Shown here: positions 1 to 64,000 of the stretch, one piece after another
Layout of the letters: every line of letters starts with the position of its first letter
Numbering within the stretch: position 1 is the stretch's first letter
Made by a program: the position numbers and the translations under genes
The notes under the pieces: model-generated
What the model was told of the DNA's origin: nothing
Seen by the model: the letters and a program-made list of their open reading frames with translations, nothing else
Databases searched by the model: none
From: Eledone cirrhosa
Lineage: Eukaryota
Direction of reading: 5' to 3'
Assembly: GCA_964016885.1 (NCBI GenBank)
Contig: OZ024743.1
Coordinates: 178,808,001-178,872,000, forward strand
DNA: 64,000 nt

Positions 1-3000
1 ATCATCATCAACGACAACACCACCACCACAACCACTACCCCAAAATCATCATCATCAACGACAACACCACCACCACAACCACTACCCCCAACATCATCAT
101 CATCAACGAGAACACCACCACCACAACCACTACCCCAACATCATCATCATCAACGACAACACCACCACCACAACCTCTACCCCCAACATCATCATCATCA
201 ACGACAACACCACCACCACAACTACTACCCCAACATCATCATCATCAACGACAACACCACCGCCACAACCACTACCCCCAACATCATCATCATCAACGAC
301 AACACCACCACCACAACCACTACCCCAACATCATCATCATCAACGACAACACCACCACCACAACCACTACTCCCAACATCATCATCATCAACGACACCAC
401 CACAAAAACTACCCCATCATCATCATCATCAACGACACCACCACCACCAGAAACCGCTAACCCCAACATCATCATCATCAACGACAACACCACCACCACA
501 ACCGCTAACCCCAACATCATCATCAACGACAACACCACCACCACAACCACTACCCCCAACATCATCATCATCAACGATAACACCACCACCACAACCGCTA
601 CCCCCAACATCATCATCATCAACGATAACACCACCACCACAACCGCTACCCCCAACATCATCATCAACGACAACACCACCACCACAAACACTACCCCCAA
701 CATCATCATCATCAACGATAACACCACCACCACAACCGCTACCCCCAACATCATCATCAACGACAACACCACCACCACAACCACTACCCTCAACATCATC
801 ATCATCAGCGACAACACCACCACCACAACCATTAAGCCCAACATCATCATCATCAACGACAACACCACCAGCACAACCACTACCCCCAACATCATCATCA
901 TCAACGACAACACCACCACCACAACCACTACCCCCAACATCATCATCATCAGCGACAACACCACCACCACAACCATTAAGCCCAACATCATCATCATCAA
1001 CGACAACACCACCACCACAACCACTACCCCAACATCTTCATCATCAACGACAACACCACCACCACAAGCACTACCCCAACATCATCATCATCAGCGACAA
1101 CACCACCACCACAACCATTAAGCCCAACATCATCATCCTCAACGACAACACCACCACCACAACCACTACCCCAACATCATCATCATCAACGACAACACCA
1201 CCAGCACAACCACTACCCCCAACATCATCATCCTCAACGACAACACCACCACCACAACCACTACCCCCAACATCATCATCATCAACGACAACACCACCAC
1301 CACAACCACTACCCCCAACATCATCATCATCAACGACAACACCACCACCACAACCACTACCCCCAACATCATCATCATCAACGACAACACCACCACCACA
1401 ACCACTACCCCCAACATCATCATCATCAACGACAACACCACCACCACAACCACTACCCCCAACATCATCATCATCAGCGACAACACCACCACCACAACCA
1501 CTACCCCCAACATCATCATCATCAACGACAACACCACCACCACAACCACTACCCCCAACATCATCATCATCAACGACAACACCACCACCACAACCACTAC
1601 CCCCAACATCATCATCATCAGCGACAACACCACCACCACAACCACTACCCCCAACATCATCATCATCAACGACAACACCACCACCACAACCACTACCCCC
1701 AACATCATCATCATCAGCGACAACACCACCACCACAACCACTACCCCCAACATCATCATCATCAACGACAACACCACCACCACAACCACTACCCCCAACA
1801 TCATCATCATCAACGACAACCCCACCACCACAACCACTAACCCCAACATCATCATCATCAACGACAACACCACCACCACAACCACTACCCCCAACATCAT
1901 CATCATCAACGACACCACCACCGCCACAACCACTACCCCCAACATCATCATCCTCAACGACAACACCACCACCACAACCACTACCCCCAACATCATCATC
2001 ATCAACGACAACACCACCACCACAACCACTACCCCCAACATCATCATCATCAACTACAACACCACCACCACAACCACTACCCCCAACATCATCATCATCA
2101 ACGACAACACCACCACAACCACTAACCCCAACATCATAATCATCAACGACACAACCACCACCACAACCACTACCCCCAACATCATCATCATCAACTACAA
2201 CACCACCACCACAACCACTACCCCCAACATCATCATCATCAACGACAACACCACCACAACCACTAACCCCAACATCATAATCATCAACGACACCACCACC
2301 GCCACAACCACTACCCCCAACATCATCATCATCAACGACACAACCACCACCACAACCACTACCCCAACATCATCATCATCAACGACAACACCACCACCAC
2401 AACCACTACCCCCAACATCATCATCATCAACGATAACACCACCACCACAACCACTACCCCCAACATCATCATCATCAACGACAACACCACCACCACAACT
2501 ACTACCCCCAAAATCATCATCATCAACGATAACACCACCACCACAACCACTACCCCAACATCATCATCATCAACGACAACACCACCACCACAACAACTAC
2601 CCCAACATCATCATCATCAACGACAACACCACCACCACAACCTCTACCCCCAACATCATCATCATCAACGACAACACCACCACCACAACCACTACCCCCA
2701 ACATCATCATCATCAACGACAACACCACCACCACAACCACTACCCCCAACATCATCATCATCAACGACAACACCACCACCACAACCACTACCCCCAACAT
2801 CATCATCATCAACGATAACACCACCACCACAACCACTACCCCGACATCATCATCATCAACGACAACACCACCACCACAACCACTACCCCAACATCATCAT
2901 CATCAACGACAACACCACCACCACAACCTCTACCCCCAACATCATCATCATCAACGACAACATCACCACCACAACCACTACCCCCAACATCATCATCATC

Positions 3001-6000
3001 AACGACAACACCACCACCACAACCACTACCCCCAACATCATCATCATCAACGACAACACCACCACCACAACCACTACCCCAACATCATCAACGACAACAC
3101 CACCACCACAACCTCTACCCCCAACATCATCATCATCAACGACAACACCACCACCACAACCACTACCCCAACATCATCATCATCAACGACAACACCACTA
3201 CCACAACCACTACCCCCAACATCATCATCATCAACGATAACACCACCACCACAACCATTAAGCCCAACATCATCATCATCAACGACAACACCACCACCAC
3301 AACCACTACCCCAACATCATCATTATCAACGACACCACCACCACCACAACCACTACCCCAACATCATCATCATCAACGACAACACCACCACCACAACCAC
3401 TACCCCCAACATCATCATCATCAACGACAACACCACCACCACAACCACTAACCCCAACATCATCATCATCAACCATAACACCACCACCACAACCACTACC
3501 CCAACATCGTCATCATCAACGACAATACCACCACCACAACCACTACCCCCATCATCATCATCATCAACGACAACACCACCACCACAACCTCTACCCCAAC
3601 ATCATCATCATCAACGACAACACCACCACCACAACCACTACCCCAACATCATCATCATCAACGACAACACCACCACCACAACCACTACCCATAACATCAT
3701 CATCATCAATGACACCACCACCACAACCACTACCCCAACATCGTCATCATCAACGACAATACCACCACCACAACCACTACCCCCATCATCATCATCATCA
3801 ACGACAACACCACCACCACAACCTCTACCCCAACATCATCATCATCAACGACAACACCACCACCACAACCTCTACCCCAACATCATCATCATCAACGACA
3901 ACACCACCACCACAACCTCTACCCATAACATCATCATCATCAACGACAACACCACCACCACAACCACTACCCCAACATCATCATCATCAGCGACAACACC
4001 ACCACCACAACCATTAAGCCCAACATCATCATCATCAACGACAACACCACCACCACAACCACTACCCCCAACATCATCATCATCAACGACAACACCACCA
4101 GCACAACCACTACCCCCAACATCATCATCCTCAACGACAACACCACCACCACAACCACTACCCCCAACATCATCATCATCAACGACAACACCACCACCAC
4201 AACCACTACCCCCAACATCATCATCATCAACGACAACACCACCAGCACAACCACTACCCCCAACATCATCATCCTCAACGACAACACCACCACCACAACC
4301 ACTACCCCCAACATCATCATCATCAACGACAACACCACCACCACAACCACTACCCCCAACATCATCATCATCAACGACAACACCACCACCACAACCACTA
4401 CCCCCAACATCATCATCATCAACGACAACACCACCAGCACAACCACTACCCCCAACATCATCATCATCAACGACAACACCACCACCACAACCACTACCCC
4501 CAACATCATCATCAACGAGAACACCACCACCACAACCACTACCCCCAACATCATCATCATCAACGACAACACCACCACCACAACCACTACCCCAACATCA
4601 TCATCATCAACGACAACACCACCACCACAACCATTAAGCCCAACATCATCATCATCAACGACAACACCAGCACCACAACCACTACCCCCAACATCATCAT
4701 CATCAACGACAACACCACCAGCACAACCACTACCCCCAACATCATCATCATCAACGACAACACCACCACCACAACCACTACCCCCAACATCATCATCATC
4801 AACGACAACACCACCACCACAACCACTACCCCCAACATCATCATCATCAACGACAACACCACCACCACAACCACTACCCCCAACATCATCATCATCAACG
4901 ATAACACCACCACCACAACCACTACCCCAACATCATCATCATCAACGACAACACCACCACCACAACCACTACCCCAACATCATCATCATCAACGACAACA
5001 CCACCACCACAACCTCTACCCCCAACATCATCATCATCAACGACAACATCACCACCACAACCACTACCCCCAACATCATCATCATCAACGACAACACCAC
5101 CACCACAACCACTACGCCCAACATCATCATCATCAACGATAACACCACCACCACAACCACTACCCCAACATCATCATCATCAACGACAACACCACCACCA
5201 CAACCACTACCCCAACATCATCATCATCAACGACAACACCACCACCACAACCTCTACCCCCAACATCATCATCATCAACGACAACACCACCACCACAACC
5301 ACTACCCCCAACATCATCATCATCAACGACAACACCACCACCACAACCACTACCCCCAACATCATCATCATCAACGATAACACCACCACCACAACCACTA
5401 CCTCAACATCATCATCATCAACGACAACACCACCACCACAACCACTACCCCAACATCATCATCATCAACGACAACACCACCACCACAACCACTACCCCCA
5501 ACATCATCATCATCAACGACAACACCACCACCACAACCACTACCCCCAACATCATCATCATCAACGACACCACCACCACCACAACCACTACCCCCAACAT
5601 CATCATCATCAACGACACCACCACCACCACAACCACTACCCCAACATAATCATCATCAACGACACCACCACCACCACAACCACTATCCCCAACATCATCA
5701 TCATCAACGACAACACCACCACCACAACCACTAACCCCAACATCATCATCATCAACGACAACACCACCACCACAACCACTAACCCCAACATCATCATCAT
5801 CAACGACAACACCACCACCACAACCGCTAACCCCAACATCATCATCATCAACGACAACACCACCACCACAACCACTACCCCCAACATCATCATCATCAAC
5901 GACACCACCACCACCACAACCACTACCCCCAACATCATCATCATCAACGACAACACCACCACCACAACCACTAACCCCAACATCATCATCATCAACGACA

Positions 6001-9000
6001 ACACCACCACCACAACCACTAACCCCAACATCATCATCATCAACGACAACACCACCACCAAAACCACTAACCCCAACATCATCATCATCAACGACAACAC
6101 CACCACCACAACTACTACCCCAACATCATCATCATCAACGACAATACCACCGCCACAACCACTACCCCCAACATCATCATCATCAACGACAACACCACCA
6201 CCACAACCACTACCCCAACATCATCATCATCAACGACAACACCACCACCACATCCTCTACCCCCAACATCATCATCATCAACGACAACACCACCACCACA
6301 ACTACTACCCCAACATCATCATCATCAACGACAACACCACCACCACAACCACTACCCCAAAATCATCATCATCATCAACGACAACACCACCACCACAACC
6401 ACTACCCCCAACATCATCATCATCAACGAGAACACCACCACCACAACCACTACCCCAACATCATCATCATCAACGACAACACCACCACCACAACCTCTAC
6501 CCCCAACATCATCATCATCAACGACAACACCACCACCACAACTACTACCCCAACATCATCATCATCAACGACAACACCACCGCCACAACCACTACCCCCA
6601 ACATCATCATCATCAACGACAACACCACCACCACAACCACTACCCCAACATCATCATCATCAACGACAACACCACCACCACAACCACTACTCCCAACATC
6701 ATCATCATCAACGACACCACCACAAAAACTACCCCATCATCATCATCATCAACGACACCACCACCACCACAACCGCTAACCCCAACATCATCATCATCAA
6801 CGACAACACCACCACCACAACCGCTAACCCCAACATCATCATCAACGACAACACCACCACCACAACCACTACCCCCAACATCATCATCATCAACGATAAC
6901 ACCACCACCACAACCGCTACCCCCAACATCATCATCATCAACGATAACACCACCACCACAACCGCTACCCCCAACATCATCATCAACGACAACACCACCA
7001 CCACAAACACTACCCCCAACATCATCATCATCAACGATAACACCACCACCACAACCGCTACCCCCAACATCATCATCAACGACAACACCACCACCACAAC
7101 CACTACCCTCAACATCATCATCATCAACGACAACACCACCACCACAACCACTACCCCCAACATCATCATCATCAACGATAACACCACCACCACAACCGCT
7201 ACCCCCAACATCATCATCAACGACAACACCACCACCACAACCACTACCCCCAACATCATCATCATCAACGATAACACCATCACCACAACCGCTACCCCCA
7301 ACATCATCATCAACGACAACACCACCACCACGACCACTACCCCCAACATCATCATCATCAACGACAACACCACCACCACAACCACTACCCCCAACATCAT
7401 CATCATCAACGATAACACCACTACCACAACCGCTACCCCAACATCATCATCAGCGACAACACCACCACCACAACGACTACCCCCAACATCATCATCATCA
7501 ACGACAACACCACCACCACAACCACTACCCCCAACATCATCATCATCAACGATAACACCACCACCACAACCGCTACCCCCAACATCATCATCATCAACGA
7601 TAACACCACCACCACAACCACTACCCCCAACATCATCATCATCAACGACAACACCACCACCACAACCACTACCCCAACATCATCATCAACGACAACACCA
7701 CCGTCACAACCACTACCCCAACTTCATCATCAACGACAACACCACCGCCACAACCACTACCCCCAACATCATCATCATCAACGACAACACCACCACCACA
7801 ACCACTACCCCTACATCATCATCAACGACAACACCACCGCCACAACCACTACCCCAACATCATCATCAACGACAACACCACCACCACAACCACAACCCCA
7901 ACATCATCATCATCAACGACAACACCACCACCACAACCACTACCCCAACATCATCATCATCAACGACACCACCACCACCACAACCACTACCCCAACATCA
8001 TCAACATCAACGACAACACCACCACCACAATCACTAACCCCAACATCATCATCATCAACGACAACACCACCACCACAACCACTACCCCCAACATCATCAT
8101 CATCAACGACAACACCACCACCACAAGCACTACCCCAACATCATCATCATCAACGACAACACCACCACCACAACCACTACCCCCAACATCATCATCATCA
8201 ACGACAACACCACCACCACAACCACTACCCCAACATCATCATCATCAACGATAACACCACCACCACAAAAATTAAGCCCAACATCATCATCATCAACGAC
8301 AACACCACCACCACAACCACTACCCCCAACATCATCATCATCAACGACAACACCACCACCACAACCACTACCCCAACATCATCATCATCAACGATAACAC
8401 CACCACCACAACCACTACCCCCAACATCATCATCATCAACGACAACACCACCACCACAACTACTACCCCATACATCATCATCATCAACGACAACACCACC
8501 ACCACAACTACTACCCCATACATCATCATCATCAACGACAGCACCACCACCACAACCACTACCCCAACATCATCATCAACGACAACACCACCACCACAAC
8601 CACTACCCCCAACATCATCATCATCAACGATAACACCACCACCACAACCATTAAGCCCAACATCATCATCATCAACGACAACACCACCACCACAACCACT
8701 ACCCCAACATCATCATCATCAACGACACCACCACCACCACAACCACTACCCCAACATCATCATCATCAACGACAACACCACCACCACAACCACTACCCCC
8801 AACATCATCATCATCAACGACAACACCACCACCACAACCACTAACCCCAACATCATCATCATCAACGATAACACCACCACCACAACCACTACCCCAACAT
8901 CATCATCATCAACGACACCACCACCACCACAACCACTACCCCCATCATCATCATCATCAACGACAACACCACCACCACCACAACCACTACCCCAACATCA

Positions 9001-12000
9001 TCATCATCAACGACAACACCACCACCACAACCACTACCCCAACATCATCATCATCAACGACAACACCACCACCACAACCACTACCCCAACATCATCATCA
9101 TCAACGACAACACCACCACCACAACCATTAAGCCCAACATCATCATCATCAACGACAACACCACCACCACAACCACTAACCCCAACATCATCATCATCAA
9201 CGACAACACCACCAGCACAACCACTACCCCCAACATCATCATCATCAACGACAACACCACCACCACAACCACTAACCCCAACATCATCATCATCAACGAT
9301 AACACCACCACCACAACCACTACCCCAACATCATCATCATCAACGACACCACCACCACCACAACCACTACCCCCATCATCATCATCATCAACGACAACAC
9401 CACCACCACCACAACCACTACCCCAACATCATCATCATCAACGACAACACCACCACCACAACCACTACCCCAACATCATCATCATCAACGACAACACCAC
9501 CACCACAACCACTACCCCAACATCATCATCATCAACGACAACACCACCACCACAACCATTAAGCCCAACATCATCATCATCAACGACAACACCACCACCA
9601 CAACCACTAACCCCAACATCATCATTAACGACAACACCACCACCACAACCACTACCCCATCATCATCATCATCAACGACACCACCACCACCAGAAACCGC
9701 TAACCCCAACATCATCATCATCAACGACAACACCACCACCACAACCACTAACCCCAACATCATCATCATCAACGACAACACCACCACCACAACCACTACA
9801 CCCAACATCATCATCATCAACGACAACACCACCACCACAACCACTACCCCCAACATCATCATCATCAACGACAACACCACCACCACAACCACTACCCCCA
9901 ACATCATCATCATCAACGACAACACCACCACCACAACCACTAACACCAACATCATCATCATCAACGACAACACCACCACCACAACCACTACCCCCAACAT
10001 CATCATCATCAACGACAACACCACCACCACAACCACTAACCCCAACATCATAATCATCAACGACACCACCACCACCACAACCACTACCCCAACATCATCA
10101 TCATCAACGACAACACCACCACCACAACCACTACCCCCAACATCATCATCATCAACGATAACACCACCACCACAGCCACTAACCCCAACATCATCATCAT
10201 CAACGACAACACCACCACCACAACCACTAACCCCAACATCATCATCATCAACGACAACACCACCACCAAAACCACTAACCCCAACATCATCATCATCAAC
10301 GACAACACCACCACCACAACTACTACCCCAACATCATCATCATCAACGACAATACCACCGCCACAACCACTACCCCCAACATCATCATCAACGACAACAC
10401 CACCACCACAACCACTACCCCAACATCATCATCATCAACGACAACACCACCACCACATCCTCTACCCCCAACATCATCATCATCAACGACAACACCACCA
10501 CCACAACTACTACCCCAACATCATCATCATCAACGACAACACCACCACCACAACCACTACCCCAAAATCATCATCATCAACGACAACACCACCACCACAA
10601 CCACTACCCCCAACATCATCATCATCAACGAGAACACCACCACCACAACCACTACCCCAACATCATCATCATCAACGACAACACCACCACCACAACCTCT
10701 ACCCCCAACATCATCATCATCAACGACAACACCACCACCACAACTACTACCCCAACATCATCATCATCAACGACAACACCACCGCCACAACCACTACCCC
10801 CAACATCATCATCATCAACGACAACACCACCACCACAACCACTACCCCAACATCATCATCATCAACGACAACACCACCACCACAACCACTACTCCCAACA
10901 TCATCATCATCAACGACACCACCACAAAAACTACCCCATCATCATCATCATCAACGACACCACCACCACCAGAAACCGCTAACCCCAACATCATCATCAT
11001 CAACGACAACACCACCACCACAACCGCTAACCCCAACATCATCATCAACGACAACACCACCACCACAACCACTACCCCCAACATCATCATCATCAACGAT
11101 AACACCACCACCACAACCGCTACCCCCAACATCATCATCATCAACGATAACACCACCACCACAACCGCTACCCCCAACATCATCATCAACGACAACACCA
11201 CCACCACAAACACTACCCCCAACATCATCATCATCAACGATAACACCACCACCACAACCGCTACCCCCAACATCATCATCAACGACAACACCACCACCAC
11301 AACCACTACCCTCAACATCATCATCATCAACGACAACACCACCACCACAACCACTACCCCCAACATCATCATCATCAACGATAACACCACCACCACAACC
11401 GCTACCCCCAACATCATCATCAACGACAACACCACCACCACAACCACTACCCCCAACATCATCATCATCAACGATAACACCACCACCACAACCGCTACCC
11501 CCAACATCATCATCAACGACAACACCACCACCACAACCACTACCCCCAACATCATCATCATCAACGACAACACCACCACCACAACCACTACCCCCAACAT
11601 CATCATCATCAACGATAACACCACTACCACAACCGCTACCCCAACATCATCATCAGCGACAACACCACCACCACAACCACTACCCCCAACATCATCATCA
11701 TCAACGACAACACCACCACCACAACCACTACCCCCAACATCATCATCATCAACGATAACACCACCACCACAACCGCTACCCCCAACATCATCATCATCAA
11801 CGATAACACCACCACCACAACCACTACCCCCAACATCATCATCATCAACGACAACACCACCACCACAACCACTACCCCAACATCATCATCAACGACAACA
11901 CCACCGTCACAACCACTACCCCAACTTCATCATCAACGACAACACCACCGCCACAACCACTACCCCCAACATCATCATCATCAACGACAACACCACCACC

Positions 12001-15000
12001 ACAACCACTACCCCTACATCATCATCAACGACAACACCACCGCCACAACCACTACCCCAACATCATCATCAACGACAACACCACCACCACAACCACAACC
12101 CCAACATCATCATCATCAACGACAACACCACCACCACAACCACTACCCCAACATCATCATCATCAACGACACCACCACCACCACAACCACTACCCCAACA
12201 TCATCAACATCAACGACAACACCACCACCACAATCACTAACCCTAACATCATCATCATCAACGACAACACCACCACCACAACCACTACCCCCAACATCAT
12301 CATCATCAACGACAACACCACCACCACAAGCACTACCCCAACATCATCATCATCAACGACAACACCACCACCACAACCACTACCCCCAACATCATCATCA
12401 TCAACGACAACACCACCACCACAACCACTACCCCAACACCATCATCATCAACGATAACACCACCACCACAAAAATTAAGCCCAACATCATCATCATCAAC
12501 GACAACACCACCACCACAACCACTACCCCCAACATCATCATCATCAACGACAACACCACCACCACAACCACTACCCCAACATCATCATCATCAACGATAA
12601 CACCACCACCACAACCACTACCCCCAACATCATCATCATCAACGACAACACCACCACCACAACTACTACCCCATACATCATCATCATCAACGACAACACC
12701 ACCACCACAACTACTACCCCATACATCATCATCATCAACGACAGCACCACCACCACAACCACTACCCCAACATCATCATCATCAACGATAACACCACCAC
12801 CACAACCACTACCCCCAACATCATCATCATCAACGACAACACCACCACCACAACCACTACCCCAACATCATCATCATCAACGATAACACCACCACCACAA
12901 CCACTACCCCCAACATCATCATCATCAACGACAACACCACCACCACAACCACTACCCCAACATCATCATCATCAACGATAACACCACCACCACAACCACT
13001 ACCCCCAACATCATCATCATCAACGACAACACCACCACCACAACTACTACCCCATACATCATCATCATCAACGACAACACCACCACCACAACTACTACCC
13101 CATACATCATCATCATCAACGACAGCACCACCACCACAACCACTACCCCAACATCATCATCAACGACAACACCACCACCTCAACCACTACCCCCAACACC
13201 ATCATCATCAACGACAACACCACCACCACAACCACTACCCCAACATCATCATCATCAACGACAACACCACCACCACAACTACTACCCCATACATCATCAT
13301 CATCAACGACAACACCACCACCACAACCACTACCCCAACATCATCATCATCAACGACAGCACCACCACCACAACCACTACCCCAACATCATCATCAACGA
13401 CAACACCACCACCTCAACCACTACCCCCAACACCATCATCATCAACGACAACACCACCACCACAACCACTACCCCAACATCATCATCATCAACGATAACA
13501 CCACCACCACAACCACTACCCCCAACATCATCATCATCAACGACAACACCACCACCACAACTACTACCCCATACATCATCATCATCAACGACAACACCAC
13601 CACCACAACTACTACCCCATACATCATCATCATCAACGACAGCACCACCACCACAACCACTACCCCAACATCATCATCAACGACAACACCACCACCTCAA
13701 CCACTACCCCCAACACCATCATCATCAACGACAACACCACCACCACAACCACTACCCCAACATCATCATCATCAACGACAACACCACCACCACAACCACT
13801 ACCCCCAACATCATCATCATCAACGACAACACCACCACCACAACCACTACCCTAACACCATCATCATCAACGACAACACCACCACCACAACCACTACCCC
13901 AACATCATCATCATCAACGACAACACCACCACCACAACCACTACCCCCAACACCATCATCATCAACGACAACACCACCACCACAACCACTACCCCAACAT
14001 CATCATCATCAACGACAACACCACCACCACAACCACTAACCCCAACATCATCATCATCAACGACAACACCACCACCACAACCACTACCCCAACATCATCA
14101 TCATCATCAACGACAACACCACTACCACAACCACTACCCCCAGCATCATCATCATCAACGATAACACCACCACCACATCCTCTACCCCAACATCATCATC
14201 ATCAACGACACCACCACCACCACAACCACTACCCCAACATCATCATCATCAACGACAACACCACCACCACAACCACTACCCCAACATCATCATCATCAAC
14301 GACACCACCACCACCACAACCACTACCCCAACATCATCATCATCAACGACAACACCACCACCACAACCACTACCCCCAACATCATCATCATCAACGACAA
14401 CACCACCACCACAACCACTACCCCCAACATCATCATCCTCAACGACAACACCACCACCACAACCACTACCCCCAACATCATCATCATCAACGACAACACC
14501 ACCACCACAACCACTACCCCCAACATCATCATCATCAACGACAACACCACCACCACAACCACTACCCCCAAAATCATCATCATCAACGATAACACCACCA
14601 CCACAACCACTACCCCAACATCATCATCATCAACGACAACACCACCACCACAACCACTACCCCAACATCATCATCATCAACGACAACACCACCACCACAA
14701 CCTCTACCCCCAACATCATCATCATCAACGACAACACCACCACCACAACCACTACCCCCAACATCATCATCAACGACAGCACCACCACCACAACCACTAC
14801 CCCCAACATCATCATCATCAACGACAACACCACCACCACAACCACTACCCCCAACATCATCATCATCAACGATAACACCACCACCACAACCACTACCCCA
14901 ACATCATCATCATCAACGACAACACCACCACCACAACCACTACCCCAACATCATCATCATCAACGACAACACCACCACCACAACCTCTACCCCCAACATC

Positions 15001-18000
15001 ATCATCATCAACGACAACACCGCCACCACAACCACTACCCCCAACATCATCATCATCAACGACAACACCACCACCACAACCACTACCCCCAACATCATCA
15101 TCATCAACGATAACACCACCACCACAACCACTACCCCAACATCATCATCATCAACGACAACACCACCACCACAACCACTACCCCAACATCATCATCATCA
15201 ACGACAACACCACCACCACAACCTCTACCCCCAACATCATCATCATCAACGACAACACCACCACCACAACCACTACCCCCAACATCATCATCATCAACGA
15301 CAACACCACCACCACAACCACTACCCCCAACATCATCATCATCAACGATAACACCACCACCACAACCACTACCCCAACATCATCATCATCAACGACAACA
15401 CCACCACCACAACCACTACCCCAACATCATCATCATCAACGACAACACCACCACCACAACCACTACCCCCAACATCATCATCATCAACGACAACACCACC
15501 ACCACAACCACTACCCCAAAATCATCATCATCAACGACAACACCACCACCACAACCACTACCCCCAACATCATCATCATCAACGACAACACCACCACCAC
15601 AACCGCTAACCCCAACATCATCATCATCAACGACAACACCACCACCACAACCACTACCCCCAACATCATCATCATCAACGACACCACCACCACCACAACC
15701 ACTACCCCCAACATCATCATCATCAACGACAACACCACCACCACAACCACTACCCCCAACATCATCATCATCAACGACACCACCACCGCCACAACCACTA
15801 CCCCAACATCATCATCATCAACGACAACACCACCACCACAACCACTACCCCCAACATCATCATCATCAACGACAACACCACCACCACAACCACTACCCCA
15901 ACATCATCATCATCAACGACAACACCACCACCACAACCACTACCCCCAACATCATCATCATCAACGACAACACCACCACCACAACCGCTAACCCCAACAT
16001 CATCATCATCAACGACAACACCACCACCACAACCACTACCCCCAACATCATCATCATCAACGACACCACCACCACCACAACCACTACCCCCAACATCATC
16101 ATCATCAACGACAACACCACCACCACAACCACTACCCCCAACATCATCATCATCAACGACACCACCACCACCACAACCACTATCCCCAACATCATCATCA
16201 TCAACGATAACACCACCACCACAACCACTACCCCCAACATCATCATCATCAACGACACCACCACCACCACAACCACTACCCCAACATCATCATCATCAAC
16301 GACAACACCACCACCACAACCACTACCCCCAACATCATCATCATCATCAACGACAACACCACCACCACACCCACTAGCCCCAACATCATCATCATCAACG
16401 ACACCACCACCACCACCACCACTACCCCCAACATCATCATCATCATCAACGACAACACCACCACCACAAACACTACCCCAACATCATCATCATCAACGAC
16501 AACACCACCACCACAACCACTACCCCCAACATCATCATCATCAACGACACCACCACCACCACAACCACTACCCCCAACATCATCATCATCAACGACACCA
16601 CCACCACCACAACCACTACCCCAACATAATCATCATCAACGACACCACCACCACCACAACCACTATCCCCAACATCATCATCATCAACGACAACACCACC
16701 ACCACAACCACTAACCCCAACATCATCATCATCAACGACAACACCACCACCACAACCACTACCCCCAACATCATCATCATCATCAACGACAACACCACCA
16801 CCACAACCGCTAACCCCAACATCATCATCATCAACGACAACACCACCACCACAACCACTACCCCCAACATCATCATCATCAACGACACCACCACCACCAC
16901 AACCACTACCCCCAACATCATCATCATCAACGACAACACCACCACCACAACCACTACCCCCAACATCATCATCATCAACGACACCACCACCACCACAACC
17001 ACTATCCCCAACATCATCATCATCAACGATAACACCACCACCACAACCACTACCCCCAACATCATCATCATCAACGACACCACCACCACCACAACCACTA
17101 CCCCAACATCATCATCATCAACGACAACACCACCACCACAACCACTACCCCCAACATCATCATCAGCATCAATGACAACACCACCACCACACCCACTAGC
17201 CCCAACATCATCATCATCAACGACACCACCACCACCACTACCCCCAACATCATCATCATCATCAACGACAACACCACCACCACAAACACTACCCCAACAT
17301 CATCATCATCAACGACAACACCACCACCACAACCACTACCCCCAACATCATCATTATCAACGACACCACCACCACCACAACCACTACCCCCAACATCATC
17401 ATCATCAACGACACCACCACCACCACAACCACTACCCCAACATAATCATCATCAACGACACCACCACCACCACAACCACTATCCCCAACATCATCATCAT
17501 CAACGACAACACCACCACCACAACCACTAACCCCAACATCATCATCATCAACGACAACACCACCACCACAACCACTAACCCCAACATCATCATCATCAAC
17601 GACAACACCACCACCACAACCGCTAACCCCAACATCATCATCTTCAACGACAACACCACCACCACAACCACTACCCCCAACATCATCATCATCAACGACA
17701 CCACCACCACCACAACCACTACCCTCAACATCATCATCATCAACGACAACACCACCACCACAACCACTAACCCCAACATCATCATCATCAACGACAACAC
17801 CACCACCACAACCACTAACCCCAACATCATCATCATCAACGACAACACCACCACCAAAACCACTAACCCCAACATCATCATCATCAACGACAACACCACC
17901 ACCACAACTACTACCCCAACATCATCATCATCAACGACAATGCCACCGCCACAACCACTACCCCCAACATCATCATCATCAACGACAACACCACCACCAC

Positions 18001-21000
18001 AACCACTACCCCAACATCATCATCACCAACGACAACACCACCACCACATCCTCTACCCCAACATCATCATCATCAACGACAACACCACCACCACAACTAC
18101 TACCCCAACATCATCATCATCAACGACAACACCACCACCACAACCACTACCCCAACATCATCATCATCAACGACAACACCACCACCACAACCACTACCCC
18201 CAACATTATCATCATCAACGAGAACACCACCACCACAACCACTACCCCAACATCATCATCATCAACGACAATACCACCACCACAACCTCTACCCCCAACA
18301 TCATCATCATCAACGACAATACCACCACCACAACTACTACCCCAACATCATCATCATCAACGACAACACCACCACCACAACCACTACCCCAACATCATCA
18401 TCATCAACGACAACACCACCACCACAACCACTAGCCCCAACATCAACATCATCAACGACAACACCACCACCACAACCTCTACCCCCAACATCATCATCAT
18501 CAACGACAACACCACCACCACAACTACTACCCCAACATCATCATCATCAACGACAACACCACCACCACAACCACTACCCCAACATCATCATCATCAACGA
18601 CAACACCACCACCACAACCTCTACCCCCAACATCATCATCATCAACGACAACACCACCACCACAACCACTAACCCCAACATCATCATCATCAACGACAAC
18701 ACCACCACCACAACCACTACCCCAACATCATCATCATCAACGACAACACCACCGCCACAACCACTACCCCCAACATCATCATCATCAACGACAACACCAC
18801 CACCACAACCACTACCCCAACATCATCATCATCAACGACAACACCACCGCCACAACCACTACCCCCAACATCATCATCATCAACGACAACACCACCACCA
18901 CAACCACTACACCCAACATCATCATCATCAACGACAACACCACCACCACAACCTCTACCCCCAACATCATCATCATCAACGACAACACCACTACCACAAC
19001 CACTACCCCCAACATCATCATCACCAACGACAACACCACCACCACAACCACTACCCACAACATCATCATCATCAACGACAACACCACCACCACAACCTCT
19101 ACTCCCAACATCATCATCATCAACGACAACACCACCACCACAACCACTACCCCCAACATCATCATCATCAATGACAACACCACCACCACAACCTCTACCC
19201 CCAATATCATCATCATCAACGACAACACCACCACCACAACCACTACCCCCAACATAATCATCATCAACGACAACACCACCACCACAACCACTACCCCCAA
19301 CATCATCATCATCAACGACAACACCACCACCACAACCACTAACCCCAACATCATCATCATCAACGACAACACCACCACCACAACCTCTACCCCCAATATC
19401 ATCATCATCAACGACAACACCACCACCACAACCACTACCCCCAACATAATCATCATCAACGACAACACCACCACCACAACCACTACCCCAACATCATCAT
19501 CATCAACGACAACACCACTACCACAACCACTACCTCCAACATCATCATCATCAACGATAACACCACCACCACAACCATTAAGCCCAACATCATCATCATC
19601 AACGACAACACCACCACCACAACCACTACCCCAACATCATCATCATCAACGACACCACCACCACCACAACCACTACCCCAACATCATCATCATCAACGAC
19701 AACACCACCAACACAACCACTACCCCCAACATCATCATCATCAACGACAACACCACCACCACAACCACTACCCCAAAATCATCATCATCAACGACAACAC
19801 CACCACCACAACCACTACCCCCAACATCATCATCATCAACGACAACACCACCACCACAACCGCTAACCCCAACATCATCATCATCAACGACAACACCACC
19901 ACCACAACCACTACCCCCAACATCATCATCATCAACGACACCACCACCACCACAACCACTACCCCCAACATCATCATCATCAACGACAACACCACCACCA
20001 CAACCACTACCCCCAACATCATCATCATCAACGACACCACCACCGCCACAACCACTACCCCAACATCATCATCATCAACGACAACACCACCACCACAACC
20101 ACTACCCCCAACATCATCATCATCAACGACAACACCACCACCACAACCACTACCCCAACATCATCATCATCAACGACAACACCACCACCACAACCACTAC
20201 CCCCAACATCATCATCATCAACGACAACACCACCACCACAACCGCTAACCCCAACATCATCATCATCAACGACAACACCACCACCACAACCACTACCCCC
20301 AACATCATCATCATCAACGACACCACCACCACCACAACCACTACCCCCAACATCATCATCATCAACGACAACACCACCACCACAACCACTACCCCCAACA
20401 TCATCATCATCAACGACACCACCACCACCACAACCACTATCCCCAACATCATCATCATCAACAATAACACCACCACCACAACCACTACCCCCAACATCAT
20501 CATCATCAACGACAACACCACCACCACAACCTCTACCCCCAACATCATCATCATCAACGACAACACCACCACCACAACCTCTACCCCCAACATCATCATC
20601 ATCAACGACAACACCACCACCACAACCTCTACCCCCAACATCATCATCATCAACGACAACACCACCACCACAACCACTACCCCCAACATCATCATCATCA
20701 ACGACAACACCACCACCACAACCACTATTCCAACATCATCATCAACAACAACACCACCACCACAACCACTAACCCCAACATCATCATCATCAACGACAAC
20801 ACCACCACCACAACCTCTACCCCCAACATCATCATCATCAACGACAACACCACCACCTCAACCACTACCCCCAACATCATCATCATCAACGACAACACCA
20901 CCACCACAACCACTACCCCAACATCATCATCATCAACGACAACACCACCACCACAACCACTACCCCAACATCATCATCATCAACGACAACACCACTACCA

Positions 21001-24000
21001 CAACCACTACCCCCAACATCATCATCATCAACGATAACACCACCACCACAACCATTAAGCCCAACATCATCATCATCAACGACAACACCACCACCACAAA
21101 CACTACCCCAACATCATCATCATCAACGACACCACCACCACCACAACCACTACCCCAACATCATCATCATCAACGACAACACCACCACCACAACCACTAC
21201 CCCCAACATCATCATCATCAACGACAACAACACCACCACAACCACTAACCCCAACATCATCATCATCAACGATAACACCACCACCACAACCACTACCCCA
21301 ACATCATCATCATCAACGACAACACCACCACCACAACCACTACCCCCAACATCATCATCATCAACGACAACAACACCACCACAACCACTAACCCCAACAT
21401 CATCATCATCAACGATAACACCACCACCACAACCACTACCCCAACATCATCATCATCAACGACAACACCACCACCACAACCACTACCCCAACATCATCAT
21501 CATCAACGACAACACCACCACCACAACCATTAAGCCCAACATCATCATCATCAACGACAACACCACCACCACAACCACTACCCCCAACATCATCATCATC
21601 AACGACAACACCACCAGCACAACCACTACCCCCAACATCATCATCCTCAACGACAACACCACCACCACAACCACTACCCCCAACATCATCATCATCAACG
21701 ACAACACCACCACCACAACCACTAACCCCAACATCATCATCATCAACGACAACACCACCACCACAACCACTACCCCCAACATCATCATCATCAACGACAA
21801 CACCACCACCACAACCACTAACCCCAACATCATAATCATCAACGACACCACCACCACCACAACCACTACCCCAACATCATCATCATCAACGACAACACCA
21901 CCACCACAACCACTACCCCCAACATCATCATCATCAACGATAACACCACCACCACAACCACTACCCCCAACATCATCATCATCAACGACAACACCACCAC
22001 CACAACTACTACCCCCAAAATCATCATCATCAACGATAACACCACCACCACAACCACTACCCCAACATCATCATCATCAACGACAACACCACCACCACAA
22101 CCACTACCCCAACATCATCATCATCAACGACAACACCACCACCACAACCTCTACCCCCAACATCATCATCATCAACGACAACACCACCACCACAACCACT
22201 ACCCCCAACATCATCATCATCAACGACAACACCACCACCACAACCACTATCCCCAACATCATCATCATCAACGACAACACCACCACCACAACCACTACCC
22301 CCAACATCATCATCATCAACGATAACACCACCACCACAACCACTACCCCAACATCATCATCATCAACGACAACACCACCACCACAACCACTACCCCAACA
22401 TCATCATCATCAACGACAACACCACCACCACAACCTCTACCCCCAACATCATCATCATCAACGACAACACCACCACCACAACCACTACCCACAACATCAT
22501 CATCATCAACGACAACACCACCACCACAACCACTACCCCCAACATCATCATCATCAACGACAACACCACCACCACAACCACTATCCCCAACATCATCATC
22601 ATCAACGACAACACCACCACCACAACCACTACCCCCAACATCATCATCATCAACGATAACACCACCACCACAACCACTACCCCAACATCATCATCATCAA
22701 CGACAACACCACCACCACAACCACTACCCCAACATCATCATCATCAACGACAACACCACCACCACAACCTCTACCCCCAACATCATCATCATCAACGACA
22801 ACACCACCACCACAACCACTACCCCCAACATCATCATCATCAACGACAACACCACCACCACAACCACTACCCCCAACATCATCATCATCAACGATAACAC
22901 CACCACCACAACCACTACCCCAACATCATCATCATCAACGACAACACCACCACCACAACCACTACCCCAACATCATCATCATCAACGACAACACCACCAC
23001 CACAACCACTACCCCCAACATCATCATCATCAACGACAACACCACCACCACAACCACTACCCCAAAATCATCATCATCAACGACAACACCACCACCACAA
23101 TCACTACCCCCAACATCATCATCATCAACGACAACACCACCACCACAACCGCTAACCCCAACATCATCATCATCAACGACAACACCACCACCACAACCAC
23201 TACCCCCAACATCATCATCATCAACGACACCACCACCACCACAACCACTACCCCCAACATCATCATCATCAACGACACCACCACCACCACAACCACTACC
23301 CCCAACATCATCATCATCAACGACACCACCACCGCCACAACCACTACCCCAACATCATCATCATCAACGACAACACCACCACCACAACCACTACCCCCAA
23401 CATCATCATCATCAACGACAACACCACCACCACAACCACTACCCCAACATCATCATCATCAACGACAACACCACCACCACAACCACTACCCCCAACATCA
23501 TCATCATCAACGACAACACCACCACCACAACCGCTAACCCCAACATCATCATCATCAACGACAACACCACCACCACAACCACTACCCCCAACATCATCAT
23601 CATCAACGACACCACCACCACCACAACCACTACCCCCAACATCATCATCATCAACGACAACACCACCACCACAACCACTACCCCCAACATCATCATCATC
23701 AACGACACCACCACCACCACAACCACTATCCCCAACATCATCATCATCAACAATAACACCACCACCACAACCACTACCCCCAACATCATCATCATCAACG
23801 ACACCACCACCACCACAACCACTACCCCAACATCATCATCATCAACGACAACACCACCACCACAACCACTACCCCCAACATCATCATCATCATCAACGAC
23901 AACACCACCACCACACCCACTAGCCCCAATATCATCATCATCAACGACACCACCACCACCACTACCCCCAACATCATCATCATCATCAACGACAACACCA

Positions 24001-27000
24001 CCACCACAAACACTACCCCAACATCATCATCATCAACGACAACACCACCACCACAACCACTACCCCCAACATCATCATCATCAACGACACCACCACCACC
24101 ACAACCACTACCCCAACATCATCATCATCAACGACACCACCACCACCACAACCACTACCCCCAACATCATCATCATCAACGACAACACCACCACCACAAC
24201 CACTACCCCCAACATCATCATCATCAACGACACCACCACCACCACAACCACTACCCCCAACATCATCATCATCAACGACACCACCACCACCACAACCACT
24301 ACCCCAACATAATCATCATCAACGACACCACCACCACCACAACCACTACCCCCAACATCATCATCATCAACGACACCACCACCACCACAACCACTATCCC
24401 CAACATCATCATCATCAACGATAACACCACCACCACAACCACTACCCCCAACATCATCATCATCAACGACACCACCACCACCACAACCACTACCCCAACA
24501 TCATCATCATCAACGACAACACCACCACCACAACCACTACCCCCAACATCATCATCATCATCAATGACAACACCACCACCACACCCACTAGCCCCAACAT
24601 CATCATCATCAACGACACCACCATCACCACCACCACTACCCCCAACATCATCATCATCATCAACGACAACACCACCACCACAAACACTACCCCAACATCA
24701 TCATCATCAACGACAACACCACCACCACAACCACTACCCCCAACATCATCATCATCAACGACACCACCACCACCACAACCACTACCCCCAACATCATCAT
24801 CATCAACGACACCACCACCACCACAACCACTACCCCAACATAATCATCATCAACGACACCACCACCACCACAACCACTATCCCCAACATCATCATCATCA
24901 ACGACAACACCACCACCACAAACACTACCCCAACATCATCATCATCAACGACAACACCACCACCACAACCACTACCCCCAACATCATCATCATCAACGAC
25001 ACCACCACCACCACAACCACTACCCCCAACATCATCATCATCAACGACACCACCACCACCACAACCACTACCCCAACATAATCATCATCAACGACACCAC
25101 CACCACCACAACCACTACCCCCAACATCATCATCATCAACGACAACACCACCACCACAACCACTAACCCCAACATCATCATCATCAACGACAACACCACC
25201 ACCACAACCACTAACCCCAACATCATCATCATCAACGACAACACCACCACCAAAACCACTAACCCCAACATCATCATCATCAACGACAACACCACCACCA
25301 CAACTACTACCCCAACATCATCATCATCAACGACAATACCACCGCCACAACCACTACCCCCAACATCATCATCATCAACGACAACACCACCACCACAACC
25401 ACTACCCCAACATCATCATCATCAACGACAACACCACCACCACATCCTCTACCCCCAACATCATCATCATCAACGACAACACCACCACCACAACTACTAC
25501 CCCAACATCATCATCATCAACGACAACACCACCACCACAACCACTACCCCAACATCATCATCATCAACGACAACACCACCAACACAACCACTACCCCCAA
25601 CATTATCATCATCAACGAGAACAGCACCACCACAACCACTACCCCAACATCATCATCATCAACGACAATACCACCACCACAACCTCTACCCCCAACATCA
25701 TCATCATCAACGACAACACCACCACCACAACTACTACCCCAACATCATCATCATCAACGACAACACCACCACCACAACCACTACCCCAACATCATCATCA
25801 TCAACGACAACACCACCACCACAACCACTAGCCCCAACATCAACATCATCAACGACAACACCACCACCACAACCTCTACCCCAAACATCATCATCATCAA
25901 CGACAACACCACCACCACAACTACTACCCCAACATCATCATCATCAACGACAACACCACCACCACAACCACTACCCCAACATCATCATCATCAACGACAA
26001 CACCACCACCACAACCTCTACCCCCAACATCATCATCATCAACGACAACACCACCACCGCAACCACTAACCCCAACATCATCATCATCAACGACAACACC
26101 ACCACCACAACCACTACCCCAACATCATCATCATCAACGACAACACCACCGCCACAACCACTACCCCCAACATCATCATCATCAACGACAACACCACCAC
26201 CACAACCACTACCCCAACATCATCATCATCAACGACAACACCACCGCCACAACCACTACCCCCAACATCATCATCATCAACGACAAAACCACCACCAGAA
26301 CCACTACACCCAACATCATCATCATCAACGACAACACCACCACCACAACCTCTACCCCCAACATCATCATCATCAACGACAACACCACCACCACAACCAC
26401 TACCCCCAACATCATCATCACCAACGACAACACCACCACCACAACCACTACCCACAACATCATCATCATCAACGACAACACCACCACCACAACCTCTACC
26501 CCCAACATCATCATCATCAACGACAACACCACCACCACAACCACTACCCCCAACATCATCATCATCAACGACAACACCACCACCACAACCTCTACCCCCA
26601 ACATCATCATCATCAACGACAACACCACCACCACAACCTCTACCCCCAACATCATCATCATCAACGACAACACCACCACCACAACCTCTACCCCCAACAT
26701 CATCATCATCAACGACAACACCACCACCACAACCACTACCCCCAACATCATCATCATCAACGACAACACCACCACCACAACCACTATTCCAACATCATCA
26801 TCAACAACAACACCACCACCACAACCACTAACCCCAACAACCACTAACCCCAACATCATCATCATCAACGACAACACCACCACCACAACCTCTACCCCCA
26901 ACATCATCATCATCAACGACAACACCACCACCACAACCACTACCCATAACATCATCATCATCACCAACGACAACACCACCACCACAACCACTACCCACAA

Positions 27001-30000
27001 CATCATCATCATCAACGACAACACCACCACCACAACCTCTACCCCCAACATCATCATCATCAACGACAACACCACCACCACAACCACTACCCCCAACATC
27101 ATCATCATCAACGACAACACCACCACCACAACCACTAACCCCAACATCATCATCATCAACGACAACACCACCACCACAACCTCTACCCCCAACATCATCA
27201 TCATCAACGACAACACCACCACCACAACCACTACCCATAACATCATCATCATCAACGACAACACCACCACCACAACCACTACCCCCAACGTCATCATCAT
27301 CAACGACAACACCACCACCACAACCACTACCCATAACATCATCATCATCATCAACGACAACACCACCACCACAACCACTACCCCCAACATCATCGTCATC
27401 AACGACAACACCATCACCACAACCACTACCCATAACATCATCATCATCATCAACGACAACACCACCACCACCACAACCACTACCCATAACATCATCATCA
27501 TCAACGACAACACCACCACCACAACCTCTACCCCCAACATCATCATCATCAGCGACAACACCACCACCACAACCACAAACCCCAACATCATCATCATCAA
27601 CGACAACACCACCACCACAACCACTACCCCAACATCATCATCATCAACGACAACACCACCGCCACAACCACTACCCCCAACATCATCATCATCAACGACA
27701 ACACCACCACCACAACCACTACACCCAACATCATCATCATCAACGACAACACCACCACCACAACCTCTACCCCCAACATCATCATCATCAACGACAACAC
27801 CACCACCACAACCACTACCCCCAACATCATCATCAACGACAACACCACCACCACAACCACTACCCACAACATCATCATCATCAACGACAACACCACCACC
27901 ACAACCACTACCCCCAACATCATCATCAACGACAACACCACCACCACAACCACTACCCATAACATCATCATCATCAACGACAACACCACCACCACAACCA
28001 CTACCCACAGCATCATCATCATCAACGACAACACCACCACCACAACCACTACCCCCAACATCATCATCAACGACAACACCACCACCACAACCACTACCCA
28101 CAACATCATCATCATCAACGACAACACTACCACCACAACCACTACCCCCAACATCATCATCAACGACAACACCACCACCACAACCACTACCCATAACATC
28201 ATCATCATCAACGACAACACCACCACCACAACCACTACCCCCAACATCATCATCATCAACGACAACACCACCACCACAACTACTACCCTCAACATCATCA
28301 TCATCAACGACAACACCACCACCACAACCACTACCCCCAACATCATCATCATCAACGACAACACCACCACCACAACCACTACCACAACATCATCGTCATC
28401 AACGACAACACCACCACCACAACCACTACCCATAACATCATCATCATCATCAACGACAACACCACCACCACCACAACCACTACCCATAACATCATCATCA
28501 TCAACGACAACACCACCACCACAACCACTACCACAACATCATCGTCATCAACGACAACACCACCACCACAACCACTACCCATAACATCATCATCATCATC
28601 AACGACAACACCACCACCACCACAACCACTACCCATAACATCATCATCATCAACGACAACACCACCACCACAACCACTACCCATAACATCATCATCATCA
28701 TCAACGACAACACCACCACAACAACCACTACCCCCAAACACCATCATCATCAACGACAACACCACCACCACAACCACTACCTCCAACATCATCATCATCA
28801 ACGACAACACCACCACCACAACCACTACCCCCAACATCATCATCATCAACGACAACACCACCACCACAACTACTACACCAACATCATCATCATCATCAAC
28901 GACAACACAACCACCACAACCACTAAACACAACATCATCATCATCAACGACAACACCACCACCACAACCACTACCCCCAACATCATCATCATCAACGACA
29001 ACACCACCACCACAACTACTACACCAACATCATCATCATCATCAACGACAACACCACCACCACAACCACTAAACACAACCTCATCATCGTCAACGACACC
29101 ACCACCACCACAACCATTACCCCCATCATCATCATCATCAACGACAACACCACCACCACAACCACTACCCCCAACATCATCATCATCAACGACAACACCA
29201 CCACCACAACCACTACCCCCAACATCATTATCATCAACGACACCACCACCACCACAACCACTACCCCAACATCATCATCATCAACGACAACACCACCACC
29301 ACAACCACTACCCCCAACATCATCAACATCAACGACACCACCACCACCACAACCACTACCCCCAACATCATCATCATCAACGACAACACCACCACCACAA
29401 CCACTACCCCCAACATCATTATCATCAACGACACCACCACCACCACAACCACTACCCCAACATCATCATCATCAACGACAACACCACCACCACAACCACT
29501 ACCCCCAACATCATCAACATCAACGACAACACCACCACCACAACCACTACCCCAACATCATCATCATCAACGACAACACCACCACCACAACCACTACCCC
29601 CAACATCATCAACATCAACGACACCACCACCACCACAACCACTACCCCCAACATTATCATCATCAACGACAACACTACCACCACAACCACTACACCCATC
29701 ATCATCATCATCAACGACAACACTACCACCACAACCACTACACCCAACATCATCATCATCAACGACAACACCACCACCACAACCACTACCCCAACATCAT
29801 CATCATCAACGACACCACCACCACCACAACCACTACCCCCAACATCATCATCATCAACGACAACACTACCACCACAACCACTACACCCAACATCATCATC
29901 ATCAACGACAACACTACCACCACAACCACTACACCCATCATCATCATCATCAACGACAACACTACCACCACAACCACTACACCCAACATCATCATCATCA

Positions 30001-33000
30001 ACGACAACACCACCACCACAACCACTACCCCAACATCATCATCATCAACGACACCACCACCACCACAACCACTACCCCCAACATCATCATCATCAACGAC
30101 AACACTACCACCACAACCACTACACCCAACATCATCATCATCAACGACAACACTACCACCACAACCACTACACCCAACATCATCATCATCAACGACACCA
30201 CCACCACCACAACCACTATCCCCAACATCATCATCATCAACGACAACACCACCACCAAAACCACTATCCCCAACATCATCATCATCAACGACACCACCAC
30301 CACCACAACCACTATCCCCAACATCATCATCATCAACGACAACACTACCACCACAACCACTACACCCAATATCATCATCATCAACGACAACACCACCACC
30401 ACAACCACTACCCCAACATCATCATCATCAACGACAACACCACCACCAAAACCACTATCCCCAACATCATCATCATCAACGACACCACCACCACCAAAAC
30501 CACTATCCCCAACATCATCATCATCAACGACACCACCACCACCACAACCACTACACCCAACATCATCATCATCAACGACAACACTACCACCACAACCACT
30601 ACACCCAACATCATCATCATCAACGACAACACCACCACCACAACCACTAACCCCAACATCATCATCATCAACGACAAAACCACCACCAAAACCACTACCC
30701 CAACATCATCATCATCAACGACAACACCACCACCACAACCACTAACCCCAACATCATCATCATCAACGACAACACCACCACCACAACCACTACCCCAACA
30801 TCATCATCATCAACGACAACACCACCACCACAACCACTAACCACAACATCATCATCATCAACGACAACACCAACACCACAACCACTACCCCCAACATCAT
30901 CATCATCAACGACAACACCACCACCACAACCACTACCCCAACATCATCATCATCAACGATAACACCACCACCACAACCACTACCCCAACATCATCATCAT
31001 CAACGACAACACCACCACCACAATCACTCTCCCCAACATCATCATCATCAACGACAACACCACCACCACAACCACTACCCCCAACATCATCGTCATCAAC
31101 GACAACACCACCACCACAACCACTACCCCAACATCATCATCATCAACGACAACACCATCACCACAATCACTCACCCCAACATCATCATCATCAACGACAA
31201 CACCACCACCACAACCACTACCCCCAACATTATCGTCATCAACGACAACACCACCACCAGAACCACTACCCCCAACATCATCGTCATCAACGACAACACC
31301 ACCACCACAATCACTCACCCCAACATCATCATCATCAACGACAACACCACCACCACAACCACTACCCCCAACATCATCATCATCAACGACAACACCACCA
31401 CCACAACCTCTACCCCCAACATCATCGTCATCAACAACAACACCACCACCATAACCGCTACCCCCAACATCATCATCATCAACGACAACACCACCACCAC
31501 AACCACTACCCCAGCATCATCGTCATCAACGACAACACCACCACCACAACCTCTACCCCAACATCATCATCATCAACGACACCACCACCACCACAACCAC
31601 TACACCCAACATCATCATCATCAACGACAACACCACCACCACAAACACTACCCCCAAACACCATCATCATCAACGACAACACCACCACCACAACCACTAC
31701 CCCAACATCATCATCATCAACGACAACACCACCACCACAACCGCTACCCCCAACATCATCGTCATCAACGACAACACCACCACCACAACCACTAGCCCCA
31801 ACATCATCGTCATCAACGACAACACCACCACCACAACCACTACCTCAACATCATCATCATCAACGACACCACCACCACCACAACCACTACACCCAACATC
31901 ATCATCATCAACGACAACACCACCACCACAAACACTACCCCTAAACACCATCATCATCAACGACAACACCACCACCACAACCACTACCCCCAACATCATC
32001 GTCATCAACGACAACACCACCACCACAACCGCTACCCCCAACATCATCGTCATCAACGACAACACCACCACCACAACCACTACCCCAACATCATCATCAT
32101 CAACGACAACACCACCACCACAACCGCGACCCCCAACATCATCGTCATCAACGACACCACCACCACCACAACCACTACACCCAACATCATCATCATCAAC
32201 GACAACACCACCACCACAAACACTACCCCCAAACACCATCATCATCAACGACAACACCACCACCACAACCACTACCCCAACATCATCATCATCAACGACA
32301 ACACCACCACCACAACCACTACCCCAACATCATCATCATCAACGACAACACCACCACCACAACCACTACCCCAACATCATCATCATCAACGACAACACCA
32401 CCACCACAACCACTACCCCAACATCTTCATCATCATCAACGACAACACCACCACCACAACCACTAACCCCAACATCATCATCAACAACACCACCACCACA
32501 ACCACTACCCCAACATCATCATCATTATCAACGACAACACCACCACCACAACCACTACCCCAACATCATCATTATCATCAACGACACCACCACCACCACA
32601 ACCACTACCCCAACATCATCATCATCAACGAAAACACCACCACCACAACCACTACCCCCAACATCATCATCATCAACGACACCACCACCACCACAACCAC
32701 CACCCCCAACATCATCATCATCAACGACAACACCACCACCACAACCACTACCCCCAACATCATCATCATCAACGACAACAGCACCACCACAACCACTACC
32801 CCAACATCATCATCATCATCAACGACACCACCACCACCACAACCACTACCCCCAAACACCATCATCATCAACGACAACACCACCACCACAACCACTACCC
32901 CAACATCAGCATCATCAACGACAACACCACCACCACAACCACTACCCCCAAACACCATCATCATCAACGACAACACCACCACCACAACCACTACCCCAAC

Positions 33001-36000
33001 ATCATCATCATCAAAGACAACACCACCACCACAACCACTACCCCAACATCATCATCATCAACGACAACACCACCACCACAACCACTACCCCAACATCATC
33101 ATCATCAAAGACAACACCACCACCACAACCACTACCCCAACATCATCATCATCAACGACAACACCACCACCACAACCACTACCCCCAACATCATCATCAT
33201 CAACGACACACCACCACCACAACAACTATTCCAACATCATCATCAACAACAACACCACCACCACAACCACTACCCCCAACATCATCATCATCATCATCAA
33301 CAACAACACCACCACCACAACCACTACCCCCAACATCATCATCATCAACGACAACACCACCACCACAACCACTACCCCCAACATCATCATCATCATCAAC
33401 GACAACACCACCACCACATGCACTACTCCAACATCATCGTCAGCGACAACACCACCACTACAACCACTACCCCCAACATCATCATCATCAACGACAACAC
33501 CACCACCACAACCACTACCCCCAACATCATCATCATCATCAACGACAACACCACCACCACAACCACTACCCCAACATCATCATCATCATCAACGACATCA
33601 CCACCACCACAACCACTACCCCAACATCATCATCATCATCAACGACAACACCACCACCACAACCACTACCCCAACATCATCATCATCATCAACGACAACA
33701 CCACCACCACAACCACTACCCCCAACATCATCATCATCAACGACAACATCACCACCACAACCACTAACCCCAACATCATCATCATCAACGACAACACCAC
33801 CACCACATCCACAACCCCCAACATCATCATCAACGACAACACCACCACCACAACCACTATCCCCCACATCATCATCATCAACGACAACACCACCACCACA
33901 AGCACTACCCCAACATCATCATCATCAACGACAACACCACCACCACAACCACTACCCCCAACATCATCATCATCAACGACACCACCACCACCACTACCCC
34001 CAACATCATCATCATCAACGACACCACCACCACCACAACCACTACCCCAACATAATCATCATCAACGACACCACCACCACCACAACCACTACCCCAACAT
34101 CATCATCATCAACGACAACACCACCACCACAACCACTACCCCCAACATCATCATCATCAACGACACCACCACCACCACAACCACTACCCCCAACATCATC
34201 ATCATCAACGACAACACCACCACCACAACCACTACCCCAACATCATCATCATCAACGACAACACCACCACCACAACCACTACTCCCAACATCATCATCAA
34301 CGACAACACCACCACCACAACCACTACTCCCAACATCATCATCAACGACAACTCAACCACAACAACCACTACCCCAACAACATCATCATCAACGACAACA
34401 ACACCACTACTACCACTAACTCCAACATCATCATCATCATCAACGACAACACCACCACCACAACCACTACCCCAACATCATCATCATCATCAACGACAAC
34501 ACCACCACCACAACCACTACCCCAACATCATCATCATCATCAACGACAACACCACCACCACAACCACTAACCGCAACATCATCATCATCAACAACACCAC
34601 CACCACAACCGCTACCACAACATCATCATCATCATCAACGACAACACCACCACCACAACCACTAACCCCAACATCATCATCATCAACAACACCACTACCA
34701 CAACCACTACCCCAACATCATCATCATCATCAACGACAACACCACCACCACAACCACTACCCCAACATCATCATCATCATCAACGACAACACCACCACCA
34801 CAACCACTACCCCAACATCATCATCATCATCAACGACAACACCACCACCACAACCACTAACCGCAACATCATCATCATCAACAACACCACCACCACAACC
34901 GCTACCACAACATCATCATCATCATCAACGACAACACCACCACCACAACCACTAACCCCAACATCATCATCATCAACAACACCACTACCACAACCACTAC
35001 CCCAACATCATCATCATCATCAACAACAACACCACCACCACAACCACTACCCCCAACATCATCATCATCAACGACAACACCACTACCACAACCACTAACC
35101 CCAACATCATCATCAACGCCAACACCACCACCACAACCACTACTCCCAACATCATCATCAACGACAACTCCACCACCACAACCACTACCCCAACAACATC
35201 ATCATCAACGACAACAACACCACCACAACCACTAACCCCAACATCATCATCATCAACAACACCACCACCACAACCACTACCCCAACATCATCATCATCAT
35301 CAACGACAACACCACCACCACAACCACTACCCCAACATCATCATCATCATCAACGACACCACCACCACCACAACCACTACCCCAACATCATCATCATCAA
35401 CGAAAACACCACCACCACAACCACTACCCCCAACATCATCATCATCAACGACACCACCACCACCACAATCACTACCCCCAACATCATCATCATTAACGAC
35501 AACACCACCACCACAACCACTACCCCCAACATCATCATCATCAACGACAACACCACCACCACAACCACTACTCCCAACATCATCATCAACGACAACACCA
35601 CCACCACAACCACTAACCCCAACATCATCATCAACGACAACACCACCACCACAACCACTACCCCAACAACATCATCATCAACGACAACACCACCACCACA
35701 ACCACTAACCCCAACATCATCATCAACGACAACACCACCACCACAACCACTACCCCAACATCATCATCATCAACGACAACACCACCACCACAACCACTAC
35801 ACCCAACATCATCATCATCAACGACAACACCACCACCACAACCACTACTCCCAACATCATCATCAACGACAACACCACCACCACAACCACTACCCCCAAC
35901 ATCATCATCATCAACAACACCACCACCACAACCACTACCCCCACCAACATCATCATCAACGACAACAACACCACCACTACCACTTACCCCAACATCATCT

Positions 36001-39000
36001 TCATCATCAACGACAACACCACCACCACAACCACTACCCCAACATCATCATCATCATCAACGACAATACCACCACCACAACCACTACCCCAACATCATCA
36101 TCATCATCAACGACACCACCACCACCACAACCACTACACCCAACATCATCATCATCAACGACACCACCACCACCACAACCACTACCCCCAAACACCATCA
36201 TCATCAACGACAACACCACCACCACAACCACTACCCCAACATCAGCATCATCAACGACAACACCACCACCACATCCACTACCCCCAAACACCATCATCAT
36301 CAACGACAACACCACCACCACAACCGCTAACCCCAACATCATCATCATCAACGACAACACCACCACTACAACCACTACCCCCAACATCATCATCATCAAC
36401 GACAACACCACCACCACAACCACTACCCCCAACATCATCATCATCAGCGACAACACCACCACTACAACCACTACCCCCAACATCATCATCAACAGCGACA
36501 ACACCACCACTACAACCACTACCCCCAACATCATCATCATCAACGACAACACCACCACCACAACCACTACCCCCAACATCATCATCATCAACGACAACAC
36601 CACCACCACAACCACTACCCCCAACATCATCATCATCATCAACGACAACACCACCACCACATGCACTACTCCAACATCATCATCAGCGACAACACCACCA
36701 CTACAACCACTACCCCCAACATCATCATCATCAACGACAACACCACCACCACAACCACTACCCCCAACATCATCATCATCAACGACAACACCACCACTAC
36801 AACCACTACCCCCAACATCATCATCATCAACGACAACACCACCACCACAACCGCTAACCCCAACATCATCATCATCAACGACACCACCACCACCACAACC
36901 ACTACCCCAACATCATCATCATCATCAACGAGATCACCACCACCACAACCACTACCCCAACATCATCATCATCATCAACGACAACACCACCACCACAACC
37001 ACTACCCCCAACATCATCATCATCATCAACGACAACACCACCACCACAACCACTACCCCCAACATCATCATCATCAACGACAACATCACCACCACAACCA
37101 CTAACCCCAACATCATCATCATCAACGACAACACCACCACCACATCCACAACCCCCAACATCATCATCATCAACGACAACACCACCACCACAACCACTAT
37201 CCCCCACATCATCATCATCAACGACAACACCACCACCACAAGCACTACCCCAACATCATCATCATCAACGACAACACCACCACCACAACCACTACCCATA
37301 ACATCATCATCATCAATGACACCACCACCACCACAACCACTACCCCCAACATCATCATCATCAACGACACCACCACCACCACAACCACTACCCCAACATA
37401 ATCATCATCAACGACACCACCACCACCACAACCACTATCCCCAACATCATCATCATCAACGACAACACCACCACCACAACCACTACCCCAACATCATCAT
37501 CATCAACGACAACACCACCACCACAACCACTACCCCCAACATCATCATCATCAACGACACCACCACCACCACAACCACTACCCCCAACATCATCATCATC
37601 AACGACAACACCACCACCACAACCACTACCCCAACATCATCATCATCAACGACAACACCACCACCACAACCACTAACCCCAACATCATCATCAACGACAA
37701 CTCCACCACAACAACCACTACCCCAACAACATCATCATCAACGAAAACAACACCACCACTACCACTAACCCCAACATCATCATCATCAACGACAACACCA
37801 CCACCACAACCACTACCCCAACATCATCATCATCATCAACGACAACACCACCACCACAACCACTACCCCCAACATCATCATCATCAACGACAACACCACC
37901 ACCACAACCACTACTCCCAACATCATCATCAACGACAACTCCACCACCACAACCACTAACCCCAACATCATCATCATCAACGACAACACCACCACCACAA
38001 CCACTACCCCAACATCATCATCATCATCAACGACAACACCACCACCACAACCACTACCCCAACATCATCATCATCATCAACGACAACACCACCACCACAA
38101 CCACTACCCCAACATCATCATCATCATCAACGACAACACCACCACCACAACCACTAACCCCAACATCATCATCATCAACGACAACACCACCACCACAACC
38201 ACTACCCCAACATCATCATCATCATCAACGACAACACCACCACCACAACCACTACCCCAACATCATCATCATCATCAACGACACCACCACAACCACAACC
38301 ACTACCCCAACATCATCATCATCAACGAAAACACCACCACCACAACCACTACTCCCAACATCATCATCAACGACAACACCACCACCACAACCACTACCCC
38401 AACATCATCATCATCAACGACAACAACACCACCACAACCACTAACCCCAACATCATCATCAACGACAACACCACCACCACAACCACTACTCCCAACATCA
38501 TCATCAACGACAACACCACCACCACAACCACTACCCCAACATCATCATCATCAACGACAACAACACCACCACAACCACTAACCCCAACATCATCATCAAC
38601 GACAACACCACCACCACAACCACTACCCCAACATCATCATCATCAACGACAACAACACCACCACAACCACTAACCCCAACATCATCATCAACGACAACAC
38701 CACCACCACAACCACTACTCCCAACATCATCATCAACGACAACTCCACCACCACGACCACTACCCCAACAACATCATCATCAACGACAACAACACCACCA
38801 CAACCACTAACCCCAACATCATCATCAACGACAACACCACCACCACAACCACTACTCCCAACATCATCATCAACGACAACTCCACCACCACGACCACTAC
38901 CCCAACAACATCATCATCAACGACAAATCCACCACCACGACCACTACCCCAACAACATCATCATCAACGACAACTCCACCACCACGACCACTACCCCAAC

Positions 39001-41100
39001 AACATCATCATCAACGACAACACCACCACCACAACCACTACTCCCAACATCATCATCAACGAAAACTCCACCACCACGACCACTACCCCAACAACATCAT
39101 CATCAACGACAACACCACCACCACAACCACTACCCCAACATCATCATCATCATCAACGACAACACCACCACCACAACCACTAACCCCAACATCATCATCA
39201 TCAACAACACCACCACCACAACCACTACCCCAACATCATCATCATCATCAACGACACCACCACCACCACAACCACTACCCCAACATCATCATCATCATCA
39301 ACGACACCACCACCACCACAACCACTACCCCCAAACACCATCATCATCAACGACAACACCACCACCACAACCACTACCCCAACATCAGCATCATCAACGA
39401 CAGCACCACCACCACAACCACTACCCCCAAACACCATCATCATCAACGACAACACCACCACCACAACCACTACCCCAACATCATCATCATCAAAGACAAC
39501 ACCACCACCACAACCACTACCCCAACATCATCATCATCAACGACAACACCACCACCACAACTACTACCCCAACATCATCATCATCAACGACGACACCACC
39601 ATCACAACACCTACCCCCAACATCATCATCATCATCAACGACAACACCACCACCACATGCACTACTCCAACATCATCATCAGCGACAACACCACCACTAC
39701 AACCACTACCCCCAACATCATCATCATCAACGACAACACCACCACCACAACCACTATTCCAACATCATCATCAACAACAACACCACCACCACAACCACTA
39801 CCCCCAACATCATCATCATCAACGACAACACCACCACCACAACCACTACCCCCAACATCATCATCATCAACGACACCACCACCACCACAACCACTACCCC
39901 AACATAATCATCATCAACGACACCACCACCACCACAACCACTATCCCCAACATCATCATCAACGACAACACCACCACCACAAGCACTACCCCAACATCAT
40001 CATCATCAACGACAACACCATCACCACAACCACTACCCCCAACATCATCATCATCAACGACACCACCACCACCACAACCACTACCCCAACATAATCATCA
40101 TCAACGACACCACCACCACCACAACCACTATCCCCAACATCATCATCAACGACAACACCACCACCACAAGCACTACCCCAACATCATCATCATCAACGAC
40201 AACACCATCACCACAACCACTACCCCCAACATCATCATCATCAACGACACCACCACCACCACAACCACTACCCCCAACATCATCATCATCAACGACAACA
40301 CCACCACCACAACCACTACCCCAACATCATCATCATCAACGACAACACCACCACCACAACCACTACTCCCAACATCATCATCAACGACAACACCACCACC
40401 ACAACCACTAACCCCAACATCATCATCAACGACAACACCACCACCACAACCACTACTCCCAACATCATCATCAACGACAACACCACCACCACAACCACTA
40501 CTCCCAACATCATCATCAACGACAACACCACCACCACAACCACTAACCCCAACATCATCATCAACGACAACACCACCACCACAACCACTACTCCCAACAT
40601 CATCATCAACGACAACTCCACCACAACAACCACTACCCCAACAACATCATCATCAACGACAACAACACCACCACAACCACTACCCCCAACATCATCATCA
40701 TCAACGACAACACCACCACCACAACCACTACCCCAACATCATCATCATCATCAACGACAACACCACCACCACACCACTACCCCAACATCATCATCATCAT
40801 CAACGACGACACCACCACCACAACCACTAACCCCAACATCATCATCATCAACAACACCACCACCACAACCACTACCCCAACATTATCATCATCATCATCA
40901 ACGACAACACCACCACCACAACCACTACCCCAACATCATCATCATCATCATCAACGACAACACCACCACCACAACCACTAACCCCAACATCATCATCATC
41001 AACAACACCACCACCACAACCACTAAGCCCAACATCATCATAATCAACGACACCCCCACCACCACAACACTACCCCCAACATCATCATCATCAACGACGA
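1..41100. repeat. 47/48-bp minisatellite array, roughly 860 units, continuing beyond the left edge of the window
   Basis: Continuous repetition of aacatcatcatcatcaacgacaacaccaccaccacaaccactacccc(c). Variants differ in C-run length (4/5), ATC copy number (3-6) and point changes. Unit count is estimated as length divided by unit size. Confidence 0.98.
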
Positions 41101-41400
41101 CACAAACAATAATGACAAGTGCAACAAGAACAGACAGCAACAACAACAACAGTAACAACAATAATAAGAACAATAATGAATGAAATGACAGCAACAGATG
41201 TCTTTTTATTGATTTTGATAAAGATTTTCCGATTCGCCACTCGCTAACAAAAACAACAAACAGTAAAAATTACATTAACAACAACAACAACATCAACAGC
41301 AGCAACATAATCAGCAACATCTCCAGTAGCAACAGCAGTAACAATGCATCAGCATCAACAACTGTAACGGTAAATTCAGTTACAACCTCAGCAATAACGT
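41101..41400. repeat. Degenerate (AAC/AGC/AAT) low-complexity tail of the array
   Basis: Runs such as caacaacaacagtaacaacaataataag and caacaacaacatcaacagcagcaac directly follow the last recognisable unit. Confidence 0.7.
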
Positions 41401-41537
41401 CAATTTGAAGTGTACTTACAAATATATCAGTGAGCGCAACCTGGCAGTCACCAACATTAAGCCAGCTAGTAATATCATATTTGTTAAAACAGATCTAATA
41501 CAATAACGGACATATAATTCAAGTAAACTAGAGGATA

Positions 41538-41733
41538 TAATAATAATTGTTTCTACTTTTGGCACAAGTCCAGCAATTAATTCCAGTGTATTACTGGTAC
41601 GTTATTTGATCGACCCTGTAAGGATGAAAGGCAGAGTTAACCTTGGTGTGATTTGAACTCAGATCACAAAGGGAGGTAGCTCTATGCTCCAACGCACGGT
41701 GTCCGACCCTCTACCGATACTGCCAATCCACCA
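41538..41733 (-). mobile_element. tRNA-derived SINE (family S), copy 1
   Basis: Minus strand reads ggtggattggcagtatcggtagagggtcggac (A-box-like), gagttcaaatc (B box), ctttcatccttacagggtcgatc...gtaccag central domain, and a tail cttgtgccaaaagtagaaacaattattatt. Confidence 0.85.
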
Positions 41734-41755
41734 CCACCAACACCACCAGAAGATA

Positions 41756-41951
41756 TAATAATAATTGTTTCTACTTTTGGCACAAGGCCAGCAATTACCA
41801 GTGTATTACTGGTACTTTATTTTATCGACCTCGTACGGATGGAAAGGCAAAATTAACCTCGGCCGGATTTGAACTCAGAATGGCAAGGGCCGTAACTCTA
41901 TACGTCAAAGCATGGCGTCCGACCCTCTACGGATACTGCCAATCCACCGCC
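41756..41951 (-). mobile_element. tRNA-derived SINE (family S), copy 2, full length
   Basis: Same layout as copy 1: head ggcggtggattggcagtatccgtagag, B box gagttcaaatcc, (ATT)n tail. Confidence 0.88.
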
Positions 41952-41962
41952 ATATATAGATA

Positions 41963-42062
41963 TAATAATAATTGTTTTTCCTCTGGCACAAGGCCAGCAA
42001 TTATTGTACATTACTGGTACTTTATTTTATCGACCCCGTAAGGATGAAAGTTAAAGTTAACC
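41963..42062 (-). mobile_element. SINE family S, 5'-truncated copy 3
   Basis: Only the tail and central domain are present (ggcacaaggccagcaatt...atcgaccccgtaaggatgaaag on the + strand). Confidence 0.8.
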
Positions 42063-42066
42063 TAGA

Positions 42067-42180
42067 ATAATTGTTTCTACTATTTGGCACGATGCCAGCA
42101 ATTACCCAGTACATTACTGGTACTTTTATTTTATCGACCCCGTAAGGATGAAAGGCAAAGTTAACCTCGGCCGGATTTAA
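42067..42180 (-). mobile_element. SINE family S, 5'-truncated copy 4
   Basis: Tail plus central domain, ending at the B-box region (cggccggatttaa on the + strand). Confidence 0.8.
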
Positions 42181-42439
42181 CCTATAATAATATCGTTGTA
42201 TTAGGAGGCAGAAATATTTTGTTCATGCCACCAAAATAAGGTGGAAAAATGTGATATCACGTATTGATACCTAGGTTTGAAAAAAACACTATATTTTTGT
42301 CGCATCGCCAGTCTGAAGAGCAGGCCGATAATGGGGTCGGGTCCAAACTTCTATGGTTGACCCTAAATAATCCTCTGCAAAAAGAGCGTCAAAGGTCACA
42401 ATAAAAATCTAAATACATGCAAACGAAATGTTATCGTTG

Positions 42440-42444
<5 letters not shown>

Positions 42445-42506
<62 letters not shown>
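42445..42506. repeat. (TA)n microsatellite
   Basis: Pure TA run. Confidence 0.95.
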
Positions 42507-42510
<4 letters not shown>

Positions 42511-42598
42511 ACAAGTATGACCCCGACTGCTAATTCTGGACTTTGGTGCGTTATAGTCCATCTGGTTCCTTACCACATTTCCTTCGTTATATAGGACC

Positions 42599-42644
<46 letters not shown>

Positions 42645-42648
<4 letters not shown>

Positions 42649-43959
42649 AAGAATTAGTATATTTACTAACATATATATACAGATGCATACCTATGCCAGC
42701 AAATATATAGGTTTTGTCTTAGTAACTTTGTGGTTCAATGCATGGGGATGCAGAACAATAATATGAGAGACGTAAAATAAGAAAAATATAAAAATTAACT
42801 TACTAAAATTTCACTCCAACTAATTAGTTTCTGAAAGGGAATAAACGTAGTTTCCGAAGAAACGTACGGAGAAGCATTTCGTCATCAGGAAAGTCTATTC
42901 TCAGCTAAGTTTCCAGGCAATACGTGGACACAGGGAACTTATACAAAAATAATTCAGTGGATGGAAAAAAGCAAAGCGTGGTCTAAGTCCCAAGCGATTG
43001 AAAAAAATCACTGCCTACTGCGTCGGTGGCAAATTCAAAAGAATCAATCACGTGACATCGAGGTCAATCAGTGAAGAGTGGTTTGTTAAGAAGACAGCTG
43101 CCGGACTGTTACTATGAACTATAGTAGCAGTTTTGGCCAATTTTGGCTCGACAAAATAATTTGGAGATAATTATAAAGAATTAGTATATTTGCTAACATA
43201 TATATACAGATGCTTACCTATGCCAGCAAATATATAGGTTTTGTCTTAGTAACTTTGTGGTTCAATGCATGGGGATGCAGAACAATAATATGAGAGACGT
43301 AAAAGACTTCCCTGATGACGAAAGGCTTCTCCGTACGTTTCTTCGGAAACTACATTTATTCCCTTTCAGAAACTAAGTAGTTGGAGTGAAATTTTAGTAA
43401 GTTAATTTTTATAATTTTCTTATTTTACGTCTCTCATATTATTGTTCTGCATCCCCATGCATTGAACCACAAAGTTACTAAGACAAAACCTATATATTTG
43501 CTGGCATAGGTAAGCATCTGTATATATATGTTAGTAAATATACTAATTCTTTATAATTATCTCCAAATTATTTTGTCGAGCCAAAATTGGCCAAAACTGC
43601 TACTATAGTTCATAGTAACAGTCCGGCTGCTGTCTTCTTAACAAACCACTCTTCACTGATTGACCTCGATGTCACGTGATTGATTCTTTTGAATTTGCCA
43701 CCGACGCAGTAGGCAGTGATTTTTTTCAATGGCTTGGGACTTAGTCCACGCTTTGCTTTTTTCCATCCACTGAATTATTTTTGTATAAGTTCCCTGTGTC
43801 CACGTATTGCCTGGAAACTTAGCTGAGAATAGACTTCCCTGATGACGAAAGGCTTTCCGTACGTTTCTTCGGAAACTACGTTTATTCCCATTCAGAAATT
43901 AATTAGTTGGAGTGACATTTTAGTAAGTAAGTTAATTTTTATAATTTTCTTATTTTACG

Positions 43960-43968
<9 letters not shown>
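42645..43968. mobile_element. Family A: palindromic Penelope-pLTR/retrozyme-like insertion of a 527-bp unit (two ~1.25-mer arms, head-to-head)
   Basis: tataaagaattagtat recurs at 42645 and 43172, and gacttccctgatgacg at 43305 and 43832 (period 527 in both arms). 43305-43968 is the reverse complement of the same unit in a different circular permutation. It carries CTGATGA...GAAAC and is flanked by (TA)n on both sides. Confidence 0.8.

Positions 43969-44034
<66 letters not shown>
43969..44034. repeat. (TA)n microsatellite
   Basis: Pure TA run. Confidence 0.95.
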
Positions 44035-44037
<3 letters not shown>

Positions 44038-44078
44038 CTTCCATATGCTGTACTGATTGTGTTGTTATTTCTGTTTAC

Positions 44079-44121
<43 letters not shown>

Positions 44122-44218
44122 CACCTTGATCACCTTGACCGACGAGTCTGGTCATAGCACGTGCTGTTTTAGCCATACAATGACGCCATCCCACTGGCTG
44201 TGCGGGCAGGCCGTAAAT

Positions 44219-44499
44219 CTAAAGTCTGTCTTTAGCCAGAAGGCTCATTTGGCCGGTGCTTATTCCGGTTTCATGCCGTGAAGCGACTGAGAGTACAAGA
44301 CTCCCCCCTCGACAGGACGCCAGTCCATTGCAGGGTTAAACCTCCAGCTATTGCTGGTACTCATTTTCAGCTGAGTAAACTGGAGCAACGTGAAATAAAG
44401 TGTCTTGCTCAAGAAAACAACACATCACCCGGTCCGAGAATTGAACTCACAAAATTTCGATTGCAAGACCAATGCTCTAACCACTAAGCCTTGCGCCTT

Positions 44500-44500
<1 letters not shown>
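44219..44500 (-). mobile_element. tRNA-derived SINE of a second family (CORE/Meta-like central domain)
   Basis: Minus strand: gaaggcgcaaggcttagtggttagagc (A box), gagttcaattc (B box), then cttgagcaagacactttatttcacgttgctccagtttactcagctgaaaatgagtacc. The domain name is from recall, not from alignment. Confidence 0.82.
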
Positions 44501-44540
<40 letters not shown>

Positions 44541-44735
44541 TCCGAAGGAAAGGCAAAGGAAAAAGAGTGCTCAATAACATCTCTGTCTGATGACCAATCC
44601 AGGCGTATATTAATATTGTCTGGAATCCAAAAACCTTTGGTAATGGAGTAGTTATATTTTGTGTTGTTCACAACGTTAACCTAATATATCCCTTCCATAT
44701 ACTGTACCGATTGTGTTTTTATTTCTGTTCACTTT

Positions 44736-44738
<3 letters not shown>
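44541..44738 (+). mobile_element. Family C HHR-bearing non-coding repeat, copy 1
   Basis: About 200-bp segment with an inverted copy at 50063-50240 and a short 3' fragment at 44035-44085; bounded by (TA)n. Confidence 0.72.
44581..44648 (+). ncRNA. Type I hammerhead ribozyme motif (family C), G12 mutated
   Basis: Stem I ctctgt/atggag, core CTGATGA (44587-44593), stem II tccagg/tctgga, AAAA in place of GAAA, stem III acc-ttt-ggt, cleavage triplet GTA. Confidence 0.65.
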
Positions 44739-44792
<54 letters not shown>

Positions 44793-44799
<7 letters not shown>

Positions 44800-45378
44800 A
44801 AGAATCAGAGAACTGTTCAAAACATTTTAGTGCTTACAGCTGTTTCCTCCAAACCGAAATTTGGATTCTTCGGAGCAATTTATTAATGAATGGAAAGTTA
44901 TATGACCTCCTTTTCAGCCAAGAGACATACAGATACATATGCAAATATTGTGGGTCAACATTCATTACAGCATTTAGAGTGGCAGTACACACTTCGAGAT
45001 TACATTCATATTAAAAGGTACAATCAAAAATCAAAAATACAGGTTAAAATACAACATGAAAATAAGCGGCTATATAGTGCAAATGTTATATGTGTGGCAA
45101 GCACGTGCGTCTTGTTTATATAGTGTGGCAGAGATTTACGTGTAGTAGGAGCACTTAGGTAGGTAAACAAGAGTGTTAGGTTGGTTGATCTGGTGGCAAA
45201 TTCTTTATATGATTGTTATAGTCTGTGTGTGGAGAAATGATATAAGCATTAAAAATAGTGCAAGCATTAAAAATATTATAAGTATTGGAAATACACAGCG
45301 AAGAGATGATAAGGACTTCATGTACTTCGACATTTTCATGGTCAGGGGAGTGTATTTTTCAGATTATATGCCCCTCAC

Positions 45379-45380
<2 letters not shown>
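44793..45380 (-). mobile_element. Family B Penelope pLTR-like non-coding segment
   Basis: Single-copy segment between two (TA)n tracts. The minus strand has a TATA-like tatataaac near 45115-45123 upstream of an HHR motif. Confidence 0.55.
44831..44877 (-). ncRNA. Type I hammerhead ribozyme motif (family B), core CCGAAGA
   Basis: Minus strand: tgct-CCGAAGA-a-tccaaa-tttcgg-tttgga-g-GAAA-cagctGTA-agca. Stem I tgct/agca, 6-bp stem II, short palindromic stem III, GUA triplet, and one core deviation (U4 to C). Confidence 0.72.
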
Positions 45381-45437
<57 letters not shown>

Positions 45438-45485
45438 GTATATATATATATGTATGTATATATATGTATATATATATATATATAT

Positions 45486-45561
<76 letters not shown>

Positions 45562-45568
45562 ATATATG

Positions 45569-45608
<40 letters not shown>

Positions 45609-45611
45609 TAC

Positions 45612-45663
<52 letters not shown>

Positions 45664-45690
45664 ATATATATATATATATACATATATATA
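45381..45690. repeat. (TA)n/(TATG)/(TACA) compound microsatellite
   Basis: Direct reading. Confidence 0.95.
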
Positions 45691-46278
45691 CTCATGGTCG
45701 GGTCGTTGGCGACTAAACTGGCAACCCCACCAAGGTTTCTTGGTGAGGAGGGTGACTTTGGACATCCTGCAGGACTAAAAACAAAACCTGTCAAAGGGCA
45801 AAGGAGCTCTTAAGAGTCAATGGCCATCCAAAATCACCGGGAGAGATGACCCCTTTAGCCTTAGTCAAGGCAGAATTCTAGGAGAAGGAAAACTCTGATA
45901 TAACACCTGCAACCCTGATGGTATCCAATGATGTTGACTTGTTCTTCTTTTTGGTAAATAGCATCTTGGTTAAGAGAGTGGGACTGGCTTTGTGCAGTGC
46001 CTTTGCTCACTATAAAAGCTTCACGGCACAGGCATTGCTTTATATCTGGAGATCTCTCTGCACTTGTCCTCACATGGGCCCAGCACTATGTGTCAATAAT
46101 TGTCCTACCATGGGCCTAGCACTATGTGTCAATGATTGTCACAGGTGTAGTGTTTGTACCAGAGGTTTCAAGTCGCTGGCTGGACTAAAAAGTCACACTC
46201 GTTCAGCGCTTCGGTAGGGGTTATCCTACATGGATGTAAAGTAGTGGCCGTACTCGAAAACGAGTTGGCAGCCACCAT
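45691..46278 (+). mobile_element. Non-autonomous RTE-like element (bipartite 5'UTR plus 3' end), copy 1
   Basis: The 3' part encodes a zinc-finger remnant [19 protein letters not shown] as at RTE ORF C-termini. It ends in the hairpin actcg-aaaa-cgagt followed by a (TA)n tail. A second copy lies at 48758-49352. Confidence 0.65.
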
Positions 46279-49352
<3,074 letters not shown>

Positions 49353-49354
49353 TA

Positions 49355-49389
<35 letters not shown>

Positions 49390-49454
49390 TATATATACAT
49401 ACATATATATATATACATATATATACATACATATATATATATATATACATATAT

Positions 49455-49553
<99 letters not shown>

Positions 49554-49705
49554 GAGCTCTGAAATAGCAATATATATATGGATGTATATATAATGTATTT
49601 TGCAATACACTTTATGCTTAATTAAAAGCATTTTGAAGACCGTATGCTATTGTTTTAGAGTAGTGACAAATTCACTTACTTTAATCTCAGCAAACAGGGG
49701 AGATA

Positions 49706-49751
49706 AGCCGACAAGGGCCTTGTTTCGCTTTTCTTGAAGCTTATCAAGGCT
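49706..49751 (-). ncRNA. Type I hammerhead ribozyme, family D (U3-A8 core)
   Basis: agcc-TTGATAA-gctt-caagaa-aagc-GAAA-caag-gcc-cttGTC-ggct. Confidence 0.85.
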
Positions 49752-49862
49752 AACTACCCCTCCTGTCTACTGAGATTACTGATGTTATATTCTTATAGAA
49801 TTCTAGTAAATAATCAGGAGCTGATTATACATCAGTAATCTCAGTAGACAGGGGGGGTAGTT

Positions 49863-49908
49863 AGCCTTGATAAGCTTCAACAAAAGCGAAACAAGGCCCT
49901 TGTCGGCT
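49863..49908 (+). ncRNA. Type I hammerhead ribozyme, family D (U3-A8 core), predicted cleavage after C49904
   Basis: agcc-TTGATAA-gctt-caacaa-aagc-GAAA-caag-gcc-cttGTC-ggct; all three stems pair. Confidence 0.87.
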
Positions 49909-50034
49909 TATCTCCCCTGTTTGCTGAGATTAAAGTAAGTGAATTTGTCACTACTCTAAAACAATAGCATACGGTCTTCAAAATGCTTTTAATTAAGCAT
50001 AAAGTGTATTGCAAAATACATTGTATATACATCC

Positions 50035-50062
<28 letters not shown>

Positions 50063-50068
<6 letters not shown>

Positions 50069-50240
50069 TCGGTACAGTATATGGAAGGGATATATTAGGT
50101 TAACGTTGTTAACAACACAAAATATAACTACTCCATTACCAAAGGATTCTGGATTCCAGACAATATTAATATACGCCTGGATTGGTCATCAGACAGAGAT
50201 GTTATTAAGCACTCTTTTTCCTTTGCATTTCCTTCGGAAG
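50063..50240 (-). mobile_element. Family C HHR-bearing repeat, copy 2 (HHR at 50131-50198)
   Basis: Reverse complement of 44541-44716. The core reads CTGATGA...GAAT-cctttgGTA, so A15.1 is mutated. Confidence 0.72.
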
Positions 50241-50276
50241 TACGTAACACACACACACACACCCACACACACGCAT

Positions 50277-50316
<40 letters not shown>

Positions 50317-50443
50317 GGATGTATATATAATGTATTTTGCAATACACTTTATGCTTAAATAAAAGCATTTTGAAGACCGTAAGCTATTGTTTTAAAGTAG
50401 TGACAAATTCACTCACTTTGATCTCAGAAAACAGGGGAGATAA

Positions 50444-50485
50444 GCCGACAAGACTTGTTTCGCTTTGGTTGAAGCTTATCAAGGC
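50444..50485 (-). ncRNA. Type I hammerhead ribozyme, family D
   Basis: gcc-TTGATAA-gctt-caacca-aagc-GAAA-caa-gtc-ttGTC-ggc. Confidence 0.82.
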
Positions 50486-50759
50486 CAACTACCCCACCTG
50501 TCTACTGAGATCATTGATGTTATATTCTTATAGAAATCTAGTAAATATTCAGGAGCTGATTATGCAGAGCGGTTGTTGGTCAGGCAGAAATTAAAAATTA
50601 GAATTGGAGCTCTGAAATAGCAATATATATATGGATGTATATATAATGTATTTTGCAATACACTTTATGCTTAATTAAAAGCATTTTGAAGACCGTAAGC
50701 TATTGTTTTAAAGTAGTGACAAATTCACTCACTTTGATCTCAGCAAACAGGGGAGATAA

Positions 50760-50801
50760 GCCGACAAGACTTGTTTTGCTTTGGTTGAAGCTTATCAAGG
50801 C
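50760..50801 (-). ncRNA. Family D hammerhead, probably inactive (G12 to A)
   Basis: The plus strand reads ttgttttgct where the other copies read ttgtttcgct, so the core has AAAA instead of GAAA. Confidence 0.75.
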
Positions 50802-50841
50802 CAATATATACATATACCTACATATATTGGCCAATATATTG

Positions 50842-50883
50842 GCCTTGATAAGCTTCAACCAAAGCGAAACAAGTCTTGTCGGC
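50842..50883 (+). ncRNA. Type I hammerhead ribozyme, family D, predicted cleavage after C50880
   Basis: gcc-TTGATAA-gctt-caacca-aagc-GAAA-caa-gtc-ttGTC-ggc. Confidence 0.82.
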
Positions 50884-51039
50884 TTATCTCCCCTGTTTGC
50901 TGAGATCAAAGTGAGTGAATTTGTCACTATTTTAAAACAATAGCTTACGGTCTTCAAAATGCTTTTAATTAAGCATAAAGTGTATTGCAAAATACATTAT
51001 ATATACATCCATATATATATTGCTGTTTCAGAGCTCCAA

Positions 51040-51090
<51 letters not shown>

Positions 51091-51401
51091 AGTTGACGGA
51101 CCCGGCGTATTTAACAATGCCAGGGCCGTAAATTAACAAAGAGAGGACAAGTGAACAAAAGAAAAAAAGGCAAAAAAAAAAAAAAATGATTTTAAAGGAA
51201 AACCCTAAAACAATATATTTTGAAAATAAAAATATAAAAATACATACGAAAGACACAGAAGTCCAGGTTCATATGCTGTTGCGATAACATTTGGCAGTTT
51301 CGATCCCTATCGACGGTACTGCTGATCCACACGGGATTACAGCGTCTGACACAAACCAAAGCGTTATTCAGTGGAGACAAAACAGTAACTTAGCTATAAT
51401 A

Positions 51402-51433
<32 letters not shown>

Positions 51434-51723
51434 ATTAAAACGTAAAGATGAAATTGCACAATACTATGTTTAAAGATTATTTAATCCGACAGAATGAATA
51501 ATTTTATAGTTGCTGCATCAAATTTATGCGGTTTCGATTGGTATAAGAATTTTATCAAATAGATATTGAATATTAAATATAAAAAAAAAATGTTTTTCAT
51601 GTATTCTGTGAGCATTTCGAATATATGTAAATTATGTGTTTAAATTTATGTTGTTTATGAAGGTGTGGTGGTGATGGTAGAGGTGGAATTCAGTAGATCA
51701 GGATTCAATTGAATTCACTTTAT

Positions 51724-51731
51724 ATGTGTGT

Positions 51732-51821
<90 letters not shown>

Positions 51822-51897
51822 GTGTGCGTGCGTGTGCGTGTGTATGTGTGTGTGTATGTGTATGTGTATGTGTGCGTGTGCGTGTGCGCGTGTGTGT
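51724..51897. repeat. (TG)n/(TGCG)/(TATGTG) microsatellite
   Basis: Direct reading. Confidence 0.95.
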
Positions 51898-52398
51898 TTA
51901 ATTGTGTTACTAAACTTCTTAATATATAGGTCATTATGTAAGCAGGACAATTTTGTAAGCAAAATAAATCACTCCACTTCGTATCCATCTTTATGGGATC
52001 ACATACGACGGAATATATGTATAATAATCAATATGAAAACAAGTTTTCCATAATACACTATATTAGATAATTTGTTTTTATGCCTCTTTTAGTAGTGTCA
52101 GCTGTTATGACGCAATGGTACCATTGCATTATTCTTGTTATGTGTGACACGACGTCTTCAGGCAGTCTATATTATGTAATGCAGATTGATGATATGGAAA
52201 CAGCCTGATGTTCGATGTTGCCAAATTAGGATTCTTGTTCTATGTGGGGACGGGAGCTTGAACTAGCAACAAGAAGTACGTAATGATATCATTGCATAAT
52301 AACAGCTAGCTGACACTGCAGAAATACGTATAGCAGAGAATTACCTAATAAAAAGAATTATGGAAACTTGTCTGCTTATACATTATTATTATTATTAT

Positions 52399-52595
52399 GG
52401 GCGGTGGATTGGCAGTAACGGTAGAGGGTCGGACGCCATTCTTTGACGCATAGAGTTACGGCTCTTGCCATTCTGAGTTCAAATCCCGCCGAGTTAACTT
52501 TGCCTTTCATCCTTTCGAGGTCGATAAAATAAAGTACCAGTAATACACTCGGTGATTGCTGGCCTTGTGCCAAAAGAAGAACAATTTTTTATTAT
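52399..52595 (+). mobile_element. tRNA-derived SINE family S, copy 5
   Basis: gggcggtggattggcagtaacggtagag...gagttcaaatcccgcc...ctttcatcctttcgaggtcgataaaataaagtaccag...ccttgtgccaaaagaagaac; preceded by (ATT)n. Confidence 0.9.
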
Positions 52596-52809
52596 GGGCG
52601 GTGAATTGGCAGTGTCGGTAGAGAGTCGGACGCCATGCTTTGCAGCATAGTTACATCTCTCTACGGTCTGAGTTCAAATCCCGCCGAGATTAACTTTGCC
52701 TTTCATCCTTACGGGGTCGATAAAATAAAGTACCATAATGTACTTGGTAATTGCTGGCCTTGTGCCAAAAGTAGAAACAATTATTATTATTATTATTATT
52801 ATTATTATA
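52596..52809 (+). mobile_element. tRNA-derived SINE family S, copy 6, with (ATT)n tail
   Basis: Head-to-tail with copy 5; tail attattatt at 52780-52809. Confidence 0.9.
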
Positions 52810-52952
52810 GTTGCATCTATCTTGCTTTATGTTCATACGAGTTATCACCAAGTCACAACCAGTGACCTCAAGAGACAACAAGGTCCGCTATGTTCAAGAA
52901 AGAACATACATACACACACATGCATCTTTAGGTGTTTAGACATGTGATGTAC

Positions 52953-53471
52953 TTATATTGACAGAATCTTCCTTAGTATATAGGCAGTTCCCATTAGTAC
53001 TATCTTTTGTATTTCTCCTATACGCGGGTTTCCTGGGATTTGCGATAAGTAATCATTAGACACCTTAGGTATCATTCCTAGAGCGCCTACAACCACTGGT
53101 ATTGTTTTAGTTCTCAATGTCCACATTTTCCCAATTTCTATCTCCAGGTCCTTATACTTGCTCAATTTTTCAAATGTTTTTATAGATACATTCTTGTCTA
53201 TTGGAACGGACATATCAATCAGCAGGCATACCCTCTTTTTAAAGTCCTTCAGTATTATATCAGTTCTATTTGCCTCTATTTTTCGGTCTGTTTGGATGCT
53301 AAAGTTCCACAAGATTGAGATGTGATCTTTTTCAAGTATGGGAGGTGGTTGATGCTCCAACCAATTCTTTTGATGGGTCAGGTCAAAATGCTTACACATT
53401 ATCCAATGTATGTATTGTGCAGCTCTGTCATAGCTGTTTAGGTATTCGGTTGGAGCTATAGGACTGCACAT
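52953..53471 (-). pseudogene. Restriction-like endonuclease C-terminus of R4/Dong element 1
   Basis: IHW..C, W..H.P, LWNF.IQTD..I.ANRTDI, LID.SVP.D, EK.SKY..L, IPVVVGALG. Confidence 0.88.
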
Positions 53472-53826
53472 AGAAATTATATGATCAATGGTCTCTGGGT
53501 TTTCTACACGGCATAATGGGTTGCATCCATTTTTTTATTATGTTGGCTTGGTAATTTTTTGTTGGCAGACACTGATCTTGTGCTGATATAATCAGTCTTC
53601 AGTCACCGATTTCAATCCAGAGGATGCCAACCACTGATGGGTTAAAGTTTTGTCAACATCAGGATTGTTAGCTCTCTCTGGGTATTTTCCATACAGAGGC
53701 TTTTCTTGCCATTTCTTAGCCAGTTTCTGTAGCAGTTCTTTCTTTGCAGTTACTTTTACCTGCTTTGCCTTTTCTGTGTTTTTCATTTCAGCAGTAAATG
53801 GAACTTCTGAGATTTGTAATCCATTA

Positions 53827-55208
53827 CTATATCTTTCTCAATCTTTTGCTGCTGTCGTGTTTCAAAACGAGTTTGATCATCCAATCATGTGATTCCCTTA
53901 GATATGTAGATAATCCAATTGTTGCAGTTTTCAACGCAATCTCTAACTGGATTAACCCACGTCCTCCTTCTTTCCTAGGGAGATATATTCTATCTGTATC
54001 TGCCTTAGGGTGATGCATTCTGTGCATGGTTAAGAATTTTCTAATTTTTGTATCGAGCCTTCGGATCTCTGTGCTTGACCAGTTGATGACATTGTAACTG
54101 TAGGTTACTACTAGTATGGCAAGCGTGTTTATGGCATCGATCCTATTCCTTGCATTCAATTTCGTTCTTAAGATTGCTCTTACGCTGCGGTAACATTCCT
54201 TCCTTATCTTTTCTCTCATTGTCGAGTGCTTGATTCCGTCTCCTTCACAAACACCTAGATATTTGTAAGTTTCCTCTTGTTCAAGTTCTCTTATCACATT
54301 CCCCCGATCAAGATTAATGTCTGAACTCTTCAGCAGCTTTCCTCTGGTGAACGTTGCTTTAGCGCATTTATCTAGTCCAAACTCCATTTTAATGTCATCA
54401 CTGAACTGCTTCACAGTGGATAATAGCCCTTGCAATTGTTCATCAGTTTTTGCAAATAGTTTCAGGTCATCCATGTAGAACAAGTGATTAATGGTTTTGT
54501 CATAGACTTTATATCCATATTTTGTTTCATTGAGCATTTTACTTAATGGTATAAGTGCGATGCAGAATAAAAGCGGTGATAAAGAGTCACCCTGAAAAAT
54601 TCCACAATTAATATTAATTTCTCCAGCTTCCAGTGATCTTTTTTTCACTATTCAAAAGGAGTGTCGTTTTCCATGTCTTCATACTGAATGACAAGAACCT
54701 CCTCACAACGAGAGATATTTTGAAAATCTCTAAACATTTTTCAATCCAACTGTGTGGCAAACTATCGAATGTTTTTTTTATAATCTATCCAAGCAATTGA
54801 TAGATTTTTGTGTGTATTATGACAATCTTCCAGTATCATTTTGTTAACCAAAAGCTGATCTTTACAGCCATATGAGCCTCGTTTACACCCTTTCTGCTCA
54901 ATGGGAAATAGGTCATTTGTTATCAGGTGGTCATATGTATATTCAGTTAGGACTGATGTTAAAATTGTATACATTGTTGTCAAGCAAGTTATTGGTCTGT
55001 AATTTTTTGGATTGTTTGTCTCATCATTATTCGGAAGCAGGGATGTAATGCCGTTAACTAGCCATGATGGTATCTTTTCTGGCTCCTTATCTATTGCATT
55101 GTAAAGTTGGGCTAACAGCTCATGAGACTCTGCGAAGGCATTTATCCAAAAATTTGGTATTTTGTCTTTTCCTGGGGATTTCCATTTGCTGTTTTTTCTA
55201 AGAACCAA
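53827..55208 (-). pseudogene. Reverse transcriptase domain of R4/Dong element 1 (frameshifted)
   Basis: ORF fragments 54762-55208 and 53827-54648 with the YMDD catalytic motif. Confidence 0.9.
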
Positions 55209-56340
55209 ACGTAACTGTTAAACTGTTATATTTTACCATGTTTGCTCCTCAAGGTGAGCTGTATCTTTGATTTGTCTGTCTATCCATGGGGCATGTATAT
55301 TATGAACCTTTTCTTCGGCCCAGATCTTTTCCCAGAATTCTTGCACTTCCTCCTTGGGTGGTATTGATTTAGCAGTTATTGTTGATTTGCCAATTTTTCT
55401 GTAGAAATTTATTTGGTTGTTTTTGAACATATTATTATCCTTATAGAATCTAGATCGTTTTTCAAAGCTCCTTATACGAGAGCTTTGGCCGACACTTTTT
55501 GCTTGATTATTTCTATCAGCATGCCTACGTCACTTGTTGGTTTTATACTGTATTTTCTTTTCAATTTTCTAAGTTTAGTTTGTTTAACATGTTCACCTAC
55601 TTTGTAGTTTGTTAACATTTCTATGTCAGATCGGAGAAGGTTTATTTGGCGATTGATGTTCTCTTGCCAAGTAGATTTCTTGTGGGAATTCCTTTGTTTT
55701 TTCATCTTCACTACACATTAGTGATTGATGACTTTAGCCGATGCATAATAGAGATTATTTAGATCAGTAATGTTTCGTTTGTTTGTGATGATAATGTATT
55801 TGAGAATTATGTTAGTTTTGTGTATTATCTTTTGGTTCTGTTTGGAGTTCTGGATGTTAGGGAGAGTGTCTCGTTCCCCCATGTCAGATTCTTTCATTTT
55901 CATCCATTCGATCATAATTTCATCCTTCGATTTGGCAACTTCATTCTCATTCATTTCTTTATCATTTATGATCTCATTGTTTTCATTTTGAGTTTCATTT
56001 TGAGCATGCACTCCCTCAACTTTTTCGATCCTTTCTTTAATTTGTACTGCTGTCAGTGATTCCGCTCCAACCCTGGGATTCGAAGTGTTACAATTTACCT
56101 CGTTTTCACTGACACAGTTTCATTTTCCCTTCGCTGACTTTGTGCTAATAGCTTGATCTGATCAATTTCAATATCAGTTAGTAACTTTTTTTTAACAATA
56201 TTTCTTTGTATATTGGCTAGTTTGTTACTGTCAACATAGCCTCTGTTTTCGGGATGTTTCTTTTTACAGTTGATATATGTCTGTTCTGTATTCGATCTAT
56301 TTGATGGGTAGTACATGGCAGTGTAGAAAGCCTCAGGGAC

Positions 56341-56828
56341 TTCTTTATCTGTCTGGTGGCCATGGCGAAAGAGATAGTATGGTGGATACCTTTGAAAGGG
56401 CTGAAGACGAGCACTAACCTCTTTGGTGATGCCCTGATTAACTTTTTCAAATTTCAGTTGAAAAGGAAAATCAAGGTAGAGAGGGAAGTGCTCTCTTCCC
56501 AGCATTTTGTTGAAAGATGGGTGAGAGAAGCAAGTATGACTCGAGTGGATGAGCCTACTCTGAGTATGTGTCTGTAAATTAAAGGTGGAAAACTGGGAGA
56601 GGGCACTTGCCCTGGTGGTCAGGGGCACTGTGGCCTTTTACTGGGCTTTCTCCACAAATGTCCCTCGGAAGTCTCCCTCCTATTGGGGAATTTTTCATTG
56701 TTATTTTTTTGTTAAATCCTCTGTTTTTGTTTTTTTTGCACGCAGAAATGCCCATTTGTACCGTCCTGTATTGTCCTGTACTGTCCTTAATGTCTACTTT
56801 ATGTAAACCTTTGAGGTTAATAAAGAAA

Positions 56829-56860
<32 letters not shown>
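56341..56860 (+). mobile_element. 5'-truncated L1/Tx1-like LINE 3' end with (ATT)n tail
   Basis: Frame FFICLVAMAKEIVWW...LINFFKFQLKRKIKVEREVLSSQHFVERW resembles Tx1-type ORF2 C-termini (K..IW..R...F...W). It is followed by a 3'UTR, aataaa and (ATT)n. Confidence 0.7.
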
Positions 56861-56861
56861 G

Positions 56862-59800
56862 TTGTTCTTTGATGTTAGTTAACTGGAAAGTTTGTTAAAA
56901 TGAATATCAAGCCACTACCTGCAACCTCAGATATTCAGGACGTATCGGAGGATTCTTGCTGTTCCCAGCACGTATGCCTTTTGAAGTGTTCCAAAAAGCG
57001 GCGCGGGGCCAATTTTCTTCAACCATCCCTGGAGACTTTTTGAGATAGTACCTAGTGCACCTAAGACAATCGGGACGACTCTGACTTCATGGCAGTTCCA
57101 AATCCTTTTTACCTCCCACTTTAAGTCCTGGTATCGATTAATTTTCTCCCTCTCCCTCTCTTGCACTCTCGTGTCGAATGGGCAGGCTACATCCACAACC
57201 AGGCACGATCGTTTTTCCTTGTCCAAAACCACCAGGTCAGGTCTATTGTGTTCCAGTTTCTTGTCCGTCTGTATCTTAAAATCCCACAGCACCTTCACCT
57301 GATCGTTTTCTATCACCGACTCTGGCTTATGCTCATACCACTTCTCAGAATGTGGTAAATTGTTTACTTTGCATAGGTGCCAGTGGATCATGCTGCCAAT
57401 CATATCATGCCTCAAGCCTTTATAGTGACTCTGGGCTAGGTGTTTACACTTGGATACAATGTGAGCCACAGTCTCCTCTCTCTCTCCACAGATCCTGCAC
57501 AGTGGGCTAGCCTCCTCCTTGTAAATATGGTGTTTCAACCACTTCGTTTTGAGGGCCTGCTCTTGCGCAGCCATTAGCATTCCTTCTGTAGCCTTTTTAA
57601 GGTCTCCTCTTTTCAACCAGTTCCATGTCTGTGGATCTCTGAATTCAGTTTTCTCAAAGAAGGTACTATGAAGGGATTTTTCATGAAGGTTGCACCTCCT
57701 CCTTGTTGTTATTTCCTCCTTGGACATCCCCTGGTCTATTGTCCTCTCCTTAAGTACAATTCTGAGCATTGGCTCCCTACTGTCAGTCACGTATTTGTGC
57801 AGGTTGTTTTTCTCCATCTGAACACAGTCCCCTATGCTGATAAGACCTCTTCCACCTTCAGATCTCTTGTGGAACATGTAGATAGTCAATAGCTTCCTAG
57901 TCTTCCTATCCATTTCTTTTTGTTCAGTAACATTCCATTTCAGAATTCCCGCACTGTACCTAATAATAGACAAAGCTCTGGAATTCACTGCACTTATGGC
58001 ATTCCTACTGTTCAGATGTGATTTTAATACGCTCCTTACTCTCCTAATGTACACAAATCTTATCGATTCTTTCATTTTTTTTGTTCTTGATATCATGTGC
58101 CTCCAGAACACGTTAATATTTGAATCCTTCCTCAGTGTCAATTTCCTTTATCCCCTCACCTGTTGGTACCTGGATTCCGTTGCTTCTGCTCAATTTACAT
58201 CTCTTCATCACTAGGACTCCACATTTATTAATACCAAATTGCACACATATATCATTGCTGAAAAATACGGCCAGTGTCAACAAATACATCCAACTCCTTC
58301 TCACTCTTCCCGAAGAGTTTAAGATCGTCCATGAAGAGGAGGTGGTTGATGGTAAGCTCTCCCTTTCCCAACTTGTATCCTGCTCTCACTTTTCGCAGTA
58401 TAATGGTCAGGGGCATCAGGGCAAGGACAAACAACAGGGGGGGGGGACAAACTATCTCCCTGGAAGATACCTCTCTTGATCTTCACGCCTCCCAAGGATT
58501 CTCCACCCGATGTTAACTCTGTTTTGCAGGACTTCATACTTTTGCTCAACCACTGTCTGATGTTATCTGCCACCTTGAAGATCTCTAGGCTTTTGGTTAT
58601 CCAAGAATGGGGTCCCATGTCGAATGCCTTTTTGTAATCTATCCATCCCATGGCAAGACCAGTGTGTCGCCTCTTGCAATTCCTCATTATCAATAAGTAA
58701 CTGGTCTTTTGTACCACGGGACTTCTTTCGGCATCCTTTCTGTTCGTCCGGTAACAAGTTGTTTATATGGAGGTGATGGTAGATTTCCTCAGACACAATG
58801 CTTGTAAAACAGTTTCCACATTACGGACAGACATGTGATAGGTCTATAGTTGGTAACATCATTACCCTTGATTCGGTCTTTCATTACCAGAACTGTGGTA
58901 CCTTTTGTCAACCACTCTGGTACCTCACCCGACATCAATCAGTCATTGAACATGGTTGTCAGTTTCGGGTGGTGTGATGTTATATTTTTTATCCAATACC
59001 CATGCACACCATCTGGGCCTGGTGATTTCCAGTTGGTTAGTTTTTTGGCCTGCCCTTTATTAGTTTCAACTGTGATACTCAAATCAGTTTGTTGGTGTGT
59101 TTGTTGGTGTGCTCCCATATTCCTCTCCAGAATGTCTTAGTCTGTTCCGCCACAGGGATCAAGTCGTTGCCTCATTCTTTCCCTTCAAGCTGTCCAAACA
59201 ACATCTTCTGGTTGTTGTCAAACATGCGGTTCTGTCTATACTGACTTACTCTGCTCTCATACCGCCTAATCTTTGCACTCTTTGCTACGATTCATTGCTT
59301 CAGTTCCTCTATGATGATATTTAGCTTTGTACTTTATTTTTGTACTTTATTTCCAATCTATTTTTAGTGTCTATGTTTTGTAGTATCCCATTCAGTAGGG
59401 ACTCAAGCTTTCCAACGGCATTTCTCAATTCCTTGATTTGACCATTCAGTCGTTTCTTCCACCAAGGTTCTGATCTTTCTTGTTTGTTGTTTCCTCTCGT
59501 TTTTATACCAAGTAATTTCCCCACCGCATTTGCTGTTGCTTTGAGGATATTGTTGCATTCCTCGCCTCAAGGTATGGGATGACTTTGTTTACCATAGCTG
59601 TTGTTTCTTTTAACTTTTTCCTGTCTACAAATCTTAGGTTCATAGGTTTCCCACTATCATTGTTCATTTCTTCTACCACTAAGTTTATGATATCAACCAA
59701 ATCTTGTCCTAGCCCGCCAGCATTCATTTCCACAATCTTTGTTCCAGATGTTATTTATTTCAGCATTCAGATCATTGTCTGCCTCGGATGCTTCCTCTGT

Positions 59801-60350
59801 TCTCTCAACCTCTTCACCTTCATTTCTCACTGGCTCGTTTGTCTGGCCTACTCCACTCCCCATTTCTAATCTAATCTCTCTGCTCAGTTCCTCCATTTCC
59901 AACTCGCTTATCCATCCATTAGTTCATATTACCCGAGCCTGCCCGGCCAATTTTTGTTCATCTAATTTAAATAGACCAATCTCGTTCCAGATGTTATGCA
60001 TCCGTTTCCTATAGCCTTTTTCCTTGGGGTTACTCTTCAGGTAACATTGCATAACAGTTCTTTTCAATTCTTTCGTCCAATTGGTTCTTGTCCCTTTCCT
60101 TCTTCTTCTTCCTCCAACACCAGCAGTATTTGGATGACAGCCAGGTCCCTGCTGCTGGGCCATGGGGCACTTGCTGGGTGAGAGTCTGTCACATGACGTT
60201 CCAGTCTCCTCTTCACCGTTATTCGAACTGTTTAGGTTCGACATTTAAACACTCATATCGAGGATTGGTGAATGTATGGTTACATAACCACCGGTGATTT
60301 CATCATCCCCAGTGATTTCATCACCCCCGGTGATTTTAGCGTGGCACCAT
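56862..60350 (-). mobile_element. Decayed near-full-length R4/Dong-type non-LTR retrotransposon 2 (different subfamily)
   Basis: ATG at 60244; RTNWTKE..VMQCY..SNP..KGYRKRM..IW; EPWWKKRL; EQKGCRK.SRGTKDQL; WIDYKKAFD; GIFQGDSLSP; LFMDDLKLF; CRICGEREETVAHIVSKC; RPDLVV..VVDVACP..EKINRY; stop at 56927. Confidence 0.93.
56927..58141 (-). pseudogene. RT thumb, CCHC finger and restriction-like endonuclease of R4/Dong element 2
   Basis: 404-aa open fragment with GGRGL, the CCHC knuckle and a PD..D..K nuclease motif. Confidence 0.9.
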
Positions 60351-61106
60351 CACGCTTTAGACGAACATAAATAAATAAACAAATAGATAGCTGAAAACTT
60401 AAAAAAATAAACATAAGTTTCATTGTAATGTTTGAATGTTTGACTTAGCTTTTTTTTTTTTCCTTTACGTTTTTCGTTTTTAAAGGCCAGTAACATGTTG
60501 TTGTTGCTGCTGCTGCTGTTTTTGATTTTAGCTACGTGGGAAGTAGGGGTTGTTGCGTTCAAAACTTTTGAAATTTGTTGTTGTTGTTGGATTTGTTTTT
60601 GTCTGTGTTCTGTTCTATAATCTTTCGACTTGTTGCTTATTATTATTATTATTATTATATTATAGTTTAGATTTGACATCGTTTAAACTAAACATTTTGA
60701 GAGAGTTTAGAGATACAACAACAATAATTATTTTGTTGTTGTTGTTAGCTGTTTAACCGGGTCACTAAATCAGTCTATTTATATCTTTTGATGCCTTCCT
60801 CGCTTCTATTCATCTCTAGTGACACTACCACCATCCCTCTCTTAACAGGAGGTAGTGAGGGAATACTGGTGGTAGCGATGATGCAGTGGTGGCGGTAGTG
60901 ATCGGATAATAGTACTATAGTGATGATGTTGCTGCAGCCTTTGGTTTGTATTTCGTTTGTGGTAGTGGTGATGGTGGCGGCGGTGGTGGTGTTGGTGGTG
61001 AAATTATTTGGCTGTTGTTTGTAACCATTTTCTTTTTTTTACTATAAAATTTCTGATACAAAATTAAATATTAAATATTGGAGCCCTATGCCATAATGTG
61101 ATGCGT

Positions 61107-61118
61107 CGTCACTTCCTG
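61107..61118 (-). promoter_or_regulatory. ETS/half-CRE composite motif (CAGGAAGTGACG), possible promoter element
   Basis: The plus strand reads cgtcacttcctg within a locally CpG-containing patch. Motif match only. Confidence 0.25.
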
Positions 61119-61228
61119 TTCCATTTGTAATAAGAATTATTCCATCACAATTGTTTTAAATATGTAAAAAATCAAAAACTTACGGGAGCGATTCCATAAC
61201 ACTCTATTCACCATGTGCGTACCTTCCC

Positions 61229-61265
<37 letters not shown>

Positions 61266-61460
61266 TTCAATTTTATTGTTTATATATATATATGTTTCTA
61301 TGTCCTTTTTTTCTTTTCTTATATAAATAATAAAAATATTTACTCGCACAAAACCCACATCGTACCGTCCTGTACCGTCCTGTGCCGTCTGTAATATTTT
61401 TCTTGATATCAGCCCTTGTGGCCAATAAAGAAATCATTATTATTATTATTATTATTATTA
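61266..61460 (+). mobile_element. Short Tx1-like LINE 3'UTR fragment flanked by (ATT)n
   Basis: gtaccgtcctgta...aataaagaaatcattattatt is shared with 56757-56860; (ATT)n is also upstream at 61229-61265. Confidence 0.65.
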
Positions 61461-62019
61461 TTTGAAACATCCTTTGTATTCTGCTTTTTCCCAAATCATG
61501 ACAAATATCAGCCTGAGGCAATATTTGATAATACACACATTTTACAACCAATTGTCATTCAAAAAATGATGTCATTATTATTATATAATACACACACATA
61601 CACACTTATATAATGCACACACACACATACATATATATATATATGAACATATGTATATATGCATATATCTATGTGTGTATGTATTTTAGGTATGTATGTA
61701 TATGTGGTAGGAGTATGTGGTGTGCTTATATACGTAAATATATTAAACATATGATATCTGATTGTGAATTGAGAATGATAATGTTTTCTTTATATAGGGA
61801 AAGATTAAAGTCAAAACATCTACAACAATCACATGATTCTACCGAAATCCATTTGCAACCCAAGTGTGATTAAGAGAGAGAAGCAAGTAAACTGCGACCT
61901 TAATAGAAAATCTCTGAAAGTATCTCATGTGATCTGATGATGTCTATTGAAATTTTAGTCAATTTTTCAACTACAAACATTTGGTCTCACACACTCACAT
62001 CTGTGCACTCTAATGCTTA

Positions 62020-62125
62020 CACACATACATACATACATACGTACGTATATATATATATATATATATATGGGTGTGAATGTGAGTGTGTCTGCCTACATGA
62101 AAACACACACTCACATATACACATA

Positions 62126-62157
<32 letters not shown>

Positions 62158-62184
62158 CATATATATATATATACACACACACAC

Positions 62185-62239
<55 letters not shown>

Positions 62240-62246
62240 CATATAA

Positions 62247-62277
<31 letters not shown>

Positions 62278-62307
62278 TATACATATATATATACATATAT
62301 ATATACA

Positions 62308-62402
<95 letters not shown>
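62020..62402. repeat. (TA)n/(CA)n/(TACA) compound microsatellite
   Basis: Direct reading. Confidence 0.95.
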
Positions 62403-62406
<4 letters not shown>

Positions 62407-63735
62407 GTGTGTCTGTGTGTCTTGTGTATTAGATTTAAATAGTCAGATTTTTTTTTTAAGATTCTAACAAGCTTATGGAGACTGCGATATTTAGAATATC
62501 ACGCAACGTCATAGCATCAACCGGCTGCATAACAATTATTTACGAATTTCTAATGGAATTCCTCATTGACAAAAAGGGTCAAGAGACGTGTGTTAAAAAG
62601 GTTACTGACGAAAACCGTAACAATACTTCTGGTTAGAGCAAGACACGAAAAGAGCAGTGAACTATTGAAACTTCCAGCTCACATCTGGCACCCCTATTGA
62701 ATATGCTCTTAAATTTATTGATCTCTGATTTCTTAATATTTCGTCTTTTTTTCTTTTCCAGATTCTATTTTCTTGATTTTTTTTTTGGTTCGTTAGTTTA
62801 TACTTTTCATTTTTTGGTTTTCATGTCTTTGTATTTTTTTTTTCTTTTCATTATTTTCCATTAGTCAGTACGACCTAGGTAAAGAATGTACATACATAGA
62901 CTGGTTTAGTGCTACATATATATATAATATGTGTAATCTCAGTGTGGACATGCCAAATATCATGCGTCGTGACATGCTGGGCCTTAATTGGTATTAGAAT
63001 TCTATTGTTAAGACAGTATTTAGTGTTGTTACTGGCAATGTTCGTTTCGATGCTGTTGTTGTTGCAGATGATGCTGTTGAAGTTGATGCTGGTGTTGGTG
63101 ATGTGGTTGTGATAGTGTCTGTTATAGCAGTGGTAAGGTTGCTGATTGTTGATTTATTCAACCTACAATTCAGCTACAGTATTTCTTGCTACGTTCATAT
63201 CTTACAACGGTATTTCAATGTTATCGATCTGCAAGTATAACCTTTTACTTTGACCTATGCATTAAATAGTTATATGAAGAAAAATTTCTAGTTTACAAAC
63301 ATGATACATTAGCAAACCTGAATATACAACTAGAAAAGTATATGTGTAAACATGTGTGTATGTGTGTGTGTGTGCGTGTGTAAATTGGGAAAAGAATATG
63401 CAGACCTTAAGAGATTGTGTTTAATAATAAAGATGTCTAATACAGGTTCAAGGCCTTCAATTTGTGGGGAAGGGAATCTTGATGGTATATCTGTTATTAA
63501 ATGCTGTATATGTGGTGTGGTAAATTATATCACTAGCAGTAGTTAATGGGTAGATTATTCCATCGACCGCAGATGGATAAAGGGACATTTCAGATTGTGG
63601 TACAGATTTGAAATCAAACCGCAATGGGACAGGGCAAATACTGCTAAATATTTATCCAACAGACAAAGTACTCAGTAAATCCACCGCTGTAATCATAACA
63701 ACAACAATTGTGATAATAAAAATGATAATTATAAT

Positions 63736-63931
63736 GATAATAATAATTGTTTCTACTTTTGGCACAAGGCCAGCAATTACCCAGTGCATTGCTGGTACTT
63801 TATTTTATCGACCCCTTATGCATGAAAGGCAAAGTTAACCTCGACAGGATTTGAACTCAGGATGGCAAGGGGCGTAACTCCATGCATCAAATCATGGCGT
63901 CCGACTCTCTACCGATACTGCCAATCCACCG
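63736..63931 (-). mobile_element. tRNA-derived SINE family S, copy 7
   Basis: taataataattgtttctacttttggcacaaggccagc...atttgaactcag...ctgccaatccaccg on the + strand. Confidence 0.88.
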
Positions 63932-64000
63932 TATTATATATATATATATAAATATATATATATATAGCGGCGATGAATTAGTTTTGCGAGGTTTTTTATA

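Follow-up and report, generated by a model that had tools for sequence, protein, structure and literature searches.

A head-to-head pair of permuted repeats between (TA)n tracts, probably one insertion of a Penelope-type non-LTR retrozyme

How does a non-coding repeat come to lie as two opposite-strand copies, each longer than one unit and each starting at a different point of the unit, joined 5' end to 5' end between two (TA)n tracts? This question is raised by positions 42645-43968 of the window, by which we mean the whole 64,000-nucleotide stretch that was analysed. We consider it probable that the locus represents a single insertion event of a non-autonomous element of Penelope type (a non-LTR retrozyme), copied from an uncleaved RNA of more than unit length by an enzyme acting in trans. 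The assignment to this class, made from the insertion anatomy and the predicted ribozyme features, is very likely correct; that the template was a linear multimer is only slightly favoured.

Geometry of the locus and its (TA)n target

For the repeat, here called family A, position 1 of the unit was set at 43305. The features of the locus are as follows.

42605-42644, (TA)n stretch, probably the left half of the target (TRF row 42605-42648, period 2)
42645-43304, minus strand, left arm, unit 119-527 then 1-251, 660 bp, 1.25 units, 3' end at 42645 on TATA
42645-42777, minus strand, 3' copy of the left-arm terminal redundancy, 133 bp, unit 119-251
43172-43304, minus strand, 5' copy of the left-arm terminal redundancy
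43304-43305, 5' ends of the two arms abut head to head, without filler and sharing one base at most
43305-43968, plus strand, right arm, unit 1-527 then 1-134/135, 664 bp, 1.26 units, 3' end on ATAT
43969-44035, (TA)n stretch, probably the right half of the target (TRF row 43966-44035)

Both arms share a 527-bp period in self-BLAST and in alignment, and in a self-comparison of the window family A was found at this locus only, matching nothing but itself. The earlier note had proposed two differently permuted 1.25-mers of a 527-bp unit, on opposite strands and joined without a spacer, each with about 135 bp of terminal redundancy. All of this was confirmed. The two copies of the left-arm redundancy (133 bp) differ by 2 substitutions, while those of the right arm (134 or 135 bp, from unit position 1) differ by 4 substitutions and two indels (a 1-nt deletion and a 4-nt insertion). 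The start of the right arm had been placed 7 nt before CTGATGA; the location is right but the precision is 7 or 8 nt, because the A at 43304 is compatible with either arm.

The description of the locus as a 1.3-kb palindrome holds only in part. Identity about the centre is 184/660 without an offset and 405/409 with an offset of 118 nt, and the locus is therefore an inverted repeat with unit 1-118 as its unpaired centre and no mirror palindrome. This bears on the possibility of an assembly or read artefact (a fold-back chimera). Assemblies are known to be at risk of error where duplicates lie inverted between microsatellites, and PMC8557442 describes such structures as troublesome for them. A fold-back would nevertheless mirror exactly, while here the permutations of the arms differ and 15 differences separate their segments; we rejected this explanation on the mirror identity and regard it as highly improbable.

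The 15 variable sites are spread over all four segments, with 2 private differences in the first right unit, 5 in the second right unit, 1 and 4 in the left segments and 3 that could not be assigned. This spread is compatible with a single event followed by decay. The differences are denser in unit 1-118 than elsewhere (10 in 354 nt versus 5 in 970, Fisher p 0.001, with the boundary chosen post hoc). Such clustering would be unexpected from simple decay of one template and counts against our main reading. The arm lengths, 660 and 664 bp, are nearly equal, as chance would give in about 2% of cases. Full head-to-tail dimers of family A are absent from the window; the right arm has two hammerhead motifs one unit apart but spans only 1.26 units.

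The unit is non-coding, with a GC content of 0.36. Its longest stop-to-stop frame, taken on the circular unit, is an antisense frame of 79 aa that had no Pfam match, and no homologue was found at 43-139 aa. An open reading frame for reverse transcriptase and GIY-YIG, the mark of an autonomous Penelope-like element, was not present in the unit, which holds no long frame. A 31-nt motif of the unit had 0 exact matches in the bacterial and archaeal genomes scanned.

Both 3' ends of family A face outward into (TA)n through the TATA and ATAT matches, a 4-mer that just 17 of the 527 unit positions offer. The two ends, at unit 251 and 135, lie 116 nt apart at this one locus, where a Penelope tail would have 30-40 nt, and this mismatch counts against our main reading. 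A long inverted repeat flanked by TA would also suit a fold-back DNA transposon or MITE whose terminal inverted repeats are long. The outer ends are, however, not reverse complements of each other (unit 251 versus 135), and each arm is internally redundant in direct orientation and contains a hammerhead motif. This explanation was rejected on the outer ends and is hardly conceivable.

What the earlier note overlooked is the Penelope context of the inverted 5' copy and the (TA)n target. In the account given in PMC8557442, partial tandems of Penelope form pseudo-LTRs, an inverted 5'-truncated copy lies adjacent, a tail is found on one side and insertion is biased to (TA)n. Compared to the Penelope-like elements described there (EN+ clades Penelope/Poseidon, Neptune, Nematis and Hydra; Craig et al. 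2021), family A shares the pseudo-LTR partial tandem, the inverted copy at the 5' end, the (TA)n target, the lack of a discernible target duplication and a type I hammerhead (predicted here) in the repeat. It differs in having no RT or GIY-YIG frame, in that both arms exceed one unit, and in the spacing of its 3' ends, 116 nt as compared to a tail of 30-40 nt. The layout of family A is thus the standard insertion anatomy of a class already known.

A second family with the same layout

The same head-to-head arrangement occurs in an unrelated repeat about 6 kb away, which we call family B. It has a 316-bp unit with a predicted type I hammerhead, including covariation of the U3-A8 core, and shows no similarity to family A beyond short AT-rich matches. 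Two loci are present, both head-to-head and both in (TA)n.

49551-50044, family B locus 1, arms unit 242-201 and 285-182
about 50307-51046, family B locus 2, one arm of 1.58 units running from unit 1 to 182, the other arm unit 1-208, AT-rich filler of 34 nt

The recurrence of this layout at both loci (2/2) of an unrelated family supports our main reading. At each of them one arm is 3'-longer, by 19 or 26 nt, and this one-sided extension may be likened to the Penelope 'tail'. Alternating TA of at least 4 bases stands at the 3' end of four of the six arms in families A and B together. The predicted family B ribozyme is cleaner than that of family A. Rfam HH9 matched it with E values of 0.004 and 0.015, below gathering level, and its circular fold has a z of -5.4.

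Two further repeats lie in the same part of the window. Family C consists of two copies of about 570 bp (45691-46257 and 48765-49300) that are 89% identical and in inverted orientation, with 2.5 kb of (TA)n/(TATG)n between them; the hammerhead descriptor used below found nothing in them. Family E is a repeat of about 190 bp (44540-44740; 50057-50239, opposite strand; and a fragment at 44030-44082) located between (CA)n and (TA)n. It has CTGATGA followed by a hairpin, with no GAAA, and is possibly a decayed or variant hammerhead element.

A predicted type I hammerhead with two registers

The family A unit is predicted to carry a type I hammerhead that would be cut after unit 78. CTGATGA, GAAA and GTT occur in type I order in all three copies.

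42813-42894, minus strand, predicted type I hammerhead of the left arm, core starts at 42888, predicted cut after 42818
43306-43387, plus strand, first predicted type I hammerhead of the right arm, core 43312-43318, predicted cut 43382|43383
43833-43913, plus strand, second predicted type I hammerhead of the right arm, core starts at 43839, predicted cut after 43908
43397-43402, plus strand, GTAAGT, the only GTRAGT of the unit, 15 nt past the predicted cut, possible 5' splice site (a lead only)

The earlier note had closed the core through GAAAC-tac-GTT and had found no canonical stem I. This closure leaves no partner for helix I in any of the three copies. Helix I does form in all three, between unit 4-7 (TTCC, or TTTC in the left copy) and 79-82 (GGAG), once the closure of helix III is shifted downstream to the palindrome ACTAATTAGT, GTT then ending at unit 78. 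The palindrome is perfect over 10 nt in the left copy. In the first right copy the helices are unit 4-7/79-82 (I), 16-21/58-63 or alternatively 15-18/38-41 (II), and 68-71/74-77 (III); the second right copy is the most diverged of the three. Overall, helix I has 4 bp, helix II 4 or 6 bp and helix III 4-5 bp. A type III reading, in which an upstream GGAA pairs with TTCC, was dropped by eye since no NUH triplet precedes it.

The two forms of helix II arise from a duplication of the segment TTC(G/A)GAAACTA, whose copies lie 23 nt apart. The distal register has a 6-bp helix II with the pair G10.1-C11.1, one additional C following A9 and one additional A preceding G12. In the proximal register helix II is CGAA/TTCG, with a C10.1-G11.1 pair, and loop III has 27 nt. 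The stem II (CGAA/TTCG) proposed earlier is thus a possible one, but one of two. Each register has a single non-canonical feature, namely the extra A between 11.1 and G12 in the distal form and C10.1-G11.1 in the proximal form.

A descriptor scan of 41100-64000 gave 8 matches, 4 in family A and 4 in family B. The family A matches comprised the proximal register in 3/3 copies and the distal register in one. Shuffled units matched at rates of 0/3000 with helices of 4/4/4 bp, 1/3000 with 4/4/2 and 15/3000 with 3/3/2, the descriptor having been composed after inspection of the sequence and allowing long loops. At gathering level, Rfam had no match in the whole window; with E<=10 on the family A locus it returned 9 matches, which were chance hairpins only and included no hammerhead. 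The active fold lies above the minimum by 2.5, 8.0 and 8.9 kcal/mol in the three copies for the distal register, and by 7.8-15.3 kcal/mol for the proximal one. When the first right-arm unit is folded as a circle, the minimum-energy structure lacks the active fold. In a two-strand cofold of the left copy, the strands were joined via the helix III palindrome and the catalytic core was not built. Among the changes between the three copies, two preserve pairing through G-U, another two disrupt helix II and none is compensatory. The Rfam null result, the non-canonical registers, the cost of the active fold and the lack of compensatory change all count against our main reading.

On the other hand, the distal register resembles the Penelope hammerheads described by Cervera and de la Pena (2014, PMC4209133; Drosophila virilis and Schistosoma mansoni Cercyon) in the extra nucleotide after A9 (between 9 and 10.1), the G10.1-C11.1 pair, the long 6-bp helix II, the short 4-bp helix I and the palindromic helix III. 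The features listed in that paper include ribozyme pairs 100-700 bp apart on opposite strands. Family A differs from these hammerheads in its extra A before G12, in the duplicated TTC(G/A)GAAACTA with its two registers, and in a helix III of 4 bp, which is above the minimal form.

Family A also falls close to the animal non-LTR retrozymes, which are defined and tied to Penelope elements in PMC7229834 (Cervera and de la Pena 2020) and bioRxiv 10.64898/2026.07.22.740005. As characterised in these sources, the shared features are a non-coding unit, one type I hammerhead (predicted here), a GC content below 50% (36% in family A), no evident PBS/PPT-type LTR layout and likely movement by Penelope enzymes. 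In contrast to these elements, family A has no two complete head-to-tail units in the window, is arranged in inverted fashion, exceeds the classical unit size of 150-450 bp and, depending on the register, has a branched helix II region of 50 nt or a loop III of 27 nt. The bioRxiv report gives cleavage in just 1/9 elements tested. More distant relatives are MRC1 and the other non-autonomous Chlamys elements of Chlamydomonas reinhardtii. According to PMC8557442 these are likewise non-autonomous and Penelope-type with pseudo-LTRs and have multicopy insertions; they differ in coming from a green alga, in mostly lacking canonical hammerheads and in their (CA)n and (C)n targets.

The template and the course of insertion

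The earlier note had suggested reverse transcription of a circular or multimeric RNA. Reverse transcription of more than a unit is indeed the best explanation of the arms. It is a published proposal (made in PMC4209133 for Penelope-like elements, with circles as template, and in PMC7229834 for non-LTR retrozymes) and hence not new. The circle is without direct support, as 0/6 arms start at the cut site.

Our main reading, set beside what is observed directly (arm geometry, (TA)n flanks, TATA/ATAT matches, the lack of a coding frame and the family B layout), would involve the following steps. A tandem source array would be transcribed into a multimeric RNA beginning near helix I. Both strands of (TA)n would then be cut by the reverse transcriptase-endonuclease of a Penelope element acting in trans, and each 3' end would prime within the RNA at TA-rich sequence (unit 135 for one, 251 for the other). 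Copying would go inward from each end along the uncleaved RNA, with each cDNA passing one full unit to give the terminal redundancy (pseudo-LTR), and the two cDNA ends would be joined at the centre. In the experiments described in PMC11167929, purified Penelope protein cuts and extends both strands of AT-rich DNA and starts internally on RNA, with no need for ribozyme cleavage; the enzyme starts without target homology in vitro, whereas the family A ends show 4-nt matches, a point against our main reading. PMC13282606 describes 31 recently active Penelope-like families in Octopus vulgaris, and a partner enzyme would therefore be available if the host is an octopus.

The arm starts speak to the form of the template. 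Of the six starts (2 in family A and 4 in family B), none lies at the cut site and three lie at helix I, at a distance of 6-8 nt from the core on its 5' side. This pattern is more in keeping with an uncleaved linear RNA whose 5' end is fixed than with circles. The probability of the helix I starts is about 3e-5 for a pre-named window; two of them are, however, in one locus, and the chance of an offset shared by A and B is about 0.13, so that the clustering is suggestive only. PMC8557442 places a start site inside the pseudo-LTR.

Another possibility, and a rather unlikely one, is that the same element was copied by rolling reverse transcription from a circular monomer formed through hammerhead cleavage and ligation. 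Both arms cross the predicted cut site and are longer than one unit, the heterogeneity is concentrated in the ribozyme region, and the family A unit, folded as a circle, is somewhat more stable than its shuffled versions (z -2.5 and -2.7, from 60 shuffles each). According to PMC7229834, circles of animal retrozymes are abundant. A circle has no end, yet 3/6 arms start near the core, although this is suggestive only, and no ligation scar was seen at the cut site in 3/3 copies. Furthermore, 527 nt exceeds the 150-450 bp given in PMC7229834, though it is inside the 51-972 bp of bioRxiv 10.64898/2026.07.22.740005.

The two arms also fit together in a way that recalls twin priming. The 3' end of the right arm (unit 134-135) overlaps the 5' start of the left arm (119) by 16-17 nt, and the arms thus tile one continuous multimer with a small duplication. 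One RNA of about 1.3 kb (2.5 units) could have been primed at unit 251 and internally at 135, with the first cDNA stopping where the second began; L1 inversions have been proposed to result from such twin priming, according to PMC2246262. We find this doubtful, as such adjacency arises in about 13% of simulations by chance and neither family B locus shows tiling (nearest gaps about 60 and 108 nt). A literature search combining twin priming with Penelope inversions found nothing on topic among the titles and the opening parts of abstracts. The same tiling would be left by a head-to-tail 2.5-mer whose 5' half was inverted later as DNA, and (TA)n tracts are fragile. In that case the breakpoint must hit the 5' boundary of the element, yet the centre is without (TA)n or flank, and two more head-to-head loci, of family B, lie within 8 kb. 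We rejected later inversion on the central junction and consider it very unlikely.

Splicing was considered as a source of the starts at helix I. Family B also has a single GTRAGT, at unit position 73, 31 nt past the cut, and in both of these unrelated units TAG stands just upstream of helix I. The GTRAGT and TAG arrangement may correspond to the Penelope first-exon and intron layout. One GTRAGT within 40 nt was found in 69/5000 shuffles of A and 45/5000 of B, for a pattern noticed post hoc. No spliced junction is present at any arm start and the sequence before TAG is purine-rich; splicing stays a mere lead. It could be speculated that the loci are fossil Penelope integrations in which a 2.5-unit uncleaved RNA beginning at helix I was twin-primed at a (TA)n break, and in which the hammerhead, on a short first exon before a conserved splice donor, switches between its two registers. 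This combined scenario is distinctly improbable; if it were true, arm ends mapped genome-wide would decide between circle and linear multimer in retrozyme mobilisation.

Another family adds little to a known class, and the value of these loci is as material for models. Whether circles or linear multimers are the template from which retrozymes are copied is so far a matter of hypothesis, and the mechanism of tandem and inverted Penelope insertions is a named open problem in PMC8557442. Each small head-to-head permuted locus records two priming and two stop sites, and a genome-wide map of them would test the models. The odd two-register hammerhead, for its part, suits a cheap cleavage assay. We found no such family described in the octopus literature searched; repeat libraries, including the supplements of PMC13282606 and the Zenodo library, may hold it.

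Beyond these repeats, the window consists of animal DNA in which microsatellites, SINEs and decayed LINEs abound. Positions 1-41100 are a 41-kb satellite with units of about 47-48 bp made of CAT/CAA/CAC triplets and an extreme strand skew (GC skew about -0.9). A SINE of about 210 bp on (TAA)n occurs in tandem and dispersed copies at 41530-42170, 52389-52806 and 63721-63931; this SINE, seen for instance at 41530-42170, may resemble an octopus SINE. A tRNA-like SINE head was recognised by eye at 44400-44500 on the minus strand, ending in (CA)n(TA)n. By our reading, the RT frames scanned in the window belong to LINE-type elements. A search with the RT fragment of a neighbouring LINE gave best identities of about 70%, the few named matches being from a killifish and a hydrozoan, and so did not confirm an octopus as the host. 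Two adjacent decayed LINEs (52950-56400 and 56930-60200, minus strand) retain remnants of RT and zf-RVT with (TTA)n flanks, and are presumably R4/Dong-like, with a look that recalls octopus.

Follow-up and report, generated by a model that had tools for sequence, protein, structure and literature searches.

What kind of element do five closely spaced hammerhead ribozyme motifs in the Eledone cirrhosa genome belong to, and how is it copied into DNA? The motifs occupy positions 49551-51046 of the 64,000-nt stretch that we analyzed (the window). An initial annotation had read this region as a tandem family with a 316-nt unit, whose cleavage at consecutive hammerheads would release a monomer able to circularise as a retrozyme does.

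Two head-to-head insertions with five hammerheads

The region is not a single-strand array. It consists of two separate, mirror-image, two-armed insertions belonging to two subfamilies (49551-50044 and 50307-51046), each with (TA)n on both sides, with 262 nt between them, and it holds only one complete 316-nt unit. Here unit position 1 is the base after the cut site, and the reference unit runs from 50762 down to 50447 on the minus strand. Of the hammerheads, three are read from the minus strand and the other two from the plus strand.

Insertion 1 (subfamily A) comprises a long-end arm on the minus strand (49551-49828; unit 200-316, then 1-159, with (TA)n at the end) and a short-end arm on the plus strand (49829-50044; unit 243-316, then 1-140, with (TA)n at the end), which meet at a blunt junction. 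The long-end arm carries hammerhead 1 (49710-49751, minus strand; U3 at 49747, C17 at 49710, loop II caagaa) and the short-end arm hammerhead 2 (49863-49904, plus strand; U3 at 49867, C17 at 49904), the best-folding copy, with an active fold predicted 2.9 kcal/mol above the minimum. Insertion 2 (subfamily B) starts with a short-end arm on the minus strand (50307-50804; unit 275-316, one full unit, then 1-140). This arm contains the sole complete unit of the region, from cut site to cut site (50447-50762, minus strand), whose longest ATG-started frame has 28 codons, together with hammerhead 3 (50447-50486, minus strand; core intact, U3 at 50482, C17 at 50447) and hammerhead 4 (50763-50802, minus strand; U3 at 50798, C17 at 50763). 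The centre of insertion 2 is a 34-nt TA-rich filler (50805-50838), both arms beginning at unit position 275, and the long-end arm (50839-51046, plus strand; unit 275-316, then 1-166, with (TA)n at the end) contains hammerhead 5 (U3 at 50845, C17 at 50880). Unit positions 141-166, the 26-nt 'tail' between the two fixed 3' ends, correspond to 50597-50622 on the minus strand and contain a motif common to sister families.

The spacer between the insertions (50045-50306) is outside the element and is composed of (TA)n, 185 nt, and then (CA)n(TA)n. Its 185 nt (50062-50246) are an inverted 96.6% copy of a 177-nt sequence 5.5 kb away (44540-44716), which at full length was found in none of the other fetched loci besides the paralog. 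The paralog reflects a duplication of at least 9 kb (window 46958-56149), inverted and 1 Mb away, at about 98.7% identity (L086, G000:C4:179866500-179876400); it represents either a segmental duplication or an assembly haplotype. Other repeats in the window are a 41-kb tandem array (1-41103; about 863 copies of a 48-nt CAC/CAT-rich unit, 93% matches), which has an extreme strand skew and makes up two thirds of the window; two copies of a common repeat of about 590 nt (45691-46276 and 48759-49354) on either side of a 2.5-kb (TA)n tract, also present in many fetched loci at 88-96%; and copies of a dispersed repeat of about 200 nt in short tandems (41530-42178, 52385-52806 and 63721-63951).

All five hammerheads are of type I, with the core TTGATAA, helices I-III and a GUC triplet, and loop II and helix III vary while pairing is kept, as the initial annotation had described. 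The loop II variants caacaa and caacca, together with the two forms of helix III, are subfamily markers, and caagaa was seen, among the loci compared, only at this locus and its paralog. The core is intact in four of the five copies; the one reported to lack G12 is hammerhead 4, with a G12A change at base 50777. This G12A is probably decay after insertion, since G12 lies in a CpG and 13 of 15 G12 variants genome-wide are G>A. Hammerhead 4 also misses most of the 5' strand of the extended helix I, folds no better than chance (z 0.24) and is predicted to be inactive. The three copies with the full extended helix I have folding z-scores from -5.9 to -7.5, and the two 5'-truncated copies have 0.0 and 0.2.

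The cut sites at 50763 and 50447 are indeed 316 nt apart. Nevertheless, no 316-nt monomer would be released from this pair, because the cut at 50763 requires the hammerhead with G12A. The paralog also carries a G12A copy, but it has one extra 316-nt unit and two intact adjacent hammerheads, so monomer release is possible from other copies. Two consecutive complete hammerheads, which Li et al. take as the mark of an 'active' element, are absent here and present at the paralog and at many other loci. Assembly collapse in the window may underlie the missing unit. The copies at 49551-51046 would be products of the proposed insertion process, not monomer sources.

The U3-A8 hammerhead fold

A search against Rfam at the gathering score gave no hits over the region; below this score the HH9 model hit all five hammerheads with E-values of 0.0006-0.07 (0.007 for hammerhead 1) and 20-26 bits, the gathering threshold being 52. 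The predicted catalytic fold is not the minimum-energy fold but lies 2.9-6.2 kcal/mol above it, in a model that does not include tertiary contacts. A related caution is that the accessible text of a 2026 preprint gives eight of nine predicted Xenopus retrozyme dimers as showing no cleavage in vitro (10.64898/2026.07.22.740005). The reading of U3-A8 as a compensated tertiary pair held in 14 representatives of the family and its sister families, which have ten U-A pairs, four C-G pairs and no mismatches at positions 3 and 8. The helices, too, are kept across genomic copies, with covariation across sister families: in the 14 representatives, 17 of 23 pairs change on both sides and 95% of cells pair. 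None of 500 shuffles gave covariation as high, a count that is not a probability since the rows are related. An additional example is the compensatory change of helix III from CAAG/CTTG to CATG/CATG, which defines a third subfamily, C, with 556 copies. The repeated compensatory changes in all helices and at the 3-8 pair argue that selection has acted on the hammerhead fold. For the switching of the 3-8 pair, two changes are required on the best tree of 15 rows, but a single origin is not rejected (p-AU 0.086).

The variant itself is not new, as natural U3-A8 cores have been published (PMC3088659, PMC4209133). These papers describe the same core covariation, and in Schistosoma mansoni about 1,300 hits, which are linked to Cercyon Penelope elements and reported to be active in vitro. 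The Schistosoma motifs are described as minimal (no helix III), heterogeneous and mostly single, whereas those of the 316-nt family are full type I hammerheads, homogeneous and placed in a tandem unit.

Two further readings of the core were considered and rejected. U3 might serve as an off-switch through pairing of the core UUG with helix III, and this pairing is present in the minimum-energy fold; however, an in silico C3-G8 swap shifts the active-fold gap inconsistently (6.2 to 3.7, 2.9 to 2.8 and 4.3 to 6.9 kcal/mol), and subfamily C weakens the UUG pairing while its array lengths are similar. Purifying selection inside subfamilies is likewise not indicated: private variants occur in the core at 2.1 per 1,000 and elsewhere at 1.9-2.5 per 1,000, and the core is thus not depleted of them, as expected for decay after insertion.

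Some units deviate from the consensus. The distant sister units L093, L185 and L068 keep U3-A8, and the lowest position of their helix II does not pair, with C or A facing A. In subfamily C, the core change A9G is found in all four units of one locus (L218) and in both arms of another (L234), reflecting either a minor lineage whose core has changed or RNA editing that occurred repeatedly. As for scars of A-to-I editing, the comparison of A>G with T>C gave p 0.053 in the long stem and p 0.41 elsewhere.

A dispersed family with paired ends

The family is abundant, with at least 1,642 exact-core copies in the 3.0-Gb genome. Exact matches to a 32-mer spanning the ribozyme number 1,086, with 556 more for its subfamily C version, while reversed controls gave no occurrences. 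Position 3 is changed in six copies and position 8 in two, and no copy has C3-G8; subfamily C pieces carry U3 (119 of 119) and A8 (121 of 121) throughout. The unit is non-coding, without any ATG-started frame over 28 codons, and no frame encoding a reverse transcriptase and GIY-YIG domain was found in the unit or joined to it. It forms tandems of 2-26 units, and short copies are dispersed over many chromosomes. Within one insertion the units diverge by 1.6-1.9% in subfamilies A and B and by 0.7-0.9% in C. An end-region motif of the wider group has 18,736 matches, which among the matches listed belong mostly to a 310-nt sister family with C3-G8. In the separate listings of core matches for the two families, the number of hammerheads per locus is about 1.9 in the 316-nt family versus 4.8 in the 310-nt one. 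Matches are strand-skewed in subfamilies A (319 versus 168) and C (363 versus 193), which implies one or more long single-strand arrays beyond the matches listed. In two loci (L099 and L006), one arm includes isolated units or stretches from a different subfamily, a pattern suggestive of ectopic conversion or template switching.

In these respects the family resembles a retrozyme, as had been proposed: a 316-nt non-coding unit with one type I hammerhead is repeated in tandem, and judged by sequence the element works like an animal non-LTR retrozyme. According to the accessible text of the two principal accounts of metazoan retrozymes (Cervera and de la Pena 2020, PMC7229834; Li, Clavereau and Pollet 2026, 10.64898/2026.07.22.740005), these also have non-coding units of 170-400 nt with a type I hammerhead each, occur as tandem and solo copies, and are proposed to be mobilised by Penelope-like elements. 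The 316-nt family differs from them in the U3-A8 core, a helix III of 4-5 bp and a resolved two-armed geometry with paired ends; transcripts, cleavage and circles have been shown for those retrozymes, and the 316-nt family is known from DNA.

To characterize this geometry, which the initial annotation had overlooked, we used 143 loci of subfamilies A and B (overlapping loci, the paralog and a duplicated copy of L041 were dropped) and 44 fetched loci of subfamily C (overlaps and one look-alike were dropped). The A/B sample contained 109 head-to-head junctions, of which 87 joined a short end (136-140) to a long end (159-177), none joined two like ends, and 22 had an unclassified end. In subfamily C there were 41 junctions: 31 short with long, one long with long, and nine unclassified. 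Altogether, in 118 of 119 classifiable two-armed insertions one end lies about 140 nt and the other 159-177 nt after the cut site. An internal TA tract (129-140) precedes the short end, long ends are mainly at 166, 171 and 173, and the 3' flanks are mostly (TA)n among the flanks listed. The arms overlap by 1-7 nt at 63 of the 109 A/B junctions. In the 310-nt sister family (eight loci) the ends are at 139 and 163-165.

The 5' ends, in contrast, are spread over the unit, with three of 300 within 5-6 nt of the cut site versus 10.4 expected if uniform. Arms starting exactly at position 1 (L249) or 2 (L148) occur as chance allows, and a first-pass signal of a pile-up at the cut site was an alignment artefact. 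At least one cut site is crossed by 161 of 174 arms, a fraction biased by the choice of loci, which were picked by hammerhead patterns, so that arms crossing the junction are favoured. Since the 5' ends are spread and the arms cross cut sites, cut linear monomers do not appear to be the usual template.

Such paired ends bear on whether the family could be a satellite spread by DNA recombination, its hammerhead-like fold having arisen by chance. Some arrays are long, up to 26 units, as a satellite would have it, but this reading is refuted by the fixed paired ends and the strong covariation, and the short copies are dispersed on many chromosomes; we regard it as wholly implausible.

The insertions instead show the features of Penelope-type insertion: an adjacent inverted 5'-truncated copy, a one-sided tail and an AT-rich or microsatellite target. 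Judged by analogy, the paired ends correspond to the Penelope 'tail' and would be the signature of double internal priming. Insertions of EN+ Penelope-like elements are described as having partial tandems and an adjacent inverted 5'-truncated copy (Craig et al. 2021, PMC8557442), with a tail at one end and (TA)n or AT-rich targets (PMC8557442; Frangieh et al. 2024, PMC11167929). Unlike them, the 316-nt family has no reading frame, and its tail, likewise one-sided, measures 26-33 nt, as against some 30-40 nt for the Penelope type. The purified anole Penelope-type protein is reported to nick and extend both strands at AT-rich DNA, from two internal start sites downstream of the hammerhead that bound the tail (PMC11167929). 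According to the accessible text of that paper, hammerhead cleavage is not needed, the start site is not homologous to the cut DNA, and the start sites are used independently of the strand in vitro; in the 316-nt family, in contrast, the short end overlaps an internal TA tract matching the target, and the ends are paired, one of each.

We therefore compared the copies with coding elements. Neither the unit nor an end-region profile matched Penelope-type terminal repeats in 60 loci of two families plus others, a minority of the families in this genome. The genome contains several young Penelope-type families that retain coding capacity, their open frames spanning 735-927 codons (L154, L285 and L057), none of them with the end motif. 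The copies might be no independent element at all but 5'-truncated terminal-repeat stubs of a coding Penelope-like element. Such stubs are described as sharing the two-armed form, and U3-A8 hammerheads are reported in Penelope terminal repeats (PMC4209133). The units, however, repeat head to tail without coding sequence between them, and at the loci examined what lies upstream in an arm is either a further unit or the opposing arm, with no arm seen to lead into a reading frame, which makes this origin very improbable.

We consider it likely, with a probability of roughly three in four, that the copies form a young family of high copy number and without coding capacity, whose U3-A8 fold is conserved and whose ends come in fixed pairs, and that this family is an animal non-LTR retrozyme: a non-autonomous element whose insertion into (TA)n depends on a reverse transcriptase/endonuclease borrowed from a Penelope-like element. 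From published Penelope biochemistry we infer double nicking, two-site internal priming and microhomology joining. The enzyme would nick both strands of (TA)n; each 3' end would then prime at an internal site of the RNA, one of them on the UA tract (129-140) and the other 26-33 nt further 3'; both ends would be extended along RNA of a single lineage, across the hammerhead junction; and the two cDNAs would be joined by 1-7 nt of microhomology. With less support, we suggest that some templates (in A/B) may be multi-unit transcripts that stayed uncut and others (in C) monomer circles formed by self-cleavage and ligation. Copying of circles would regenerate multimers and maintain selection on the ribozyme.

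Much of this framework is already in print, namely the class, the core variant and the link with Penelope, and the family itself is ordinary. A 2026 preprint argues that retrozymes are non-autonomous Penelope derivatives (10.64898/2026.07.22.740005). We found no description of the 316-nt family in the literature on octopus Penelope elements and hammerheads and on retrozyme reverse transcription, a body of texts that included few subscription papers and lay outside Repbase and Dfam; the supplements of PMC7229834 could list cephalopod repeats.

Uncut multimers and circles as possible templates

How retrozymes re-enter DNA is still a matter of proposals, such as the copying of circles (PMC7229834), and the sole in vitro Penelope system is reported to have used unprocessed RNA (PMC11167929). 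As the two arms of an insertion are two independent copies of one template, shared variants can separate these routes from sequence alone: a variant in every unit points to a monomer circle, and one confined to matching units, as numbered from the 3' end, points to a multimer. Both arms almost always belong to the same lineage, 550 of 578 column checks being uniform within an insertion.

Among 87 A/B insertions we found eight in-register shared rare variants in seven loci, one all-unit and one off-register variant, where about 1.7 coincidences are expected, along with 335 single-unit variants. The 3'-anchored and centre-anchored registers differ in four of the seven loci, and by our reading of the alignments all four follow the 3' end. 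In the sample of 31 subfamily C insertions, three shared variants were in all units, none was in register and one was off-register. The contrast of A/B with C has a Fisher p of 0.018, which is post hoc and based on small numbers; the test uses 13 shared variants from A/B and C together. Divergence between the A/B arms is 1.63% for the same unit versus 1.90% for different units, only slightly lower, and hence most templates were uniform. What is new here is sharing in the same unit only in A/B versus sharing in every unit in C, and this pattern suggests that uncut multimer and circle templates may both occur. A candidate that did not qualify is the all-unit CTGAAGA of a 310-nt locus, which is not private but belongs to an 829-copy lineage.

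Our most specific version of this reading is a tentative one: one dimer of a Penelope-type enzyme, starting at two fixed internal sites, would copy one and the same RNA molecule into the two strands of a break. The family would draw on two types of template, uncut multi-unit transcripts, whose unit mutations reappear in register in the two arms, and ligated monomer circles, from which multimers are seeded anew. Conversely, it is possible, though doubtful, that all insertions copied round a monomer RNA circle and that the unit-specific shared variants arose later by conversion between the inverted arms. This would fit the lack of a stop at the cut site, the uniform lineage markers inside insertions, the three all-unit rare variants of subfamily C, and a 6.5-unit arm with eight variants in every unit (L191); circles are reported for coral, mussel and axolotl retrozymes (PMC7229834). 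Arms can also exchange sequence, as the off-register variant of subfamily C (L252) is centre-anchored and fits hairpin conversion between the arms, and the self-pairing (TA)n flanks could favour 3'-anchored conversion. Against an exclusive use of circles stand the excess of same-unit sharing in seven of the 87 A/B insertions and the 3' anchoring of all four informative loci. All-unit sharing in C, for its part, also follows from a uniform source array.

At the other extreme, the hammerhead could be a passenger, with only uncut read-through transcripts inserting and arrays growing by DNA duplication without any circle. Unprocessed RNA is reported as the dominant substrate of the anole protein in vitro (PMC11167929). 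Shared variants here include the core changes U3G and A15.1U and the A9G of L218 (four units) and L234 (both arms). Unit number also shifts in DNA, the paralog having one unit more and the 26-unit array repeating private variants within one arm. A passenger, however, would not show the compensatory changes in all helices and at the 3-8 pair that mark a selected fold, and we consider this unlikely.

If the use of two templates is true, the genome holds a readable record of the template used by each insertion, and the U3-A8 and C3-G8 sister families would be a natural experiment on how ribozyme speed relates to the balance of templates. If both templates hold genome-wide, this would account for the continued selection on a ribozyme that insertion does not require.
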